Shown here piece after piece: positions 1 through 64,000 of a stretch of DNA of 64,000 bases. Positions within the stretch are counted from its first letter, which is position 1. Each line of letters begins with the position of its first letter. The stretch is taken from assembly GCA_963816215.1 (NCBI GenBank), contig CAWFKB010000001.1:54298-118297 (forward strand). The letters are read 5' to 3'. Source of the DNA: an uncultured Chloroflexia bacterium. GTDB lineage: Bacteria > Chloroflexota > Limnocylindria > QHBO01. The notes beneath the pieces are model-generated. The model did no database searches, was not told the DNA's origin, and saw only the letters and a list, made by a program, of their open reading frames with translations. The position numbers were made by a program, and so were the translations under genes.

Positions 1-613
1 AGCCGGAGGGGACCGGGTGGGCGGGACCGATGGCGCCCGGCGCTGGTGGGCGATCGACCCGCTGGACGGGACGGTCAACTACGCGAACGGGATTCCCTAT
101 TTCTGCGTCTCGATTGCCCTGATCGACGAGCAGGTACCGGTGCTCGGGGTCGTCTTCGATCCGCTCCGCGGTGACCTGTACACCGCGACGTCGCGGAGCG
201 CGGCCCGATTGAACGGCGCGTTGGCCAAGGCGTCGACCAAAGAGGCGCTCGGCGATTGCGTGGTCAGCTTGGCCATCCTCGGGTATGGCGGCCTGGCCCG
301 GGAGCGGCGGATCGCCCCCGAGATCCGGATCCATCGGCGGATGGGGAGCGCGGCGCTGTCGCTCGCATCGGTCGGCGCGGGGCGCTTCGACGCGTTCGTG
401 CAGAACGGCGGGCTGTCGCGCTGGGACGTGGCTGCGGCCGGCCTGATCGCCGAGCGTGGTGGAGCGGTGGTCACCAACCTGGCCGGCGGACCATGGTGGG
501 ACCCGAACCAGGCCGAGCCGATGTTGAACGTCGTGGCCGCTCCTGCACCGCGCCACGAAGAGCTCCTCAGTCTCCTGCGTGGAGCGGGTACCCGGGTCCG
601 CTCCCGACGCTGA
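1..613 (+). CDS. Inositol monophosphatase family protein, probably 5'-truncated by the window edge
   Basis: WAIDPLDGTVNYA and WDVAAAGLI motifs. Confidence 0.9.
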   Translation, partial: AGGDRVGGTDGARRWWAIDPLDGTVNYANGIPYFCVSIALIDEQVPVLGVVFDPLRGDLYTATSRSAARLNGALAKASTKEALGDCVVSLAILGYGGLARERRIAPEIRIHRRMGSAALSLASVGAGRFDAFVQNGGLSRWDVAAAGLIAERGGAVVTNLAGGPWWDPNQAEPMLNVVAAPAPRHEELLSLLRGAGTRVRSRR

Positions 614-623
614 CCCAGCCCGG

Positions 624-1301
624 TCAGCCAGAGGTCAATGCGGACCCGAGCATCGACAGGGTCCGCGCGGTGGCTCCCCAGACTCGGTGGCCGTTCCATC
701 GGTACACGCCCGTCCGGAGCACGACCTCGGGCAGGACGATCTCTTCCTCGGTGAGCCCGTCATCGGTGAGCAGGCGGCTCAGCGGAAAGGCGAGGATCTC
801 CTCCACCTCCTCGACGCGCGCCGAGAGGACCGGTGGCGCGCCGGCCACCGCGACCACCGGGGTCAGCTCGAAGTTCGACACCGGGATCCAGACCGGGTCG
901 AGCCGCCCGACGACGCGGACGGCGGTCGCGTTGAGGCCGACCTCCTCGTATGCCTCGCGAAGTGCCGTTGCCTCGAGCGAAGCATCCTCCGGGTCCACCG
1001 CGCCACCGGGCAGGGAGATCTCCCCAGGGTGGTCGGGAAGCCCGGGGTGACGCACGGTCAGCGGGATGAGGAGCTCGCCGCTCGAGTCGGGATAGAGGAG
1101 AAGCAGGGTCGCCGCCTGGCGCGCCGTCGGGAACCGAGACCGATCGAATCGGCGGAGGTCGTCCTGGGCCAACGCGGGGTCAGGTGCCGCCCGCCGGGGC
1201 GCCAGTCGAGGGTCGATTGGAATCGGGCGAGCAACCGTGGCCAGGGCAGAGGCGATGACTCCCTGCCAGTCGCCTTCAGCCCGTAAGATGCCGCTCACCA
1301 T
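624..1301 (-). CDS. Nudix hydrolase, CoA pyrophosphatase type
   Basis: HPGEISLPGG, Nudix box ALREAYEEVGL, VWGATA; start uncertain (ATG 1301 has GGAGG just upstream). Confidence 0.85.
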   Translation of the reverse strand: MVSGILRAEGDWQGVIASALATVARPIPIDPRLAPRRAAPDPALAQDDLRRFDRSRFPTARQAATLLLLYPDSSGELLIPLTVRHPGLPDHPGEISLPGGAVDPEDASLEATALREAYEEVGLNATAVRVVGRLDPVWIPVSNFELTPVVAVAGAPPVLSARVEEVEEILAFPLSRLLTDDGLTEEEIVLPEVVLRTGVYRWNGHRVWGATARTLSMLGSALTSG

Positions 1302-1734
1302 GACCTCCCAGCCCGTCAGCCGCGATGACGCGGCCCGAGCCGCGCTTCGCCAGGTGCGCATTGTGGCCAACCGGGTGTCGTTCAGCAGTGGCACCCGCCG
1401 CGAGGTCAACCGGGCGATCGACACCCTGGAGTCGCAACTGGGTCGAAACCAGGTCAACGCCACCGATACGGCGCGCGCCCTGGAGCTCCTGAACCGGGCC
1501 CATCCGGGGCTCCTGTTCGACCTGCTGCGCAGCCGCGCAGCCTCCGAGCGGTTCGCGGCGGCCCTCCGCGAGCTGGGTCTGCGCGGGATTCAGCAGCGAC
1601 TGGACGAGGTGCCCGGCTCGGTCATGGCCGAGCCAATCCCCGGTCCGACCCACGGCCGTGTGCATCGCGACGAGCTACCCCAGGACAAGCGGGTCGACTC
1701 GACCGGGCGGCCACTTCCCCCACCCCGCCGCTAG
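1300..1734 (+). CDS. Hypothetical helical protein
   Basis: Coding-like ORF with TAAGAT at 1284-1289 upstream; no recognised motif. Confidence 0.6.
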   Translation: MTSQPVSRDDAARAALRQVRIVANRVSFSSGTRREVNRAIDTLESQLGRNQVNATDTARALELLNRAHPGLLFDLLRSRAASERFAAALRELGLRGIQQRLDEVPGSVMAEPIPGPTHGRVHRDELPQDKRVDSTGRPLPPPRR

Positions 1735-1747
1735 GTTTTCGTCGGCT

Positions 1748-2554
1748 TCAGGGAGCAGCGAGGGCGCTGACCAGCGCTTCCTCGGTCGCAACGGCGCCCA
1801 GGCCCAACCGATGCGCGGCGACGGCCGCGAACGGAGGCTCGAGGCCGGTCGAGCGAAGCGTCTCCCAGTTGGCGTTGCTGAACGCCTCGCCCGGAGGAGC
1901 GTCGAGGATCACCATCCCGTCGCGGAGGACCACGACCCGATCACACGCCCGGGCCACGAACCGCATGTCGTGACTGATGGTGATCACCGTCCGCCCCGCG
2001 GCCTTGGCCGTCCCGACGGCGCGGAGGACGCGGTCCACTCCCGTCCGATCCTGTCCGGTGGTGGGTTCGTCGAGGACCAGCACCGGCGTCCCCATGGACA
2101 GGACCGATGCGAGGGCCAGGAGCTTGCGCCGCGCCGTCCCGAGGTCATACGGGTTGGTCGTCGCCTCGTCGGTAAGACCCACCTGCTCCAGCGCCGTCGC
2201 GACCGCGCGCGCGAGCGCCTCCCCGCGCAGGCCAACATTCCGGGCGCCGAACTCCACCTCCCGACGTACGGTGCCGGAGAAGATCTGGCGGTCGGGATCC
2301 TGAAAGACGAGGCCCACCACCCGTGCCAGCTCTGCGACGCGCCGGCGCGCCGCGTCGGCGCCGTCCACCAGGACCCGGCCGGAGGTGGGTCGCAGCAGGC
2401 CGTTGAGGTGGCGCGCGAGGGTCGTCTTTCCTGATCCGTTCTGACCGATGAGCGCGACCGATTCACCCGGCTCGATGCGAAGCGTGACGTCGTCGAGGGC
2501 GCGCACTCCGTTGGGGTAGTCGTGCACGAGGTGGTCGACCGCCAGCTGGGTCAT
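1748..2554 (-). CDS. ecfA: ECF transporter ATPase
   Basis: Walker A GQNGSGKT, FQDPDRQIF Q-loop, LDEPT; 4-nt overlap with the upstream ATPase. Confidence 0.9.
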   Translation of the reverse strand: MTQLAVDHLVHDYPNGVRALDDVTLRIEPGESVALIGQNGSGKTTLARHLNGLLRPTSGRVLVDGADAARRRVAELARVVGLVFQDPDRQIFSGTVRREVEFGARNVGLRGEALARAVATALEQVGLTDEATTNPYDLGTARRKLLALASVLSMGTPVLVLDEPTTGQDRTGVDRVLRAVGTAKAAGRTVITISHDMRFVARACDRVVVLRDGMVILDAPPGEAFSNANWETLRSTGLEPPFAAVAAHRLGLGAVATEEALVSALAAP

Positions 2555-3369
2555 GCCGCGCCCGCCAGACGAGCCGGATCCACGCCGGCCGCCACGGCCA
2601 GCCCGCGCAGACGGGCATCGGTCGTCAAGTCGACCCCCAGCGACTCGAGGGTCGGATCGGTCAGGACGACGCTGGCCGGACCGTCGAGCCGAACCCGGCC
2701 ATGGTCCAGTGCCAGGACCCGGGTGCAGATGCCGGCCAGCAGGTCGGTGTTCTGCTCCGCGATGAGGATGGACGCTCCGCCGTCCGCCAACCGAGCGATG
2801 GCTTCGCCCACCATCCGAGTGCCCGCCGGATCGAGGTGAGCCGTCGGTTCGTCGAGCACCAGGTGGGTCGGGCGGAGGGCGAGCAGGCCGGCCAAGGCCA
2901 CCAGCTGCCGCTGGCCCCCCGACAGGTGCTCCGGGTCGCGTGCGCCCAGGGCTGCGAGGCCGACCTCCGAGAGCGCCGCCTCGGTGCGGGCCATCACGTC
3001 GCCGCGCGGGAGGCCCAGGTTCATCGGTCCGAAGGCGACCTCTTCGTACACCGTTGAGCACATACCGCTCAGCTGGGTGGTCGCGAAGGCGATACCGATC
3101 AGGCTCGGCAGCTCACCGGCCGCGAGGCTCGCCAGGCTCCGGCCGTTGACCGTCGCGGCGCCGTCAAGGTGACCGCCGATCGAGCGCGGGGCCAGGCCCG
3201 CCGCTACCAGGCAGACCGTGGTCTTGCCCGACTCGGTCGCGCCCGTCAGGCCCACCACGTCGCCCGGACCGAGGGACAGCGACAGCTCCACGATGGAAGG
3301 GATCGCGGCACCGGCATAGCGGTAGGTCACCGCGTCCAGCTCGAGCCGTCCCACCGATGCATCGCTCAC
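2551..3369 (-). CDS. ecfA: ECF transporter ATPase (second copy)
   Basis: GATESGKT, LSGGQRQ, LDEPT; GTG start inferred. Confidence 0.88.
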   Translation of the reverse strand: MSDASVGRLELDAVTYRYAGAAIPSIVELSLSLGPGDVVGLTGATESGKTTVCLVAAGLAPRSIGGHLDGAATVNGRSLASLAAGELPSLIGIAFATTQLSGMCSTVYEEVAFGPMNLGLPRGDVMARTEAALSEVGLAALGARDPEHLSGGQRQLVALAGLLALRPTHLVLDEPTAHLDPAGTRMVGEAIARLADGGASILIAEQNTDLLAGICTRVLALDHGRVRLDGPASVVLTDPTLESLGVDLTTDARLRGLAVAAGVDPARLAGAA

Positions 3370-4169
3370 GGCAGCCACCCGGCGAATCCGGCCACGATCA
3401 GGAGAGGGATGGTGGCCGCCATGAGCCAGCGAGCCACGCGCTCGACCGCGGTGTCGCGGGGCATCCACAGCAGCGAGCGCCGCCCCGGCCGGGAGAAGCC
3501 GCGCGCCTCGAGCGCCATGGCGCGCTCCTCGACTTCGCCAATCGACCCCAGCAGGACGGGCGCAACGAGCGGCAGCACGCCCCGGATCCGGCGCCACGCC
3601 GACCCCTCGGTGTCCAACCCGCGGGCGCGCTGGGCGGCGGCGATCTCGCCCGCTCGTTCGACGATCGCCGGTACGGTCCGGACCGAAGCGCTCACCACGA
3701 ACGCGAGGCGGGCGCCAACCCCGCGCCGCTCGAGGTCCACCACCAGCGACCCGATCGGTGTGGTCAGATAGAAAAGCGCCAGCGCGCCGGTGATGGCCAG
3801 CAGCCGGGCGAGGGTCTCGATCGCGAAGGCCAGGCCCTCGGCCGTGGCCGCAATCGGTCCGACCTGGAACAGGACCGTGGAGCCGTTCGGGAAGAAGAAC
3901 AGGTTGACCACCAGGACGCTGATGGCCAGTGGCAGCGCGAGCAGCAGGCCCACCCGCAGGAGCCGAGGCAGCACCCCGGCGATGGCCGCCGGCAGGAGCA
4001 CGGCCAGCACGACCAGGGACAGCGGACCAATGACGCCTCCCAGCAGCGTGGCGTCGACGGCGGTGACGGTCGCCGCCACCAGGCGGGTGAGCGGGTTGAG
4101 CCGGTGCCAGGCGGTGGGGGTGGGCGGGACCAGGAAGGCCGGGGTCGCCGGCTCGGCGGTGACGGTCAG
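3366..4169 (-). CDS. ecfT: ECF transporter T component
   Basis: HRLNPLTRL N-terminus, AQRARG and ALEARGF motifs; start probably CTG at 4169 overlapping the upstream stop. Confidence 0.88.
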   Translation of the reverse strand: MTVTAEPATPAFLVPPTPTAWHRLNPLTRLVAATVTAVDATLLGGVIGPLSLVVLAVLLPAAIAGVLPRLLRVGLLLALPLAISVLVVNLFFFPNGSTVLFQVGPIAATAEGLAFAIETLARLLAITGALALFYLTTPIGSLVVDLERRGVGARLAFVVSASVRTVPAIVERAGEIAAAQRARGLDTEGSAWRRIRGVLPLVAPVLLGSIGEVEERAMALEARGFSRPGRRSLLWMPRDTAVERVARWLMAATIPLLIVAGFAGWLP

Positions 4170-5330
4170 CCCGGGCTCTCCATCGGCGCCGGGGGAGCAA
4201 CCGCCGGTTCGGGAACGACCTCAGGCGCCTCCTGCTCCTCGATCAGCTGCTCGCCCTGCGGGAAGCGGGCCTTGAGGCGCACCGCCATGGCCACCACGAT
4301 CAGGTACACGATCACGAAGGTGGTCGCCTTGTCGATGGGGTCGCTGATAAGGCCCTGGCCGGTCGTCGCGGCATACAGGTCGGCGCCGCCCTGGCGCAGC
4401 GCGGCGACCAGGAAATCGGTCCCCGCCCCGGTGACGCCGCCGAACACGCCCGCCGCGATGGGCGCGCTGATGAGTGCACACACGATGCCTGTCGCGACAC
4501 CGACGACGACCGCATACGCGGCGGTGATGTCCCGCCGCCCGAAGAGCAGCGCGAACACGCCCAGCACGGCGGCCACCACCAGCAGGATGGCCACGTAGCC
4601 CAGGATCAGGAACAGTCTGGCTATCAGTGGACGGAAGCGGGCTGATGTCGACCCCGAAGATGAGCGTGTAGCCCACCGAGGCCAGCCACGCCAGACCGAT
4701 GATGATGACCGCCACCAGCACCCCGGCCACGACCAGCTGCCCGGTCGGGCGGCCCGGGCGCGGGCGCATGACCCCATACCGGCCAGCCAGACCGGCCGCG
4801 ATACCGATCACGGCGGCCACCACCGCGAAGGCGGCCGCGGGCGGGTACTGGAAGGGTGGCGGGATGACGTAGGCCCACAGGATGTTGGCCAACGCCCCGG
4901 TGGCGGCGCCGGCGATCGGTCCAGCCAGGACGCCCACCAGGATGGTGCCGATCGAGTCGAGGTAGATCGGGATCTTCAGGGCCGCGGCCACGGTCTGACC
5001 CAGCACGATGTTGATCGCGATCGCGATGGGCATGAGGGCCACGACGCGAAGCGTGAACTGGCGGGACAGCGAGTCCAGGCGACCGGTTTGGATCTTCTCC
5101 AGTGCGAAGGTCACCGCCGCCCCGACCAGCATGGCGACCGCCAGGATCAGCGCGAACGAGTTGGCGGCGGTCGGAATGGCTCCGGTGTTGGGGTCGACCT
5201 CGCCGTTCGAGAACTGGCCGAAGGCCACGATGCCCACCGCGGTGGCAATGACGAAGGCCACTGCCCCGGCGGCCACTCGCATCCACCCCGAGCCGCCGTC
5301 TGCGTGCTGCGCCTGCTCGCCGGTTGTCAT
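4166..5330 (-). CDS. ECF S component with extra transmembrane helices; frameshift near 4620-4635
   Basis: IPIYLDSIGTILVGVLAGP in ORF 4221..5330 continues as ISAPIAAGVFGGVTG...DPIDK in ORF 4166..4777. Confidence 0.8.
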
Positions 5331-5358
5331 CGGTCCGTCTCCTCCGTTCGCGATCTCG

Positions 5359-6324
5359 TCAGGCTACCGCTCGCGCCAGGCGGTCCAGGATCTCTTCATG
5401 CATCGCGCCGGCATCGATCGCGGTCGCGACGTTCACCATCGGTCGTGGGTCGTCATCGGACGGACGGACCGTGCCGGCCAGCGCGGGGTCGGCGGACGTG
5501 TCGCACGCCAGCCGCCGGTCGCGGCTGCCGGTGACCAGCTCGGGGCGCAGGACGGCGCCGACCAGGGTGACCGGATCGTGGAGATAGCAGCCGTCGATGC
5601 CATCGGCCTCCCGGTGGTAGCCCACGTAGAAGCGGAGGGCATCGCGGACGACGCCCGCCAGGTCGGTCTCCGGCAGGCGGTCCATGTCGTCCAGCGTGAA
5701 GACGACCTGCTGGGTCGCATCCAGCGGGAAGACCCGGTCCAGGGCGCCGCCGGACAGGCATATCTCGGCAGCCTCGGGGTCCACGCAGGCGTTCCACTCC
5801 CCGGTCTGGGTCGTGTTGCCCCGGACGTCCAGCGCGCCGCCCATCCAGATCACCTCGCGGGCGCCGCCGGCGAGGTCCACGCCGGAACCGGCCGCCGAGG
5901 CGAGGTTCGTCAGCGGCCCGGTGGCGAGGATCGTCATCTCGCCCGGGTGGCGGGTGAGATGGGCCTCGAAGTAGCGGGCCGCGGGGACGGCGGTGAAGTC
6001 GGTCGTCTCGAGGACGCGCTGCTCCCCCCGGAGCAGGGCATATCCCGTCCCGGTCGGACCGTGGGTTTCGGGCGCCGTCCGCAGGCGCCGGCTCAGCGGC
6101 CGGGCCGCACCGATCGACACCGGGACGTCGCCCCGCCCCACCATCTGGAGCAGGGTCCCGGTGTTCCGGGCGACGTGCTGGAGCTCGACGTTTCCCGCCA
6201 CGCAGGTCACGCCGCGGAGGTTGAGCTCGGGGGCAGTGGCTGCGATGAGGATGGCGACCATGTCGTCGATCCCGGTGTCGACGTCCAGGATCACCGGGCG
6301 GCGGCTAGCGCTCGGCTCGATCAT
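5359..6324 (-). CDS. Nucleoside hydrolase, IunH family
   Basis: DVDTGIDD, TGPLTNLA, EWN..VDPEAA, LHDP. Confidence 0.92.
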   Translation of the reverse strand: MIEPSASRRPVILDVDTGIDDMVAILIAATAPELNLRGVTCVAGNVELQHVARNTGTLLQMVGRGDVPVSIGAARPLSRRLRTAPETHGPTGTGYALLRGEQRVLETTDFTAVPAARYFEAHLTRHPGEMTILATGPLTNLASAAGSGVDLAGGAREVIWMGGALDVRGNTTQTGEWNACVDPEAAEICLSGGALDRVFPLDATQQVVFTLDDMDRLPETDLAGVVRDALRFYVGYHREADGIDGCYLHDPVTLVGAVLRPELVTGSRDRRLACDTSADPALAGTVRPSDDDPRPMVNVATAIDAGAMHEEILDRLARAVA

Positions 6325-6334
6325 CGGTCGCATC

Positions 6335-7237
6335 CTACGCTGGCCAGCCCCCGGCCTGGCCCACCTTCGAGGCCAGCGGCCGGCCCAGCACCGTGCTGAT
6401 GGATTCGGCGGCACGCAGTACACCGTCCAGGTCGACTCCGTGGCGCAGGCCCTCGCGGTCCAGCAGGTAAACCAGGTCCTCGGTGGCCAGGTTGCCCGCC
6501 GCGCCGGGCGCGTACGGGCATCCTCCGGTCCCGCCCGTGCTCGCGTCGAAGCACCGGATGCCCAGACCGATGGCGGTCGCCACGTTGGCGACCGCGGTCC
6601 CGCGCGTGTCGTGGAAGTGCATCGCCAGCCGATCCGGACCGATGCCGGCGCCCGCCAGGGCGCCGATCACGCGCCGTACGTCGGCCGGACCGGCGACCCC
6701 GATCGTGTCACCGATGCTCAGCTCGTCCACGCCCAGCGCGAGCAACCGTTCGGCGACGCTCACCACCGCATCGGTCGAAATCGGTCCCTCGTACGGGCAG
6801 CCGAAGGCGGTGGACAGGTAGCCGCGGATCCACCACCCGTTGGCCCGCCCGTGGGCGACGACCGGCGCGAAGGCGGCCAGCGACTCGTCGATGGACATCC
6901 CGATGTTGTGCTGGGTGAAGGTCTCCGAGGCCGCGGTGAAGACGCAGACCGCGTCGACGTGGGCGGCGATCGCCCGCTCCAGTCCCCGGGCATTGGGGAC
7001 GAGGACGGGATAGCGGACCCCCGGCCGCCGGTCGAGGCGGGCCATCAGGTCGTCGGCGTCGGCCAGCTGCGGAATGGCGGACGGGGCCACGAACGACGTG
7101 GCCTCGATCTCGCGCAGGCCGGCGTCGGCCAGCACGCCCAGGAACGCGAGCTTGTCCTCGGTCGAGATGGGCTGCGCCTCGTTCTGGAGCCCGTCTCGGG
7201 GTCCCACCTCGTAGATCCGCACGTCGACCTGGGCCAC
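6335..7237 (-). CDS. liuE: Hydroxymethylglutaryl-CoA lyase
   Basis: EVGPRDGLQNE, HFHDTRG, GGCPYAPGAAGNLATED. Confidence 0.95.
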   Translation of the reverse strand: MAQVDVRIYEVGPRDGLQNEAQPISTEDKLAFLGVLADAGLREIEATSFVAPSAIPQLADADDLMARLDRRPGVRYPVLVPNARGLERAIAAHVDAVCVFTAASETFTQHNIGMSIDESLAAFAPVVAHGRANGWWIRGYLSTAFGCPYEGPISTDAVVSVAERLLALGVDELSIGDTIGVAGPADVRRVIGALAGAGIGPDRLAMHFHDTRGTAVANVATAIGLGIRCFDASTGGTGGCPYAPGAAGNLATEDLVYLLDREGLRHGVDLDGVLRAAESISTVLGRPLASKVGQAGGWPA

Positions 7238-7284
7238 GACCGCCATTCTAGGTGCGCCGTTCCCTGCGCCCGATCACATCGGCT

Positions 7285-7317
7285 CTTCAAACGTTCTTAA
7301 GATCGGCCGCCCATAGT
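7285..7317 (+). promoter_or_regulatory. Direct repeat CTTCAA-N5-CTTAAG followed by -10-like CATAGT, upstream of the apbE operon
   Basis: AT-rich repeat with 11-bp period, resembling OmpR/PhoB-family sites; ATG lies 7 nt after CATAGT. Confidence 0.5.
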
Positions 7318-7324
7318 CGCCGCA

Positions 7325-7627
7325 ATGGGCAGTTCGCAGACTCCACAGCATCGGCCGCAAACCGCGCGAAGCAGGTCCCGCAAGCCTGAGAAGGTGGAGC
7401 ATCCGCATGTTTTGGCGCGTCGGTTGAAGCGCTGGGCGGTCGTGGCGGCTGCTGCCGCGTTTGGCCTGACCTGGGGCCTCGTCTCCCAGAACGCGGTGGG
7501 GGCCACCAACGCGGCGACGACCCAGCGGGCCACGATTCCGGGGTCCGAGTACTTCGGTTCGGCCGGCAGCCAGTCGGTCCCACTCATTGGTGGTGGCATA
7601 CCGGTCGTGCGCACCGGCGCCTCCTAG
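7325..7627 (+). CDS. Small single-TM protein ending in TGAS (candidate flavinylation substrate)
   Basis: Basic N-terminus, hydrophobic segment WAVVAAAAAFGLTWGLV, C-terminal VVRTGAS; 13 nt upstream of apbE. Confidence 0.65.
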   Translation: MGSSQTPQHRPQTARSRSRKPEKVEHPHVLARRLKRWAVVAAAAAFGLTWGLVSQNAVGATNAATTQRATIPGSEYFGSAGSQSVPLIGGGIPVVRTGAS

Positions 7628-7640
7628 GCGCGGAGCCCTC

Positions 7641-8573
7641 ATGACACTCGTCCAACCGGCGCCGGCCGGGATCTACCAGACGCCGATCGGCTTCGCCCGC
7701 CACACGTTCCCAACGATGGGATGCGCGTGCACCGTGATCCTCCCCGCAGCGCGGCTCGACGCTGCGGTCGAGGTCGAAGCCCTGTTCGCCGCATGGCACG
7801 AGGCGCTGTCGCGCTTCATCCCTGACAGCGAGCTCTCGCGCCTCAACGCGCAGCCAGGGACACCGGTACGGGTCTCTCCGCTGCTGTTCAGCGTCCTCGA
7901 GGAGGCCCTGCGGGCTGCGAATGCCACGAATGGGCTGTTCGATCCAACGCTCGAACCCACGATCCGCGAGCTCGGCTATGACCGAACGTTCGCGTCGCTC
8001 GCTCCCGACGGCGCTCCGGTTCAGGCGCATCCGTCCCTTGGCGCCTGGCGCCACGTAGTGCTCGATCGCTCCGTGCAGACGGTGGCGCTCCCGATCGGCG
8101 CGGGCATCGATCTGGGCGGGATTGCGAAGGGCATGGCGGTGGACGCGGGCGTGGCGCTTCTCGAATCTCGCGGCGTCGAGTCCGCGATGATCGAGGCCGG
8201 CGGAGATCTGGCCGTCCTGGGACTGCCACCCGAAGAGGACGCCTGGTGGGTGGCCGTCGACGGCTTGGTCGGGCGCGTTGCGATCACCAGCGGGGGATTG
8301 GCGACATCGGGAGTCGCCCGACGGTCGTGGCGACGGGGCGGACAGGTCTACCACCACCTCATCGACCCGCGCACCGGCGACTCGGCACGGTCGGACCTGT
8401 GGTCCGTGACCGCGGCGGCCGGAAGCTGCGCCCAGGCCGAGGTCGCGGCCAAGGTCGCCCTGATCAATGGTCGAGAGGCCGGCTCGGTATTCCTCGATGC
8501 GATCGGCATCTCCGCCCTTTTCGTCGAGCGTGACGGTGGGGCGTTGACCGTCGGGCTGTGGGAGGCCGCATGA
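7641..8573 (+). CDS. apbE: FAD:protein FMN transferase
   Basis: SRF..DSELSRLN, TNGLFDPT, IDLGGIAKG, AGGD, LATSG, HHLIDPRTG. Confidence 0.95.
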   Translation: MTLVQPAPAGIYQTPIGFARHTFPTMGCACTVILPAARLDAAVEVEALFAAWHEALSRFIPDSELSRLNAQPGTPVRVSPLLFSVLEEALRAANATNGLFDPTLEPTIRELGYDRTFASLAPDGAPVQAHPSLGAWRHVVLDRSVQTVALPIGAGIDLGGIAKGMAVDAGVALLESRGVESAMIEAGGDLAVLGLPPEEDAWWVAVDGLVGRVAITSGGLATSGVARRSWRRGGQVYHHLIDPRTGDSARSDLWSVTAAAGSCAQAEVAAKVALINGREAGSVFLDAIGISALFVERDGGALTVGLWEAA

Positions 8574-9574
8574 CCGGCGCCGTGACCTGGGACCTCGCGC
8601 GGGCTGCTGGACTGGTGGCCTACGTGTTCCTGACCGCATCGGTCTCCCTGGGCATCGCGCTCAGCCTGGGCTGGCGGACCGCGCGCTGGAATCGGTTCGT
8701 GACCAACGAGGTCCATCGGTTCGTCACCCTCCTGGCACTCCTCTTCCTGGTGCTCCACGGCATAGCCATCGTGGTCGACCCGTTCATCAAGATGAGCGTG
8801 AGCGACGTGCTCGTCCCGTTCACCACGACCTATCGGCCGCTGTGGGTTGGCCTGGGAATCCTGGGCGGATACCTCGTTGCCGCGGTGTACTTCTCCGAGC
8901 GGGTGCGCAGTCGGATCGGCTACGCGTGGTGGCGGCGGTTCCACGGCCTGGCATTCGCCGCGTTCCTCATGACTCTCCTGCACGGGATCGCGACGGGCAG
9001 CGACACCCGCGCGCCGTGGGCGTTGGCCCTGTACGGAGGCAGCGCACTGCTGGTCGCGGTCCTGCTCGGGCTGCGGCTCCTGCCCGCGCCGCCGGCACGT
9101 CACCGCCCGGTGATCGCGGTCATCGCTGCGTCGGTCCTGGTTGCGGTCGTGTCCTTCACGGTGTCCCAACCGCTCCAGCCAGGCTGGAGCGCCCGAGCGG
9201 GCGGCACCATTCCGGCAGGTGTGACTGCCGCCACGGCCTCGACCTCCGGCCTGGGCGTCACCGTGTCCAAGCCGCTCACGTTTGATGGGCAGATTGCTCG
9301 GTCCGAGAACACGATCCAGGTGACCGGCGAGACACAGGACGGAACGGCGGCGTTCCGAGTGCAGCTCACGGGCACCGAGGAAGGGGTCGGTGGGCAGATC
9401 GTCATGAACACCGGGACGGCCCAGGTCTGCGAAGGCCCGGTGACCCAGATCGGCGACACCACGATCGATGCCACCTGCTCGACAGCCGGTGGCACCTGGT
9501 CCCTCCGGATTGCGGTGCTGTCGGCGTCGGAGAGCCAGATCACCGGGACGCTCGAGGTCGCGCCCCGCTCCTAG
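8570..9574 (+). CDS. Ferric reductase/MsrQ-like heme b membrane protein with a C-terminal beta-rich domain
   Basis: Six TM segments; His pairs VHRF...VLHG and FHGL...LLHG; WRRFH and GSD motifs. Confidence 0.85.
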   Translation: MTGAVTWDLARAAGLVAYVFLTASVSLGIALSLGWRTARWNRFVTNEVHRFVTLLALLFLVLHGIAIVVDPFIKMSVSDVLVPFTTTYRPLWVGLGILGGYLVAAVYFSERVRSRIGYAWWRRFHGLAFAAFLMTLLHGIATGSDTRAPWALALYGGSALLVAVLLGLRLLPAPPARHRPVIAVIAASVLVAVVSFTVSQPLQPGWSARAGGTIPAGVTAATASTSGLGVTVSKPLTFDGQIARSENTIQVTGETQDGTAAFRVQLTGTEEGVGGQIVMNTGTAQVCEGPVTQIGDTTIDATCSTAGGTWSLRIAVLSASESQITGTLEVAPRS

Positions 9575-11569
9575 GTTTGGGCGACCTCGGCCAGGAGATC
9601 GCCGCGCTGCACCTGGTCACCGGCTCGCACGTGGATTGCGGTGACGGTCCCGGCCATGGGCGAGCTGACGGCGTGCTCCATCTTCATGGCCTCGATCACG
9701 ACGACCGGGTCGTGCGCCGCCACCGGGTCCCCCGCGTCGTGTCGCACCGCGACGACGCGCCCAGGCATGGGCGCGTGGAGCAGCGCGCTTCCGTCGACGT
9801 GGCTGGCATGGCGCACCGCTTCGTCCACGCTGGGCGGGCTGGCGATTCGAAACTCCAGGGACTGGCCGTCGACGTCGACGAATGCCGTGTCTCCGCGGCT
9901 CGCCACACGTCGATCCGAGGGTTTCGGACGCACGGAACGCTCTTCTGGACCATGGATCACCCGGATCGTGGGCCCGGCGTTCAACCGCCAGCCCCCTGAC
10001 CAGGGACTCGCTGTTCCCTCCGCGCCGACGAGCGCGGCTGCTGCCGCCTCCCACGCGTCGTCCGGAGGGGTGATAGGCCCGGGAAGGGGGAGGTGGGCGA
10101 CGGTGTCCGTGCGCATCTCGCCGTCGACGAAGGAGGGTTGCTCGAATAACCAGCGAAGGAAGTGGAGGTTGGTCCGCACGCCCAGGACGTGGGTGTCGGC
10201 GAGCGCGGCCCGCATCTCCTCTACCGCAGCCGTCCGGCTGGGTCCGTGAACGATGATCTTGGCCAGCAGCGGGTCGTATCGGTCGCTGACGAGGTCTCCT
10301 TCGCCGATTCCGGCGTCCACTCGAATCCCTTCCCCGTCCGGGAGGTGCAGCTCGACCACGCGGCCGGTGGCGGGGAGGAAGCCGGCCTCAGGATCCTCCG
10401 CGTACAGGCGGGCCTCGATGGCGTGGCCGTTCCATCGAACCGCCGCCTGCTCGACGCCGAGTGGCTCGCCGGCCGCGATCCGCAGCTGGTCGGCGACCAG
10501 GTCCCGCCCCGTCACCGCCTCGGTGACCGGGTGCTCCACCTGGAGGCGGGTGTTCATCTCGAGGAAGAAGAAGTCGCCGTCATCGGTCACCAGGAACTCC
10601 ACCGTTCCGGCTCCGACGTAGCCGGCGGCGGAGGCAACCCGCAGGGCGGCTTCGCCGAGCGACCGGCGCAGAGACCGATCCACCGATGGCGCAGGAGCCT
10701 CCTCGACGACTTTCTGCTGGCGCCGCTGGGTGCTGCAGTCCCGCTCACCCAGGTGCACCCCGTGGCCGTGGGCGTCGAACAGGACCTGGACCTCGACGTG
10801 GCGTGGGTTCTCGACGAGCCGTTCGAGGATGAGCCGATCGTCCCCGAACGCGGCCATGGCCTCTCGTCGCGAGGCGGCGAGCTCGTCGGGCAAGGCCTCC
10901 ACGGAACGAACCTGGCGCATGCCTTTGCCGCCGCCCCCGGCGGCGGGTTTGATGAGGAGCGGCAGACCGATGTCGACGGCCGCGGTCGCCAGGGTGGCTG
11001 TCGTCCTGGATCGGGTCGTCATAGCCGGCGACGACGGGGACCCCATGCGCGGCCGCCAGCCGGCGCGCGGCCGCCTTGTCACCCATGGCTTCGATGGCCG
11101 CCGGGGGCGGGCCCACCCAGATCAGTCCGCTGGCCGTCACTGCCGACGCGAAACCGGCGTTCTCCGCCAGGAACCCGTACCCCGGGTGAATCGCGTCCGC
11201 TCCAGCCCGGCGCGCGGCGTCCAGGATCGCGTCGCCGTCGAGGTAGGACGGGATCTGGAGGGCCAGGTCGCCGCCGGCGGGCGCAGGCTCGTCAGCCTCG
11301 TGGACGCGGATGACCCGTATGCCCAGCCGGTGTGCGGTGCGGGCCACGCGGACGGCGATCTCGCCGCGGTTGGCGATCAGGACCGCCCGGATGGGATGGG
11401 CCGGAGCGGCCGCCTCCGCGCCGACTGCGGAGAGCGATGCACGGGCAACGCGCATCCGCCCGCCGACCCGCGCGCCGGGGAGACGACCCGATGCGATCCA
11501 GCGCTGGACGGTCCGGACGGTGACGCCCAGCTCCTCGGCGACCTCGCGCGGGGTCAACTCGTCGCGCAC
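9571..11569 (-). CDS. liuD: 3-methylcrotonyl-CoA carboxylase alpha subunit (biotin carboxylase + carrier) with N-terminal Xis-like HTH; frameshift near 11000
   Basis: LIANRGEIA, HPGYGFLAEN, GGGGKGMR, EMNTRLQVEHPVTE, EAMKM biotinylation motif. Confidence 0.9.
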
Positions 11570-11605
11570 GTCGCGATTGTCGCAGCCGCGCCGCCTAGCG
11601 GCCGG

Positions 11606-12403
11606 TCAGTCCGCGGTGCCTCTCCAGGCTGGGTCGCGCTTCTCGAGGAAGGCGGACAGGCCTTCCTGTCCTTCCTCGCTGGAACGCTGGCGGGCGATGG
11701 CCGCGACGGTCAGCGCCCGGGCCTGCGCGGGCGGCTGGCCGCGGAGCTTTCGGATGAGTGCCTTCGCCTCGCGCACCGCGGTCGGGCCGGCGGCCAGCAG
11801 CTCGCCGACGAGCTCGTTGATGCGCGCATCGAGCGCGACTTCGTCCGCGACGACCTCGTGGACGAGACCGATGTGGCGTGCCCGGTCCGCGCCGAAGCGG
11901 CTGCCGGGCGGGAAGAGGGCGCGTGCGTTCGACTCCCCGATCTTGGCCAGCGCATACGGACCGATGACCGCGGGCAGGATCCCCAGCCGCGTCTCGGTGA
12001 ACCCGAACGTGGCGTCGGCGGTGGCCACCACGACGTCCGACACGGCGCACAGGCCCATCCCGCCCCCCAGGGCCGCGCCCTGGACCCGCGCGATGACCGG
12101 GACCGGACAGGTGTCGATGGTCTCGAGCATGACCGCCAGTCGCGTCGCGTCGGCCTCGTTGGCCGCCTCGTCGAGCGCCGCCGCCGATCGCATCCAGGCC
12201 ACGTCGGCACCGGCGCAGAACGTTGGCCCGGCCCCCGCCAGCACGACGGCGCGCAGCGCATCCGCAGGCTCCGCGGCGAAAGCGGCAAAGGCATCGGTCA
12301 GGGCGGAAACGAGCTCGGGATTGAAGGCGTTCCGGACGTCGGGCCGGTCCAGGGTGACGCGCGCCACCACCCCGTCGCGTTCGACGCGGAGGGGATCGGT
12401 CAT
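11606..12403 (-). CDS. liuC: Enoyl-CoA hydratase, likely methylglutaconyl-CoA hydratase
   Basis: RPDVRNAFN, FCAGAD, ALGGGMGL, ETRLGILPA; liu context. Confidence 0.88.
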   Translation of the reverse strand: MTDPLRVERDGVVARVTLDRPDVRNAFNPELVSALTDAFAAFAAEPADALRAVVLAGAGPTFCAGADVAWMRSAAALDEAANEADATRLAVMLETIDTCPVPVIARVQGAALGGGMGLCAVSDVVVATADATFGFTETRLGILPAVIGPYALAKIGESNARALFPPGSRFGADRARHIGLVHEVVADEVALDARINELVGELLAAGPTAVREAKALIRKLRGQPPAQARALTVAAIARQRSSEEGQEGLSAFLEKRDPAWRGTAD

Positions 12404-13206
12404 CCGTGCCCGCGGTGGATTGGCTCGGCGACGGCCCGCACTCCGGTCAACAACGGATCGGTCAGCCAGCGTGCTTCGACGCCCTCGGGCGCCTCCGGCA
12501 GCGCGCCACCCCCACCGACCAGGCCCAGCACCAGCGCCCATCCCTGTCCGATGTCGGCCTCGACCAGGTATGCCTCGCGAACGCCCGGCCAGCCCGCCAC
12601 CGTGACGGCGGCGGCCTGTTCCAGCGCTGCTGCCTCCGGCCCGGGCAGCCGCACCCGGATCGAGGTGCCACCGCCCTCGGTCAGCAGTGGTTCATCGGTC
12701 CCGGGCAGGCGTCCGGCCGCGAGATCGGTCAGCTCATCGGGCTCGAATCGGTAGGGAATCGGTCCGGCGGGATCGAGGATGGCCGGCAGGCCGGCCGCGG
12801 CCAGGTTGGAAAGGGCAATCCGGGCCGGGACCGCGAGGGACGTCGACCCGAGCGGCGACCAGGCGGCCAGCGCCGCATGCGACCCGAACACGATGCTCAC
12901 CGGGTTGCCGTCCACACCGCGGCCCAGCAGGACTCCGACCTCGACCTCTGCCTCGTCGTCCACGACCTGGCCCACCGCCTCGCGAGCCTGCTCCTCGGCG
13001 CCCGGCGGGACAGGGAGAAGCAGCGTGCCGGTGCCCAGGGCCCGATAGAACGCGTGGAGGGGCGCCAATTCGTCGGTCCCCTCCGCGTCGCGGGCGGCCA
13101 ACGCCGCCTCGTACAGCATCGCGGAGCTCTCTTCGAGGCTCCCGCTCGGAACATCGCGGGCGTGCGAGCCGGGAATCGGCCGCTCGTCGGATGGCGTGTC
13201 GGACAT
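12400..13206 (-). CDS. SseB family protein
   Basis: FYRAL..GTLLLP, F.SHAALAAW, ILDPAGP, C-terminal PGVREAYL; 4-nt overlap with liuC. Confidence 0.6.
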   Translation of the reverse strand: MSDTPSDERPIPGSHARDVPSGSLEESSAMLYEAALAARDAEGTDELAPLHAFYRALGTGTLLLPVPPGAEEQAREAVGQVVDDEAEVEVGVLLGRGVDGNPVSIVFGSHAALAAWSPLGSTSLAVPARIALSNLAAAGLPAILDPAGPIPYRFEPDELTDLAAGRLPGTDEPLLTEGGGTSIRVRLPGPEAAALEQAAAVTVAGWPGVREAYLVEADIGQGWALVLGLVGGGGALPEAPEGVEARWLTDPLLTGVRAVAEPIHRGHG

Positions 13207-13253
13207 CGCGGCCAGCCTACCGAATCGTCCGCGGCGACGGGTAGGATCGGAGC

Positions 13254-13997
13254 ATGGCCGACGGCATTGACCACCTCGTCCTGGCCGTCGCCGACCTCGA
13301 GCCGCAGCCGACGCGCTGGAGCGCGACGTTGGCCTGATCTGCACCGGAGGCGGGCGACACGAGGGACTGGGCACCGCCAACCGGATCGCGTTTCTGGCCG
13401 ATGGAAGCTACGTCGAGCTGATGGCTGTCGAGGACCCGGCGGTTGCCTGTCCTGGCCCATCGGTCGCGAGCCACTCTCCGTGCCCTGGACGCGGGCAGCG
13501 GGTTGGCAGCCGTCGCGCTGAATGACGACGATCTGCCGACCACGTGTCCGCTCTCCGAGCGGCGGGAGCTCGCATTGGCCTGCCCAACGTCGGGGCTGCG
13601 GCGGCGTCCCGACGGTGAGGTCGTCCGGTGGTGGACGGCTGTTGCCGAACCGATGGCGCGCCGACGCGCTTCCGTTCCTGATCCGCCACGACCGGCGGGC
13701 GCGAGTGGGGCCTGGCCGCGGTGGCCGCCCGGGCGTCCATCGCGCATCCGGCCGGTCGGACCGGTTCACCTGCCCCAGCTCGACCTGCCCGTGCCCGATC
13801 GGCAGGGCTCGCCGCGCTCCACCTCCGTGAACTGGGCATGGAGTTCACCGCCAGGTGACGGGCAGTGGCTGCCATCGTGCACCCTCGTTCGACTCGTGCC
13901 GGACGCTCCGAATACGCCACCCACGGTCGCCCTCCGGGTCAATGGTTCGCCGCGGACCGTCAAGGCCTTCCGCATGACCTGGGAGTTGAGTCGGTAG
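13254..13997 (+). pseudogene. VOC/glyoxalase-like protein with multiple frameshifts
   Basis: IDHLVLAVADL, GGRHEGLGTANRI...SYVELM, VRWWT and LPFLIRH are spread over different frames. Confidence 0.75.
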
Positions 13998-14055
13998 GAT
14001 CTACGGCCGCCGCGTCCGCAGTCTGACCGCAGGGCGTTGGCCCTAGGATGCGGAC

Positions 14056-14864
14056 GTGACCGAAACCCGCATGCCAGCGACTCGATTGGTCGCCCTGTCC
14101 TCCGCCCTCTGCCTCGTCCTCGCCGCCTGCCGGGTCGAGACAGGCGGCAGCGCCTCGCCGCCGGCCTCGGAGGGCGTCGCTTCCACCATCGGTTCGCCGT
14201 CGGCTACGGCGAACCCATCCCCCCCACCATTCCCCGCCGTCGAGCTGCCTCCGGACAGCCGCGTTGGGCTTGCCTACGACCTCGAGACGCATGACGTCCC
14301 GGGCGAGCCGGCGGTCGGCCTGCTGGAGGCCGGAGCCGAGGTGATCGTCGCCAGCGGCCCACGGGAGTTCGAGGGCGAGACCTGGTACCAGGTCCGCGCG
14401 GACGCCAACGCTTCTTCGGTCTGGGTGCGCCTGAGGATCCAGCCGCGACGGCGCCGTCGAGGCTACGTGCCCGGACAACGATCAGGAAGGTGGTCATGCT
14501 GGCCTGGGATCGGGTGGTCTGCGTCGATGATTCCCCGGTGACAGTCTCCGGCGAGATCGGCCATTGCCAGGGCGGCGTGGTCTCGGCCGAACCGGCATGG
14601 CTTGCCTACGCATGTTGGGTGGTGAGTGACCTGGCCGGCGGAGGCATGGCCCTGCATTCCACCCCCGATAGCGGCATCGTCTTCCCCGATGCAACTGTCC
14701 AGGCTCGGCTGACCGGTCATTTCGATGACCCCGCGGCCGAAACCTGCCGCTACCACTACGACGGCTACGATGCGGCGGACGTCTGGCGTCTACCGAGCCC
14801 GACCGAGCAGATCCTCCTGTGCCGCGAGGCATTCGTCGTGGACACGATGGAGATCGTGCCGTAA
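14056..14864 (+). CDS. Hypothetical lipoprotein; frameshifted near 14440-14480
   Basis: Lipobox LAAC, P/S-rich linker, SH3-like GPREFEGETWYQV; Cys-rich C-terminal half (GHFDDPAAETC) in another frame. Confidence 0.65.
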
Positions 14865-14890
14865 CCGCCCTAGGTCGCCGGCGGGCTCCG

Positions 14891-16490
14891 CTACATCCGG
14901 AAGACACCGAACCGCGTCTCGCCGATCTCCTGGTTCAACGCTGCGCTGATGCCCATCGCCAGGACTCGCCGCGTGTCCAACGGATCGATCACCCCGTCAT
15001 CCCACAGGCGCGCGGTGGAGAAGTAGGGCGAGCCCTGGCGCTCGTACTCGGCCAGGATCGGCGCCTCGAATGCGTCCCTGTCCGCATCGGTCGGCGAAGT
15101 CGCCGCGCACGGTGGACAGGACACGGGCGGCCTGGGCCCCGCCCATGACGCTGATCCGGGCGTTGGGCCACATCCACAGCTGACGCGGCCCATACGCCCG
15201 CCCGGCCATGCCGTAGTTCCCTGCCCCGAACGACCCGCCGATGATCACCGTGAACTTGGGCACGGCCGTGGTCGACACCGCGGTCACCAGCTTGGCGCCG
15301 TCCTTGGCCAGGCCGCCGGCCTCGTACTCCCGACCGACCATGAATCCGGTGATGTTCTGGAGGAAGACGAGCGGGATCCGGCGTTGCGACGCGAGCTCGA
15401 TGAAATGCGCGCCCTTGAGCGACGATTCGCTGAACAGGATGCCGTTGTTGGCCAGGATCCCGACCGGGTAGCCCTCCAGCCGCGCGAAGCCACAGACCAA
15501 CGTCTCCCCGTACCGCTCCTTGAACTCGTGGAACTCGCTGCCGTCCACCAGCCGCGCGATGACCTCGTGGACGTCGTAGGTGTGGCGCGGGTCCGCCGGG
15601 ATGACGCCGTACAGCTCGTCCGGATTGACCGATGGCGGCGCTGCCGCCGTCACCTCCCAGGGCGGCTCCGGCTTGCGCCAGGCGAGGTTGCGCACGATGG
15701 AGCGGGCAATGGCCAGGGCGTGCTCGTCGTCGAGGGCGTAGTGATCGGCCACGCCGCTGGTCACGGTGTGGACCTCGGCCCCGCCCAGCTCCTCGGCAGT
15801 GACGACTTCCCCGGTGGCCGCCTGTACCAGCGGCGGGCCGCCGATGAAGATCGCCCCGGTCCCGCGCACGATGACGGTCTCGTCGCTCATGGCCGGCACG
15901 TACGCCCCGCCAGCCGTGGAATGGCCCATCACGACCGCGATCTGGGGAATGCCGCGCGCCGAGAGATGGGCCTGGTTGTAGAAGATCCGGCCGAAGTCGT
16001 CCTTGTCCGGGAACACCTCGTCCTGGAGCGGGAGGTACGCGCCGCCGCTGTCCACCAGGTACAGGCACGGGAGCCGATTCTCGAGCGCGATCTCCTGGGC
16101 CCGCAGGTGCTTCTTCACGGTCATCGGGAAGTAGGTGCCGCCCTTGACCGTCGCGTCATTGGCCACGACCACGCACTCCACACCCTCGACCCGGCCGATC
16201 CCGGTCAGGATCCCGGCCCCGGGGGCGTCGTCGTCGTACAGGCCCGTGGCCGCCAGCGCGGACAGCTCCAGGAATGCGCTGCCCGGATCGATGAGCCAAT
16301 CCACGCGCTCGCGGACGGGGAGCTTGCCGCGCTCCCGGTGACGCGCGATGGAACGCTCGTCCCCCGCCGCGCCGTTGGCGCTGATCCGTGCCGTCCGCGC
16401 GCGCAGCTCCGCAACCAGGGAGGCCATGGCTGTCGCGTTGGTCGCGAATGACTCCGACGCGGGGTTGAGGGTGGAGCGGAGGACGGCCAT
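14891..16490 (-). CDS. liuB: 3-methylcrotonyl-CoA carboxylase beta subunit; frameshift near 15087
   Basis: [42 protein letters not shown]...FGVFRM. Confidence 0.93.
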
Positions 16491-16553
16491 GACCGTCCGA
16501 TTATCCCGGCCGGTGGCTCTTCCCGGAGCGCGCCGCGGCAGCGGCGCTATCGG

Positions 16554-17111
16554 TCAGGCGAGGCTGACCAGCGGAACGATCTCTGTGACGTGCGCCGAAT
16601 TGACGATCACGACCGAGACGACGTGCTCGAAGGCCGGCTCGCCGTGGTAGAGCATGTGCGCCTCGGTCAGCGGGATGAAGGCGGGGAGCTGGTACGGGTC
16701 CGGAAACGCGGCGCCGGGTGGCAGGTGCAGGTTGCCCGTCACCGTGAACGGCCCGGCGTCGGTTGCCACGCGCTGGATCCGTCGGTGGAGGCGGAGCTGG
16801 CGGTTCGTGCGCCACTCGGGGGGCATGACCAGGACGACGTCGGTGGTCGTGACGGTGCGCCACTCGCCGGACTTGTCGAGGATCGGGCGCAGCGGCAGCT
16901 CCTCACTACCGGCCCGGGGCTGCCACAGGCGAAGCTCGTCGCTGGCGAGCAGCAGGTCGGTGACCCGCTGACCCTTGGACGCGATCCACCCGACGACCCG
17001 CGTGTCGGCGGTATAGAGCTCGATGGGCGCCAGATCCGTGCCCGTGGCCAGCGCCGCTGCGCCGGAGGTCGCGGTGCCCGCACCACCTCGGCGCCAGTTC
17101 CAGAACGTCAC
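16554..17111 (-). CDS. Hypothetical beta-rich protein, possibly two tandem small domains (DUF6812-like)
   Basis: IELYT...QRVTDLL and VTGNLHLPPG...FIPLTEA...VIVN segments. Confidence 0.55.
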   Translation of the reverse strand: MTFWNWRRGGAGTATSGAAALATGTDLAPIELYTADTRVVGWIASKGQRVTDLLLASDELRLWQPRAGSEELPLRPILDKSGEWRTVTTTDVVLVMPPEWRTNRQLRLHRRIQRVATDAGPFTVTGNLHLPPGAAFPDPYQLPAFIPLTEAHMLYHGEPAFEHVVSVVIVNSAHVTEIVPLVSLA

Positions 17112-17163
17112 GGGCCAAACCTACCGGCTGGGTGCGGTTGCGAACAGAACCCGTGAGTACTGG

Positions 17164-17242
17164 CCGATGGGCGCCGATGGGCCGTTGCCCCTCGGCAACA
17201 CCGCCGCCGCCCGGGGACCATCCCCCGATGGGCCCAATGGGC
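17164..17242. repeat. Four copies of CC(G/A)ATGGGC as two tandem pairs in a divergent intergenic region
   Basis: Copies at 17164-17172, 17174-17182, 17225-17233 and 17234-17242. Confidence 0.7.
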
Positions 17243-17257
17243 TATACAGAGCGTCCG

Positions 17258-17614
17258 ATGGAGCGCGAACCGGTGCCCGAGACCACGTTCGAGGAGTTCG
17301 CGAAGACCGACATGCGAGTCGGCCGGATCGTCTCGGTCGAGCCATTTCCGGAGGCCCGCAAGCCGTCGTACCGGCTGCGCATCGACTTTGGCGCCGAGCT
17401 CGGCGAACGGGTGTCGTCCGCCCAGCTGACGGTCACCTACCCCGACCCAGCGGTGCTGATCGGTCGCCAGGTCGTCGCTGTCGTGAACTTCCCGCCCCGC
17501 CTGATCGCGGGCCTTGCGAGCGAGGTCCTCGTCCTGGGCGCGATGGGCGACGACGGCCACGTGTATCTTCTCGAGCCCGATCCCGCCTCGCCCGACGGCC
17601 TCCGGATCGGGTGA
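17258..17614 (+). CDS. csaA: CsaA-type tRNA-binding/chaperone OB-fold protein
   Basis: DMRVGRI, ARKPSY, SSAQLT, VVNFPPR.IAG..SEVLVLG. Confidence 0.9.
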   Translation: MEREPVPETTFEEFAKTDMRVGRIVSVEPFPEARKPSYRLRIDFGAELGERVSSAQLTVTYPDPAVLIGRQVVAVVNFPPRLIAGLASEVLVLGAMGDDGHVYLLEPDPASPDGLRIG

Positions 17615-17633
17615 CGGGCATACTTGACCGGCC

Positions 17634-18065
17634 GTGACCGCATTGGATCAGCCGCTCCTGGGTGACGCGCCGGAGGGAATGCCGGACCCGGGACTGGCGC
17701 CGCCCCAGGTGGCGCGCGCGGGCGACCCCTTCGCGTCGCTGCGCATCGTGGTGGGGCTGTCGCGGTTGTCTCGCAACGTGACTCACCAGCTGCGGGACGT
17801 CGTGGCCGCCATCAACGCGGCGCATGTCGACTGGTCGTTCGACGAATCGGTTGTCCTTGCCGAGGTGGTGCAGCTCCAGTCCAACTGGAGCATCTCGTTC
17901 CACGGCGAAGACCGGATCGTGCTGGGCGAGAACGAGCGCGGCCGAACGCTGCTGATCGTGGACTCGACCAAGATGACGCCCTTCCTCGTCGCCCAGGCAC
18001 AGCACCGCGCCGAGGCCTGTGACGAGGAGCTGCGATCGTTCGCCGCGGGCGACAGCAACTACTGA
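17634..18065 (+). CDS. Hypothetical protein
   Basis: Coding-like composition, co-directional with csaA. Confidence 0.65.
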   Translation: MTALDQPLLGDAPEGMPDPGLAPPQVARAGDPFASLRIVVGLSRLSRNVTHQLRDVVAAINAAHVDWSFDESVVLAEVVQLQSNWSISFHGEDRIVLGENERGRTLLIVDSTKMTPFLVAQAQHRAEACDEELRSFAAGDSNY

Positions 18066-18069
18066 CCGC

Positions 18070-18535
18070 GTGGCCAAACCGATCCGATTCACCGCGCGGC
18101 TCGAGTCGGAGCCCAACGGAGGGCGCTTCGTGGTCATTCCGCTCGACCTCCGCGCACTCTTCGGCGAGCACCGCCCTGCGCTGAGGGCCACGGTCAATGG
18201 CTACACCTTCCGGACCCGCGGCCTCCGGTACGGCGGCCGCTATCTCCTCGGCTTTAGCCGCGAGGTCCGTGAGGCGGCGGGCATCGCTGACCAGGACGAG
18301 CTCTCCGTGGACATCGAGGCCGACACGGAGCCGCGAACGGTGACGGTTCCCCTAGAGCTGGCCGAGGCCCTGGCCGCCTCGCCGGATGCGCAGACCTTCT
18401 ACGACGGGCTGGCCTTTCACCCACCGCCGCGAGTACGCCGAGTGGGTGGGGGACGCGAAGAAGGCTGAGACCCGTAAGCGGCGGGCGGCCACAGCGGTCG
18501 AGCGCCTGCTGGCCGGCGTCCGCGACCCGACGTAA
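18070..18535 (+). CDS. YdeI/OmpD-associated (DUF1905-like) protein; frameshift near 18416
   Basis: ATVNGYTFRT, VREAAGI, DTEPRTVTVP.ELAEAL, then HRREYAEWVGDAKKAETRKRR in a shifted frame. Confidence 0.8.
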
Positions 18536-18544
18536 GATCGGGCC

Positions 18545-18646
18545 ATGCGAGAACTCCTCAGGAACCGTCTCTTCGCGCTCGCGATCCTGGCCCTGCCGCT
18601 GCTCATCGCGGCATGCAACAGCAGCGGGGCGGCCCCGGGCTACTGA
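18545..18646 (+). CDS. 33-aa micro-lipoprotein, absent from the ORF track
   Basis: MRELLRNRLFALAILALPLLIAACNSSGAAPGY*: basic n-region, h-region, lipobox IAAC; TAAGAT 6 nt upstream. Confidence 0.75.
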   Translation: MRELLRNRLFALAILALPLLIAACNSSGAAPGY

Positions 18647-18712
18647 CCGGTGATCACCGGCTGTGCCGTTCGACCGACTGGTAGCTGGGTGGAGGGAACC
18701 CGAGCTGGGCGC

Positions 18713-19228
18713 CTAGGGTTTCGGCAGTTCAACCAGCCGCTCGCGACCGGTCTCGCGAGCGTACGCCCAGACGTCGATTTCCGGCGGCATCACCCCCAGG
18801 ACGGTCAGGACGGTACAGACCTGGCTCCGATGATCGGTGCCGTGGTGGACGACCTGGGCGAGGCGGACGCCCATCGGGGAGTGGTTCTCCCACCCGTTCT
18901 CGGTCTCGACGATGGCCTCATCCGGGTCGAGCTGCCCGGTGAGCAGCTCGGTCCACGCACTCGCGTTGGTCGCCATCTCGGCTCGTAGCGCCGCGAGACT
19001 GGCGTCACCCTCGTCATCCACCGGTGCAAGCCGTTCGCCGCTCGGGAAGAACGACAGGTACCACCGATCGGAGCCGACGATGTGGCGCAAGGTGCGGATG
19101 ATCGAGCCATACGTACCGGGAACGGGGGTCTCCAGCTGCTCGGGCGTGAGGGCCGTGCAGGCGTCGATCAACCGATCGGTCGCCCACGCGTGATGGGCGA
19201 AGGCGTCGCCGAGCGGCGAGCCGGGCAT
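18713..19228 (-). CDS. DinB family protein
   Basis: HHAWAT, GSIIRTLRHIV, HGTDHRSQV. Confidence 0.9.
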   Translation of the reverse strand: MPGSPLGDAFAHHAWATDRLIDACTALTPEQLETPVPGTYGSIIRTLRHIVGSDRWYLSFFPSGERLAPVDDEGDASLAALRAEMATNASAWTELLTGQLDPDEAIVETENGWENHSPMGVRLAQVVHHGTDHRSQVCTVLTVLGVMPPEIDVWAYARETGRERLVELPKP

Positions 19229-19242
19229 CGATCCCTGATCCG

Positions 19243-20163
19243 TCAGTAGCGATCCGCCTGGGCTGCCTGGCCCACGGCGGCTTCGGGGGCTTCGATCGCG
19301 ACCGCGACCTTGTCGGTCCGGCGCGGCTTCGGTCGGAAGGGCGAGGTCTCGGGGACGATCGGTCCATCGGTCTCGGCCAGCTCGCCGCCGCGGTAGGCCT
19401 CCCACACGGCCATGACCGTGTCCCGGTGGGGGCGAATGCGGCAGTGCTCGTCGCGGTTGCCCATTTCGTCGCAGTAGCCCAGCGGCACGCACTTGGGGAC
19501 CAGGAACGAGCCGAAGAAAGGGCTGACCCGGAAGATCTCGTGGCGGATCTGCTTGAAGAGCTGGCGGATCTCCCACTGGGCCATGGTGCACAGGCGCAGG
19601 CCGCTCATGTGGATGAGCTGGCGCAGATTCACGGTCATGATCAGGTTGGTCTGCATGGCGTTGGGGAAGATGAAGCGCGCGTCCTCGGCCGGGACCTCGG
19701 CCTGGAGGAGCTGCCCGTACAGGTCGAGGTTGTCGTCGATCGCCTGCTGGAAGCGCCCGGCCAGGTCATCGGGCAGGTCGCCCTTCGAAATGGAGTCGGG
19801 GATCGTGTAGTTGTCGCGGGCCTTGAAGGACACGTAGCGCTGGGACTGCTGGTCGAAGGCCGTCCCCGCCCGATGGCGGACCAGCTGGTGGGACAGGGTC
19901 CGGGTCACGCCGCTGATCGCGAACGTGAAGTTCACGTGCTCGATGGTCGATCCGTGGCCCGACTCCATGACCTTGCGGACGAGCGCCTGCTGCTTCTCGT
20001 CGGCAACCGATCGGCTGACCGCCTTGTCCCAGATGACGTCGGGAAGCTGCTCGGAGTAGCACGTCCGGCAGGCCGTGTAGATGATCGGGAGGTAGTACTC
20101 CTCGACGATCTCCGCGGTCGGGAAGATCAGCTTGGCAGACAGGAGTGGCGAGGTCGGCGGCAT
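19243..20163 (-). CDS. thyX: FAD-dependent thymidylate synthase
   Basis: GHGSTIEH, SHQLVRHR-X8-SQRY, AEDARFIFPN. Confidence 0.95.
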   Translation of the reverse strand: MPPTSPLLSAKLIFPTAEIVEEYYLPIIYTACRTCYSEQLPDVIWDKAVSRSVADEKQQALVRKVMESGHGSTIEHVNFTFAISGVTRTLSHQLVRHRAGTAFDQQSQRYVSFKARDNYTIPDSISKGDLPDDLAGRFQQAIDDNLDLYGQLLQAEVPAEDARFIFPNAMQTNLIMTVNLRQLIHMSGLRLCTMAQWEIRQLFKQIRHEIFRVSPFFGSFLVPKCVPLGYCDEMGNRDEHCRIRPHRDTVMAVWEAYRGGELAETDGPIVPETSPFRPKPRRTDKVAVAIEAPEAAVGQAAQADRY

Positions 20164-20233
20164 GTGCCCTGGCAGCGAACGGGGGGTGATTTGGAGGCCG
20201 AGTCTAGCACCCGACCGATGCGCATTGGGTCCC

Positions 20234-20262
20234 TTATCCACAACCTGTAGTGGTGTGGATAA
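20234..20262. promoter_or_regulatory. Two perfect, oppositely oriented DnaA boxes
   Basis: TTATCCACA at 20234-20242 and TGTGGATAA at 20254-20262. Confidence 0.8.
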
Positions 20263-20284
20263 GTCCGATGCCGCTATGTTGTGG
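20238..20284. promoter_or_regulatory. Tandem NrdR-box-like sites upstream of thyX
   Basis: CCACAACCTGTAGTGG (20238-20253) and TGCCGCTATGTTGTGG (20269-20284), 31 bp apart. Confidence 0.65.
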
Positions 20285-20756
20285 CGTCGGCCAGATTCGG
20301 TGATTGCCTCGCCTTCAGGCGCTTCCACGACGCGAGGGCGATGAGCGCGGCTCCAAAGACCAGGCTGGCCACGCCGAGGACGTTGAACACGATGGTGCCG
20401 GCGGTCTCGCAGGCCTGGCTGTCGGAGCTCCACGCACAGGTCTCGGCCAGCGGCGCCAGGAGGACGGCCATGACGCCAATGGCGACCGCCAGGCCCCCCA
20501 CGAACCATCGATTGCGAGACCCCGCCAGCAGCAGGATCAGGCCGATGACCAGGAGCGGAGGCCCCAGCCACAGTGGCGCACCGAGCGAATTTCCGCCGAA
20601 CACGGGGACCCTGAATGTCACCAGGTAGCAGACGTCCGTCTCGCCCTGGAAGTCGCACGAGGTCACCGGGAAGATGATGGGCAGGACCAGGGCGAGGGCT
20701 CCGGCCACGACCAGGATCCCCCCGGCAGCCATCGCGAGTGTCCGCCAGCGGTTCAT
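20274..20756 (-). CDS. Hypothetical 4-TM protein with two Cys-pair loops
   Basis: Hydrophobic helices; loops CDFQGETDVC and CAWSSDSQAC. Confidence 0.65.
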   Translation of the reverse strand: MNRWRTLAMAAGGILVVAGALALVLPIIFPVTSCDFQGETDVCYLVTFRVPVFGGNSLGAPLWLGPPLLVIGLILLLAGSRNRWFVGGLAVAIGVMAVLLAPLAETCAWSSDSQACETAGTIVFNVLGVASLVFGAALIALASWKRLKARQSPNLADATT

Positions 20757-20766
20757 GCCGCGGACC

Positions 20767-22323
20767 TTAGTCGTCATCGTCTTCTTCATCAGACTCCGCG
20801 TCCGCATCGGCTTCGGTATCCCCGCCTGGCTTCTCAGGGCGGCGCTCCTCCAGGCGGGCAAAGCCGTGCAGCCGGTCGAAGGCGATCATGTTGCCGCCGC
20901 CGGCCCGGGCGGAGGCCACCGCTTCGTCGGCCCGAGCCACGAGCGTATCCGCGCTGAGCTCCTGGCGGGAACGCATGGTGGTGACCCCGATCGAGACCGT
21001 GACCTCGACGTCGCCCCGATCCGACTTGACCGGGCGTTGGGTCACCCGATCGCGAATCGCCTCGGCAAAGGTGGTGGCCCCCTTCTCGTCGGTATGGGGC
21101 AGGACCGCCAGGAACGAGTCGCCGGCCACCCGACCGATGGCGTCCGCTTCGCGGACGCGGACCCGCATCCGGAGCGCCAGCTCCTGCAGCACCGCGTCAC
21201 CCACCGCCGTCCCGTACAGCGCGTTCAGCTCGCCCATGTGGTCGATGTCCATGAGCACGACCGATACCGAGTGCGGGTAGCGGCGCGCGGAGGCGACCTC
21301 GTCCCGCAGCCGATCCATGATCGCAGAGCGGCTGGCCACGCTGGTCAGCGGGTCGAGCTCGGCCGCGCGCTCCAGCTCAGCACGCTGCTGGGCAATGGTG
21401 TGCCGGGCATCGGTCAGCTCGGCGATGGTGGCCCGCAGCTCGCGGTTCAGGCGGGCGCGCTCAGCCGAGTCATCGTTCGCGGGAGTTGGAGTCGCGGCGG
21501 GCGGACGGTCCACCGGCACCGCCGCCGGCTCGGCGTCCGCAGCACGCCCCCCTTGCGGTTCGGCAGCCAATGCCGACACGGTCGCGGCTGGGGCTGCCTT
21601 CGCGGTCGGCCCCAGGCCCAGCACCAGCAGCGGCGGGGCGACCAGGAGCGGGGCCAGTCCCAGGAGCGCATCCACCGTGCCAACGCGGGCAATGGCGAGC
21701 ATGACGCCAGCAACAGTCAGCGCTGCCGCACCGAGCGCGGCCATGTGCACCCCGTGCCGCATCCAGATGGCCGCCGCGCCAAGGGAGATGACAGCGGCCA
21801 CCAGGAGAATTGCCCACGCGTACTCGTCGAGAGCGGATCCAGGCGCCAGGAGCGCGGCCGCCAGCGCGGATTCGGCCAGTGCCAGGGCCAGGATCACGCC
21901 CAGCCACCGCCCGCGCTCGTCGGGCAGGATCCGGTCGCGGGCCCAGGCCGCGACGGCCAGGCCCACGGCCATGACCACCAGGGTCAGGGCCAGCCCGCTG
22001 TTGGGCAGGTCAAACGCCGAATCGGGGCCCGCCAGGGCGAGAGCCGCGCAGCCCGCGGTCAAGGCCGTTGCGCTGAGGCCGGCCGCCCCCGCCGAGAGGC
22101 GACCGGTCATCACGAGCGTGCCGAGCAGTGGAATGACCGAAATGGCAGACACGAGCGCCACCGCTCCCAGGGCGACAGGGGCCATCCATGCGGTTTGTTC
22201 GCCGTAGTTCAGGGAGAGGGGCGGGAATTGGCGCAGCGCGACCAGAGCGGCCACGGGGAGCACCAGGGCCAGCCCGGTGCCCACCGCCCGCGCGATCGCC
22301 GGAGTCAGATCAGATCGGGGCAT
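20767..22323 (-). CDS. Multi-TM GGDEF-domain protein with degenerate active site
   Basis: DPLTSV, LMDIDH, YGTAVGD.VL, READ.IGRVAGDSF, VTVSIG. Confidence 0.9.
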   Translation of the reverse strand: MPRSDLTPAIARAVGTGLALVLPVAALVALRQFPPLSLNYGEQTAWMAPVALGAVALVSAISVIPLLGTLVMTGRLSAGAAGLSATALTAGCAALALAGPDSAFDLPNSGLALTLVVMAVGLAVAAWARDRILPDERGRWLGVILALALAESALAAALLAPGSALDEYAWAILLVAAVISLGAAAIWMRHGVHMAALGAAALTVAGVMLAIARVGTVDALLGLAPLLVAPPLLVLGLGPTAKAAPAATVSALAAEPQGGRAADAEPAAVPVDRPPAATPTPANDDSAERARLNRELRATIAELTDARHTIAQQRAELERAAELDPLTSVASRSAIMDRLRDEVASARRYPHSVSVVLMDIDHMGELNALYGTAVGDAVLQELALRMRVRVREADAIGRVAGDSFLAVLPHTDEKGATTFAEAIRDRVTQRPVKSDRGDVEVTVSIGVTTMRSRQELSADTLVARADEAVASARAGGGNMIAFDRLHGFARLEERRPEKPGGDTEADADAESDEEDDDD

Positions 22324-22408
22324 ATCTCGGCGGTGCGTCTGGTCACCGGAGTGTCGTTCCGGCTGGGGCCTAGCGGCAATAGTACAAACGGCCACGCATA
22401 CTCCGATC

Positions 22409-22798
22409 ATGGACCCCAAGCGACCTCCGGACCGCCTTCCCGGCGAGCGGTTGGCCAGCGAGGCGGTGATGACCCGGGCCGACTTCCTGGCCCGGACCGA
22501 TGCCCTCATCGCGGAGGGCGACCGGTTGGCGATCGAGCCGGACTTTGACGCCTTCCGCGCCTGGCTGATCGAGTCGGACCAGCTGCTGGAACTGGTCTGG
22601 GGACGGATGGACCGATATCACCTGGCCTGGCTCAACGTCGGGCGGGACAGCGCCCCGCCCGGGTCGCCCCTGGACGAGGCGGGGACCGCCCGCTTCGTGA
22701 CCGAGGTGTCGCGCGCCAAGGTGGCCGTCCTGCGTACGATGCGCACCTCGGTGGAGCGCCAGGGTTGGCGGCGCCTGTCCGATGAGGAGACTGCGTGA
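22409..22798 (+). CDS. Hypothetical protein
   Basis: CATACT 6 nt upstream; 4-nt overlap with the next gene. Confidence 0.65.
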   Translation: MDPKRPPDRLPGERLASEAVMTRADFLARTDALIAEGDRLAIEPDFDAFRAWLIESDQLLELVWGRMDRYHLAWLNVGRDSAPPGSPLDEAGTARFVTEVSRAKVAVLRTMRTSVERQGWRRLSDEETA

Positions 22799-23517
22799 CG
22801 TACGACAAGACCGGTGGCCTGGCGGCCATCCTGGCCCACCCCGACGACGAGGCGTTCACCTGCGCCGGCGCGCTGGCCCTGGCCCACCAGGCCGGCGCCA
22901 CGACGCGCCTGCTGATCGTGACCCGGGGCGAGGCCAGCAACCCCGAGCGCACACCCAACGCCAACCTGGCCGCCATCCGCGAGTCGGAGATGATCCAGTC
23001 CGCCGAGGCCATCGGCCTCAACGAGGTGACCCTGCTCGAGGGCTACCCCGACGGGGCCGTGGCCGGCGAGTCGCAGGAGCGCCTGATCGAGGAGATCGTG
23101 GCCTGGCTCGGCAACCGCAGGCCCGACGCGCTGATCACGTTCGGCGCCCACGGTGTGACCGGTGATCCGGACCATGTCGCGGTGGGCAGCGCGGCGCGCT
23201 GGGCGGTGGAGCGCCTCGCGCCCCAGGGCGTCGCCCCTCATGCCGTGTTCGTCATCGCGCCCGGCTACGGCCCCGGCCCGAATCGGTTCGACCTCTCCGG
23301 AGAGGAGCAGGGCGCCACCCATCGGATCGACATCACGGAGGTCGTGGAGCAGCGCCTGGCCGCGCTCGAGAGTCACGCCTCGCAGGCCGACACGGCCGAT
23401 GCCATCGCCGAACTGCGCGCCGCCCTGGATCGCGGCGAGCCGGTCTACGAGGGCTACACCCGCGTCCGGCCCGAGGTCCTGGCCCCGCACCCGAAGTTCG
23501 ACACGAGCCTGCTCTGA
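22795..23517 (+). CDS. PIG-L family deacetylase
   Basis: AHPDDE, TRGEA, G.TGDPDH, HASQ. Confidence 0.92.
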   Translation: MTYDKTGGLAAILAHPDDEAFTCAGALALAHQAGATTRLLIVTRGEASNPERTPNANLAAIRESEMIQSAEAIGLNEVTLLEGYPDGAVAGESQERLIEEIVAWLGNRRPDALITFGAHGVTGDPDHVAVGSAARWAVERLAPQGVAPHAVFVIAPGYGPGPNRFDLSGEEQGATHRIDITEVVEQRLAALESHASQADTADAIAELRAALDRGEPVYEGYTRVRPEVLAPHPKFDTSLL

Positions 23518-23562
23518 GGGCTGCTTCGGCATCGGTCTGAATCCCTGCTACTCTGGTCGGGT

Positions 23563-23853
23563 ATGACGATCGAATCCAACCTCGCCAAGGTGGACGAGGT
23601 GATGACCGCGCTCTATGACATCCACGATCCGGAGATCGGGATGAGCATCGTCGATCTCGACCTGATCAAGAACGTCGAGATCGGGACCGATGGCGCCCCC
23701 ACCGAGATCAAGATGGTCCTGACCACGCCGTTCTGCCCGTGGGCCGGGGACCTCATCCAGACCGTGAAGCAGAAGACCGAAGAGGTCGTGGGTCCCCCGG
23801 TCAAGGTGACCCTCCTGGCTGACCGATGGGAGCCCCCGCCCGGCCTCTTCTAG
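23563..23853 (+). CDS. DUF59/SufT-like Fe-S assembly protein
   Basis: DPEIGMSIVDL.LI and LTTPFCP. Confidence 0.9.
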   Translation: MTIESNLAKVDEVMTALYDIHDPEIGMSIVDLDLIKNVEIGTDGAPTEIKMVLTTPFCPWAGDLIQTVKQKTEEVVGPPVKVTLLADRWEPPPGLF

Positions 23854-23883
23854 GCTCCGGATGGCCGGCGACTGCGTACTGAC

Positions 23884-23917
23884 TTGACGCGCCGCTCATA
23901 CAACCGTATGGTTGTAT
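23884..23917 (+). promoter_or_regulatory. Sigma70 promoter overlapped by a palindromic operator
   Basis: TTGACG-N17-TATGGT; ATACAACC-gtat-GGTTGTAT at 23898-23917. Confidence 0.8.
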
Positions 23918-23922
23918 TACTG

Positions 23923-24255
23923 ATGACTCCGCTCGACCACGACCGCGTCTTCGCCGCGCTGGCGGATGCCACCAGGCGCGACATCGTCCTGCGGGCACTC
24001 GGCGGCAGCGAGGGCGTCGCCGAGCTGGCCGGGCATTACCCCATGAGCTTTGCGGCCGTGCAGAAGCACGTCGCCGTGCTCGAGCGGGCCGGCCTGGTCA
24101 CCAAGGAGCGCAGCGGCCGTCGCAAGGTCGTCCGCACCAACATCGAGGGGCTTCGCCTGGCGCGCGGCCTGCTCGACGAGTACGAGGCGTTGTGGCGCGG
24201 CCGAGTCGACCGCATGACCGATCTCATCTCGAGCACAGAGGAGCCCATCGCATGA
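23923..24255 (+). CDS. ArsR/SmtB family transcriptional regulator
   Basis: VFAALADATRRDI, SFAAVQKHVAVLERAGLV. Confidence 0.92.
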   Translation: MTPLDHDRVFAALADATRRDIVLRALGGSEGVAELAGHYPMSFAAVQKHVAVLERAGLVTKERSGRRKVVRTNIEGLRLARGLLDEYEALWRGRVDRMTDLISSTEEPIA

Positions 24256-24758
24256 CTGTCACCGCCGTCCGCAAGGATCCCGTCGCCCTGACCATGACCC
24301 TCACCGCCGAATTCGACGCGTCGCCGGCGCGCGTGTGGGAGCTGTGGGCCGATCCGCGTCAGCTCGAGCGCTGGTGGGGGCCGCCTACCTACCCGGCCAC
24401 CTTCACGGCCCACGACCTGGCGCCCGGCAGTCGGGTGGAGTATCACATGACGGGGCCAACCGGCGACCAACCGCACGGCTTTTGGGACGTCGTCGAGGCC
24501 GACCCGCCGCGCCGGCTCCTCTTCATCGATGGATTCGCGCACGAGGACGGGACGCCGAACGACGAGTTCCCGCGCAACACGGGCCTGGTGACGATCGAGC
24601 CCATCGAGGCCGGCCGCACGCGGATGTCGATCGAGAGCCGCTTCCCCAGCGCCGCGGCGATGGAACAGGTTCTCGCCATGGGGATGGAGGAGGGCATCAC
24701 CCAGGCAGTCGCCCAGATCGATGCCATCCTTGCCGAGGATGCCGTCCGCTCGGCGTAG
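24252..24758 (+). CDS. SRPBCC/Aha1 domain protein
   Basis: ASPARVWELWADP..LERWWGP; typical ArsR partner. Confidence 0.88.
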   Translation: MTVTAVRKDPVALTMTLTAEFDASPARVWELWADPRQLERWWGPPTYPATFTAHDLAPGSRVEYHMTGPTGDQPHGFWDVVEADPPRRLLFIDGFAHEDGTPNDEFPRNTGLVTIEPIEAGRTRMSIESRFPSAAAMEQVLAMGMEEGITQAVAQIDAILAEDAVRSA

Positions 24759-24788
24759 GACACGACGGGCACCGCGAGGAGATCACCG

Positions 24789-25664
24789 ATGACCACGATG
24801 ACCGAAGCAACGACGCACACCATGGACGTGCCCGACGCGACCCTGACCTACGACATCCGGACGGGGTCCTCCCCAGCCCCGGTGCTGCTGCTTATCGGCT
24901 CGCCGATGGGGGCCGGCGGGTTCGGCACCCTTGCCGGGCATTTCGGAGACCGCACCGTCGTGACCTACGACCCGCGGGGCGTGGAACGCAGCGCGAAGGC
25001 CGATCCGGCCAGCTCGTCCACGCCCGAGCAGCACGCCGACGACCTGCGTCGGATCATCACCGAGCTCGACGCCGGTCCGGTCGACCTCTTCGCCAGCAGC
25101 GGTGGCGCGGTGAACGCGCTCGCGCTGGTGGCCAGGCACCCGGAGCTGGTTGGCACGCTTATCGCGCACGAACCGCCGCTCGCCTCCATCCTGCCCGATC
25201 GCGAGGGAGCCATGGCGCTCACCCAGGCGATCCATGACACGTACCAGCGCAGTGGGTTCGGTGCCGGCATGGCCCAGTTCATCGTGGCTGTGAGCCACAA
25301 GGGGCCGATCACCCCCGAGTTCGCGGCCAAGCCGGGTCCGGACCCGGCCATGTTCGGCCTGCCCACCGAGGACGACGGCAGCCGCACCGACGCCCTGCTG
25401 GGCCAGAACATCAGTACCTGCACGCACTACGAGCCCGATTTCGAGGCCCTGCGGGCAGCCTCTACCCGGATCGTGTTGGCGGCCGGCGCGGAATCCGAGG
25501 GCGAGATGGCGCACCGCGGCGCGGAGGCGGTCGCCGAGCGGCTCGGTACGAAGCCAATCATCTTCCCGAGCGGCCACGCCGGCTTCCTCGGTGGCGAGTA
25601 CGGCCAGACCGGTGAGCCCGACGGTTTCGCCGCGAAGCTGCGCGAGGTTCTCGCCCAGTCCTGA
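24789..25664 (+). CDS. Alpha/beta hydrolase
   Basis: TYDPRG, ASSGGA nucleophile elbow, AHEPP, FPSGH. Confidence 0.88.
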   Translation: MTTMTEATTHTMDVPDATLTYDIRTGSSPAPVLLLIGSPMGAGGFGTLAGHFGDRTVVTYDPRGVERSAKADPASSSTPEQHADDLRRIITELDAGPVDLFASSGGAVNALALVARHPELVGTLIAHEPPLASILPDREGAMALTQAIHDTYQRSGFGAGMAQFIVAVSHKGPITPEFAAKPGPDPAMFGLPTEDDGSRTDALLGQNISTCTHYEPDFEALRAASTRIVLAAGAESEGEMAHRGAEAVAERLGTKPIIFPSGHAGFLGGEYGQTGEPDGFAAKLREVLAQS

Positions 25665-25726
25665 TGGCACGGCCGGGCCGTAACCGGCCCGGACCGACAC
25701 GCGCGCGGACTACGATCCGTGGCGCG

Positions 25727-26278
25727 ATGAAGATCTACACCAAGAAGGGCGACGCGGGCGATACCGGGCTGCTGTTCGGTGGCGCGCGTGTGTCCAAGTC
25801 CGGTGGCCGGACCGAGGCCGCCGGGTGCGTGGACGAGGCCGTGGCCGTGCTCGGCGTGGCGAGGGCCGCGCTCCCGGCCGGCGAAGAGCTCGCGAATCTC
25901 GTCATCCGCCTCCAGCGCGAGCTGTTCGTGGTCGGCGCCGAGCTGTCCACTCATCGCATCCGCCGCGCCCGCCTGACGCCGGGCGTGAGCCTGGTGACCG
26001 GCGAGATGGTCGAGACCCTGGAGCTGGAGATCGACCGGCTCACCAGGGAGCATCCGATGCCCACCGAGTTCATCGTGCCGGGCGAGACGGCATCCGGCGC
26101 GGCCTTGGACGTGGCCCGCTCCGTCGTCCGCCGTGCCGAGCGACGGGCGGTGGCCCTGGCCGCCGCCGAGCGGCTTCCGGACTCCCTGATCGTGCCCTAC
26201 CTCAACCGCCTCGCCGACCTTTTGTTCGTGATGGCCCGGGTGGCCGATGGGGGCTTCCGTCCCGTTCGGACCCGCTGA
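25727..26278 (+). CDS. pduO: Cob(I)alamin adenosyltransferase, PduO type
   Basis: MKIYTKKGDAGDT, RRAERR, YLNRLADLLF. Confidence 0.93.
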   Translation: MKIYTKKGDAGDTGLLFGGARVSKSGGRTEAAGCVDEAVAVLGVARAALPAGEELANLVIRLQRELFVVGAELSTHRIRRARLTPGVSLVTGEMVETLELEIDRLTREHPMPTEFIVPGETASGAALDVARSVVRRAERRAVALAAAERLPDSLIVPYLNRLADLLFVMARVADGGFRPVRTR

Positions 26279-28412
26279 CAAGCCCCTACCGATAGGAACC
26301 GATACGGACCGCCTGCTCCGCGACAATCGAACGCTCCTGGAGCTGCTGAGCCTGGGGGCGGTGGCCGCCATCCTGGTCGGCGTTCAGCTCCTGGCCGACA
26401 CCGATATCGGTTCCAGCTGGGCGGCGGGGCTGGCTGGCATGGCCAGCCAGCTGGGGACGACCCTGCCGGCCGCGATCCTGGTGCTGCTCTCGTCCGCGCT
26501 GCAGCTTGGTGCGGGGGCGGTGGTGATCCGCTTCCTCCGCCAGGCCCCGTATCCGGGGCTGAGCGATGCGCTCCTGGGTGGACTGCTGGGGGCCGTGGTC
26601 ATCGGTCTGGTCGCGCTCATGGTGCTGGGCAGCGCCCACCTCTTCCTCCAGCCGGTGCTCATCGGTCTGAATGCGCTGCTGGTCGGGGCGGGTTGGTTCG
26701 CGCGACCGATCTTCGCCTCGCCGCCCTCGTGGCGACCGGATTGGCGGGTGGCGGGGGTTGGCCTCGTCGCCCTCGCCTGGTCGGGCGCGGTGATCCTCCA
26801 GTTCGCGTCACCGGTCGTGCCGTTCATGGACGTCCTGCCCAACCACGTCGCGCCGGCGGAGCACCTGCGCACGTTCGGCGCGTTCGACGTGCTCACCACC
26901 GCTCCCTCGCCCATCTACGGCCCGTCGCGCATGTTCCTGGGCTACACCGGGCTGCTGGGCAGCACCACGGTCATCACCGGCCTGCCGGCCGTGCTGGCGG
27001 TCGCGGCCTTCATCCTGCCCGGCGCCATCCTGGTCGGGGTGGGCATGGTCCGCCTCGCGTCGGGCGTCCACGGCGTGGGGACGGGGTGGTGGATGCTCCT
27101 CGCGTTCACCCTGACCGAGTCATTCGCGCGCCTGGCTGACGTTCGGGCGACGGTCCTCGTCCTGCCCCTGGTGGCGGTCTGCCTGGTCGAGCTCCTCAAC
27201 GAGGAGGACCGCCGGCCCATGCTCCTGGCCGTGGCCCTGGGCGCCACGCTGTATCTCCACCCCCTCGTCGGTGTCCTCACCGCGGCCGTGATGGCGGCCA
27301 TGGTCGCGCTCGTCCCCGCCCGCTTCGCCCGGGTCGGCGCGCCGGCGCTCCTGGGCGGCGCCATCCTCGCCATTCCCCAGGCCATGACCATGGTCGCGAT
27401 CGATATCCCCTCTGCCCTGGCCCTGCTCGCCGTTCCACCGGCGCTCGGCGCCGTGTGGCTCCTTGATCGGTCAGAGGTGGCCCGCCGCGTGCTGGTGATC
27501 GTCGTCCAGGCACTCGCCATTGCCACCACAGCGGCCGTGATCCTGCTATCCCTCCCTTCGTGGGAGGAGTGGATCAACACCTTCATCGACTTCTTCACCA
27601 AGTACCCGGTCCTGCTGTGGACCGTGGCCGCGGGCGGCGTGGTTGCGGGCCGCAAGACCTTCGCCCTGGCGCCGGTCGTGGCGTTCGTGATGGGCCTGCT
27701 GGCGGTCCTCGCCACGGCTGCCATCCCGTGGGACTCGGTGGGCATCCAGGGCCTGAGCTTCGAGGTCAGCAAGACGCTCCACTACTGGACCCCGGTCTTT
27801 GCCGCGGTCATGGGTGCCTACGCCCTGCGTGCCATCTGGGAGGACGCGCGCTTCGGGACCGCCCTGCGGGTTGGGATGGTCGGGATCTTTCTGCTGGCCG
27901 CCACCCTGCCCATTCGGACCGAGCCGGTGGACCTGACCTACCTGGGCGAGCACCGGATGAGCGAGACGGTGTCCATCCACCTGCGCGAGGCGGAGTACGG
28001 GTTCTGGCTCGGCTACCCCGACTCGCGGACGATCATCGTCCCGGTCCAGGAGGAGCTGGTGGACACCCTGCGGGACGAGGTGGCGGCTGGCCGCCTGGTC
28101 TCCACCACCCCGGTCCTCCACGTGGCCTTCACCTTCCAGCAGTGGTCAGCCACGCCCATCGGTGTGTTCGGCGGCATGCTCGAGACCGACGTGACCCAGG
28201 AGACCGAGGTCAGCAGCCACACCGCCGGCGGGCGCCTCCACCCGTTGGACGAGCTGGACGCCCTCCTGGCGGAGGACTTCCCGTACGTCGTCTTCGAGCC
28301 GGGCGGCCTCCCCGAGGGGATCCGCGACCAGATCGTGGCCGCGGGCTACGAATCGCTCTTTGTCAACGGTGTGGGAGAGATCTTTGTGGCGCCCGGGACG
28401 GGTTCCGGCTAG
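26247..28412 (+). CDS. Large polytopic membrane protein, possibly GT-C glycosyltransferase-like; start uncertain
   Basis: Many TM helices, Asp-containing loop FMDVLPNH, soluble C-terminus. Confidence 0.65.
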   Translation: MGASVPFGPADKPLPIGTDTDRLLRDNRTLLELLSLGAVAAILVGVQLLADTDIGSSWAAGLAGMASQLGTTLPAAILVLLSSALQLGAGAVVIRFLRQAPYPGLSDALLGGLLGAVVIGLVALMVLGSAHLFLQPVLIGLNALLVGAGWFARPIFASPPSWRPDWRVAGVGLVALAWSGAVILQFASPVVPFMDVLPNHVAPAEHLRTFGAFDVLTTAPSPIYGPSRMFLGYTGLLGSTTVITGLPAVLAVAAFILPGAILVGVGMVRLASGVHGVGTGWWMLLAFTLTESFARLADVRATVLVLPLVAVCLVELLNEEDRRPMLLAVALGATLYLHPLVGVLTAAVMAAMVALVPARFARVGAPALLGGAILAIPQAMTMVAIDIPSALALLAVPPALGAVWLLDRSEVARRVLVIVVQALAIATTAAVILLSLPSWEEWINTFIDFFTKYPVLLWTVAAGGVVAGRKTFALAPVVAFVMGLLAVLATAAIPWDSVGIQGLSFEVSKTLHYWTPVFAAVMGAYALRAIWEDARFGTALRVGMVGIFLLAATLPIRTEPVDLTYLGEHRMSETVSIHLREAEYGFWLGYPDSRTIIVPVQEELVDTLRDEVAAGRLVSTTPVLHVAFTFQQWSATPIGVFGGMLETDVTQETEVSSHTAGGRLHPLDELDALLAEDFPYVVFEPGGLPEGIRDQIVAAGYESLFVNGVGEIFVAPGTGSG

Positions 28413-28424
28413 GATCGGCGGGCC

Positions 28425-28913
28425 GTGGAACCCGAGATCGACGCCTACCATGTCCTGCAGGTCGCGCCGCACGCGGAGGACTTCGTCCTCGAGGCCGCCT
28501 ACCGCGTGTTGGCCCGTCATTACCACCCCGACGGGGTCACTCCCGATGCCACCAAGATGGCGGAGATCAACCGCGCCTACGACCTGGTCCGCACCACCGA
28601 GCGCCGGAAGCGGTACGACCGCATGCATCGGACTCGGCCCATGGGTCCCGGCGTCGAGACCCTCCGCCCGACCACGGGCGAGCCGTGGGCGCAACGGGTG
28701 GCCGCGGGCGGATCGGGTCCGCCGGTCAGCAGCCAGGACGGACCCACCGTCGACTTCGGCCGCTACGCCGGGTGGAGCGTGAAGGACCTGGCCAAGCACG
28801 ACCCCGACTACCTGCGCTGGCTGTCCCGCCACTCCTCGGGCGTGCGCTACCGCAACCTCATCACCCAGCTCCTCCCCCCCGAGACGGTTGTCACCAGCAA
28901 GACGAAGTACTGA
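28425..28913 (+). CDS. J-domain protein with a C-terminal DUF3820/ExoX-C-like module
   Basis: DAYHVLQV...YHPD...INRAY and FGRYAGWS...DPDYLRWL. Confidence 0.85.
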   Translation: MEPEIDAYHVLQVAPHAEDFVLEAAYRVLARHYHPDGVTPDATKMAEINRAYDLVRTTERRKRYDRMHRTRPMGPGVETLRPTTGEPWAQRVAAGGSGPPVSSQDGPTVDFGRYAGWSVKDLAKHDPDYLRWLSRHSSGVRYRNLITQLLPPETVVTSKTKY

Positions 28914-28939
28914 GGCTTCGGCCTCCGGAAGGCTGACCG

Positions 28940-29380
28940 ATGGCCACGCTGGTCCGCAGCACCACGATCGCGCGCCCGATAGACGAGGTTTTCGCAGTCG
29001 CGACCGATGTGACCAACACCGGCAAGTGGTTCCCCGGCGACGTCGTCGAGACCTGGACCACGCCGCCGCCTCATGGGGTTGGGAGCGTCCGCCATGCCAC
29101 CGTCACGGTCATGGGCCGCCGAATGGAGAACGACGCGACGGTGACCGAGTTCGACCCGCCGCGCCACGGGGTAATGCAGGGCGCCCAGCAAGGTGTGTCG
29201 TGGGTCGGGACGGTCGAGTGCACGCCGGTCGACGGGGGGACGCGGCTGGACTTCACGTTCGACGCGAATGCCGGCGGGGCCATGCGCCTGTTCATGGGCC
29301 CCTTCATGAACTGGTACGGAAATAGCTGGACGACGGGCCTGGCCAACCTCAAGCGGATGATGGAGTCGGGCGAGCTCTAG
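28940..29380 (+). CDS. SRPBCC (polyketide cyclase-like) protein
   Basis: IARPIDEVF, VTEFDPP, LANLKRMME. Confidence 0.85.
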   Translation: MATLVRSTTIARPIDEVFAVATDVTNTGKWFPGDVVETWTTPPPHGVGSVRHATVTVMGRRMENDATVTEFDPPRHGVMQGAQQGVSWVGTVECTPVDGGTRLDFTFDANAGGAMRLFMGPFMNWYGNSWTTGLANLKRMMESGEL

Positions 29381-29419
29381 GCATCGCACGCTGGCGTGGC
29401 GGCTGTACGATCGGTGCCG

Positions 29420-29842
29420 ATGGCTGACCCCAGGTACGCACCGCCCCGCGGCCGCACTCCGCCGCTCGATCCCGCAGAGGCTGATCGCCTGTTCCGCGAG
29501 GGCGTGGCCCTGTTCAATGACGCCCGCTACTGGCATGCCCACGAGGCGTGGGAGACGCTCTGGCGAGCGGCGCCCGAGGAGGAGCGCGACTTCTACCAGG
29601 GCCTGATCAAGATCGCGGCCGGGTTCCTCCACCTCGGTCGTCGCAACTGGCGCGGGGCGAAGAGCAAGCTGGCGGAGGGAATCGCCCAGCTCCAACCGTA
29701 TGAACCCATTCACCAGGGCATCGGCGTGACCGAGCTCGCTCGCAAGGCAGAGGAGGTCCTCGCCGACCTCGACGCTGGCGCCCGGCCATATCTCATCCCG
29801 CCGAACATTCGACTTGTGAGCTCCACCGTCGTGGACCGATGA
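29420..29842 (+). CDS. DUF309 protein
   Basis: [23 protein letters not shown]. Confidence 0.9.
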
Positions 29843-31231
29843 CCGAGGAGGCAACCCGACTGGAGCACGATTCCATGGGCGAGGTCGCGGTCCCCGCCAG
29901 CGCCAAGTGGGGCGCCACCACTCAGCGCGCGGTCGAGAACTTCCCCATCTCTGGGTTGCGCCTGGACCCGGCGGTCATTCACGCCCTGGGTCGGATCAAG
30001 GCCGCGGCGGCGTCGGTCAATGCCTCGCTGGGGGTGCTGGAGCCCGATGCGGCGGCTGCCATCCGGGCGGCTGCCGAGGAAGTGGCTGCCGGCGGCTGGG
30101 ACGACCAGTTCCCGATCGACGTGTACCAGACCGGCTCGGGCACCTCGTCGAACATGAACGCCAACGAGGTCATCGCCACGCTGGCCGCCGAGCAGTTCGG
30201 GCAGCCGGTCCATCCCAACGACCAGGTCAATGCGTCCCAGTCCAGCAACGACGTGATCCCGTCGGCCATTCACCTGGCGGCCACCGACGGGGTAGTGAAC
30301 GCCCTCATCCCGGCGCTCAGCAACGCTGGCCGAGGCGCTGGAGGCCAAGGCCGACGAGTTCGCCGACGTCGTGAAGTCCGGACGCACCCATCTCATGGAC
30401 GCCACCCCGGTCACGCTGGGCCAGGAGTTCGGCGGGTACGCGGCGCAGGTTCGCTACGGGATCGAGCGGCTGGACGCGACCCTCCCCCGGGTGGCCGAGC
30501 TGGCCCTGGGCGGGACCGCGGTCGGCACCGGGATCAACACCCCGCCCGGCTTCGCGGCAGCCGTCATCGAGGAGCTGCGCCAGACCACCGGCCTGCCGCT
30601 GACCGAGGCCCGCAACCATTTCGAGGCCCAGGGCGCGCGTGACGGGCTGGTGGAGCTGAGCGGCCAGCTGCGGACCATTGCCATCGGTCTGTACAAGATC
30701 GCGACCGACATCCGGTGGATGGCCTCCGGTCCGCGCGCCGGGCTGGCCGAGATCCACATCCCGGACCTGCAGCCGGGGAGCAGCATCATGCCCGGCAAGG
30801 TGAACCCGGTGATCCCCGAGGCGCTGTCCATGGTCTGCGCGCAGGTCATCGGCAACGACGCGGCCATCGCGTTCGGCGGCGCGGCCGGCAACTTCGAGCT
30901 GAACATCATGCTGCCCATGCTGGCCCGCAACGTGCTGGAGTCCATCCGGCTGCTGGCCAGCGCTTCGGTCCTCTTCGCAGACCGATGCGTCAGCGGCATC
31001 ACCGCTGACGAGGCCCGCGCCCGCGAGTTCGCCGAGGGCTCCCTTTCCCTGGCCACCGCCTTGAACCCGGTCCTCGGCTACGAGGAAGCGGCCAGCATCG
31101 CCAAGCAGGCGCTCGCCGAGCGGAAGTCCATCCGGGACGTCGTCATCGAGCGTGGTCACGTCGATGCCGGTCGCATCACCCTCGAGAACCTCGACCGCCT
31201 CCTCGACGTGCGGGGGATGACTGGGCGCTAG
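29839..31231 (+). CDS. fumC: Class II fumarate hydratase; frameshift near 30322
   Basis: [33 protein letters not shown]. Confidence 0.93.
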
Positions 31232-32361
31232 TTGATCGCGGCTCCGAAGAGGGTGCCGATCCCGAAGGTGATGGCCGCCGCGGCCATTCCGAAAGCAAGC
31301 TGACGGAGGCCCGACCGGAGCACGCCGCGGCCCGTCACCAGCGTGATAGCGGCCCCGACCACGAACAGGGCAATGCCGGCGCCTATTGCGGACACAACGA
31401 TGGCCGGCGTCCCGATCAGGAACAGGTACGGGATCACCGGCACGATGGCGCCCACCGCGAACAGGACGAACGACGTGCCGGCCGCGACCCAGGCGGATCC
31501 ACCCAGCTCATTGGGGTCGATGCCCAGCTCCTCGCGAGCCATGGTGGCCACGGCCACCGCACGGTCGCCGGTGATGATCCGGTGGGCCATCTCGCGTGCC
31601 GCCGCGGGCGGGACGCCCTTCGCCTCGTAGATGAGGCGCAGCTCCTCCTCCTCTTCCTCCGGCATCTCGGCGATCTCCCGGGCTTCCGCGGCGATCTGGT
31701 TCGCGTAGAGCTCACGCGCGCTCTGGACGCTGAGCCACTCGCCGAGGGCCATGGACAGCGCGCCGGCCAGCAGCCCCGCGAAGCCGGCCACCAGGATCGC
31801 GGTTCGGTCCCCTCCAGCCCCCGCGACGCCCATCACCAGGCTGAAGTTGCTGACCAGTCCGTCGTTGGCACCCAGCACGGCGGCCCGCAGCGCGTTCCCG
31901 CCCACCGCCCGATGCCGGCCTTCGAAGCGGGCCAGCACGCCGCCCTCCATTCCGCGCGTCACCTCGGCGAGCACCCGGGCGTGGGACCGCTCGTCCGCAG
32001 CGAGACTCGTTCCGGCAGCCTCGGGCTGGTCGTCGTACTGCGCCTGGGCGGCCGCCTCCGCACTGGCCATGGTCGACGCCACCCAGCCTGGCCCCAGGTG
32101 CCGGGCGACGAATGCGAGCGTGCGTGCCCGGCGCGTCGGGGAAGTGGGGAACGGCGCATTGACCGACACCAGGTGGTCCCGCCACAGCGCGCCGTGCCGT
32201 TCCTCGGTCTCGGCAAGGCGCGTGTAGAGCTCGGTCAGATTCGGGTCACGAGAGCCCTCGGCCATCGCCCGGTAGACGGCAACACCATCCAGCTCGCCCT
32301 GGAGGTTCGCTCGCCAGCGGGCGGCCGCAGCAGGTTCGGCTGTCTTGGTCGTGCGCGTCAC
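31228..32361 (-). CDS. VIT1/CCC1 transporter with ferritin-like N-terminal domain
   Basis: E..H motifs, [24 protein letters not shown]. Confidence 0.92.
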
Positions 32362-32456
32362 TGAGTGGCGACGATACGCTGGCCGGCTTCCGCGCGTGCA
32401 GTCCGAAACGGGCGCAGACCCTACAATCCACGGACCCTGAGGAGGCGATCTGACCC

Positions 32457-33968
32457 GTGACCACTGCCACCGCTACGAGCTACAAGAACCTGATTGCCGG
32501 GAAGTGGGTTGACGCCAAGTCCGGCAAGACCTTCACCTCGACCAGCCCGGCCAACCGGGACGACGTCATCGGTGAGTTCCCGTCCAGCGGGAAGGACGAC
32601 GTCAACGCGGCGGTCGCGGCCGCCAAAGCGGCGTATCTGGCCTGGTCGATGATGCCGGCCCCCAAGCGGGGCGAGATCCTGTTCAAGGTCGCGCGGATCC
32701 TGAACGAGCACAAGGAAGAGCTGTCGCGGCTCCTGACCCGCGAGATGGGCAAGGTCCTTCCCGAGGCGCGCGGCGACGTCCAGGAGGCGATCGACGTCGC
32801 GTACTACATGGCCGGCGAGGGGCGCCGCCTGTTCGGCTACACCGTGCCTTCGGAGATGCCCGACAAGTTCGCGATGGCCATCCGCAAGCCGATCGGGGTG
32901 GCCGCGATCATCGCGCCCTGGAACTTCCCGGTCGCCATCCCGGCATGGAAGCTCTTCCCGGCGCTGATCTGCGGCAACACGGCGGTCATGAAACCCGCCT
33001 CGGACACGCCGGCGTGCATGATCCGATTCACCGAGCTCCTGCTCGAAGGCGGCATTCCCGACGGCGTGGTGAACGTCGTGACCGGCTCCGGCAACGACGT
33101 GGGGCATCCGCTCGTCGAGCACCCCGACGTCAAGCTCGTCTCGTTCACCGGTCACACCGAGACAGGGGTCGACATCTCGTCCCGGGCGGCGAAGACCCTC
33201 AAGCGCGTCAGCCTGGAGCTGGGCGGCAAGAACCCGATCGTCATCTGGGAGGACGCGGATCTCGACCTCGCCCTGGACTCGGTCATCTGGTCGGCCTTCG
33301 GAACCAGCGGCCAGCGCTGCACCGCAGCCAGCCGGATCATCGTCCATCGGTCCATCCACGACACGTTCGTCCAAAAGCTCCAGAAGCGGGTGGCGACACT
33401 TGCCCTGGGGGATGGCCTGCTGGACACGACCGATGTCGGCCCGGTCATCAACGAGAAGGCCGTCGAGCGCATCGGTGGGTACGTGCACATCGGTCAGAAT
33501 GAAGCCGAGCTCGTGGTGGGCGGCCATCCGGCCCGTGACGGGGACCTGGCCAAGGGCTCCTTCTTCGAGCCCACCGTGTTCGCCGACGTGAAGGGCGACG
33601 CCCGGATTGCGCAGGAGGAGATCTTCGGCCCGGTGACCGCGGTCATTCCGGTCGACACCTGGGATGAGGCGGTGGGCGTAGTCAACAGCGTTCAGTACGG
33701 GCTGTCGACCTCGTTGTTCACGAACGATGTCAACCTGGCGTTCCGCTCGATCCGTGACTTCGACTCCGGGTTGGGCTACGTGAACCACGGCACCATCGGC
33801 GCCGAAGCGCATCTCCCGTTCGGCGGGACGAAGGCCACCGGCAACGGCCACCGTGAGGTGGGACAGACCGCGCTCGATTTCTACACCGAGTGGAAGAGCG
33901 TCTACATCGACTACTCCGGCAAGCTGCAGCGGGCGCAGATCGACATGGAGTTCGTCGATCAGGACTAG
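32457..33968 (+). CDS. Aldehyde dehydrogenase
   Basis: PWNFP, FTGH, LELGGKN, GQRCT, EEIFGP; TACAAT and GGAGG upstream. Confidence 0.95.
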   Translation: MTTATATSYKNLIAGKWVDAKSGKTFTSTSPANRDDVIGEFPSSGKDDVNAAVAAAKAAYLAWSMMPAPKRGEILFKVARILNEHKEELSRLLTREMGKVLPEARGDVQEAIDVAYYMAGEGRRLFGYTVPSEMPDKFAMAIRKPIGVAAIIAPWNFPVAIPAWKLFPALICGNTAVMKPASDTPACMIRFTELLLEGGIPDGVVNVVTGSGNDVGHPLVEHPDVKLVSFTGHTETGVDISSRAAKTLKRVSLELGGKNPIVIWEDADLDLALDSVIWSAFGTSGQRCTAASRIIVHRSIHDTFVQKLQKRVATLALGDGLLDTTDVGPVINEKAVERIGGYVHIGQNEAELVVGGHPARDGDLAKGSFFEPTVFADVKGDARIAQEEIFGPVTAVIPVDTWDEAVGVVNSVQYGLSTSLFTNDVNLAFRSIRDFDSGLGYVNHGTIGAEAHLPFGGTKATGNGHREVGQTALDFYTEWKSVYIDYSGKLQRAQIDMEFVDQD

Positions 33969-34045
33969 GGCCTTTTTTCACTCTCTGGGCGGGGTCAGCC
34001 AGACCCTTTGCCAAGCGGGGAGCGGCGTGCCAGCATGCGCCTCTC

Positions 34046-34813
34046 ATGCGGCTCCCCCTCTTCCCACTGCACGTGGTGGCCTTCCCGCATTTGCCCCTGC
34101 CGCTCCATATCTTTGAGCGCCGCTACCGGGCGATGACCCGCGACCTGCTGGACGACGACAACCCGTACGGTGGGCGGTTCGTGGTGACCATGATCTCGGC
34201 CGGGCGCGAGGTGGCGTCGCAGCCGAAGACCGGCCAGCTCACGGTGCGCCGGGTGGGGACCATCTGCGAGGTCCGCCGGGCCGACAAGTTCGCCGACGGC
34301 CGATACGCGCTGTTGGCAGTGGGGATCGGTCGGGCACGGATCCGAAATGTCGATGACACGGGCGAGTACGCCGTGGCCGACGTGATCGCCCTGGACGAGC
34401 GGGCGGGCGACGAGGCCGAATCATTGATTCCCGACGTCCAGGTGGCGCTCGATGGCTACCTGTCGACCATCCGCCGCTTCCTGGCCGAGCGCGATGCGGC
34501 CGAGGTGGAGGACCTGCTGTCCGAGATTGGGGAGGACGTCGACCCGGACAGCTCGTCTGCCGGTGACGTCAAGCGCTCGGTCCGCATGGAGCGGTTGATC
34601 AAGCCCCTCCGCCTGCCGTCGGACCCGCTGGCCGCCAGTTACGCGGTGGCCGGCGTGCTCCAGGTGGAGCTGTCGCGCAAGCAGCGGCTGCTCGAGGCGC
34701 CCGATGCCGCGGCGCGGCTCCGCGCCGAGCTGGCCCTGCTCCAGCGGGAGGCGCAGCTCCTCGGTGACTCCTCGCTGGCACCCATGGGCCGATTTGAGTA
34801 CCACGCCAACTGA
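34046..34813 (+). CDS. Lon peptidase substrate-binding domain protein
   Basis: LPLFPL..V.FP...LPLHIFERRYR. Confidence 0.9.
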   Translation: MRLPLFPLHVVAFPHLPLPLHIFERRYRAMTRDLLDDDNPYGGRFVVTMISAGREVASQPKTGQLTVRRVGTICEVRRADKFADGRYALLAVGIGRARIRNVDDTGEYAVADVIALDERAGDEAESLIPDVQVALDGYLSTIRRFLAERDAAEVEDLLSEIGEDVDPDSSSAGDVKRSVRMERLIKPLRLPSDPLAASYAVAGVLQVELSRKQRLLEAPDAAARLRAELALLQREAQLLGDSSLAPMGRFEYHAN

Positions 34814-34817
34814 ACCG

Positions 34818-35786
34818 ATGCCGGCCGGCTGGCGCCGCCCGGCTCTGATCCTGCTCACCGTTCTCCTGGCCCTCGCCGCTTGCCAGGCATCCGCCTCGAC
34901 GAGCCCCTCCCCAACGGCCTTGCCGTCGGCAACCGCATGCCCGACGATCGCGCCCTCTCAGACTGCCGGCCCCAGCCCGGGACCCAGCGCCACCGCCGAG
35001 CCGACGACCTGTCCTCCCCCAACCCAGCCGCCCACGCCAAGCCCGACCGCCGCTCCCACTCCGTCACCGGTTGCGTCCGGCTGCTCGGCGGGCAACCGGG
35101 TGGCGGCCGGCGAGCCGGAGATCATCGTGCAGGCGCCGAACGCGGGTCAGGCCATGGCCCTCACCTTCGACATGGGCGGTCGCCTGGATCCGGCCCTCGA
35201 CATCCTTCAGTTCCTGATCGACAACCACGTGTGCGCCACACTGTTCCCGACAGGCGCCATGAGCGCCACATCGACGGGCCAGCAGGTGCTGGCCGTCGTC
35301 CGTGCGCACCCTGAGCTGTTCGAGCTCGGGAACCACACCATGCATCACTGCAACCTGCGCAACGGCGGCGACGGATCACCGACGACCGCTCCGTGCCAGA
35401 CCGGTGGTCCACCCGGCACGGCGTTCGTGTCGGCGGAGCTGACCGATGCGGCCGCCATCCTCGAGGCGGGCAGCGGCCAGGACCCGGCTCCCTACTGGCG
35501 CCCGCCGTACGGGGTGTACACCGACCAGGTCCTCGCCACGGCGGCGGGCATGGGGTACACGAAGACCATCATGTGGTCGATCGACACGATCGATTGGAGG
35601 CTCATCTCCGATGGCGGCCCCACCGCCGCGCAGATCACGAGCAAGGTCGTGACCTCGGCCACCAGCGGCTCCATCGTCCTCATGCACCTGGGCGGGTACG
35701 AGACCCTGGACGCGATCACCCTGATGGTCCCCGCGCTCCGCAATCGGGGCCTGCTCCTGACGTCGATCAGCGACCTGCTGAACTAG
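34818..35786 (+). CDS. Polysaccharide deacetylase lipoprotein
   Basis: Lipobox LAAC, P/T linker, LTFDMG, NHTMHH, RPPYG, WSIDTIDW, IVLMH. Confidence 0.9.
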   Translation: MPAGWRRPALILLTVLLALAACQASASTSPSPTALPSATACPTIAPSQTAGPSPGPSATAEPTTCPPPTQPPTPSPTAAPTPSPVASGCSAGNRVAAGEPEIIVQAPNAGQAMALTFDMGGRLDPALDILQFLIDNHVCATLFPTGAMSATSTGQQVLAVVRAHPELFELGNHTMHHCNLRNGGDGSPTTAPCQTGGPPGTAFVSAELTDAAAILEAGSGQDPAPYWRPPYGVYTDQVLATAAGMGYTKTIMWSIDTIDWRLISDGGPTAAQITSKVVTSATSGSIVLMHLGGYETLDAITLMVPALRNRGLLLTSISDLLN

Positions 35787-36466
35787 CCCAAGGCGGTTGC
35801 GCGCCGGATACGCCAGCCCGAGGCAGCGTCCACGGCGGCCTCGGTCGCGCCGGGGTGGAGGGTGGTCAGCTCCATCTCACCGTCGCTGCCGAACCGGTAG
35901 ATGCCGAGCTGGGTGATGACCGCGGTCGGGCCGGCGCCGGCCCACGGCGGGCGCATGGTGCCGTCCGGGTGGTGGTGTCCGGGCGAGGTGACGAAGTCCA
36001 CCCGATCCACGAACGAGCGGGCCGACTGGCTCATGACGATCACGACCCGCGCCGCGTTCAGGGCGATCTCGCACGCGCCCCCCGAGCCCGGCAGCCGCGT
36101 GGTGGGATGGTCGTAGGGACCGATGACCGTAGTGTTGAGGTTGCCCCAGCGGTCGATCTGGGCGGCGCCAAGCATTCCGACCTCGATCCGCCCGCCCTGG
36201 AGGAAGTAGGCGAACAGGTCGTGCATGGACATGGTCGCGGTGGCCCCCGAGACGAGGGCCGGGTCGCCGATGCTGTCCGGCAGACGCTGCGGGCGCGAAC
36301 CGATGACACCCGACTCATAGATCAGCTCCAGGTCCGGCGCGACGGTCTGGCGGGCAAGGTTGGCGGCGGCATTAGGCAGACCGATGCCCACGAACACGGT
36401 CCGGACCCCCACCAGCTCCTGGGCGGCGGCCGTGATCATCAGCTCGTCGGGTGACGTGGTGGTCAT
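35783..36466 (-). CDS. CoA-transferase beta subunit (glutaconate/3-oxoadipate type)
   Basis: FVGIGLP, LIYESG, AAQIDRWGNLN, RLPGSGGA. Confidence 0.9.
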   Translation of the reverse strand: MTTTSPDELMITAAAQELVGVRTVFVGIGLPNAAANLARQTVAPDLELIYESGVIGSRPQRLPDSIGDPALVSGATATMSMHDLFAYFLQGGRIEVGMLGAAQIDRWGNLNTTVIGPYDHPTTRLPGSGGACEIALNAARVVIVMSQSARSFVDRVDFVTSPGHHHPDGTMRPPWAGAGPTAVITQLGIYRFGSDGEMELTTLHPGATEAAVDAASGWRIRRATALG

Positions 36467-37374
36467 CGGTATTCGCCGTAGTCGACCGATCCGGAGGGCC
36501 GGGGGCCGGGCTTCAGGCCGTCCAGGACGGCGTGGTCCAGTTTGGCGACGTAAGCCGCTCGATCCGGGATGTCGTGCACCCATTCGCCGAGCCATGCCTG
36601 CAGGCGATCCGGATCCCGGCTGATGGCGTCCCAGTCGCGATAGAAGGCGTTGTCGCGGTCGTAGTAGCCCTGCGCGAAGGACGGATGCGCCCCGTAGGGC
36701 TCCACGCAGACGGCCGTGACCGCCACCCGGGGGAGCAGCGTGCGGTCGGGGTCCGAGCGGATGACGTCGCCGTCCACCAGCTCCTCGACCACCACGATCA
36801 CGCGCTCGGCGGCGAGGGCCGCCTCGCGCTGGACGCCGACCAGGCCCCAGACCTGGACATTGCCATCAGTGTCCGCGCGCTGGGCATGGATGATCGTGAC
36901 GTCGGGATTGAGGGGCGGGACGACCGCGATCTCGTCGCTGGGGTCGTAGGGGGACGCGACAGTGCGGATCCGGGAGTTGACGGCCGGCAGGTCGGACCCC
37001 GCGTACGAACGCAGCGGGTAGAAAGGGAGATGCGCGGCGCCGGCCACGTAGCGGCCCACCATTCCAAAGTGGCTGTACTCCTCGATCTCCAGCTCGCCCG
37101 CCTCGATGGCGCGCCGGACCGCGTGCAGCGAGCCGACGCCCGGGTTGCCGAGCCACGAGAAAACGAGCCTGTTGGCGCACCCGGCGGCCACCATCTGGTC
37201 GTACACGAGATCCGGAGTGAGCCTCGCCAGGGTCAGATTGCGCCGACCCTGGCGGATGATCTCGTGACCGGCCGCGAACGAGATGAGGTGGGTGAACCCC
37301 TCGATCGCCACGACGTCTCCGTCGTGAACGTGCTCGGCGACTGCCTCTGAGAGTGAAACGACCTTGGAGGCCGT
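36463..37374 (-). CDS. CoA-transferase alpha subunit, apparent ACG start
   Basis: SKVVSLSEAVAEHVHDGDVVAIEGFTH, IIHAQRAD..GN, GAHPS. Confidence 0.88.
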   Translation of the reverse strand, partial: TASKVVSLSEAVAEHVHDGDVVAIEGFTHLISFAAGHEIIRQGRRNLTLARLTPDLVYDQMVAAGCANRLVFSWLGNPGVGSLHAVRRAIEAGELEIEEYSHFGMVGRYVAGAAHLPFYPLRSYAGSDLPAVNSRIRTVASPYDPSDEIAVVPPLNPDVTIIHAQRADTDGNVQVWGLVGVQREAALAAERVIVVVEELVDGDVIRSDPDRTLLPRVAVTAVCVEPYGAHPSFAQGYYDRDNAFYRDWDAISRDPDRLQAWLGEWVHDIPDRAAYVAKLDHAVLDGLKPGPRPSGSVDYGEYR

Positions 37375-37377
37375 GGC

Positions 37378-38751
37378 TCAGCCTCCGGTTTCGTCCAGCC
37401 CGGGCAGCGGCCGGATGGGATATCCCAGCGAGGCAAGCGCTTCGGTGTACAGGCGAATCGCGGTATCCACCGCCGCCTCGTCCACGATGAGCGGCGGGCA
37501 GAACCGAATGGACGCTTCCCCGCACTCGAGGATCAGCAGGCCGCGCTCGAACGCCGCGTACTCGAGGGCGTTGGCCTCGTCGTGGCTGCCGAACTCGACA
37601 CCGAGCATGAGCCCCATGCCGCGGATGTCGCGCACTCCGCCGCACTCCTCCGAGGCGTACTCCACGCCCGCTCGGAGCCGCTCGCCCATGCGTGCCGCGT
37701 TCTCCACGAGGCCGCCCTCGACCAGGTCGAGGGTCGCCAGCGCGGCGGCGCAGCACACCGGGTTGCCCGCGAACGTGCTGCCATGCGTGCCCGCGGTCCA
37801 GGTGAACAGGTGCTCCTTGCCGATGAAGGCTCCCAGGGGCATCCCGGAGGCGATGCCCTTGGCCACCGTGATGACGTCGGGCTCCACCTTGTAGTGCTCC
37901 ATGGCCCACATCCGCCCGGTGCGGCCCATGCCCGTTTGGATCTCGTCGGCGATGAGCACGATCCCGTACTCGTCGCAGATCTCGCGCAGACCCCGGACGA
38001 ACGCGTCGGGCGCCGGGAAGTAGCCGCCCTCACCCTGGATCGGCTCGAACACGATCGCGGCCACGTCCTCCGGGGGCACGAGACGCCCGAGGATCGCGCT
38101 GCGCAGATGCTCCAGCTCCGCGCTGCCGTCGCCTCCAGTTCCCTGGTGCCACGAGCGGACCCGCGGGAACGGGGCGTGGTAGACCATGGGCAGGAGCGGA
38201 CCGAAGCCGGCCCGCTGCTTGATCTTCGAGTTGGTGAGCGACAGGGCGCCCATCGTTCGCCCGTGGAACGCGCCTTCGAACGCGATGATTCCCGGGCGCC
38301 CGGTGTGATGGCGCGCGAGCTTGATGGCGCCCTCCACCGCTTCGGTCCCCGAGTTGGTGAGGAAGACGCGGGCCTTCTCCTCGAAGGGCGCGATGGCGGC
38401 CAGGCGCTCGCACAGCTCGAGGTATCGCGGCTCGTAGAAGTCGGTGGCCGCGATGTGGATGAGCTGGTGGGCCTGGGTGGCGATGGCATCGGCCACCGTC
38501 GGATGCGCGTGGCCGGTGGCGGCGACCGCGATCCCGGCCGCGAAGTCGAGGAACTGGTTGCCATCGACGTCGGTCACGACGTAGCCCCGCCCCGACTCGG
38601 CGACGAGTGGGTAGGCGCGGGTCAGCGAGGGGCTGGTGACTGTGGCGTCCCGGGCGATAATCTCGCGTGCGCGTGGCCCGGGGAGCTCGGTGATGATGTT
38701 GGGGATGGGCGATGCGGCATCGGCCGCTTGACGGAAGGCCCGAACGGTCAT
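37378..38751 (-). CDS. Class III aminotransferase (GABA/ornithine/lysine type)
   Basis: DVDGN.FLDF, NSGTEAVE, FHGRT, EPIQGEGG, DEIQTG, AKGIASG. Confidence 0.93.
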   Translation of the reverse strand: MTVRAFRQAADAASPIPNIITELPGPRAREIIARDATVTSPSLTRAYPLVAESGRGYVVTDVDGNQFLDFAAGIAVAATGHAHPTVADAIATQAHQLIHIAATDFYEPRYLELCERLAAIAPFEEKARVFLTNSGTEAVEGAIKLARHHTGRPGIIAFEGAFHGRTMGALSLTNSKIKQRAGFGPLLPMVYHAPFPRVRSWHQGTGGDGSAELEHLRSAILGRLVPPEDVAAIVFEPIQGEGGYFPAPDAFVRGLREICDEYGIVLIADEIQTGMGRTGRMWAMEHYKVEPDVITVAKGIASGMPLGAFIGKEHLFTWTAGTHGSTFAGNPVCCAAALATLDLVEGGLVENAARMGERLRAGVEYASEECGGVRDIRGMGLMLGVEFGSHDEANALEYAAFERGLLILECGEASIRFCPPLIVDEAAVDTAIRLYTEALASLGYPIRPLPGLDETGG

Positions 38752-38797
38752 GTGGGGACCCCTGGTCGAAAGCGGCGCGTCCTGCCCGCGCCCCTGG

Positions 38798-39859
38798 CTA
38801 ACTCACCGGTGATGTTACCGCGTCAACCACCTCTCCAAGCAAGCCCGGACCGGAAAAGACGATGCCGGTCCATAACTGGACGAGATCAGCGCCGGCATCC
38901 ATGGCGTGTCGCGCATCGGTTCCGGAGAAGATCCCGCCCGAGCCGATGAGGGTGTACCGATCCCCACTGTGGGTGCGAATGGCGCCGATGGCGCCCAGCA
39001 TCCCGTCCCGCAGGGGCCTCCCCGACAACCCGCCCGACTCGGCCCCAGGGGGGAGCGGGCCGTGGAGCCCGATCCGCGCCGTGGTCGTATTGGTAAGGAT
39101 CAGGCCGGCAACGGCGGTGGGCGCCAGGGCGTCGGCGACCGCGGTGAGGGCCTCCGGTGCCAGGTCCGCGGAAAGCTTCACGACCAGCGGACGTTTCGGC
39201 TCGATGTCGCTCAACGCGGCGACGATGGCGACCAGCCGCTCCGGGTCCTGGAGCGAGGCCAGGCCGGCGGTGTTCGGGGAGCTGACGTTGATGGCCACGT
39301 AGTCGGCCACCGGAGCCACGGCCGCCATGGCGGCCCGGTAGTCGTCCGCCGCCGCCTCGTCCGAGGTGCCCATCCCACGCCCGATGCTCACGCCCACCAC
39401 GAAGCGTGGCGGCAACCACGGTCGCGTTCGGCGGACCTGTTCGGCCAGCGCGGTCGCCCCACGGTTGTTGAACCCCATCCGGTTGACGATGGCCCCGTCC
39501 TCGGGGAGCCGCCACACCCGCGGGCGCGGGTTCCCGGGTTGCGGCTGGGGCGTGACGGTCCCGACCTCCGCGAACCCGAACCCGAGCCCGGCCCAGCCCG
39601 CGAGCGCCTCCCCGTCCTTGTCGAATCCCGCGCCCAGGCCCACCGGGTTGCGGAACCACAGGCCCATGCGCTCGACCGGGCGCGTGGCGCTCCACGCCTC
39701 GGGCGGCCCGTCGTGCGCGAGCCGGCTGAGCAGAGAACGCCCGTACGAGCCCTCGCCTGCCTTGCGGGTCAGGGTCACCGTCGTGCGGTGGATCCACTCC
39801 GTGTCAGTGGCGAACAGGAGCGGGCGCAGGCCCTCGTAGACGTCCCGCTGCCAGCCCAT
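38798..39859 (-). CDS. pyrD: Quinone-dependent dihydroorotate dehydrogenase
   Basis: NPVGLGAGFDK, NRMGFNN, INVSSPNT, GGLSG. Confidence 0.95.
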   Translation of the reverse strand: MGWQRDVYEGLRPLLFATDTEWIHRTTVTLTRKAGEGSYGRSLLSRLAHDGPPEAWSATRPVERMGLWFRNPVGLGAGFDKDGEALAGWAGLGFGFAEVGTVTPQPQPGNPRPRVWRLPEDGAIVNRMGFNNRGATALAEQVRRTRPWLPPRFVVGVSIGRGMGTSDEAAADDYRAAMAAVAPVADYVAINVSSPNTAGLASLQDPERLVAIVAALSDIEPKRPLVVKLSADLAPEALTAVADALAPTAVAGLILTNTTTARIGLHGPLPPGAESGGLSGRPLRDGMLGAIGAIRTHSGDRYTLIGSGGIFSGTDARHAMDAGADLVQLWTGIVFSGPGLLGEVVDAVTSPVS

Positions 39860-40291
39860 TCAGCTGTCGTGGGCGCGGGGGAAAGCCATCTCGGCCGGCC
39901 ACACCGGCGGGAGACCCTCGTCGTCATCGGTCTGGGCCACCATCGCTTCGCCGGACGGCGACATGAACTCGTGCCACACCTCGGTTCCCGCTGCCGGTGG
40001 GTCATCGAGCTCCTTGATGGCCACGATCCCGTCGAAGCGGATGCGGCCCTGTCGGCCGTCATCGGTCTGGAAGTCGTCCTCGTACTCGGTCGCGATCTCG
40101 ACCGCCTGGCCCATGGCCGTCTCCTCGTCCTCGCCGTCGACCAGGATCACCCGATCCTCGACCAGGTACGGCTCGGCGGCCTCGTCCACGAGGTACGCGT
40201 AGCGGAGCTCGACCGCGAACCAGCCGCTGCTCACGACACGGGCCGTGGCCGGGTCAGCCTCGACCGCGATGGCGCGGCGGCGATCGGTCAT
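39860..40291 (-). CDS. DUF4288-like acidic protein
   Basis: WFAV...EDRVILV...EEA-like pattern, GTEVW. Confidence 0.6.
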   Translation of the reverse strand: MTDRRRAIAVEADPATARVVSSGWFAVELRYAYLVDEAAEPYLVEDRVILVDGEDEETAMGQAVEIATEYEDDFQTDDGRQGRIRFDGIVAIKELDDPPAAGTEVWHEFMSPSGEAMVAQTDDDEGLPPVWPAEMAFPRAHDS

Positions 40292-41883
40292 GCGGGCGGC
40301 GGCTCCTCGCCCATCACCGTCTGCGACTGCTCGCGCATGAACTGCATGACGTAGTAGGGGCCCAGGCCGCTCTTGCCCGAGGATCCGGAGCCCTTCCAGC
40401 CGCCGAATGACTGGATGCCCGGCCACGCCCCGGTGGTGGCGCCGCTCCGGCGGTTGACGTACGTGACTCCGGCCTGGATGCCGTTCAGGAACTGGGCGAT
40501 CTGCGACTCGTCGTGGGTGAAGATCCCGGCCGTGAGCCCATAGGCCGTGTCGTTGGCGAGGTGCAGGGCCTCGTCGAACGAGTCGACCTCGGCCACGACG
40601 ACCAGCGGGACGAACAGCTCGTCGTGGAACAGGCGGTGGCTGGCCGGCAGGCCCGTGATCACGGTGGGGGTCGGGAAGTAGCCGCGGGCCTCGTCGCCCG
40701 AGGTCAGGACCTCCCCGCCGGCGGCGATCGTTCCGCCATCGGCCTTGGCTTCCGCCACCGCATCGGTGAACTTGCGCAGGGACCGCTCGTTGATGACCGG
40801 GCCCATCCAGTTCTCGCGCTTGGTGGGATCGCCCACCGCGATGTTCCGCGCGCGCTCCGCAAGGCGCTCCACGAACTCGCCGGCCACACTGCGCTCCACG
40901 TACACGCGCGAGTTGGCGCTGCACTTCTGGCCGTCGAACCCAAACGAGGAGCGGGCCACACCCTCGGCTGCCTCGTCGATATTGGCGCTGGCCATCACGA
41001 TGGCGGGGTTCTTGCCGCCCATCTCGGTGATGATCGGCCGCGGGTAGTCGCGGGTGAAGTTTCGGTACAGGCGCATCCCGACCTCGTACGAGCCGGTGAA
41101 CACCATGCCGTCGATCCCGTTGTTGTCCTCCAGCTCCGCGCCCACCGTCTCGCCCGGGCCGGTCACGAAGTTGAGCACGCCGTCGGGGAGCCCCGCCTCG
41201 CGCATGACCTCGACGAACTTCCAACCCATGAGCGGGGCGTCAGACGAGGGCTTGAGGACCACCGTGTTGCCCGCGATGAGCGCGCCCGCCGCCGGACCGC
41301 CGGCCAGGGCCATGGGGAAGTTGAAGGGGCTGATCACCGCCCACACGCCGTGGGGCTTGAGGATGGAGCGCGTGTGCTCCGCCGGCGACAGCGAGCCCAT
41401 GGGCTGCACGAACCCGTCGTGGTCCTCCATCTGCTGCCCGTAGTACCGCAGCAGATCCGCGGTCTCCTCCACGTCGCCCAGGGCCTCGAGCCGGTTCTTG
41501 CCCACCTCGAAGGTCATGAGCGCGGCGTACTCGAACTGGCGCTCGCTGATGAGGTCGGCCGCGCGGCGGATGATCTCCAGCCGCTTGCGCCAGCCCAGGT
41601 CGCGCCAGGCCGGGAAGGCGGCCCGGGCCGCGGCGATGGCGTCACGGACGTCCGCTCGTGTGCCCAGCGGGAAGCGGCTGACGACCAGGTCGGTGTCGAT
41701 GGGCGACCGATGCTCGAAGGTCTCGCCGCCGGTTCGCTCCTCCGCCCCGACGAGGATGGGATACGACTTGCCCAGCTCCCCGCGAGCCCAGACCACGGCC
41801 TGCTCGTACGACTCCTGGAGCTCGGTGTTGTCCGCGCTCAGGGTGGCGTAGGTGATCTTCAGGCGCGGGGTCGTTGCGGTCAT
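40288..41883 (-). CDS. Aldehyde dehydrogenase, 1-pyrroline-5-carboxylate dehydrogenase-like
   Basis: SPFNFP, EMGGKN, GQKCSA, YGLTAG, SFGGWKGSG. Confidence 0.9.
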   Translation of the reverse strand: MTATTPRLKITYATLSADNTELQESYEQAVVWARGELGKSYPILVGAEERTGGETFEHRSPIDTDLVVSRFPLGTRADVRDAIAAARAAFPAWRDLGWRKRLEIIRRAADLISERQFEYAALMTFEVGKNRLEALGDVEETADLLRYYGQQMEDHDGFVQPMGSLSPAEHTRSILKPHGVWAVISPFNFPMALAGGPAAGALIAGNTVVLKPSSDAPLMGWKFVEVMREAGLPDGVLNFVTGPGETVGAELEDNNGIDGMVFTGSYEVGMRLYRNFTRDYPRPIITEMGGKNPAIVMASANIDEAAEGVARSSFGFDGQKCSANSRVYVERSVAGEFVERLAERARNIAVGDPTKRENWMGPVINERSLRKFTDAVAEAKADGGTIAAGGEVLTSGDEARGYFPTPTVITGLPASHRLFHDELFVPLVVVAEVDSFDEALHLANDTAYGLTAGIFTHDESQIAQFLNGIQAGVTYVNRRSGATTGAWPGIQSFGGWKGSGSSGKSGLGPYYVMQFMREQSQTVMGEEPPPA

Positions 41884-41969
41884 GGACGGCGTCTCCTGAT
41901 CGGTGGGCCCGGATTATCGCACCGGGTCGCTGCGGTCCCGAAATGGCAGTTGCCGGAGTCCATCATCGG

Positions 41970-42036
41970 TCGGTGTGCGGGGCGGCGGGCACAGCGGGAG
42001 GCCAGGCTCCGGGGGGAGAAGAACCTGGCCTCCCAA
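41970..42036 (-). ncRNA. Candidate 6C-like small RNA with two C-rich-loop hairpins
   Basis: TATCAT at 42048-42043; 14-bp stem with loop UUCUCCCCCCG (42034-41996); second hairpin UGUGC-CCGCCGCCCC-GCACA (41993-41974). Confidence 0.5.
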
Positions 42037-42107
42037 GGCCGGATGATAGCCCCCTTGCCGGGACCGGCCGATCCTTTTCTGCAGTCTCTGCGAGGCTCCG
42101 GCCGGGC

Positions 42108-42809
42108 CTAGACCGATGGCTTGGCGAGGTGGTACAGCCCCAGTTTCAGCTCGGGCATGGGCGGGTGGGCGGACATCAGAAACGCCCGCGCCCGATCGCC
42201 ATACAGGCGGGGGAGAATGGCGTGGGCGGCCTCGTCGTCGCGCAGGTCCAGGCGGGCATGGACGACCTTGATCTTGAAGCCGTGGCGCAGCCACCAGCCC
42301 GAGCGACGCTGGGTCGCGGTCCGGGCGTGGGCGACGACCTCCGGCTCCAGGAGCGAAGCCACGTCGTCGCGCCCGTAGTAGCCGATGACGACCAGGCGGC
42401 CACCCGGGCGCAGCACGCGCAGCGCCTCGGCCACGGCCGGCAGCGAGCCGTCGTCGGCCTCGATCAGGCCATGGAGCACGACGTCCACCGCACCGTCGCG
42501 CAGGGGCAGGGCGGTGGGCTCTCCTTCGATCATCCGGACGTTGGGCTGGTGCGCGGCGCTGGCCCGCTGGCGGGCCTCGTCCAGGAGCTCCGGGTCGGAC
42601 TCGATGCCATAGGTTCGCGCCGTGTGGCGCGCAAGGAGCATGGGGTAGTGACCGATCCCGGTGCCCACGTCGGCAATCCGTCGGCCGGACAACGGGGTGA
42701 TCCGCTCGAGCGCGGCGAGCACCTTCCGGCCCGGGTCGATCATGTCGCCCAGCCGCCGATACAGCTCCGGGTCGGGCTCGGTCCAGGCCGGGAGGATGCC
42801 GCGCATCAT
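42108..42809 (-). CDS. Class I SAM-dependent methyltransferase
   Basis: IADVGTGIG, LPLRDGAVD, RVLRPGG. Confidence 0.9.
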   Translation of the reverse strand: MMRGILPAWTEPDPELYRRLGDMIDPGRKVLAALERITPLSGRRIADVGTGIGHYPMLLARHTARTYGIESDPELLDEARQRASAAHQPNVRMIEGEPTALPLRDGAVDVVLHGLIEADDGSLPAVAEALRVLRPGGRLVVIGYYGRDDVASLLEPEVVAHARTATQRRSGWWLRHGFKIKVVHARLDLRDDEAAHAILPRLYGDRARAFLMSAHPPMPELKLGLYHLAKPSV

Positions 42810-42846
42810 CGGTCCACTGGGTTCGCGCGCCCCGCCGGCGCGTGGC

Positions 42847-43491
42847 TCACGGCACCGACACCCGCAGCCACGCAGGTTCTCCGCCCTGCTGGGTCAGGAG
42901 CGCCTCGCCGGCGAGGACCTGGAGGTCGAACTCCACCGGCCCGTTGACCCGCCGCGTGACGACGATCGGGATGGTCAGGGTCGCCCCGGGATCGAGCGGC
43001 CCCCAGCCGAGCGAAGTTGTCCCGGCCGGCTCGCCCCGTTCCCCGGGACCAATGACCCACTTGGTCCACGGCTGGACGAGCGGTGGACACCCATCGCACA
43101 GGCGCTGGGCGGACGGCGTGAAGGGGGCCAGGAACAGGCGCTCGTCGAGGGTGGTGGGCCAGCGCAGGACGAGCTCGGTGACGCGGGTTGGATCGAGGTT
43201 GGTGACCACCACCGTGATCGTTCCCGACGCGTCGGTGGCCAGGCCCGGCGTGACCGTCACGGTGATGAGCCGCGGGTCCGTTGTGGATGGGTCTCCCAGC
43301 GAATACGGAGCCGGCGTGGGCTCCGGGGTGGCGCTCGGTTCGGGGGTGGCGGTGGGCGTCGGCCGTGGAGTCGCCGATGGAGTTGGCGTGGGCGACGGCG
43401 AAGGAAGCGGGATGCAGGCCCCGAGGGCCACCACGAGCAGCAGCGCACCGGTGACCCGCGACGCGGGAACGGAGGACGGGCGGGCCGGCAT
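42847..43491 (-). CDS. Hypothetical lipoprotein with P/T linker and Ig-like beta domain
   Basis: Lipobox LGAC, (PT)n tract, CDGC motif. Confidence 0.65.
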   Translation of the reverse strand: MPARPSSVPASRVTGALLLVVALGACIPLPSPSPTPTPSATPRPTPTATPEPSATPEPTPAPYSLGDPSTTDPRLITVTVTPGLATDASGTITVVVTNLDPTRVTELVLRWPTTLDERLFLAPFTPSAQRLCDGCPPLVQPWTKWVIGPGERGEPAGTTSLGWGPLDPGATLTIPIVVTRRVNGPVEFDLQVLAGEALLTQQGGEPAWLRVSVP

Positions 43492-43534
43492 GAGGCCGCA
43501 TGGTAGTGGACGACCCCTTGCTACGATGACCGCC

Positions 43535-43960
43535 ATGGAGCCCACCTCCCCGGCCACCCCGCATCGGCTGTCCGCCGGGATGGTGGCGTGGTTCACCTGG
43601 GTCGTCGTCCTGCTGGCCATCACCGGGCTGCTCCTGCCCAAGATCATTGCGTTCGTCGACTTCAGCGAGAAGGCGCCGTTCTCGCTGCTGGGCCTGGTGA
43701 TGATGCTGGAGCTGGCCGCGGTCTTCTTCGGGGTGACCCTGGCGCTCCAGCACAAGCGGGCGGGATACGGCTTCGCGGTGGGCATCTCGCTCCTGCCGGC
43801 GCCGATCCTGGGTGGGCTCGTGCCGCTCATGCTGGCCATGCCGCCCGACGCCGCGGCGGGCTGGACCGCTCTCTGGGTGCCGCTTGGCGTGGCCGTGTCC
43901 GTCGTCCTCATCCTCGCCCTGCGCCGGCCGGCGTCGCGGGCATGGTTCACGGAGGATTGA
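43535..43960 (+). CDS. Hypothetical 4-TM protein
   Basis: Hydrophobic helices ending L.RPASRAWF; TACGAT 7 nt upstream. Confidence 0.7.
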   Translation: MEPTSPATPHRLSAGMVAWFTWVVVLLAITGLLLPKIIAFVDFSEKAPFSLLGLVMMLELAAVFFGVTLALQHKRAGYGFAVGISLLPAPILGGLVPLMLAMPPDAAAGWTALWVPLGVAVSVVLILALRRPASRAWFTED

Positions 43961-43964
43961 GGCC

Positions 43965-44888
43965 GTGCGCGTAACCGCCTTCGCTCACGTCGGCGCCGAC
44001 CGCGCGCCCGGCCGACGGCTGGGCGCGGAACGAGCCGACGGCATCGTGGACCTGACCGATGCACTCGGCTGGGACCTGGGTGCAGTGCTGGCCGGGCCCG
44101 ACCCGGAGGGTCACATCGCCACCGCGCTCGACGCGGCGCGCGACCAGGACGCCTTCGCCCCGGGCGACGTCCGGCGCCTGGCGCCCCTGGTCCATCCGGG
44201 CAAGATCGTGTGCGTGGGCCTGAACTACCACGAACACTGCGCCGAGCAGGGCGTGGACCCGCCGTCCTATCCCGTGCTGTTCGCCAAGTTCGCGAACGCC
44301 GTGAACGACCCCGGGGCGGTCATCGTGCGGCCTCGCGCCACGGAGATGCTCGACCTCGAGTGCGAGCTGGCCGTGGTCATCGGTCAGCGGGCATCCCATG
44401 TGTCCGCCGACCGGGCTCTTGATTACGTCTTTGGCTACACGATCATCAACGACGTGACCGCCCGTGATCTGCAGCGCGAGGACCGCCAGTGGCTGCGGGC
44501 CAAGGGCTGGGATGGCTTTGGACCGATGGGCCCAGTGGTCGTGACCCGCGATGACGTGCCGGACCCGGGTCGCCTCGGACTGCGCTCCTGGGTGAACGGG
44601 GAGACCTGGCAGGAATCGAATACGGCCGACATGATCTGCGACGTGCGCACCCTGCTGGCCTTCGTGACCGCCTCCATCACCCTCGAGCCGGGTGACGTCC
44701 TCGCCACGGGGACACCGGCCGGCGTGGGCCACTTCCACGACCCGCCCCGCTACCTGGTCGGCGGCGACGTCCTGGGATGCGAGATCGAGGGCATCGGGAC
44801 GCTCGAGAACCAGGTCGTGGACGAGCAGCCACGAGCCGCGGATCACGCGACCGCGGCGGGCCTCACCGACACGGTCAGGGTCGCCTGA
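43965..44888 (+). CDS. Fumarylacetoacetate hydrolase family protein
   Basis: KIVCVGLNY, ECELAVVIG, NDVTARD, GDVLATGTP. Confidence 0.93.
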   Translation: MRVTAFAHVGADRAPGRRLGAERADGIVDLTDALGWDLGAVLAGPDPEGHIATALDAARDQDAFAPGDVRRLAPLVHPGKIVCVGLNYHEHCAEQGVDPPSYPVLFAKFANAVNDPGAVIVRPRATEMLDLECELAVVIGQRASHVSADRALDYVFGYTIINDVTARDLQREDRQWLRAKGWDGFGPMGPVVVTRDDVPDPGRLGLRSWVNGETWQESNTADMICDVRTLLAFVTASITLEPGDVLATGTPAGVGHFHDPPRYLVGGDVLGCEIEGIGTLENQVVDEQPRAADHATAAGLTDTVRVA

Positions 44889-45913
44889 TGCGGGCCCTGG
44901 CCAAGACCCGGCCCGAGAAGGGCCTCGAGATCATCGAGGCGCCGATTCCGGCACCCGGGCCGGGCGAGGTCCAGCTCCGGATCGAGGCGGCCAGCATTTG
45001 CGGTACCGACGGCCACATCTACGCCTGGGACCGATGGGCGGCCGAGAACATCGCGCTCCCCGTGATCCTGGGCCACGAGCTGGCTGGTCGGGTCGCGGCG
45101 ACCGGCGCGGGGGTGACCCGCGTCCGTGAGGGCGACCTGGTGGGCGTCGAGTCGCACCTGTTCGACGGGACCTGCGCCCAGTGCCGCAGCGGCGAGACCC
45201 ACCTGTGCCGCAACCTGCGGGTCATCGGCGCCCACGTGAACGGCGGCTACGCCGAATTCGTGGTCATCCCCGAGGCCAACGCGGTGGAGTCCAATGGCCT
45301 CGACCCCGCGGTGGTGGCCCTCCAGGAGCCGATGGGCAACGCCGTCCATGCCGCGTTCGTGGAACCCATCGCGGGTCGCACGGTGGCCGTCACCGGCTGC
45401 GGGCCCATCGGCCTGTGCGCGGTGGGGATCGCCAAGGCGGCCGGTGCGTCGTGGGTGGTGGCCACCGATACCGAGCCCTACCGGCTCGAGCTGGCCTCGC
45501 GCATGGGCGCCGATCTGACCCTGGACGGGACGTCACCCGACACGGTGCAGGCCATTCTCGATGCGACCGGCGGTGACGGGGTGGAGGTGGTGCTCGAGAT
45601 GAGCGGCAACGCGTCGGCGCTCGACAGTGCCCTGCGCTTCATCACGCGCGGCGGGCGGGTGAGCCTGCTCGGCATTTTTGGGGAGCCGGTGACGGTGGAC
45701 CTCTCGAACCTGGTCATCGAGAAGGGCGTCCGGCTCCACGGCGTCTTCGGACGCCGGATCTACGACACCTGGGAGCGGACCCAGGACCTGCTCCGCTCGG
45801 GCGCCCTGGACGTGACGCCCATCCTCACCCATCGGTTCGACCTCGCCGACTGGCAGCAGGGCTTCGACCTGCTGGGCACGCGGCAGGCCGGAAAGGTGGT
45901 GCTCGTCCCGTGA
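44888..45913 (+). CDS. tdh: L-threonine 3-dehydrogenase
   Basis: ICGTD.HIY.WD.W, GHE, EPMGNAVH, GCGPIG; adjacent to kbl. Confidence 0.92.
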   Translation: MRALAKTRPEKGLEIIEAPIPAPGPGEVQLRIEAASICGTDGHIYAWDRWAAENIALPVILGHELAGRVAATGAGVTRVREGDLVGVESHLFDGTCAQCRSGETHLCRNLRVIGAHVNGGYAEFVVIPEANAVESNGLDPAVVALQEPMGNAVHAAFVEPIAGRTVAVTGCGPIGLCAVGIAKAAGASWVVATDTEPYRLELASRMGADLTLDGTSPDTVQAILDATGGDGVEVVLEMSGNASALDSALRFITRGGRVSLLGIFGEPVTVDLSNLVIEKGVRLHGVFGRRIYDTWERTQDLLRSGALDVTPILTHRFDLADWQQGFDLLGTRQAGKVVLVP

Positions 45914-47118
45914 CATCGGTCCGTTCGGGCAACCCCATGGCCTTCCTCGACGCCGAGCTGGACGACCTGCGAGCCAAGGGCCTGTACCGTCGCCTGCGGG
46001 TGGTGGAGAGCGAACAGGCAGCCCATTGCCGGATCGACGGCCGCGAGGTGATCACCCTCTCGTCCAACAACTACCTGGGCCTCACGACCCACCCCAAGCT
46101 CCGCGCGGCGATGATTGCGGCCACGGAGGAGTTCGGCGCCGGCTCCGGGGCGGTGCGGACCATCGCGGGCACGATGAGCCTCCACCAGCAGCTCGAAGCG
46201 CGGCTCGCCGAGTTCAAGCACACCGAGGCCGCGCTCACCTTCCAGTCGGGCTTCACCGCCAACACCGGCACCATCCCCATCCTCGCCGGCGAGGGCGCGG
46301 TGATCGTCAGCGACGAGCTGAACCACGCCAGCATCATCGACGGCATCCGCCTCACCAAGGCCGAGCGGCGGGTCTACCCCCACGGCGATACCGATACGCT
46401 GCGCGCCACCCTCCGCGAGCTCCGGGCCGCACCTGGTGGCGCAGAGCGAACGGTCCTGGTCATCACCGATGGCGTGTTCTCGATGGACGGCGACATCGCC
46501 CGGCTGCCGGCCATCGTCGAGGCGGCCGAGGAGGCGGAGGCCATCGTGTTCGTGGACGACGCCCATGCGTCGGGGGTGCTGGGCCGCAATGGACGCGGAA
46601 CAGTCGACCATTTCGACCTGCACGGGCGGGTCCACGTCCAGGTCGGGACGCTGTCCAAGGCGATCGGCGTGCTCGGCGGCTACGTGGCCGGCAGCATGTC
46701 CCTGCGCGAGATCCTCATCCACCGCGCGCGGCCGTTCCTGTTCTCGACCTCGCATCCGCCAGGGGTGGCGGCCGCCTGCCTGGCGGCGATCGATGTCCTG
46801 GAGATCGAGCCGGAGCGCATCGAGCGGCTGTGGACCAACACCCGCCGCTTCAAGGAGGGCCTGCGCGGGCTGGGCTTCGACATCGGTCAGTCGGAGACGC
46901 CCATCACCCCGGTCATCGCGGGCAGCGGGACGCGGGCCATGAAGCTCTCGGATCGGCTGTTCGAGGAGGGCGTGTTCGCGCAGGGGATCGGCTTTCCCAC
47001 GGTGCCCGAGGCCAAGAGCCGGGTGCGGACGATCGTCACCGCCGAGCACACCGATGCCGACCTCGATGCCTGCCTGACCGCCTTCGAGACCGTCGGCCGG
47101 GAGCTGGCCCTGATCTAG
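45910..47118 (+). CDS. kbl: Glycine C-acetyltransferase (2-amino-3-ketobutyrate CoA ligase)
   Basis: SSNNYLGL, DELNHASIIDG, GVFSMDGD, DDAH, GTLSKA; alternative start ATG 45937. Confidence 0.92.
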   Translation: MTSVRSGNPMAFLDAELDDLRAKGLYRRLRVVESEQAAHCRIDGREVITLSSNNYLGLTTHPKLRAAMIAATEEFGAGSGAVRTIAGTMSLHQQLEARLAEFKHTEAALTFQSGFTANTGTIPILAGEGAVIVSDELNHASIIDGIRLTKAERRVYPHGDTDTLRATLRELRAAPGGAERTVLVITDGVFSMDGDIARLPAIVEAAEEAEAIVFVDDAHASGVLGRNGRGTVDHFDLHGRVHVQVGTLSKAIGVLGGYVAGSMSLREILIHRARPFLFSTSHPPGVAAACLAAIDVLEIEPERIERLWTNTRRFKEGLRGLGFDIGQSETPITPVIAGSGTRAMKLSDRLFEEGVFAQGIGFPTVPEAKSRVRTIVTAEHTDADLDACLTAFETVGRELALI

Positions 47119-47756
47119 GCGGTGCGGCCGCGCGCCTCGAGCAGGACGACCTGCGTCTCCTCGGGGAGCGTGGACGGGGTCAGGCTGGCCTTGGGCAGGC
47201 GGATGGGCTCGGCGGCCAGCTCGTGGAGGAAGGTCTCGGGTCCCAGCAGGTCGGTGGACGCCCCGTCGATCGCGAAGTGCATGGGAATGACGACCTTGGG
47301 CTCCAGCTGCGCGACGACCTCGGCCGCTTCGCGCGGCGACAGGGTGAAGTTGCCGCCGGCCGGGACGAGCAGCACGTCGATCGGTCCGATCTCGTGGAGC
47401 TGCTCATCGGTCAGGACGTGGCCCAGGTCTCCCAGGTGGCAGACGTGCACCCCGTCGACCTCGAACGAGAAGATCACGTTCTCGCCGCGCTCCTTGCCCT
47501 CGACCCCGTCGTGCCAGGTCCTGACCCCGGTCACCAGCAGGTCGGCGAACTCGTACTCGCCGGGGCGGGTGAGGGTCATTCCGGCGTGGATCGAGCGGGT
47601 ATACGAGTGGTCGGGGTGGTCGTGACTGATGGTCAGCAGGTCGACGTCATGCTTGCCCGCCACGAACCCGGTCTTGGGTGGGCAGGGATCGGTGATGACG
47701 GAGGCGCGCTTTCCCTTCAACCGGAAGCAGGCACGTCCATACCAGGTGATTTCCAC
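47115..47756 (-). CDS. Metallo-beta-lactamase fold hydrolase
   Basis: ITWYG.ACF, SHDHPDH, HLGDLG, IPMH. Confidence 0.9.
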   Translation of the reverse strand: MEITWYGRACFRLKGKRASVITDPCPPKTGFVAGKHDVDLLTISHDHPDHSYTRSIHAGMTLTRPGEYEFADLLVTGVRTWHDGVEGKERGENVIFSFEVDGVHVCHLGDLGHVLTDEQLHEIGPIDVLLVPAGGNFTLSPREAAEVVAQLEPKVVIPMHFAIDGASTDLLGPETFLHELAAEPIRLPKASLTPSTLPEETQVVLLEARGRTA

Positions 47757-47789
47757 GGGGGACGGATGCTACCCCAGAAATTGTCTCGG

Positions 47790-47877
47790 AATAGCACGAG
47801 CGCCGGTGCCCGCCCAATGACACCGGCGCCCGAAGGAGGGAGGGTGGAGGAGAAATCCTGCTGGATCTCTGACTCGC
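47790..47877 (-). ncRNA. Candidate small RNA with an unpaired anti-SD-like CU tract
   Basis: TAGATT at 47889-47884; hairpin 47870-47851; CCUCCACCCUCCCUCCUUC at 47850-47832; GC hairpin 47831-47798. Confidence 0.5.
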
Positions 47878-47961
47878 ACGATCAATCTATCGAGCCGACA
47901 TGAAGCCACAACCATGCCGATGTGAAGAAACCTGAACCTTTGCGGTACGGTTGGCCGGCTG

Positions 47962-49224
47962 ATGTCACCGCTTGCGCGACGCCTGGTCGCCGTCGTCACC
48001 CTCCTGCTGGCCCTGGCCCTGATCGCGGTCCTCACCCTGCGGGCATTCGGGGCGCCGATCGCGCTCGGTCCCTTTGCCAGCGCGACGCCCATTCCCGCGC
48101 CCACCCCCAGCCCCGTGGCGAGCGGCGCGCCAACCCCATCCCCCGAGGACGTCCTGGCCGGGATCGAGGCCGACGTGACCGACCTGCGCGACCTCGCCGC
48201 GGCCGACATCGGCCCCCCAGAGCTGATCACCCGCGAGGAGCTCGACCGCCGCCTGACCGCGCGGTTCGAGCAGGACTACCCGCCCGCGGACGCGGCCGCG
48301 GACAACGTCCTGCTCCAGGGCCTGGGACTCCTGACCGCGGACGAGGACGTGGCCGCGCTCCAGCTGCAGCTGCTCACCGGCGGGGTCCTGGGCTACTACG
48401 ACCCAGACGCCCAGGCCATGGTGGTGGTGACCGATGCCGGGCTCACGCCCGAGGCCCAGGTCACGTACGCCCACGAGTACACCCACGCGCTTCAGGACAG
48501 CGCCTTCGGGCTGGACACGCTCGACCTCCAGCGGGAGGGCGACGACGATGGAGCACTGGCCGGCCTCAGCCTGGTGGAGGGCGACGCGACGACGACCATG
48601 GTCCTGTGGGCCATCGACAGCCTGAGCCCCGAGGAGGTCCTGGGCATCAGCCAGACCCCCCTCCCGGATACGACCGGCGTGCCGGCCTGGATGATCCGCC
48701 TGCAGGAGTTCCCGTACCTGGCCGGGACTGATTTCACCTCCCGCCTGTATGCCACCGGCGGCTTTGGGGCGGTCGACGAGGCGTGGGCCGATCCGCCCGT
48801 GTCGACCGAGCAGATCCTCCACTTCCGCGCGTATGTCGACGACGAGCAACCGATCGCGGTCGAGGACATGGAACCGAACCTGGCGGCCCGTGCGGTGACC
48901 GTGGTCCAGGCCACGACCCTGGGCGAGGCGATGATCGGGATCTGGCTCGATGCCCTGGGCATGAACGAAACCGATGCCAACGCGGCCGCCGCCGGATGGG
49001 GCGGCGACCGGATCTGGGCCGTCACCACCTCCGACGGGGCGGTGGGCGTGGTCCTCCGTATCGCGTGGGACGTGAAGGTCGACGCCGACCAGTTTGCGAC
49101 GGCCTACGAGCGCGTCTCTCCTGCGCTCCCGGTGTTCGGTCGCCTGGACAGGGTGAGTGACACCGAGATCGTCATCACCCAGGGTTCCACCCAGGCTCTC
49201 GTCGACCTGTTGGCCGCGAACTAG
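47962..49224 (+). CDS. Exported or membrane-anchored putative zinc metallopeptidase
   Basis: N-terminal TM, GYYDP, AHEYTHALQD, EGDA, PPVSTEQILH. Confidence 0.75.
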   Translation: MSPLARRLVAVVTLLLALALIAVLTLRAFGAPIALGPFASATPIPAPTPSPVASGAPTPSPEDVLAGIEADVTDLRDLAAADIGPPELITREELDRRLTARFEQDYPPADAAADNVLLQGLGLLTADEDVAALQLQLLTGGVLGYYDPDAQAMVVVTDAGLTPEAQVTYAHEYTHALQDSAFGLDTLDLQREGDDDGALAGLSLVEGDATTTMVLWAIDSLSPEEVLGISQTPLPDTTGVPAWMIRLQEFPYLAGTDFTSRLYATGGFGAVDEAWADPPVSTEQILHFRAYVDDEQPIAVEDMEPNLAARAVTVVQATTLGEAMIGIWLDALGMNETDANAAAAGWGGDRIWAVTTSDGAVGVVLRIAWDVKVDADQFATAYERVSPALPVFGRLDRVSDTEIVITQGSTQALVDLLAAN

Positions 49225-49272
49225 CCGGCGCGGCGCGGCGCTCCGCGCCCCGCCTACCCCCGGCGGCGGTGG

Positions 49273-50898
49273 CTACATCGTGTCGGGCGCCGACACCCCG
49301 ACCAGGGCCAGGGCATTCGCCAGGACCTGCCGCGTGGCCCGCACCAGGCCGACCCGCGCCGCGGTGAGCGGCGCGTCATCGGTCAGGACCCGGCAGTCGC
49401 GATAGAACTGGTTGAAGAGGCTGGCTGCCTCCATGGCGTAGCGCGGGAGCTCGTGGGTCTCGCGCCGCGCCGCCGCGTCGGCGACGACCTCCGGCATGCG
49501 GAGGAGGTGACCGATGAGCGTCAGCTCGGCCGGATGGACGAGGCGAGAAGTAGCGTCGCCTGGGTCCTCAGCGATGTCCGCGACCGCCGGCTGGCGGAGG
49601 ATGGACGAGCAGCGGGCGTGGGCGTACTGGACGTAGTACACCGGGTTCTCGGCGGACTCCTGGCGGGCCAGCTCGGGGTTGAACTCGAGGTGCTGGTTCG
49701 CCGAGCGGAGCGTGAACAGGAAGCGGGTGGCATCGGGACCGACGTCGGCCACCAGCTCGTCGAGGGTCACGAAGGTGCCTTCGCGCTTGCTCATGGAGGC
49801 GCCGCCGGCCAGTGAGACGTGCTGGTAGATGATGAACTCGACCGCGTCCGGGTCGTGGCCGAGTCCCGCCGCCGCGCCCTTCCAGCGGGCGATGGCCCCG
49901 TGGTGATCGGGGCCCAGGATGTAGATGAGGTGGTCGAACCCGCGCTCGAACTTGTCGAGCAGATAGGCCGCGTCGGCCGCGAAGTAGGTGGGCTGCCCGT
50001 TAGAGCGGATGAGGACCCGGTCCTTGTCGTCTCCGAAGGTCGTGGACCGGAACCAGGTCGCACCCTCGTCCTCGTAGACGTGGCCGGCCGCCCGCAGCTG
50101 CTCCACCGCCGCGTTGACCTTCCCCGCGTCATGCAGCGCGCGCTCAGAGCTGTACACGTCCATGGCCATGTGCAGACTGGCCAGCGTGCGGCGGATGTCC
50201 TCGAGGACCCGGTTCCAGGCCCAATCCCCGATGGCCTCCAGCGGGTTGAGGCCACTCAGCACCTCGTCGGGCACCTCGGCCGCCAGGCGCGCGATGTACT
50301 CCCCCTTGTAGCCGCCTTCGCCCGACTGCCCGGTCCGCGCGAGATAGACCGATTGCCCGAAGTCGCGGATCTGGGTCCCGTAGTCGTTCACGTAGTACTC
50401 GCGCGTCACGGTCGCCCCGCTGGCCGCCAGCATGTTGGCCAGGGCGTCCCCGATGAACCCGCCCCGCCCGTTGCCCAGGTGCAGCGGCCCGGTGGGGTTG
50501 GCGCTGATGTACTCCACGTTGATGCGCTGGCCCGCGAGACCCGTTGACTGACCCCAGGCTCGACCGGCGGCGAGGATTACGGTTACCTGTCCCGCCAGCC
50601 AGTTCGGGTCCAGGCGCCAATTGATGAAGCCGGGGCGCTCGACCGTGGCAGGGCCGACGCCCAGTGGCGTGGCGAGATGGCGGACCAGGATCTCCGCGAT
50701 GGCCATCGGCGCCTGGCGGGCCAGCGGGGCGAGCTGCATGGCGGCGTTGGTGGCGTAGTCGCCGTGCTCCGGCCGGGCTGGCCGCTCCACGACCGGTTCT
50801 GGAAGCGATGTCCCTGTTGGATCGCTCAGCTCGCCCGATAGGATGGCCCGGTCCCGGGCCGCGAGGATCTCAGCCAAGAGTGTGTCGCGGATGGTCAC
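49273..50898 (-). CDS. argS: Arginine--tRNA ligase
   Basis: HGDYATN, SANPTGPLHLG, GDDKDRV, MSKR, NPVYYVQYAHAR. Confidence 0.97.
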   Translation of the reverse strand: MTIRDTLLAEILAARDRAILSGELSDPTGTSLPEPVVERPARPEHGDYATNAAMQLAPLARQAPMAIAEILVRHLATPLGVGPATVERPGFINWRLDPNWLAGQVTVILAAGRAWGQSTGLAGQRINVEYISANPTGPLHLGNGRGGFIGDALANMLAASGATVTREYYVNDYGTQIRDFGQSVYLARTGQSGEGGYKGEYIARLAAEVPDEVLSGLNPLEAIGDWAWNRVLEDIRRTLASLHMAMDVYSSERALHDAGKVNAAVEQLRAAGHVYEDEGATWFRSTTFGDDKDRVLIRSNGQPTYFAADAAYLLDKFERGFDHLIYILGPDHHGAIARWKGAAAGLGHDPDAVEFIIYQHVSLAGGASMSKREGTFVTLDELVADVGPDATRFLFTLRSANQHLEFNPELARQESAENPVYYVQYAHARCSSILRQPAVADIAEDPGDATSRLVHPAELTLIGHLLRMPEVVADAAARRETHELPRYAMEAASLFNQFYRDCRVLTDDAPLTAARVGLVRATRQVLANALALVGVSAPDTM

Positions 50899-52097
50899 GG
50901 CTGCTCGACCTTCGTCCCGGGCTGCGTGAAGCGATCGGCGAACTCGAGAACGCGGGATCGCCACCGAATCAATCCGCCAACCGCGAAGAGGGCAAGACCC
51001 GTGTGAATGCTGATCCACGCGGGCGCGAGGGTTCGATCAAGTTCCGACCCGATTGGGTGGAGGAGAAAGGAAAGTACGACGATGGGAATGGCAGCCAGAA
51101 ATGGCATGGCCCACCATCGCCGCGCCAGCAGAAGGCCTGCGATGCCTCCAATCAGGGCGCTGAGCACCAACGGTCGCGCGAGCAGGCCAACTGGCATGGT
51201 GCGGGTGAGCAGGCCGAGGTCCGCATTCAGGATCCAGCCGAGCGGGTTTTCGACGTCTGGCTTAGTGAAATGTCTCGTTGGAAGGTCCTGCAACAGGTCC
51301 CAGAAACTTGGGAAGCCCGCCACCGAGAAGAAGACGCTGACCGCCACGGCCGGGACAGCCGCGACGATCATGGCCGCCACGAATGGGCGCCACTCCGGTG
51401 CTCGGACGATGCCCGCCCCCAGAGCACACAGACCAAAGACCAGTGGCGTGAGGAGACCGATCGGCCGCGTCAGGCAGATGGCGAGGACCGCCATCCCGAC
51501 AACAGCAAGCCATACCAGTTTGCGTTGCTCAATCCACAGCGCGCCGGCCGTGAGTGCGACGGCCCACAGGCTGATGGCGAGTCCGTCAGGAGTGAGAATG
51601 ACGAGCCACCCGGTAAGCAATACGTTGAAGATTCCGAGGCCGGTGGCGATCACCGCGACGCGAAGCCCAGCAAGCATGAAGAGCCCCACGGACGTTGCGG
51701 CTACGAATAGCACGACGGCAAATGCGCTGACCGCCATCGGAGCCCCGGCGCCAAGTAGCGGATACGCGACCGCGACAAGCGCGGGATATGCCAGACGCAT
51801 GCGGTACAGGAGGCCCCATCGCTCGCGTTCGGGTGCGAGGTTGAAGTTCCAGGGCTCGCCGTCGAGTGCCTCCGTGACGTAGAGCACCCCCTCCGTCAAC
51901 CCGTAGCGAGCGTAGATTTCCCAGCTGAGTTCATCCTGTTCGTTGCCTCGAAGGCCCGCATATTCGAACGCGTACTTGTGGTAAACGAGCGAGTCCCAAC
52001 CTGCCCGTGGGCTGGTGCTCAGCCAAAGCATCACCCACACCAATGCTCCCACCGCAAGGCTGAAGATCAGCACGCGATTGATAGATGGGCTCCCCAT
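50895..52097 (-). CDS. Polytopic membrane protein, GT-C-like, visibly lower GC
   Basis: First loop GWDSLVY, YRMRLAYP, about 10 TM segments. Confidence 0.7.
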   Translation of the reverse strand: MGSPSINRVLIFSLAVGALVWVMLWLSTSPRAGWDSLVYHKYAFEYAGLRGNEQDELSWEIYARYGLTEGVLYVTEALDGEPWNFNLAPERERWGLLYRMRLAYPALVAVAYPLLGAGAPMAVSAFAVVLFVAATSVGLFMLAGLRVAVIATGLGIFNVLLTGWLVILTPDGLAISLWAVALTAGALWIEQRKLVWLAVVGMAVLAICLTRPIGLLTPLVFGLCALGAGIVRAPEWRPFVAAMIVAAVPAVAVSVFFSVAGFPSFWDLLQDLPTRHFTKPDVENPLGWILNADLGLLTRTMPVGLLARPLVLSALIGGIAGLLLARRWWAMPFLAAIPIVVLSFLLHPIGSELDRTLAPAWISIHTGLALFAVGGLIRWRSRVLEFADRFTQPGTKVEQP

Positions 52098-53012
52098 CTA
52101 GTGCTCGCGGGCCAGGCGCAGCTCGAGCGCCTGGTCGACGGAGAACTCGCGCAGCTCGAGCGCCTCAGCGGCCACCTCCAGGAGAGCGCCCGTCGGGGCC
52201 AGACCGATGAGCTCGGCATGGTCGATGTCGGTCCCGGCCTGGTGCGCCAGCCGGCGCACCTCGGCGACCACGCGAGGGATCCCGGTCTGCTCCCAGTCGA
52301 CCAGGTTCATGCTGACCTGGGCCAGCTGCCGCCCGTCGGGGACGGCAACGACCACGCCCATGGCCTGTACCGCGGGGAGGCCGCCGGACGATGCGCGAAT
52401 GCTCTCGGCGATGTGCTGCGCGATTTCGAGGTCCGAGGTCGCGAGGTTCAGGTTGAAGGCGATCAGCGGCTTGCGGGCACCCACCGCCACGGCGCCCCCC
52501 CGGGGATGCAGGCGCGACGGACCGAAGTCCGGCACGCGGTCCGGATCGGTAGCGATGTCCTCCTTCAGGCCCTCGTACTGGCCGCGCCTCACGTCGGCCA
52601 GCCGCCGTCGATCTGGGCGCAGGGCGGCCTCCGCATAGAGGTAGACCGGCAGCTGAAACGTTCGCGCCACCTGCTCCCCGAAGCGACGGGCGAGGTCCAC
52701 CACCTCGTCCATGGTCGTCTCGCCCAGGGGGACGAATGGGATGACGTCCACCGCCCCGATGCGCGGGTGGGCTCCGGTCTGCTGCTCCATGTCGATCAGC
52801 TCGAGCGCGCGGCCGACGGCGGCCATGGCCGCCCGGACGACCGGCTCCGGACCGCCGGCGAAGGTCACGACGCTCCGGTTGTGCGACTCGTCGCGGCTGG
52901 CGTCGAGCAGGCTCACCCCGTCAATCTGGCGAATGGCCCGCGTGATTTCCTCCAGCACCTCGGGCCGCCGGCCCTCGCTGAAGTTCGGCACACATTCGAT
53001 CAGTCGCGACAC
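52098..53012 (-). CDS. fctD: Glutamate formimidoyltransferase
   Basis: IECVPNFSEGR, HNRSV, HPRIGAVDVIPF, QVSMNL. Confidence 0.95.
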   Translation of the reverse strand: MSRLIECVPNFSEGRRPEVLEEITRAIRQIDGVSLLDASRDESHNRSVVTFAGGPEPVVRAAMAAVGRALELIDMEQQTGAHPRIGAVDVIPFVPLGETTMDEVVDLARRFGEQVARTFQLPVYLYAEAALRPDRRRLADVRRGQYEGLKEDIATDPDRVPDFGPSRLHPRGGAVAVGARKPLIAFNLNLATSDLEIAQHIAESIRASSGGLPAVQAMGVVVAVPDGRQLAQVSMNLVDWEQTGIPRVVAEVRRLAHQAGTDIDHAELIGLAPTGALLEVAAEALELREFSVDQALELRLAREH

Positions 53013-53039
53013 GGGCCGATCATAGGCGGGCGCTCCGGC

Positions 53040-54218
53040 TCAAGCCGATGCCGCTGCCACCTGCCGCGGGTCGTCTCGACCGATGGGATCGGGATTCACG
53101 CCGCGTGCCCGGGCCAGTCGTTCGGTGAGGAGCTGGAGCGGAATGACGCTGGCCAGCACGGCGGACACGGCCCGGGGTAGGCTCGGCTCCAGGGCGATCG
53201 ACTGCCATCCCGCCGCTGCTAGATCGCGACCCGATCCGCCACGGTCGTCGGCCGCGATGACCGCCGCCGGCATACCCAGCGCCGCGCCAGCGCGCAGGAC
53301 GACCAGCGTCCGCTCCTCGAGCGCGGCGCCGCGCTTCTCGCCATCGGTCAGGAACACGACCAGCCCGCTGCGCTCGTCGGCCGCCGCCAGGTGGCCATGG
53401 CGGAGCGTCTCCAGCTCGTGGGCCACCGCGGGGAGGTGGGTCCCCTCCTCGATCTTGAGTGCCAGCTCCCGGGCGGCCGCGAAGTCCACTCCCGACCCGA
53501 CCGTCACGAATCGCGTGACGTTGGCGAAGGTGGCCGCCGCGCGCTCGGCCGCAATCGGGTCGGCGGCTGCGGCCAGCTGACGCTCGAGGGCTGCGGGATC
53601 GGGCAGCGACCCGGTCAGCGCCCCAAGCAGGTCGGCGCCGGCCACGATGGGGGAGAGGTAGCCCACGGTATGGCACCACGACTGGTCCTGCTCCCCGGTG
53701 GACAGGACCTGGTCCGCCAGCGCGGCCCCGGGCGACCGTTCGCTGACCGTGATCAGGGCCGTCAGAGCGGCGACTCCGCGCGCGGCCGCCAAGGCTCCGT
53801 TCGTCGCCTCGGTGCCTCCCTCGTGGGAGACGGCGATGACGACACCGCCCCGTGGGACGCGGCCCGAAAGCTCGAACGCCTGGACGGCGCGGACGACACC
53901 ACGAACGCCCTGGGTGCCAAGGGTATCGGTCAGCAGGGCGGCAATGGCCATGGCCCCGTGCTGGCTCGTTCCACACCCGGTGACCGTGATCGGCGCGCCT
54001 TCCTGCGCCGCCGTACCGATGGCCTCGGCCAGCTCGGCCAGGGCGCTCTGTCCGGCGATCCGCGCGGCGATCCGCGCGGCGAGGGCGGGCTCGGCCGCGA
54101 TCATCTCGGTCATCAGGTACGGCGGCCCGCTCCGGATGGGCGGCATGTCCGAGCCTGCCCACGGGTCCGGTGCCCCCGGAAGCGGGGAACGCGGGTCGAA
54201 GGTTCGCGGTGCGTCCAC
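53040..54218 (-). CDS. Double SIS-domain phosphosugar-binding protein (GlmS-C/FrlB-like)
   Basis: TGCGTS, VSHEGGT, ELALKIEE, E..RHG, RGVNPD. Confidence 0.85.
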   Translation of the reverse strand: MDAPRTFDPRSPLPGAPDPWAGSDMPPIRSGPPYLMTEMIAAEPALAARIAARIAGQSALAELAEAIGTAAQEGAPITVTGCGTSQHGAMAIAALLTDTLGTQGVRGVVRAVQAFELSGRVPRGGVVIAVSHEGGTEATNGALAAARGVAALTALITVSERSPGAALADQVLSTGEQDQSWCHTVGYLSPIVAGADLLGALTGSLPDPAALERQLAAAADPIAAERAAATFANVTRFVTVGSGVDFAAARELALKIEEGTHLPAVAHELETLRHGHLAAADERSGLVVFLTDGEKRGAALEERTLVVLRAGAALGMPAAVIAADDRGGSGRDLAAAGWQSIALEPSLPRAVSAVLASVIPLQLLTERLARARGVNPDPIGRDDPRQVAAASA

Positions 54219-54276
54219 GCAACCGATCCTACGCGGCAAACGGTCATTCCGGCCGAGCCGCGCTACCATCGAGGTC

Positions 54277-54996
54277 ATGGATCTTCGACAGACAGTGATC
54301 GCCCTCGCGGCTGTCGGCACGGAACGCAACCGAGCGGTCGCCGCACGACATGGCGCCGGCGCGGACCAGTTCGGCGTTTCCTTCAAGGAGCTGCGGGCCA
54401 TGGCCCGGCGCATCGGTCCGGACCAGTCGCTCGCCCGCGGTCTGTGGGCGACCGGCAATACCGATGCCCGTCTCCTGGCCTGCATGGTGGCCGAGCCCGA
54501 CCGGATGGACGAGGCCGAGCTGGACGCGTGGTTGGGCGATATCAAGTACTACGTGCTCGTGGACGAGTTCGTGTCCAGTGTCGCCAGCCGCAAACCCGGC
54601 GTCCGTGCGCGGATGGAGCGCTGGACGTTCGCGGCCCGCGACTGGGTCGCCCAGGCCGGCTGGGACCTGGCCGCCGTCCTCGCCCTGCGCGATCCGGACC
54701 TTGGTGACCGATTCTTCCTCGACCTGCTGGCCAAGATCGAGCGCGAGATCGGCCAGGCCGGCAACCGGACCCGGCATGCCATGAACGGCGCCCTCATTGC
54801 CATCGGGCTGCGCAGCGAAGAGCTCCAGTCGGCCGCGGTGGCGGCCGCGGCCCGGATCGGTCCGGTCGTGGTGGACCACGGTCAGACCGGGTGCGTCACA
54901 CCGTCAGCCATTCCGTACATCGAAAAGGCCACCGCTCATCGGCAAGCCCACGAGGAGCGGCGGTTGGGCGGAGGCGTGGCGGTCGCGACCCGGTGA
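54277..54996 (+). CDS. DNA alkylation repair protein, AlkD-like HEAT family
   Basis: FGV..ELR.MARRI, LWATGN.DARLLA, VDHGQTGC.TP. Confidence 0.85.
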   Translation: MDLRQTVIALAAVGTERNRAVAARHGAGADQFGVSFKELRAMARRIGPDQSLARGLWATGNTDARLLACMVAEPDRMDEAELDAWLGDIKYYVLVDEFVSSVASRKPGVRARMERWTFAARDWVAQAGWDLAAVLALRDPDLGDRFFLDLLAKIEREIGQAGNRTRHAMNGALIAIGLRSEELQSAAVAAAARIGPVVVDHGQTGCVTPSAIPYIEKATAHRQAHEERRLGGGVAVATR

Positions 54997-56096
54997 GCGA
55001 GGCGGATCGGCCGGCGCTGGCCGGCTTCCAGCCCGAGCGCGTTGATGACCCCACCCTGATCAACCTCTTCGACTACGAGCGCGCGGCCGCCGAGCGGCTG
55101 GACCCGGGGCCGCTGGCCTACTACACCGGCGGCGCAAACGACGAGCGCACCCTGGCCGACAACCGGGCCGCCTTCGAGCGCTGGCGGATCGTGCCTCGCG
55201 TCCTGCGCGACGTCTCCCAGCTCGATCCAGGCGTCTCGATCCTCGGCCGGGAGTGGCGATGGCCCATCTGGATCGCGCCGACCGCGTTCCACCGCATGGC
55301 GCACCCCGACGGGGAGATGGCCACGGCCCGCGCCGCGGCGGCGCGCGGGATCACGATGACCCTGTCCACCTCGTCCAGCACCGATGTGACCGAGGTCGCG
55401 CAGGCTGGTGGCCCGCGCTGGTTCCAGGTCTACCTGCTGGCCGATCCCGGGGCGCGGCGGGCCCTGGTCGAGCGGGCGGTGGAGGCGGGCTACGAAGCGC
55501 TGGTCCTGACCGTGGATCTGCCACGGGTGGGACGGCGGGAACGCGACATCCGGGTGGGTTTCAGCGTCCCCGATGACGTGTCGGTTCCCAACATCGCGCT
55601 CGCGGCCGGTCTGCCGCTGGCCGAGGGGATGAATGCGTCCTTCGTCCAGTCCATGACCTGGGACGACGTCGAATGGCTGGCGGGCTTCGGGCTGCCGGTG
55701 ATCGTCAAGGGCGTCCTGCACCCCGATGACGCCCGCATGGCCGTGGACCATGGCGCCGCCGGGATCGGCGTCAGCAACCACGGCGGACGGCAGCTCGATG
55801 GAGCCATCGCCTCCCTGGACGCCCTCCCCGCCGTGGTCGAGGCGGTCGCAGGACGTGCCCCGGTCCTGATAGACGGCGGGGTACGTCGCGGCACGGACGT
55901 CCTGACCGCGCTCGCCCTGGGGGCGAGCGCAGTGGGCATCGGTCGACCCGTCCTTTGGGGCCTGGCCGTGAACGGCGAAGCCGGAGTGGGGCACGTGCTC
56001 GACCTGCTCACCGCCGAGCTCGAGCTGGCCATGGCCCTCAGCGGTGCGGCACGCCGGGCCGACCTGACCCCCGATCTCCTGGTATCCGCTCCCTAG
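54993..56096 (+). CDS. FMN-dependent alpha-hydroxy acid oxidase
   Basis: WFQVY, LTVD, IVKG, VSNHGGRQLD, DGGVRRGTD. Confidence 0.95.
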   Translation: MSEADRPALAGFQPERVDDPTLINLFDYERAAAERLDPGPLAYYTGGANDERTLADNRAAFERWRIVPRVLRDVSQLDPGVSILGREWRWPIWIAPTAFHRMAHPDGEMATARAAAARGITMTLSTSSSTDVTEVAQAGGPRWFQVYLLADPGARRALVERAVEAGYEALVLTVDLPRVGRRERDIRVGFSVPDDVSVPNIALAAGLPLAEGMNASFVQSMTWDDVEWLAGFGLPVIVKGVLHPDDARMAVDHGAAGIGVSNHGGRQLDGAIASLDALPAVVEAVAGRAPVLIDGGVRRGTDVLTALALGASAVGIGRPVLWGLAVNGEAGVGHVLDLLTAELELAMALSGAARRADLTPDLLVSAP

Positions 56097-56113
56097 GCGA
56101 ACTGCCGGCTCGT

Positions 56114-56671
56114 CTAGCGGTTGCTGTCCTCCATCGAGCCAGTCAGTGGCTGATTCGTGCCACTGACGTCCGGCCAGTAGAGCGCGCACAGGACCTCGCG
56201 GTCACCGCCGCCCCACGAATCCTCGGTGGGGGCCAGATAGTAGATGTACAGCTCGGAGTCCTCGTAGGCCAGGCCCACGAACGATTCGAACTGGGCGGTG
56301 CACTGCTCGTTCACGAAGTTGGTGACCGCCTCTGCGCCGGGGTACGACTCGAACGGTCCGGCGTCGTAGTCGACCGCGAAGTAGATCTCGTACTCGTGGC
56401 CGTTATCGCAGTCGGTGACCGCAACCTCTTCCACGGTCGCCTCGACGGCCGAGTTGAAGCAGTCGCCGTTATTCAGGTCGAACACCGAGGTCATGTCGCC
56501 CGGCGCGAGGCTGGCGGCCGCGCCGTCACTCTCCGCTGGTGCCTCGCTCGACTCCCCGCCCTGGCTGGCAGGCGGGTTGCTCTCTGCGGGTGAGCCGCTC
56601 GTGCTGGGCGAGGCGCAGGCCGCCACGAACAGCGCCAAAACAGCGATCAGGAAGGGGGAACGAAGCCTCAC
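56114..56671 (-). CDS. Septum_form-domain lipoprotein
   Basis: Lipobox VAAC, L..GDCF, DC..GHEYE, PTEDSW..GDREVLC; AAGGAG RBS. Confidence 0.85.
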   Translation of the reverse strand: MRLRSPFLIAVLALFVAACASPSTSGSPAESNPPASQGGESSEAPAESDGAAASLAPGDMTSVFDLNNGDCFNSAVEATVEEVAVTDCDNGHEYEIYFAVDYDAGPFESYPGAEAVTNFVNEQCTAQFESFVGLAYEDSELYIYYLAPTEDSWGGGDREVLCALYWPDVSGTNQPLTGSMEDSNR

Positions 56672-56830
56672 GACAGATCTCCTTGGGCGTGGGGAATGGT
56701 AATGGGCGTCAGAAACGATTCCAGATGAGTGGTGCAGGATGTCGGGCCGGATTATGGGCCAGCCATCCCCCATCGGTACCCCGACCCCGGGTCTGAGCCG
56801 TGAAAAACTCGGGACGACCGCGGGATCCAG

Positions 56831-58507
56831 CTAGGCGCCCGGATCCATGGGGATGCGCACGCCGCGCTCCCGGGCGACCTCGAGCGCGCGCTCGTAGCCC
56901 GCATCCGCGTGGCGGATCACGCCCATCCCCGGATCGGTGGTCAGGACCCGCTCCAGGCGGGCCGCCGCGGCATCGGTCCCATCGGCCACGACCACCATCC
57001 CGGCGTGGAGCGAGTACCCGATGCCCACGCCACCACCGTGGTGGACGCTGACCCAGGTCGCCCCGGCGGCCGTGTTCACGAGCGCGTTGAGCACCGGCCA
57101 GTCCGCAATCGCGTCCGATCCGTCGCGCATCCCCTCGGTCTCGCGGTACGGGCTGGCGACGCTCCCGGCGTCCAGGTGGTCCCGACCGATCACGATCGGG
57201 GCGGCCAGCTCCCCGCTGCGCACCATGTCGTTGATCCGCAGCCCGGCTTTGGCCCGCTCCCCGTAGCCCAGCCAGCAGATCCGGGCCGGCAGGCCCTGGA
57301 ACGGGACGCGCTCCTCGGCCAGGCGCAGCCATCGGTGCAGCGACGCGTCCTCGGGGAAGAGCTCGGCCAGGGCCGCATCGGTCTTCAGGATGTCATTCGC
57401 GTCGCCCGACAGGGCGGCCCACCGGAACGGGCCCTTCCCCTCGCAGAACAGCGGGCGGATGAAAGCCGGCACGAAGCCGGGGATGTCAAAGGCATCGGTT
57501 ACGCCCACCTCGGCCGCGAAGGCGCGGATGTTGTTGCCGTAGTCGAACACGACCGATCCGGCGGCCAGGAAGGCGAGCATGGCCTTCACGTGCTCACCGA
57601 TGGACGCCTTCGCGAGCCGGACGTACTCCTCCGGATCGCGCTCGCGGAGCGCGAGGGCCTCCGACAAACCGATGCCACCCGGCACGTAGCCGCCCAGCGG
57701 GTCGTGGGCGGATGTCTGGTCGGTCACGACATCGGGGTGCCAGCCGCGGCGCACGAGCTCGGGCTCCACGTCGGCGGCATTCGCGACCAGGGCGATGCTC
57801 CGCGCCACGCCGGCCGCGCGCCACGCGTCGACCTTGTTGACCGCCTCGTCCAGGTCGGTCGTCACCTCGTCCACGTACCCCACCGCGCGGCGTCGCTCGG
57901 CGCGGGCCGGGTCCACCTCGATGGCCAGCACCGCCCCTTCGTTCATCGTCACGGCCAGCGGCTGGGCGCCGCCCATCCCGCCCAGCCCCGCGGTCAGGGT
58001 CGCCGTCCCGCGCAGGGAGCCGCCGAACTGCTGGCGCGCCACCTCGGCGAACGTCTCGTACGTGCCCTGGATGATTCCCTGGGTCGCGATGTAGATCCAC
58101 GAGCCCGGCGGTCATCTGGCCGTACATCGTCAGCCCCGCCCGCTCGAGCTCGCGGAACGTTTCCCAGGTGGCCCAGTGGGGGACCAGCATGGCGTTGACG
58201 ATCAGGACCCGGGGCGCGTCAGGCGTGGTGCGGAAGACGCCGACCGGTTTGCCACTCTGGACGAGAAGCGTCTCGTCGTTCTCGAGGCGCCGGAGCTCGC
58301 GCACGATGGCGTCAAACGCTTCCCAGCTGCGTGCCGCCCGTCCGGTGCCGCCGTAGACGATCAGGTGGTCCGGATCCTCCGCCACGTCCGGATCGAGGTT
58401 GTTCATGAGCATCCGGAGCGCGGCTTCCTGGCCCCACCCCTTGCAGGAGAGCTCCGTCCCGCGCGGCGCGCGCACGGTCCGAGGTCCGGCGACGGAAGGC
58501 TGGTCAT
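56831..58507 (-). CDS. hutU: Urocanate hydratase; frameshift near 58105
   Basis: [42 protein letters not shown]. Confidence 0.95.
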
Positions 58508-59241
58508 GAGATGGCCGATAGAAGGAAGGCCAGGGCGAAGCCCAGGACGGTGACCAGCCCGGCCCAATCGCCGCTGTCCTCGTAGGCCTCGGGGATCATC
58601 GTGTCCACCAGCATCGTGAGCAGGCCGCCTGCGGCGAAGGCCTGGACGAAGGGGATGGCCGGTCCTGCCTCGTCGAGCAGCAGGAATGCCAGGGCTGACG
58701 CGAGACCGGACGCCACGACCACGATGACCCACAGCCGCATGATCCAGGCCGTGGGGTGGCCCTCCTTGCGCAGATCAGCCGATGCGGAGAATCCCTCCGG
58801 GACGTTGGAGAGCAGGACGGCGGCAAAGAACGCGGGGGACACCGCGCCGCCGGCGAGGATCATGGCCCCCAGCACGATCGACTCCGGGATGCCATCCAGG
58901 ACGGCACCCAGGACGATCGAGAGTCCCTGGCCCTGGGATGCGCGACGCACCGCTCGTGCGTGCGGGGCGCCGGCGCGGTGCTTCAGCCACCAGTTGCCGG
59001 CGGAGTAGGTGAACGCACCGGCGGTCAGGCCACCGGCCAGGATCCCGAAACCGCCGCTCGCGAAGGCGACCTCTGTCAGCTCGAAGGCCACCGAGCTGAT
59101 CAGTGCCCCGGCGCCGAAGGCCAGGGCGACGCCGATCCATGCCTTCGGGACCTGGGTGGCCACCCCGGCCACGGCCCCCAGGATGAGGGACGACGCGGCC
59201 AGGGCCGCCCAGCCGAATGCCCCGAGGGAAGCCTCGATCAT
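58504..59241 (-). CDS. ZIP family metal transporter
   Basis: AFGAGAL, LDGIPES, SNVPEG, TMIPEA. Confidence 0.88.
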
Positions 59242-59253
59242 CGGTTCAGCATC

Positions 59254-59982
59254 TCAATCGTCCCCGAACGGGTTGGGCCGGCTGGGCTTGGGTGGCAGGC
59301 GGAAGACGTCCTCTTCCTTCGGCCCGGTGGGCATGGGGAGGGGCCACGCGTCGCTGTCGTCCGGCCGGCGGGTCTTGCTCAACAGGTCGCCCCAGCCGAT
59401 GTCCGCTCCCGCCCCGGTCAGCTCGCGCCGGTAGACCGGGAACCGATCATCACCGGCCGCGCGCTCGAATCCGGCCTCCTGGTAGACGACGGCTGGTCCG
59501 CTGGGCGGGAGCCATGGATCGGGCGCCGGCTCGGGGTAGACCTCGATGGCCGTCACGCCCCGCCGGTCGAGCTCGGTGCACACGGCTTCCAAGAGCGCCT
59601 GACCGATGCCGGACCGATCCGGGGCACCGGCCGGGACCTGGAGGCAGGTGACGACCCATGGGGCAGGGGAGTCCGGCAGCTCGGGGTACCGATCGCGGAT
59701 GACCTGGGCCCGGGGATAAGCACTCAGCGGGCCGAACTGGGTGTACCCCACCGCTTCGCCGTCTGAGGTGGTAGCGATCATTCCGTACGAGCCGGCCAGC
59801 CTGGCGCCGGACATCAGGGCCGCTCGCTTCGTCTCGCGGCGGGCGGCCGTGTCGTCGCCGTCGCGGACGCCATCCAGCCGCTCCCAGTAGTCACAGGTCT
59901 GGCATCGCGCGCCCGGGCGGGCGGGCGCCGGGATGATCTCGATGCTCGCCTCGTCCACCAGGGTGAAGGCCAGGCCTGCCAT
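59254..59982 (-). CDS. GNAT family acetyltransferase with CxxC motif
   Basis: CQTCDYWE, VGYTQFGP, WVVTCL, RSGIGQALL, IEVYP. Confidence 0.8.
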   Translation of the reverse strand: MAGLAFTLVDEASIEIIPAPARPGARCQTCDYWERLDGVRDGDDTAARRETKRAALMSGARLAGSYGMIATTSDGEAVGYTQFGPLSAYPRAQVIRDRYPELPDSPAPWVVTCLQVPAGAPDRSGIGQALLEAVCTELDRRGVTAIEVYPEPAPDPWLPPSGPAVVYQEAGFERAAGDDRFPVYRRELTGAGADIGWGDLLSKTRRPDDSDAWPLPMPTGPKEEDVFRLPPKPSRPNPFGDD

Positions 59983-59986
59983 CGGT

Positions 59987-61525
59987 TCAGCTCCCGGTAG
60001 ACCCGTCGACCACGACGGCCAGCGCGCCGCTGCGGATGACGGAGGCGAGGGTCGTGATGTCAGGTCCGGGCGGACGGTCCCCGTTGAGGGCGGGGACGGC
60101 TTCGCGGACGATGGCATGCGCTCGTCGAACCCCGGCGCCTGGTGTTAGCGGCGCTCGCAGGTCGAGGCCCCGGGCCGCGCACAACGCCTCGGCCGCCAGG
60201 ACGGTCGCCGTCCGATCGACCGCGTCGAGCAGGAGCAGGGCCGAGGTGGCGCCCATGCTCACGTGGTCCTCCTGGTTGGCGCTGGTGGGGATCGTGTCCG
60301 CGCTGGCGGGGTGGGCCACCGTCTTGAGCTCGTTGACCAGGGCCGCGGCCGCGTACTGAGCCATCATCAGGCCGCTTTCGAGCCCCGGGTCATCGGCCAG
60401 AAAGGCGGGCAGGCCGGACAGCCGGGTGTCGACAATCCGAGCGGTCCGTCGTTCCGAGATCGTGGCCAGCGCCGTGAGCGCAAGCCGCGCATGGTCCAGG
60501 GGCAGGGCCAGCGGCTCGCCGTGGAAGTTGCCGCCGCTCAGCACCCGCCCGTCCGGGAACACGAGCGGGTTGTCGGTGGCCGCGTTCATCTCGATCGTCA
60601 GCGCCTCCGAGAGCGGCGTGAGCGCGTCTGACACGGCGCCATGGACCTGCGGCATGCAGCGCAAGGAGTAGGCGTCCTGCACCCGGTGCGGGCTTGACCG
60701 ATGACTCTGCCCGATCTCGCTGTCGGCCAGGAGCGCCCGCAGGCGTGCGGCCGAGGCCACCTGTCCGTGGTGCGGACGCGCCCCGATCAATGCTTCGTCG
60801 AAGGCCGCCGCGGTCCCGAGCATCGCCTCCAGGCTCATGGCACCCACCACGTCCGCGGTGAGAACCAGTTGGGCGGCATCAGCGGCGGCGAGTGCACCGA
60901 TGGCGGCCATGAGCTGCGTCCCGTTCAGGAGGGCCAGGCCTTCCTTTGCCTCCAGCTCCACCGGCTCCAGGCCGGCAGCCGCCAGCGCATCACCGCCGGG
61001 CAGTTTCGTGCCGTTGACCGTGGCCTCGCCCTCGCCGATCACCACCAGGGCGAGGTGGGCAAGCGGCGCCAGGTCGCCCGACGCGCCCACGCTCCCGCGC
61101 GACGGGACGACGGGGTGTACGCCGGCGTTGAGCATGCCGAGCAGCAGGTCCACCACTTCTGGGCGGATGCCGGAAAGCCCCACGGACAGCGCATTGGCCC
61201 GCAGCAGGAGCATGGCCCGCACGACTTCGGTGGGGAGCGGCTCACCCACCCCGGCCGCGTGACTCCGAACCAGGTTCCGCTGGAGGGTCGCCGTCTGCTC
61301 CGGCGAGACGCGGACGTCGGCGAGGTCCCCGAACCCGGTCGTCACCCCGTACACGGTGTCACCGGAGGCCACCACGTGCTCGATCACCGCTCGCGAGGCG
61401 GCCATCCGATCCCGCGCGCCCCCATCCAGGCTGACCGCGGCGCCACCTCGGGCGACGGCCACCACATCGGTCACGATCAGGTCGCGACCGGTGAGGACCA
61501 CCGCGATGTCGGCTCGGCTGTTCAC
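59987..61525 (-). CDS. hutH: Histidine ammonia-lyase
   Basis: YGVTTGFG, LVRSHA, GASGDLAPL (MIO), QDAYSLRC, NQEDHVSMG. Confidence 0.95.
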   Translation of the reverse strand: MNSRADIAVVLTGRDLIVTDVVAVARGGAAVSLDGGARDRMAASRAVIEHVVASGDTVYGVTTGFGDLADVRVSPEQTATLQRNLVRSHAAGVGEPLPTEVVRAMLLLRANALSVGLSGIRPEVVDLLLGMLNAGVHPVVPSRGSVGASGDLAPLAHLALVVIGEGEATVNGTKLPGGDALAAAGLEPVELEAKEGLALLNGTQLMAAIGALAAADAAQLVLTADVVGAMSLEAMLGTAAAFDEALIGARPHHGQVASAARLRALLADSEIGQSHRSSPHRVQDAYSLRCMPQVHGAVSDALTPLSEALTIEMNAATDNPLVFPDGRVLSGGNFHGEPLALPLDHARLALTALATISERRTARIVDTRLSGLPAFLADDPGLESGLMMAQYAAAALVNELKTVAHPASADTIPTSANQEDHVSMGATSALLLLDAVDRTATVLAAEALCAARGLDLRAPLTPGAGVRRAHAIVREAVPALNGDRPPGPDITTLASVIRSGALAVVVDGSTGS

Positions 61526-61547
61526 AGGCACCCCGCATACTACGGTC

Positions 61548-62378
61548 GTGCGGAGGATTCCGGGCCCCACGCGTCGCCTCGTCATCAGCCCCGACGCGCA
61601 GGACCAGCTGGGCGGCGCAGTGCCGAGCCCGGCGGCCGCATTCCTGCTGACCCTCATCCTGCTGCCCACCCTGTTCTGGCTCGTCGCCCTGAAGCGGACG
61701 ACCGAGTACCTCGGGATCGAAGGCTGGCTCATGGGCAACGTCATGCAGCCGTTCCAGGCCTGGATGGAAGCGCACCTCCCCGTGGTGGACTCGGCGCTGA
61801 CCGCGATCAGCGCCCTGGGCTCGGGCTGGTTCGTGGGCCTGGGCTTCGCGGTCTGCGGGCTGTTCGCGCTGTACAAGGGCCGCCGCGACCTGGCGCTGTT
61901 GCTTGCCCTTGGCACGCTGGCCTTTCCCATGGAATGGGCGCTGAAGTATTTCACCGCCATACCGCCCATCACGCTGCCCCAGCTGGTGTCGGCCATGTTC
62001 AACGTGAACGACGTGGGCCTCGATGACATCGCCGTCTTCCCGGCCGGTCATGCGCTGCGGTCCATGGTCTTCTATGGGCTGGTCGCGTTCTGCGTCGCGC
62101 GCCTGTCCTCGGATCGGCGGCAGGGGATGGTCGCCTACGCCGTGGCGGCCGTCCTCATCGCGACCATTGGCCTCGTCCGGATCTACCTCAACCTGCACTA
62201 CCCGCTCGACGTGCTCGGTGGCTGGATGGCCGGGGCGGCGCTCGTCTCGGTCCTGATCGCCATCCACGTCCTGAACGTGGACGAGCGGATGCGGGCCGCT
62301 GCCCGGCGCCGAGGCGTTGCCGAGCACGCCGCTCAGCACGTGGCCGAGCGCGGCGCCGAACGAGCCGCCGGGGCGTAG
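61548..62378 (+). CDS. PAP2 family phosphatase
   Basis: FPAGHA and RIYLNLHYPLDV. Confidence 0.85.
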   Translation: MRRIPGPTRRLVISPDAQDQLGGAVPSPAAAFLLTLILLPTLFWLVALKRTTEYLGIEGWLMGNVMQPFQAWMEAHLPVVDSALTAISALGSGWFVGLGFAVCGLFALYKGRRDLALLLALGTLAFPMEWALKYFTAIPPITLPQLVSAMFNVNDVGLDDIAVFPAGHALRSMVFYGLVAFCVARLSSDRRQGMVAYAVAAVLIATIGLVRIYLNLHYPLDVLGGWMAGAALVSVLIAIHVLNVDERMRAAARRRGVAEHAAQHVAERGAERAAGA

Positions 62379-62395
62379 GGGCGTAGCGCCGCCGC

Positions 62396-63064
62396 GTGCT
62401 GGAGTTCATCGACCAGCAGGTCATCCCCTTCTTCCTGTCGTTGTACGACGCGATCGGGTACGTCGGCGTCGCCGTGGGCGTTGCGCTAGAGACGTTCATC
62501 CCGATCCTCCCGTCGGAGGTCATCGTCCCCATGGCTGGCTGGAAGATTGCGCAGTCCGCGGCCGATCCAACCGTCACCGAATGGCTGACCGATGCGCCGT
62601 GGAGCGTGCTGGGGGTCATGGTTGCCGCAACGCTCGGTGCCGCCCTGGGCTCGCTGGCCGGCTACCTGATCGGTGCCTGGGGTGGGCGCCCGCTGCTGGA
62701 CCGATACGGTCGTTACATTCACATCCATTCCGATGACCTCGACCGAGCCGATGCGTGGTTCGCGCGCTACGGCGACTGGGCCGTCTTCTTCGCCCGGTTC
62801 GTCCCGCTCCTGCGGGCCTTGATCAGCTACCCGGCGGGCGTCGCCCGCATGCCGCTCGGCCGGTTCCTGCTCTTCTCGGTCCTGGGCTCGATCCCGTGGA
62901 ACCTGGCCCTGGTCGTGGCCGGCTGGGCCCTGGGGGAGAACTACGACGCCCTATACGCGGCCATCCGCCCGTTCGAGATCGTGATCTACGTCGTCGTGGT
63001 GGTGGCCATGGTCTTCATCCTCGTTCGCTGGGCCCGCGGCCGTGGTGAGCCCTCGCAGGTTTGA
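62396..63064 (+). CDS. DedA family membrane protein
   Basis: PILPSE, GSLAGY.IG, WFARYG, RFVP..R..IS.PAG. Confidence 0.93.
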   Translation: MLEFIDQQVIPFFLSLYDAIGYVGVAVGVALETFIPILPSEVIVPMAGWKIAQSAADPTVTEWLTDAPWSVLGVMVAATLGAALGSLAGYLIGAWGGRPLLDRYGRYIHIHSDDLDRADAWFARYGDWAVFFARFVPLLRALISYPAGVARMPLGRFLLFSVLGSIPWNLALVVAGWALGENYDALYAAIRPFEIVIYVVVVVAMVFILVRWARGRGEPSQV

Positions 63065-63111
63065 CTCGCACATCGTGAGCGTGGGACGATCGGCGCAACT
63101 GAACGAAATCA

Positions 63112-63292
63112 TCGTCTTCGGGGCGGGGTGAAACTCCCCACCGGCGGTCGGTCCGCGTAGGACCAGCCCGCGAACCCCGTGAGGCCGGCGGCCACGGAGA
63201 ACGGTAGCCGGAGCACCTTTCGGGGCCGACCTGACCCCGGCGTCAGCCGGGCAGACAGGGCCGACGGTCACAGTCCGGATGGGAGAAGGCGA
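63112..63292 (+). ncRNA. FMN riboswitch (RFN element)
   Basis: TCTTCGGGGCGGGGTGAAACTCCCCACCGGCGGT...AGCCCGCGA...GCCGACGGT.ACAGTCCGGATGGGAGAAG. Confidence 0.93.
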
Positions 63293-63410
63293 GCACGAGG
63301 CGTTCCTCCGACGACCCGCGAACCGATCGGCGCTGCGCGCCGTCCCGGCTCCGGGCGCCCGGCAGGGCGCCCGGGCTGCGCGTCCCGAGGCGATCCACAT
63401 CGGGAGCGCC

Positions 63411-64000
63411 ATGGATCACGAATCAGCCCAGCCCACCGCGATCACGGTCACCGACCTGACCGTCACCTTCCCGACCCACGGGGAGCCGCTGACGGCGCTC
63501 GGCGGGCTCAGCGGGTCGGTGGGGGACGGGGAGCTGGTCGCGGTCATCGGGCCGAACGGGTGCGGGAAGTCCACGCTGCTGCGGGTGCTGGCCGGACTGC
63601 TGGCCCCGACCGCCGGACGCATCGGTCTCGGCTCTGAGCAGGTCCCGCCGCGCGCCGGGGATGGCCAGGTGGGAATCATGTTCCAGCAGCCGCGCCTCCT
63701 GGCCTGGCGGTCGACCGCGGACAACGTCGCGCTTCCGCTGGAGCTGGCCGGGGTTTCGACTGCTGAGCGGCGATGGCTGCTGAGCGGGCGCTCGCCCAGG
63801 TCGGGTTGGGGGACGTGGCCGGCCTCCGGCCACGGGAGCTGTCGGGCGGCATGCAGCAGCGGGTCGCACTGGCCCGGTCGCTGGTCACCGACCCGCCGAT
63901 CCTGCTCCTGGACGAGCCGTTCAGCGCCCTCGACGCGCTGACCCGCGACGCGTTCGACGCGCAGCTCGAGGCCCTGTGGATGGCCCAGCGCCGCACCGTG
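63411..64000 (+). CDS. NitT/TauT-type ABC ATPase, probably riboflavin uptake; frameshift near 63775, 3'-truncated
   Basis: [18 protein letters not shown], then LSGGMQQR and [10 protein letters not shown] in a shifted frame. Confidence 0.88.

Follow-up and report, generated by a model that had tools for sequence, protein, structure and literature searches.

A 2.3-kb cassette of three coupled plus-strand genes, found in the window (the whole 64,000-nucleotide stretch of DNA that was analyzed), is best explained as a minimal transmembrane electron conduit. Its genes encode a small membrane protein (7325-7627), a member of the ApbE family of FAD:protein FMN transferases (7641-8573) and a Ferric_reduct protein (8570-9574). 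We judge it probable, at roughly 0.6, that the small protein is a domain-less, tail-type FMN acceptor and forms part of an MsrQ-like electron conduit as one of its subunits. This reading builds on five computed results: the reality of the small gene, the conservation of its terminal serine together with the surrounding context, its strict adjacency to a leaderless ApbE, the four haem ligands of the cytochrome, and a confident model in which the cytochrome binds the small protein. The features to which we refer are as follows.

6335-7246, minus strand: liuE-side flank, an HMGL-like gene (profile match)
7247..7324, no strand: 78-nt spacer from the divergent liuE start (7246, minus strand) to the small-ORF ATG (sequence and the uninterrupted liuD-liuE junctions of genus-mates)
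7325..7627, plus strand: gene for a small single-pass membrane protein of 100 aa, the candidate tail-type FMN acceptor (ORF, homologues, codon differences, AF2 model)
7433..7510, plus strand: putative transmembrane helix (~W37-S54) and conserved juxtamembrane motif Q55-N62, H/N-x-V-G-x-T (column counts, complex model)
7535..7558, plus strand: conserved IPGSEYFG patch, residues 71-78, with the aromatic pair 76-77 (column counts, complex model)
7601..7624, plus strand: C-terminal motif P93-V-V-R-T-G-A-S100, in which S100 is the proposed FMN attachment site (C-terminus-anchored counts, 77 tails)
7641..8573, plus strand: leaderless ApbE, 310 aa (PF02424)
8570..9574, plus strand: predicted six-helix di-haem b membrane protein, Ferric_reduct/MsrQ-like, 334 aa (PF01794)
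9275..9565, plus strand: predicted extracytoplasmic eight-stranded beta-barrel domain at the C-terminus of the cytochrome, residues ~236-332 (AF2 model)
from 9571, minus strand: liuD-side flank, a biotin-carboxylase gene (profile match)

An inserted cassette with a genuine small gene

The start of ApbE lies 14 nt past the stop of the small ORF, and the ATG of the third gene overlaps the ApbE stop as ATGA. In 7/7 cassette-free genus-mates examined, only 12-18 nt separate the liuD stop from the liuE start, and because these two genes nearly abut there we refer to the cassette as inserted. The ORF coordinates, the ATGA overlap and the genus-mate junctions bear out an earlier note on this DNA, which had placed three tightly linked plus-strand genes between liuD and liuE. 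The span given there, 7285..9574, holds for the genes, although its start falls 40 nt upstream of the small-ORF ATG. The sequence and the genus-mate junctions mark the 78-nt spacer as the cassette's left edge, and the promoter is presumably located within it.

Purifying selection acts on the small ORF, which is a real gene conserved in relatives at 77-90% identity and in distant homologues, and its GC3 in frame is 0.79. Relative to one other copy (G008), 41 of its codon differences are synonymous and 16 non-synonymous, and the nucleotide changes are distributed 13/9/48 over the three codon positions. No Pfam or NCBIfam family is matched by the small protein. A protein atlas yielded only clusters named ‘hypothetical protein’. 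The translated ORF contains ARRLKR followed by a hydrophobic stretch (~W37-S54) and ends in RTGAS, in agreement with the 100-aa, single-helix protein that had been proposed from the sequence. The disordered look ascribed to its tail is also reproduced, as the AF2 model consists of a single helix (residues 27-55) without further fold. The tail is unstructured, nearly uncharged and rich in Ser, Gly, Ala and Thr. In the 85-row alignment of small proteins, conserved columns include K35 (74 rows), F46 (72), L52 (74), H/N56 (67), G59 (60) and T/S61 (56), as well as the aromatic pair of the IPGSEYFG patch (F/Y76 in 72 rows and F77 in 68).

Two other routes for the small protein were considered and rejected. 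For Tat export, the twin-arginine of the window (RRLKR) is lost in relatives (GRVKR, TRAKI, TLKR). For a fusion to ApbE by read-through or frameshift, in which the small ORF would supply a membrane anchor, the frames differ, the spacing varies and a stop universally follows the Ser. A shifted frame was seen in L038 only among the related loci.

Conservation of the terminal serine beside a leaderless ApbE

The second gene product matches PF02424 over profile positions 1-266 of 266, with 200.9 bits (cut-off 25.6) and an E value of 3.5e-59. Its closest solved relative is the Vibrio cholerae ApbE (6nxi, E 4.2e-26), with which it aligns through the GGIAKG and HxxDPxTG stretches; these read DLGGIAKG and Y-H-H-L-I-D-P-R-T-G in the window and are invariant in the alignment of ApbE relatives. 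The general base of the V. cholerae enzyme is His257, located in H-x-x-D-P-x-T-G (excerpts of PMC12052999). The aligned His was equated with His257 by an inferred numbering offset.

No hydrophobic N-terminus is present in ApbE, either in the form starting at ATG-7641 or in the longest in-frame form (TTG 7587). An N-terminal lipoprotein or secretion signal is typical of the ApbE family, but does not define it. A signal peptide has no room in at least 77 of the 80 loci of relatives, and even in the largest possible upstream extension a hydrophobic 12-mer occurs in only 3/80, all of them overlapping the small ORF in another frame. The view of ApbE as a protein without a signal peptide is upheld by these results, and the enzyme is predicted to be cytoplasmic.

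Our comparison set, gathered by ApbE alignment, comprises the 80 loci whose ApbE is most closely related to that of the window (from Chloroflexota, Actinomycetota and others). A Ser-ended small ORF lies directly before ApbE in 75 of the 80, a count that includes loci inspected by eye, with a possible bias toward Ser-ended ORFs where the ORF was picked in this way (L090, L100, L101, L105, L106 and the shifted frame of L038), and that draws on related genomes, which are not independent samples. At two further loci (L103 and L104) the small ORF ends in SSR, and at three (L072, L086 and L097) no such small ORF was found upstream of ApbE. A profile of the small protein finds a same-strand ORF just upstream of ApbE in 64 loci at E <= 0.01, 63 of them Ser-ended, and in 70 loci at E <= 0.5, 69 of them Ser-ended. 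Ser occupies the final position of 75/77 upstream tails versus 323/2659 (12%) of control stop-to-stop ORFs of at least 100 aa from the same loci, and this excess exceeds chance. On a FastTree tree of 101 ApbE rows, the tail association amounts to 8 changes, compared with a mean of 18.5 after shuffling (0/500 shuffles were as low).

When the 77 tails are anchored at the C-terminus, S or T is found at position -3 in 72 and P at -7 in 62, while the residue at -1 is small or Val in all of them. The motif kept by the family is P-x-x-x-[ST]-x-[small]-S-COOH. Other positions are more varied, with S19, G17, H16, R13 and N7 at -2 and V31, G17, T16, A7 and S6 at -1. The Asp at -6 of the canonical D-x-x-[ST]-G-A-[ST] is present in 2/77 tails, and Val94 stands there in the window. 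The tail in the window itself reads T-G-A-S, matching [ST]-G-A-[ST]. Of the conserved terminal motif that the earlier note had anticipated upstream of signal-less apbE genes, the terminal Ser and its context are thus retained (75/77), whereas the canonical [ST]GA[ST] is not (G in 17/77 and A in 7/77). Ser100 is the best-conserved position of the small protein, being present in 84/85 rows.

Alternatively, the small protein might be only a subunit of the cytochrome, with a role in its structure or assembly. Its terminal Ser would then be kept because it makes a contact, signals processing or bears some other modification, and ApbE would serve another substrate, flavin trafficking or FAD hydrolysis. 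We regard this as unlikely. It would fit the lack of conservation in the G-A core of the ApbE motif, and a metal-dependent FAD pyrophosphatase is on record in the ApbE family (excerpts of PMC4767422). However, the window's own genome (92% complete) encodes one ApbE, and searches of it revealed no other known family of acceptors. FMN_bind (PF04205) is matched neither in the three cassette proteins nor, at E <= 1, anywhere in this genome, just as an FMN_bind-domain gene had been described as missing. DUF2271 is likewise unmatched there, NqrB/RnfD gives a sub-threshold match only, and a search for DUF3570 carries no weight, as its controls also were without matches. Moreover, among 18 genomes of the genus that were searched, ApbE occurs in two, both with the small protein, and both genes are missing in the other 16/16. 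The stop of the small ORF also abuts the ApbE start, lying within -48 to +92 nt of its equivalent in 67/70 loci, and the terminal Ser is the sole near-invariant hydroxyl residue of the small protein and cytochrome together.

The di-haem cytochrome and its predicted complex with the small protein

The third gene product matches PF01794 over residues 13-135 with 31.4 bits, a small margin above the cut-off of 28. Across 66 sequences, no variation is seen at H49, H63, H125 and H138. The pairs H49/H63 and H125/H138, with spacings of 13 and 12 residues, are predicted to be the ligands of two b haems. No Ser or Thr is invariant in the cytochrome. The pairing of ApbE with a di-haem Ferric_reduct protein gene is kept in 68/80 related loci.

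The C-terminal barrel is modeled by AF2 with eight strands at a pLDDT of 81.8. Among the structural matches listed, 7x80_A ranks first (Z 12.3, rmsd 2.3 over 104 residues); the list comprises Diels-Alderase, pyocyanin-demethylase and avidin-like barrels and does not by itself exclude other families. A Foldseek comparison of the barrel model with the PDB gave no match at E <= 0.001, and FMN_bind is not matched by sequence in this domain or in the small protein. The barrel is present in 32/65 relatives compared. No link between barrel and tail motif was seen, the spectra of the last two residues being alike at the 32 loci with the barrel and the 33 without it.

Modeling of the small protein with the cytochrome yields an ipSAE of 0.85 (runs of 0.86, 0.85 and 0.84), compared with 0.01 for the best of three controls. 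The mark used for this score was reached in calibration by 58/80 solved complexes and 2/110 mismatched pairs, although our job, unlike the calibration, included its own alignments and ligands. At least 76% of contacts are shared between runs, and the partner pLDDT is at least 65. In the model, the helix of the small protein is placed against the cytochrome with the tail on the outer side; the helix and juxtamembrane stretch contact cytochrome residues 4-20, 39-59 and 144-150, and residues 66-77 contact the C-terminal barrel (250-288). This model supports binding of the small protein to the cytochrome. The final 23 residues of the tail are outside the confident interface, and therefore no flavin site is defined on the cytochrome.

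Charge distributions are similarly suggestive of orientation. The cytochrome has 12 Arg in its inner loops versus 4 Lys/Arg outside, and the small protein has 10 Lys/Arg before its helix versus 2 after. From the positive-inside rule and the complex model, the target Ser is predicted to be outside. With ApbE predicted to be inside, the two would therefore have to meet before the tail is translocated, a requirement that counts against the acceptor reading. The placement of ApbE and tail on opposite sides of the membrane would also suit a small protein that is solely a subunit of the cytochrome, as would a confident interface made by the helix and residues 66-77 and not by the C-terminus.

The same contacts bear on a second candidate site. 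Flavin might be carried by juxtamembrane Thr61 (‘V-G-A-T’ or ‘T-G-V-T’), near the outer haem, either instead of or besides the C-terminus. Residues 56-61 touch the conserved cytochrome loop 144-150 beside haem ligand H138 in the model, G59 and T/S61 are found in 60/85 and 56/85 rows, and the T-G-V-T found in many copies from Ktedonobacteria conforms to [ST]-G-[AV]-[ST]. Nonetheless, we consider this site decidedly unlikely, since its conservation is far below that of the terminal Ser (56/85 vs 84/85), several members (such as L043 and P0019) lack the residue or have it displaced, and its place in the predicted interface explains the conservation equally well.

It is highly improbable, in our estimate, that the hydrophobic stretch serves as a signal peptide and is cleaved behind V-G-A, releasing a soluble product of ~39 residues, flavinylated or not, such as a diffusible flavopeptide shuttle. 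The layout in the window, with an n-region (RRLKR), an h-region and V-G-A before T, does resemble a signal-peptidase I site. However, signal peptidase I is not known to accept Val or Ile at -1, which is what many relatives carry (VGVT, IGIT). The twin-arginine is not conserved, the helix holds the near-invariant F46 and L52, and it is modeled at low error against the cytochrome. Cleavage at this site is thus unlikely.

Proposed mechanism and relation to known systems

If the small protein is an FMN acceptor, as we favor, the cytochrome would contain six helices and hold two b haems on its four invariant histidines, one haem near each membrane face. The small protein would be a single-pass membrane protein with its N-terminus inside and its tail outside, and its helix would pack on cytochrome helices A and B. 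The leaderless ApbE would move the FMN part of FAD to the hydroxyl of the last serine, S100. The resulting flavin, on its flexible tether, might exchange electrons with the outer haem in either direction and hand electrons to a partner outside the cell. We infer the attachment of FMN at S100, its loading in the cytoplasm followed by translocation of the tail, and the direction of electron flow together with its donor and acceptor.

A more specific version of these events is possible, and we offer it tentatively. FMN may be loaded in the cytoplasm onto the last residue of the small protein just released from the ribosome and exported as covalent cargo. Outside, the tail of 40-100 residues would then serve as a swinging arm, ferrying single FMN electrons to distant acceptors from the outer haem. 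If so, an extracytoplasmic flavin would be exported on its tether and an FAD exporter would be unneeded. The puzzle of an enzyme inside and an acceptor outside thereby becomes a testable question, namely whether a cofactor is exported already attached to a translocating tail.

No description of a cassette of this kind was found in the literature, which in the case of PMC8238504 was covered outside its supplementary tables. Its nearest likeness, a PF01794 six-helix two-haem protein beside apbE, is seen in the MsrQ-like flavinylation-associated clusters of Actinobacteria, which have been proposed to pass electrons through the membrane to a covalent extracytosolic flavin (excerpts of Meheust et al. 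2021, eLife, PMC8238504, and Huang et al. 2024, mSystems, PMC11334425). Unlike these clusters, the cassette has neither FMN_bind nor an NAD-binding domain, its ApbE is leaderless, the anchor of its small protein looks uncleaved, and its candidate acceptor is a fold-less tail. Moreover, the cassette cytochrome ends in a beta-barrel where some MsrQ-like proteins have FMN_bind (excerpts of PMC11334425).

There is precedent for acceptor residues on disordered C-termini rather than inside an FMN_bind fold. In FMN_red (PF03358) proteins associated with ApbE, flavinylation sites on an unstructured C-terminal extension were confirmed by co-expression and Ala mutants, and the tail brings its flavin back to a flavin-binding pocket that the folded flavoprotein already possesses (excerpts of PMC11334425). 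In contrast, the carrier in the cassette is fold-less and its chain ends with the Ser; any pocket would need to be provided by the cytochrome. The minimal ApbE motif is seven residues that end at the modified Ser/Thr, and flavin tags work best at a protein terminus (excerpts of PMC12052999). The same source reports that changing the motif Asp to Ala has a minor effect and that changing Ala to Val lowers flavinylation without abolishing it. A seven-residue peptide suffices for ApbE in the synthetic ‘flavin-tag’ (Tong et al. 2021, as summarized in PMC12052999); the engineered tag keeps D-x-x-[ST]-G-A-[ST], whereas cassette-type tails keep only P(-7), [ST](-3), small/Val(-1) and Ser(0).

Cytosolic ApbEs are also known. 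The Klebsiella pneumoniae enzyme, which like that of the cassette has no signal peptide, serves a soluble fumarate reductase (excerpts of PMC12052999). Its substrate is a cytoplasmic FMN_bind-containing enzyme, whereas the substrate end in the cassette is predicted to be outside after insertion. The cytochrome resembles MsrQ, NOX and STEAP, named as relatives in excerpts of PMC8238504, in sharing the Ferric_reduct fold, in which two helices carry two His pairs that hold two stacked haems. It differs from them by a beta-barrel on the outer side and one additional helix at the seventh position, and the cassette lacks a cytoplasmic dehydrogenase domain and an MsrP partner gene.

To our knowledge, every ApbE substrate reported to date is either a folded domain or an extension of a folded flavoprotein. 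If confirmed, a membrane tether that has no fold and bears flavin on its last residue would represent a new class of ApbE substrate. Such a tether would account for ‘orphan’ leaderless ApbE genes among soil and freshwater lineages, Chloroflexota and Thermoleophilia included, and would imply that a large published survey overlooked a widespread system by requiring signal peptides. The natural tails might also serve protein labeling as short, diverse C-terminal tags with matched transferases. Carriers of the cassette include the cultured Thermogemmatispora, Dictyobacter and Ktedonobacter, and an experimental test is therefore within reach.

Layout and genomic setting of the cassette

Three genes on the forward strand of the window lie between two minus-strand flanks, an HMG-CoA-lyase-like gene (liuE) and a biotin-carboxylase gene (liuD), and gene 3 starts within the ApbE stop, in an ATGA overlap.

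7325-7627, + strand: gene 1, small protein of 100 residues
7641-8573, + strand: gene 2, ApbE (PF02424, 200.9 bits)
8570-9574, + strand: gene 3, Ferric_reduct protein, here the cytochrome (PF01794, 31.4 bits against a cut-off of 28)

Among 18 genomes of the genus searched, ApbE occurs in two (G000 and G008), and the small protein occurs in the same two. Both carry the 2.3-kb cassette between liuD and liuE on the strand opposite to both genes. An earlier note had described three linked plus-strand genes set between liuD and liuE, and this is borne out by the uninterrupted junction of cassette-free genus-mates, where only 12-18 nt separate the liuD stop from the liuE start in all seven examined (L139 and L141-L146). 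On this comparison, the cassette is an insertion. The genus tallies include one unpublished genome (G015) and the wider tallies another (G021); both enter as rows in counts only, and no sequence-level claim rests on either. The hexamer CTAGGT is found at both cassette edges (7249-7254 and 9572-9577), where it may reflect a short target duplication or chance. At the right edge, both convergent genes have their stop codons within CCTAGG.

Judged from its sequence, the small ORF is a gene. The window and G008 copies differ by 41 synonymous and 16 non-synonymous codons, with 13, 9 and 48 nucleotide differences at the first, second and third codon positions, and in-frame third-position GC is 0.79. 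The N-terminal third of the protein is basic (10 Lys/Arg in residues 1-36) and is followed by a hydrophobic stretch (approximately W37-S54) and a 46-residue tail with two Arg and one Glu, ending in P-V-V-R-T-G-A-S. The protein matched no family in Pfam, and in NCBIfam it gave only rows at chance level; a scan of all 85 members of the small-protein alignment found no family in either database. A word-indexed search returned six relatives of similar length, and a profile search of 1.84 billion representatives returned 15 proteins at E ≤ 0.001, of which 13 were fetched; P0009, a 2736-residue repeat protein, was left out. P0018, a repeat protein from the profile search, was dropped as unrelated.

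Modeled alone with 85 relatives, the small protein forms one helix (residues 27-55, pLDDT about 90) and no further structure (pLDDT 53-64 elsewhere), and thus its earlier description as domain-less is fair. Post-helix tails in the family are 39-101 residues long and are composed largely of Ser (20%), Gly (13%), Ala (11%), Thr (11%), Pro (8%) and Gln (8%), with basic residues averaging just two to three per tail and acidic residues two to four.

The window ApbE is full-length, and extending it to the longest form in frame still gives no hydrophobic N-terminus. It aligns with solved ApbEs, best with 6nxi from V. cholerae (E 4.2e-26), and the GGIAKG and H-x-x-D-P-x-T-G stretches line up.

Conservation of the small protein and its terminal serine

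Using an alignment of the window ApbE and four relatives, we scanned one genome per species, matched 599 stretches, 246 of them encoding a relative, and kept the best 80 loci. By label these are mostly Chloroflexota (Ktedonobacteria, Limnocylindria), with Actinomycetota (Thermoleophilia, Gaiellales), some Bacillota MAGs, and one locus each from Dormiibacterota, Acidobacteria and Thermomicrobia. Cultured carriers among them are Ktedonobacter sp. SOSP1-85, Dictyobacter kobayashii, Thermogemmatispora tikiterensis and T. carboxidivorans.

The small-protein profile, run on all stop-to-stop ORFs of the 80 loci, picked out an ORF on the ApbE strand shortly before that gene in 64 loci at E ≤ 0.01 (63 Ser-ended) and in 70 at E ≤ 0.5 (69 Ser-ended). 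The single non-Ser match at E ≤ 0.01, in locus L038, is frame-shifted, and the other frame ends in GSHTS. There the N-terminal half of the small ORF lies in the ApbE frame and the tail (PPVSGSHTS) in another (2940-4460 and 3203-3508), reflecting either an assembly frameshift or a broken copy. Inspection by eye revealed a Ser-ended membrane-helix ORF at the same place in L090, L100, L101, L105 and L106, and no such ORF upstream of ApbE in L072, L086 and L097. Tails in L103 (3250-3483) and L104 (1919-2140) end in ASRSSR, one Arg past the Ser pair; no other tail of the 77 departs from a terminal Ser, and both ApbEs branch outside the main clade of the ApbE tree. In total, 75 of the best 80 loci carry a Ser-ended small ORF by profile and by-eye choices together, the latter possibly leaning towards Ser, compared with 323 of 2659 control ORFs (12%) of at least 100 aa in the same loci. 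Seven Thermoleophilia-type loci (L096, L100, L101 and L103-L106) have a second small membrane ORF on the same strand upstream of the small ORF, whose tail is poly-acidic or rich in His/Asp (for example, DDHEDDDEDDD in the second ORF); this second ORF is absent from the window.

Residues counted from the C-terminus in 77 tails (76 distinct)
Position 0: Ser 75
Position -1: V 31, G 17, T 16, A 7, S 6
Position -2: S 19, G 17, H 16, R 13, N 7
Position -3: Ser/Thr 72
Position -4: G 26, R 19, Q 15
Position -7: Pro 62

From these counts, the family motif is P-x-x-x-[ST]-x-[small or Val]-S-COOH, with T-G-A-S of the window as one version. A terminal [ST]G[AG][ST] had been expected upstream of signal-less apbE genes; the final Ser and the Ser/Thr at -3 of that pattern hold, whereas the G-A core of the canonical motif, like its Asp at -6, is not kept across tails. 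The terminal Ser is also the best-conserved column (84 of 85) of the small-protein alignment, which excludes eight of the 74 locus sequences with a settable start: near-duplicates L059, L075, L077, L084, L093 and L102, and the SSR-ended exceptions L103 and L104. Other conserved positions (of 85) are K35 (74), F46 (72), L52 (74), H/N56 (67), G59 (60), T/S61 (56), P93 (77), S/T97 (78) and an aromatic pair at 76-77 (72 and 68).

In 67 of 70 loci, the small-ORF stop falls between -48 and +92 nt from the equivalent of window ApbE residue 1. A hydrophobic 12-mer is present in the largest in-frame upstream ApbE extension at only three of the 80 loci, and those three extensions overlap the small ORF in another frame. 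Thus, the lack of a signal peptide previously noticed in the window is, by this survey, a trait of the clade. In a 101-row FastTree phylogeny of ApbE, built from the 80 loci, the window and 20 loci in genomes of relatives, the label for an upstream tail-type ORF requires eight changes, against a shuffled mean of 18.5, and none of 500 shuffles was as low. One 83-row group holds 78 of the 81 labeled rows, its deep split being weakly supported. Other ApbE copies in the relatives' genomes mostly lack a tail-type ORF.

The cytochrome and its predicted partner

Four histidines (H49, H63, H125 and H138) are invariant in 66 cytochrome sequences, and no Ser or Thr is. Spacing within the His pairs, which lie on the second and fourth helices, is 13 and 12 residues, and in sequence terms this is the two-haem pattern of the Ferric_reduct family. 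Loops 34-50, 109-124 and 169-180 contain 12 Arg, versus four Lys/Arg in the N-terminus and loops 70-90 and 143-150, and therefore the positive-inside rule predicts that the N-terminus and C-terminal domain are outside. The last 100 residues are confidently modeled as an eight-stranded up-and-down barrel (pLDDT 81.8). Foldseek with this model found nothing at E ≤ 0.001, and a wider structural search gave the following as its best matches.

Structural matches to the barrel model
7x80_A, PloI4: Z 12.3, rmsd 2.3 Å, 104 residues aligned
7dvi_A, AbnU: Z 10.4, rmsd 3.0 Å, 105 residues aligned
5k21_A, pyocyanin demethylase: Z 10.0, rmsd 2.5 Å, 97 residues aligned
2jgs_A, avidin permutant: Z 9.0, rmsd 2.5 Å, 88 residues aligned

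These are small barrels for polycyclic ligands, which is no more than a lead towards a putative flavin pocket. Because the barrel is present in just 32 of 65 relatives compared, it is not essential to the module.

A complex of the cytochrome, small-protein residues 26-100, two haems and FMN, modeled with the cytochrome and small-protein alignments, scored 0.85 (runs 0.86, 0.85 and 0.84; best of three controls 0.01). Of 80 solved complexes, 58 scored this high, as did two of 110 mismatched pairs; this calibration is only rough here due to the custom alignments and ligands. Contact agreement between runs was at least 76% and partner pLDDT at least 65. The models support binding of the small protein to the cytochrome, a partnership that is confidently predicted. 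In the model, helix 27-59 packs against cytochrome residues 4-20 and 39-59, with K35 level with residues 51-55 (inner half) and residue 53 with 11-12 (outer end). Residues 56-61 contact the conserved cytochrome loop 144-150, residues 66-77 contact the barrel (250-288), and residues 78-100 lie outside the confident interface. The predicted orientation, with the N-terminus inside and the tail outside on the barrel side, matches the charge distribution.

A candidate FMN acceptor and its surroundings

Several precedents fit an acceptor role for gene 1. The minimal ApbE motif is seven residues with the modified Ser/Thr last, the terminus is the best position for flavin tags, an Asp-to-Ala change has a minor effect, Ala-to-Val lessens flavinylation, and cytosolic ApbEs are on record (review PMC12052999). 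Huang et al. 2024 (PMC11334425) confirmed that FMN_red proteins are flavinylated on an unstructured extension at the C-terminus. The window's source genome (92% complete) encodes a single ApbE and yields no match to FMN_bind or DUF2271, while NqrB/RnfD matched only below threshold. We therefore read gene 1, with a probability of roughly 0.6, as an FMN acceptor and cytochrome subunit whose terminal Ser is the candidate FMN site.

ApbE is predicted to be inside and the acceptor end outside, a topological puzzle. The last residue of a 100-residue protein would be free in the cytoplasm after ribosome release; in the simplest scheme, the terminal Ser would be flavinylated there and then moved across with the uncharged tail. 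The minimal cassette does not encode the electron donor, for which quinol or a cytoplasmic reductase are candidates, and electrons might pass to Fe(III), quinones or O2.

Among described systems, the "MsrQ-like" flavinylation-associated cluster (PMC8238504) comes nearest. It shares the apbE and PF01794 pair but differs in having an FMN_bind acceptor, and entry to that survey was through signal-peptide-bearing ApbE or FMN_bind genes only. In the open literature, as judged from titles, abstracts and selected sections, we found no account of an acceptor that is a fold-less tail encoded next to an ApbE lacking a leader. The cassette, which has strong comparative support, is real and widespread, and apparently an undescribed variation on a known kind of flavinylation system.

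Neighboring genes include the following.

2551-6423, - strand: ECF-type transporter made up of an ABC ATPase, CbiQ/EcfT and an S component (weak match to ECF_trnsprt), then inosine-uridine nucleoside hydrolase
9571-11082, - strand: ORF with ATP-grasp, Biotin_carb_C and biotinyl domains
10745-11569, - strand: ORF with HTH_17 and Biotin_carb_N
12403-13380, - strand: 326-residue protein with SseB N-terminal domain (PF07179, E 7.3e-10)

The transporter and hydrolase genes lie 1-5 kb upstream of the cassette, and the SseB-domain protein is placed beyond an enoyl-CoA hydratase gene. The reading of the liuD-like gene (9571-11569, - strand) is split over two frames, which suggests a frameshift or an error of assembly around 11040-11090, and its N-terminus carries an unusual fused DNA-binding helix-turn-helix.

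What the first reader, a model, noticed from the sequence alone, without database searches (positions are those of the whole stretch)
9571..11569. Biotin carboxylase LiuD fused to an N-terminal Xis/MerR-like DNA-binding HTH: candidate enzyme-regulator
Seen: the ORF starts MRDELTPREVAEELGVTVRTVQRWIASGRLPGARVGGRMRV and runs in frame through a short Ala/Pro linker into IRAVLIANRGEIA. The frameshift near 11000 is far downstream, so it does not create the fusion. GACAAT lies 6 nt before GTG 11569, and no ATG/GTG start is evident between the HTH and the carboxylase. Known: this N-terminal pattern is the excisionase/HTH_17 (BldC-like) fold; MCC alpha subunits normally begin at the IANRGE strand; liu genes are often controlled by a separate MerR-family LiuR, which is absent from this window. 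Inference: a PutA/BirA-style trigger enzyme linking carboxylase state to transcription of leucine catabolism. I know of no characterised example.
Basis: partly seen in the sequence, partly recalled or inferred. Interest (0 to 1): 0.85.

Follow-up and report, generated by a model that had tools for sequence, protein, structure and literature searches.

The report
DNA-binding domain fused to leucine-pathway carboxylase
A soil and freshwater bacterial lineage makes its methylcrotonyl-CoA carboxylase alpha subunit with a small DNA-binding domain on the front, and an unchanging 15-base DNA element sits at the start of that same gene, so the enzyme probably controls its own production.

Summary
On the minus strand, GTG 11569 opens a frame that runs from an HTH_17/excisionase-type winged helix (49.3 bits, cut-off 27) through a short linker into a biotin carboxylase. 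A one-base insertion at 10999 breaks this copy only.

The fusion is conserved. All 120 best database hits carry it. So do 38 of 41 genomes of the same family and at least 7 of 23 of a sister family (Chloroflexota; source names say Candidatus Limnocylindria). The helix is under the same purifying selection as the catalytic domains (dN/dS 0.24 against 0.27), while the linker evolves almost freely (0.83). Its nearest solved relatives are a phage Xis and BldC bound to DNA (41% identity), and BldC's base-reading residues are kept.

New here: the 15-mer TGCGACAATCGCGAC abuts the start codon in 35 of the 38 genomes. It is essentially single-copy per genome and overlaps a leaderless-type -10 element.

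Best reading (about 0.5): the alpha subunit represses its own promoter. Nothing links it to the other liu genes or to enzyme state, and binding is untested. I found no published description. I rate it a new variant of the enzyme-regulator kind.

The parts
11570..11584 (-). 15-nt element TGCGACAATCGCGAC directly before the GTG start. It reads as TG-n-GACAAT (extended -10-like) plus CGCGAC, and contains GCGAC-N4-GCGAC (9-bp period) and AAT. Candidate operator overlapping a leaderless promoter.
   Evidence: Sequence. Unique exact copy in the 2-Mb genome. At most 1 mismatch in 37 of 41 family genomes, against 5 for the reversed control. Within about 12 nt upstream of the fused gene in 35 of 38 genomes that have the gene. 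Columns -15..-1 at least 90% conserved, flanks 30-60%. Present in the sister family with 2-4 nt extra before ATG.
11429..11569 (-). Start codon GTG (11567-11569) and the winged helix-turn-helix domain, aa 1-47 (HTH_17 / TIGR01764 excisionase type, BldC/Xis-like).
   Evidence: Pfam 49.3 bits. PDB sequence hits Xis 4j2n, BldC 6amk/6ama, RacA. AlphaFold2 model pLDDT 86. Foldseek TM 0.80 to Xis, 0.73 to the BldC-DNA complex. Median dN/dS 0.235. Invariant P7 A11 R19 V21 Q22 R23 W24 R34 G36 R38 R40.
11393..11428 (-). Flexible linker, aa 48-59. Its length and sequence vary among orthologs.
   Evidence: The alignment shows about 10-30 unconserved residues. dN/dS 0.83.
11000..11392 (-). Biotin carboxylase N-terminal domain and the start of the ATP-grasp domain, up to the frameshift.
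   Evidence: Biotin_carb_N 104 bits. Aligned to orthologs.
10999..10999 (-). Single extra base that shifts the frame. It is unique to this assembly.
   Evidence: Protein alignment. Sequence. One 151-nt contig of run X3 (4 other differences, depth 2) leaves out one letter at 10999: table 4. All 19 extracted orthologs are intact at 662-689 aa.
9571..10998 (-). Rest of the alpha subunit in the shifted frame: ATP-grasp (GGGGKGM loop), Biotin_carb_C, BT region and BCCP domain with the EAMKME biotinylation motif. The stop codon is at 9571-9573.
   Evidence: Pfam CPSase_L_D2 218 bits, Biotin_carb_C 124, Biotin_lipoyl 69. Ortholog P0001 aligns with P. aeruginosa MCC alpha 3u9s, residues 56-662 to 4-650.
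11606..12403 (-). Enoyl-CoA hydratase (methylglutaconyl-CoA hydratase-like, LiuC position), directly upstream.
   Evidence: ECH_1 164 bits. NCBIfam best hits are a crotonase-family model (NF005675) and gamma-carboxygeranoyl-CoA hydratase, both below their cut-offs. Syntenic in 20 of 20 related loci.
12400..13219 (-). SseB-domain gene (likely start ATG 13206) with a -10-like TAGGCT at 13214-13219, 7 nt before the start.
   Evidence: Pfam SseB 40 bits. Start inferred from orthologs. GGTAGGCT is conserved but the spacer to the start codon varies. This serves as the internal promoter control.
14997..16553 (-). Carboxyltransferase beta subunit of methylcrotonyl-CoA carboxylase type (LiuB/MccB). It is separated from the alpha gene by DNA that seems to hold opposite-strand gene(s).
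   Evidence: Carboxyl_trans 473 bits. PDB: MCC beta 3u9r 705 bits, against geranyl-CoA carboxylase 428 and PCC beta 243. Synteny.
6335..7246 (-). HMGL-like gene (candidate HMG-CoA lyase, LiuE position), 2.3 kb downstream.

Best explanation
The gene encodes the alpha subunit (biotin carboxylase, BT region, biotin carrier) of a methylcrotonyl-CoA carboxylase. Throughout this Chloroflexota class it carries an N-terminal BldC/Xis-like winged helix-turn-helix on a flexible linker.

I propose that this domain binds the invariant 15-bp element TGCGACAATCGCGAC. The element overlaps the gene's own leaderless promoter: the -10-like GACAAT, a 6-nt discriminator, then the transcription start at or 2-4 nt before the start codon. 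Alpha subunit bound there would block RNA polymerase and so limit its own synthesis. The 9-bp-spaced GCGAC repeats and the single AAT patch suggest BldC-style head-to-tail binding by two or more domains.

Shown:
- the fusion, its conservation and the selection on it;
- the fold and the retained DNA-contact residues;
- the element, its position and its single-copy conservation;
- the prevalence of leaderless promoters in this genome.

Inferred:
- that the helix binds this element;
- that binding represses;
- any dependence on assembly with the beta subunit, on substrate or on biotinylation.

In this assembly the gene is interrupted by one extra base at 10999, more likely an assembly error than a true pseudogene.
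For: 1. Fusion conserved.
- 120 of the 120 listed best hits (of 7997 significant) carry PF12728 plus the carboxylase domains, mostly at 660-690 aa.
- The helix plus the IANRGE junction is found in 16 of 16 family genomes in the phylum sample and 38 of 41 in the family sample, including 22 of 22 good-quality genomes.
- At least 7 of 23 sister-family genomes have it.
- 19 of 19 extracted orthologs are intact.

2. Selection. Median dN/dS over 120 pairs is 0.235 for the helix, 0.83 for the linker, and 0.27-0.31 for the BC and BCCP domains.

3. DNA-binding fold.
- Sequence hits in PDB: Xis 4j2n E 9e-5, BldC E 1e-3, RacA.
- The model has pLDDT 86.
- Foldseek: TM 0.80 to Xis; TM 0.73 and 41% identity to BldC-DNA complexes; then RacA-DNA and MerR N-domains on DNA.
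- By the alignment, BldC's contacts K26, R30, W31, H46 and R48 (PMC5859096, section 10) fall on R19, R23, W24, R38 and R40. All five are invariant in 20 sequences.

4. Cis-element.
- It is exact and unique in the own genome.
- It occurs with at most 1 mismatch in 37 of 41 family genomes (32 exact), against 5 of 41 for the reversed control.
- It lies within about 12 nt upstream of the gene in 35 of 38 genomes. One further genome has a 2-mismatch copy.
- A recognisable copy sits before 7 of 7 sister-family fused genes, 5 of them with at most 1 mismatch.
- The conserved block is sharply bounded.
- Nine of 81 chance-dominated metagenome occurrences are also followed by the same helix ORF.

5. Promoter context.
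- TANNNT hexamers are followed 6-7 nt later by a good start codon in 15-25% of cases, against a 1.6% baseline. The figures are 8 of 65 for CACAAT and 5 of 115 for GACAAT.
- The base after the element is always A or G, while the start codon floats by 0-4 nt.
- In the neighbouring SseB-like promoter only the -10 is conserved. Full 15-nt invariance therefore exceeds ordinary promoter constraint.

6. Precedent for the binding mode. BldC binds 9-bp direct repeats AATTXXXX(C) head to tail (PMC5859096). The element contains AATCGCGAC.
Against: - No binding experiment exists, and no RNA data were available. No listed sequencing run is on record as RNA, so the transcription start is inferred.
- The element can be read entirely as a promoter (TG-n-GACAAT, discriminator, +1). 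Its invariance could reflect a special promoter or a different protein.
- The genome encodes three other HTH_17 proteins, among them a short ORF whose likely product is about 60 aa and Xis/BldC-sized.
- Similar 9-bp GCGACA tandem repeats lie upstream of gyrA in 15 of 17 family loci. They do not track the fusion in the sister family: 0 of 5 genomes with it and 0 of 5 class genomes without it. Some factor other than this protein may therefore read GCGACA repeats.
- One family genome (G196) has the fused gene without the element; there the gene abuts the hydratase stop codon.
- BldC needs an AT-rich patch in each repeat. Here only one repeat has one.
- Within the class no unfused ortholog was found to serve as a negative control. 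Co-occurrence of helix and element is therefore confounded with descent.
Confidence: 0.5

Rival explanations
1. The helix is a functional DNA-binding domain, but the 15-mer is not its target. The element is simply a highly constrained leaderless promoter, or the site of another regulator. The enzyme's helix binds elsewhere, for example tethering the carboxylase to the nucleoid as RacA tethers, or regulating other genes.
For: - The element fits an extended -10, discriminator and +1 layout, and leaderless promoters are common here.
- Other HTH_17 proteins exist in the genome.
- GCGACA 9-bp repeats upstream of gyrA in 15 of 17 family loci show that some factor may read this half-site independently of the fusion.
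- RacA is among the structural neighbours.
Against: - The ordinary promoter next door keeps only its -10.
- The element is single-copy per genome and tied to the fused gene in 35 of 38 genomes, and across two families despite 45% protein divergence.
- No second conserved site was found in the liu cluster.
Confidence: 0.28
2. The N-terminal domain no longer binds DNA. It serves protein-protein contacts, for example assembly or filament formation of the carboxylase, or another non-regulatory role.
For: Winged helices are sometimes reused for protein contacts (general knowledge). MCC enzymes can form higher-order assemblies (titles and abstracts of PMC12776079 and 10.1101/2022.08.19.504621, seen in the listing).
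Against: The residues that contact DNA in BldC (K26, R30, W31, H46, R48) correspond to invariant R19, R23, W24, R38 and R40. The domain is joined by a variable, nearly neutral linker, not packed against the enzyme. All close structural neighbours are DNA binders, many solved on DNA.
Confidence: 0.1
3. This particular copy is a true pseudogene: the base at 10999 is real and this organism has lost the enzyme. On this reading it is not an assembly error.
For: The window sequence as given carries the extra base. Only one low-depth contig argues otherwise.
Against: - The rest of both frames is free of stops and about 85% identical overall (93% over aa 1-180) to intact orthologs.
- 19 of 19 orthologs are intact.
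- A near-identical environmental contig lacks the base.
- Frame breaks in other conserved genes occur in 3 of 20 related assemblies: the CT gene in L121 and L127, the hydratase in L129. Indel errors therefore seem common in these assemblies.
Confidence: 0.3
4. The fusion is an annotation artefact: the helix and the carboxylase are separate products, or the helix is untranslated.
For: None beyond the general caution that N-terminal extensions can be miscalled.
Against: There is no stop and no usable internal start between the helix and the first strand of the carboxylase. The frame is continuous in 19 of 19 orthologs. The helix is under purifying selection. The conserved promoter-like element sits before the helix, not before the carboxylase.
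Confidence: 0.02

Closest known systems
BldC of Streptomyces (small MerR-like winged helix; PDB 6ama, 6amk)
   Same: Same fold, with 41% identity over 49 columns. There is no coiled-coil or effector domain. BldC's base- and groove-reading residues are conserved. The candidate site has 9-bp-spaced direct repeats and an AAT...C unit resembling BldC's AATTXXXX(C).
   Different: BldC is a free 68-residue protein with a developmental regulon. Here the domain is the N-terminus of a 665-aa enzyme. The candidate site is GC-rich with one AT patch, and only one site per genome is evident.
Phage and ICE excisionases (Xis of mycobacteriophage Pukovnik, 4j2n; TIGR01764)
   Same: Best sequence and structure match. 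Scores over the NCBIfam 'excise' cut-off.
   Different: No integrase or mobile element context. The neighbours are conserved leucine-catabolism genes. This argues for a regulatory or structural role and against a recombination-directionality role.
Enzyme-regulators with a fused DNA-binding domain (BirA biotin ligase/repressor; PutA; NadR; archaeal RbkR)
   Same: [quoted passage not shown] BirA is also in biotin metabolism (BirA passage in PMC3199775; RbkR appears).
   Different: Not homologous. In those proteins the link between catalysis and DNA binding is established and the targets include pathway operons. Here only a site at the protein's own gene is seen, and no ligand link is known.
Self-control of E. 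coli acetyl-CoA carboxylase subunits (AccB on accBC transcription; carboxyltransferase on its own mRNAs)
   Same: Carboxylase subunits limiting their own synthesis. [quoted passage not shown]
   Different: Here the subunit carries an explicit DNA-binding domain and there is a defined candidate operator. The enzyme (MCC) and the lineage also differ.
LiuR (MerR-family regulator of liu genes in Proteobacteria)
   Same: Distantly related helix-turn-helix class; same pathway. No paper on LiuR was read.
   Different: LiuR is a separate, dimeric MerR protein with a coiled-coil and effector region. This domain lacks both and scores below the MerR cut-offs.

Membership tests
Methylcrotonyl-CoA carboxylase alpha subunit (biotin carboxylase + BT + BCCP) | Biotin_carb_N, ATP-grasp, Biotin_carb_C and biotinyl domains in order, with the AMKM biotinylation motif | tested here: met
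   Pfam hits. EAMKME is visible. Full-length alignment to P. aeruginosa MCC alpha 3u9s.
Methylcrotonyl-CoA carboxylase alpha subunit (biotin carboxylase + BT + BCCP) | Partner beta subunit of MCC type and pathway neighbours | tested here: met
   The CT gene scores 705 bits to MCC beta, against 428 (GCC) and 243 (PCC). Hydratase and HMGL-like genes are nearby. Synteny in related loci.
Methylcrotonyl-CoA carboxylase alpha subunit (biotin carboxylase + BT + BCCP) | Substrate specificity for 3-methylcrotonyl-CoA | not testable with these tools
   Inferred from similarity only. NCBIfam has no equivalog hit above its cut-off.
Methylcrotonyl-CoA carboxylase alpha subunit (biotin carboxylase + BT + BCCP) | Uninterrupted reading frame in this genome | tested here: not met
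   One extra base at 10999. Orthologs are intact. One environmental contig lacks the base.
HTH_17 / excisionase-family DNA-binding domain (PF12728, TIGR01764) | Profile score above the curated cut-off | tested here: met
   49.3 bits against 27. 46.6 against 28.8 on P0001.
HTH_17 / excisionase-family DNA-binding domain (PF12728, TIGR01764) | Strand-helix-turn-helix-wing-helix fold | tested here: met
   Model pLDDT 86 with the expected elements. TM 0.80 to Xis.
HTH_17 / excisionase-family DNA-binding domain (PF12728, TIGR01764) | Binds DNA | not testable with these tools
   Only indirect: conserved contact residues.
BldC family | Small stand-alone protein made only of the winged helix | tested here: not met
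   The domain is fused to a 600-aa enzyme in all members.
BldC family | Head-to-tail binding to 9-bp direct repeats with an AT-rich patch and a C-G four bp on | tested here: inconclusive
   The element holds GCGAC-N4-GCGAC and AATCGCGAC. Only one repeat has the AT patch. No binding data.
MerR family (including LiuR) | MerR profile above cut-off, plus C-terminal coiled-coil dimerisation and effector region | tested here: not met
   MerR scores 24.9 against 28.2, and MerR_1 20.3 against 21.6. The helix is followed by a variable linker and then the carboxylase.
Trigger enzymes / bifunctional enzyme-repressors (functional class, not a homology family) | Same polypeptide has catalytic activity and sequence-specific control of gene expression | not testable with these tools
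   The architecture and a candidate operator fit. Activity and binding are untested.

The most novel reading that the evidence does not exclude
The methylcrotonyl-CoA carboxylase holoenzyme is itself a transcription factor. Its alpha subunits, displayed in groups at the ends of the complex, use BldC-like winged helices to bind head to tail on the 9-bp GCGAC repeats that overlap the alpha gene's leaderless promoter. Occupancy would then depend on how much alpha is free, assembled with beta, or engaged with substrate. That would make it the first biotin-dependent carboxylase with direct, DNA-level feedback on its own synthesis. In the window's family it might also act on the similar repeats before gyrA.
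Probability: 0.35. Interest if true: 0.8.

Novelty: new variant of a known kind. Interest (0 to 1): 0.66.

Why it matters
Self-limitation of carboxylase subunit synthesis has been proposed for E. coli AccB, but without any DNA-binding motif to explain it (PMC11602165). Here a carboxylase subunit carries an explicit, conserved DNA-binding domain and has a precise, invariant candidate operator. The idea can therefore be tested directly with a 58-residue domain and a 30-bp duplex, with no need to culture the organism.

It would add a biotin carboxylase to the short list of enzymes that double as transcription factors. It would also extend the BldC-type binding mode to a fused, enzyme-borne domain.

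The lineage is common in soil and freshwater metagenomes (source labels). Automatic pipelines currently name these proteins 'excisionase family DNA binding protein', which hides a core leucine-catabolism enzyme.

Tried and rejected
- Genome-contig scan. It returned 80 ordinary carboxylases. The three with apparent N-terminal extension of the match (L004, L010, L011) have no helix. It therefore says nothing about other phyla.
- Helix matches outside the class in the phylum sample. The many on short ORFs (about 60-390 aa) I took to be stand-alone proteins without inspecting them. The one long-ORF hit I translated (L112) is a PAS-protein fusion. The other long-ORF hits were not examined.
- Regulon search. 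The 15-mer with up to 3 mismatches is no more frequent than its reversed control (85 against 77). Secondary 1-mismatch hits in relatives are coding or inconsistent. No copy lies upstream of the carboxyltransferase or SseB-like operons.
- The recurrent GCGACATTCGCGACGAAAGCGAC is gyrA coding sequence, not a site.
- Metagenome scan for the 15-mer. 72 of 81 occurrences are unrelated chance matches, 9 precede the helix ORF (one of them about 39 nt downstream), and 1 had too little DNA downstream to judge. It adds examples but is not a specificity test.
- Negative control by unfused orthologs. The five sister-family genomes without the helix hold only AccC-type carboxylases at 46-52% identity, so no such control exists.
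- No sigma-70 consensus promoter or intrinsic terminator in 9300-13600. No Rfam family: the one hit has E 0.21, far below its gathering score.
- No RNA holder was listed among the sequencing runs. No run holds more than 28% of the sampled words, so the source sample was not found.
- Literature. No paper describing a helix-turn-helix fused to a biotin carboxylase turned up. The 'helix-turn-helix' in PMC12776079 is a structural motif of the beta subunit. Supplementary files were not opened. The BldC paper's supplementary figures may hold binding details that I did not see.
- In one search my 'BCc' query was cut out of frame by mistake. Its rows are meaningless and were not used.
- The dN/dS values rest on saturated synonymous sites (pS about 0.5) and are used only for comparison between domains.
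- I did not run complex prediction or the protein-atlas search, and did not use the second structure job.


Full report
**What is in the window**

On the minus strand, GTG 11569 opens a 274-codon frame. Pfam reads it as HTH_17 at aa 5-47 (49.3 bits, cut-off 27), followed after twelve residues by Biotin_carb_N at aa 60-159. A second frame, 9571..11082, carries the ATP-grasp, Biotin_carb_C and biotinyl domains.

Alignment with three intact 665-aa relatives shows that the two frames are one gene, interrupted after ...DDPIQDD by a single extra base. That base is the minus-strand 'a' at window 10999.

No in-frame ATG, GTG or TTG lies between codon 40 and codon 74. The carboxylase therefore cannot be made without the helix.

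**What enzyme it is**

The intact ortholog P0001 is 93% identical over aa 1-180. It aligns over its whole length, from residue 56 on, with the Pseudomonas aeruginosa methylcrotonyl-CoA carboxylase alpha subunit. No solved carboxylase covers residues 1-55.

The carboxyltransferase gene at 14997..16553 scores 705 bits to MCC beta, against 428 to geranyl-CoA carboxylase and 243 to propionyl-CoA carboxylase beta. An enoyl-CoA hydratase lies directly upstream. An HMGL-like gene lies 2.3 kb downstream. The LiuD/MccA assignment is well supported by similarity and context. Substrate specificity is not tested.

The own genome is a 2.0-Mb, 16-contig assembly, 92% complete. It has three biotin carboxylase paralogues, and only this one carries the helix.

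**The fusion is conserved and selected**

- Database proteins. Among longer proteins in the database, all 120 listed best hits carry PF12728 together with the carboxylase domains. Sources name them 'excisionase family DNA binding protein', 'acetyl-CoA/propionyl-CoA carboxylase...' or 'MAG: Candidatus Limnocylindria / Chloroflexota'.
- Cluster representatives. In a full HMMER pass over 50%-identity representatives, 17 of the top 150 start at query residues 1-5. The rest start at about 55-62, so they are ordinary carboxylases.
- Phylum sample. In 401 genomes of the phylum, the helix-plus-junction query hits 16 of 16 genomes of the window's family. It hits long open frames in 7 of 23 genomes of a sister family. 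Elsewhere most matches lie on short ORFs, which I took to be stand-alone proteins. The one long-ORF hit I checked is a PAS fusion.
- Family sample. In 41 genomes, 38 have it, including 22 of 22 good-quality genomes. The three misses are 80%, 81% and 55% complete.
- Intact orthologs. Nineteen orthologous genes extracted from related genomes are all intact, at 662-689 aa.
- Selection by domain. Across 16 family orthologs (120 pairs), median dN/dS is 0.235 for the helix and 0.83 for the linker. It is 0.27, 0.27 and 0.31 for the three BC parts, 0.45 for the BT region and 0.31 for BCCP. Synonymous sites are near saturation, so only the comparison between domains is meaningful. It shows a functional domain on a free linker whose length varies from about 10 to 30 residues.

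**What kind of domain it is**

The 60 N-terminal residues find mycobacteriophage Pukovnik Xis (E 9e-5), Streptomyces BldC (E 1e-3) and RacA among solved structures. An AlphaFold2 model built on 20 orthologs has pLDDT 86 and a strand-helix-helix-wing-helix layout.

Foldseek ranks Xis first (TM 0.80). Then come BldC-DNA complexes (TM 0.73, 41% identity), RacA-DNA, and the DNA-bound N-domains of MerR proteins. The MerR profiles themselves score below their cut-offs, and there is no coiled-coil, so this is not a MerR/LiuR-type protein.

BldC reads DNA with Lys26 and Arg30 in the major groove, Trp31 on the backbone, and His46, Arg47 and Arg48 of the wing in a narrowed AT-rich minor groove (PMC5859096, section 10 read in full). 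By the HMMER alignment, these fall on R19, R23, W24, R38, M39 and R40. All but M39 are invariant in the 20-sequence alignment. The residue mapping is my inference from that alignment.

**A new observation: an invariant element at the gene's own start**

When the upstream regions of 20 related loci were lined up on the start codon, the 15 bases TGCGACAATCGCGAC appeared directly before the ATG or GTG in 13 of 17 family loci, counting the window. Two more loci (L114, L128) carry a one-base variant, and L125 carries the exact 15-mer one codon further upstream. L122 has none. Recognisable variants appeared in the sister family.

- Boundaries. Columns -15 to -1 are at least 90% conserved, while the flanks are 30-60% conserved, which is the level of unrelated GC-rich DNA.
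- Copy number. In the own genome the exact 15-mer occurs once. With at most one mismatch it occurs in 37 of 41 family genomes (32 exact), nearly always once. The reversed control occurs in 5.
- Position. Comparing coordinates, it lies within about 12 nt upstream of the fused gene, on the same strand, in 35 of the 38 genomes that have the gene.
- The three exceptions. One has a two-mismatch copy in place. One was not examined. One (G196) has the gene abutting the hydratase stop, with no element.
- Sister family. Three further fused genes have the exact or one-mismatch element followed by 2-4 nt and ATG. Counting as well, 7 of 7 show a version.
- Metagenomes. Nine of 81 occurrences of the 15-mer, most of which are chance matches in unrelated organisms, are also followed by the same helix ORF.

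**How the element reads**

In this genome, TANNNT hexamers are followed 6-7 nt later by a credible start codon in 15-25% of their occurrences, against a 1.6% baseline. CACAAT does so in 8 of 65 and GACAAT in 5 of 115. Leaderless promoters are therefore the rule here.

The element fits that layout: TG, one base, GACAAT, six bases, then a purine. In the window's family that purine is the first base of the start codon. In the sister family it is an A lying 2-4 nt before the ATG. So the gene very probably has its own promoter, separate from the SseB-like/hydratase operon upstream.

That operon's promoter is a useful control. Across the same genomes only GGTAGGCT is conserved, and the spacer to the start codon varies in sequence and length. 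Full invariance of 15 positions, discriminator included, over lineages whose proteins differ by up to 45% is more than a promoter normally shows. It suggests an overlapping protein-binding site.

The element contains GCGAC-N4-GCGAC. In the window's genus a third GCGAC follows nine bases on, inside codons 2-3. It also contains AATCGCGAC, which resembles the 9-bp BldC unit AATTXXXX(C) bound head to tail (PMC5859096, passages and section 10). Only two triple GCGAC-N4 arrays exist in the whole genome.

**Most likely mechanism**

The alpha subunit binds its own promoter through the N-terminal winged helix and limits its own transcription.

What supports this is listed in the sections above: the conserved fusion, the selection on the helix, its fold and retained contact residues, and the element with its position and conservation.

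That the helix is what binds the element is inferred. So are the direction of the effect and any dependence on the beta subunit, substrate or biotinylation.

I put this at about 0.5. The main rival, at about 0.28, is that the element is a special promoter or the site of another factor, and that the helix acts elsewhere.

Arguments for the rival:
- Three other HTH_17 proteins are encoded in the genome, including a short ORF whose likely product is about 60 aa.
- Tandem 9-bp GCGACA repeats stand before gyrA in 15 of 17 family loci. They are absent before gyrA in 5 of 5 sister-family genomes with the fusion and in 5 of 5 class genomes without it. They do not track the fusion.

Limits on the evidence:
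- No unfused ortholog exists within the class to act as a negative control.
- The element was not found before the other liu genes.

**The frameshift**

A 151-nt contig of run X3 differs from the window at four other positions and has depth 2. It leaves out exactly one letter at 10999. No other examined genome has the break: open frames are at least 660 aa in the 34 of the 37 other genomes where the match is not cut short.

Frame breaks in other conserved genes appear in 3 of 20 related assemblies. I favour an assembly error, at about 0.7. The source reads were not found.

**Novelty**

Five of the six full-text searches were aimed at such a fusion (one search fetched the BldC paper). They found no description of a DNA-binding domain fused to a biotin-dependent carboxylase.

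The nearest published ideas are:
- BirA, an enzyme-repressor in biotin metabolism (passage in PMC3199775).

The architecture is already present in public protein sets under automatic names, so the proteins themselves are not new. The recognition of the conserved fusion together with its candidate operator appears to be new. I file it as a new variant of the enzyme-regulator kind.

Tallies include a few unpublished genomes. The counts without them are given under Tried and rejected.

Noticed in passing
Own genome contig C11:51606-51628 (outside the window); related loci L150-L178: Two to four tandem 9-bp repeats of (G/A)CGACAnnn lie 20-50 nt before the gyrA start in 15 of 17 loci of the window's family. 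They are absent before gyrA in 10 of 10 genomes of other families of the class, with or without the fused carboxylase. The half-site is the same as in the 15-mer. The binder is unknown.
   Followed up: partly
Whole own genome; example at window 13207-13219 (minus strand): Leaderless-type promoters appear to be the norm. TANNNT hexamers are followed 6-7 nt later by a credible ATG/GTG in 15-25% of occurrences, against a 1.6% baseline. The SseB-like gene and the opposite-strand ORF starting at 13443 seem to have such promoters back to back within about 45 nt in several relatives.
   Followed up: partly
window 12400-13206 (minus strand): An SseB-domain protein of unknown role is conserved between the carboxyltransferase and the hydratase in 16 of 16 family loci, but was not detected in the four sister-family loci. 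It probably heads the operon just upstream of the fused gene.
   Followed up: partly
L122 (G196:C9) and L192 (G196:C2): In one family genome the fused gene lacks the 15-mer and starts right at the hydratase stop codon. A one-mismatch copy of the 15-mer sits in an intergenic region on another contig. This may be a natural rearrangement that could inform the element's role.
   Followed up: partly
L121, L127 (carboxyltransferase) and L129 (hydratase): Conserved genes in three related assemblies are split between reading frames. Single-base indel errors may therefore be common in assemblies of this lineage.
   Followed up: no
Own genome C2:124657-124671 (outside the window); L193 (G115:C12): Near-copies of the element (AGCGACAATCGGGAC, TGCGACAATCGCGGC) also sit 0-1 nt before the ATG of unrelated genes. 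This fits GACAAT-N6 acting as a leaderless promoter in its own right.
   Followed up: partly
L112 (G167:C499), another family of the phylum: An HTH_17 domain fused to a long PAS-domain protein. It is another example of this small helix being placed at the front of a larger protein.
   Followed up: no
window 16554-17120 (minus strand): A conserved 189-aa protein beginning ...TFWNWR has no Pfam or NCBIfam match. It precedes the carboxyltransferase in all family loci, behind a conserved TAGTACT-type -10 and a Shine-Dalgarno-like GGAG.
   Followed up: no
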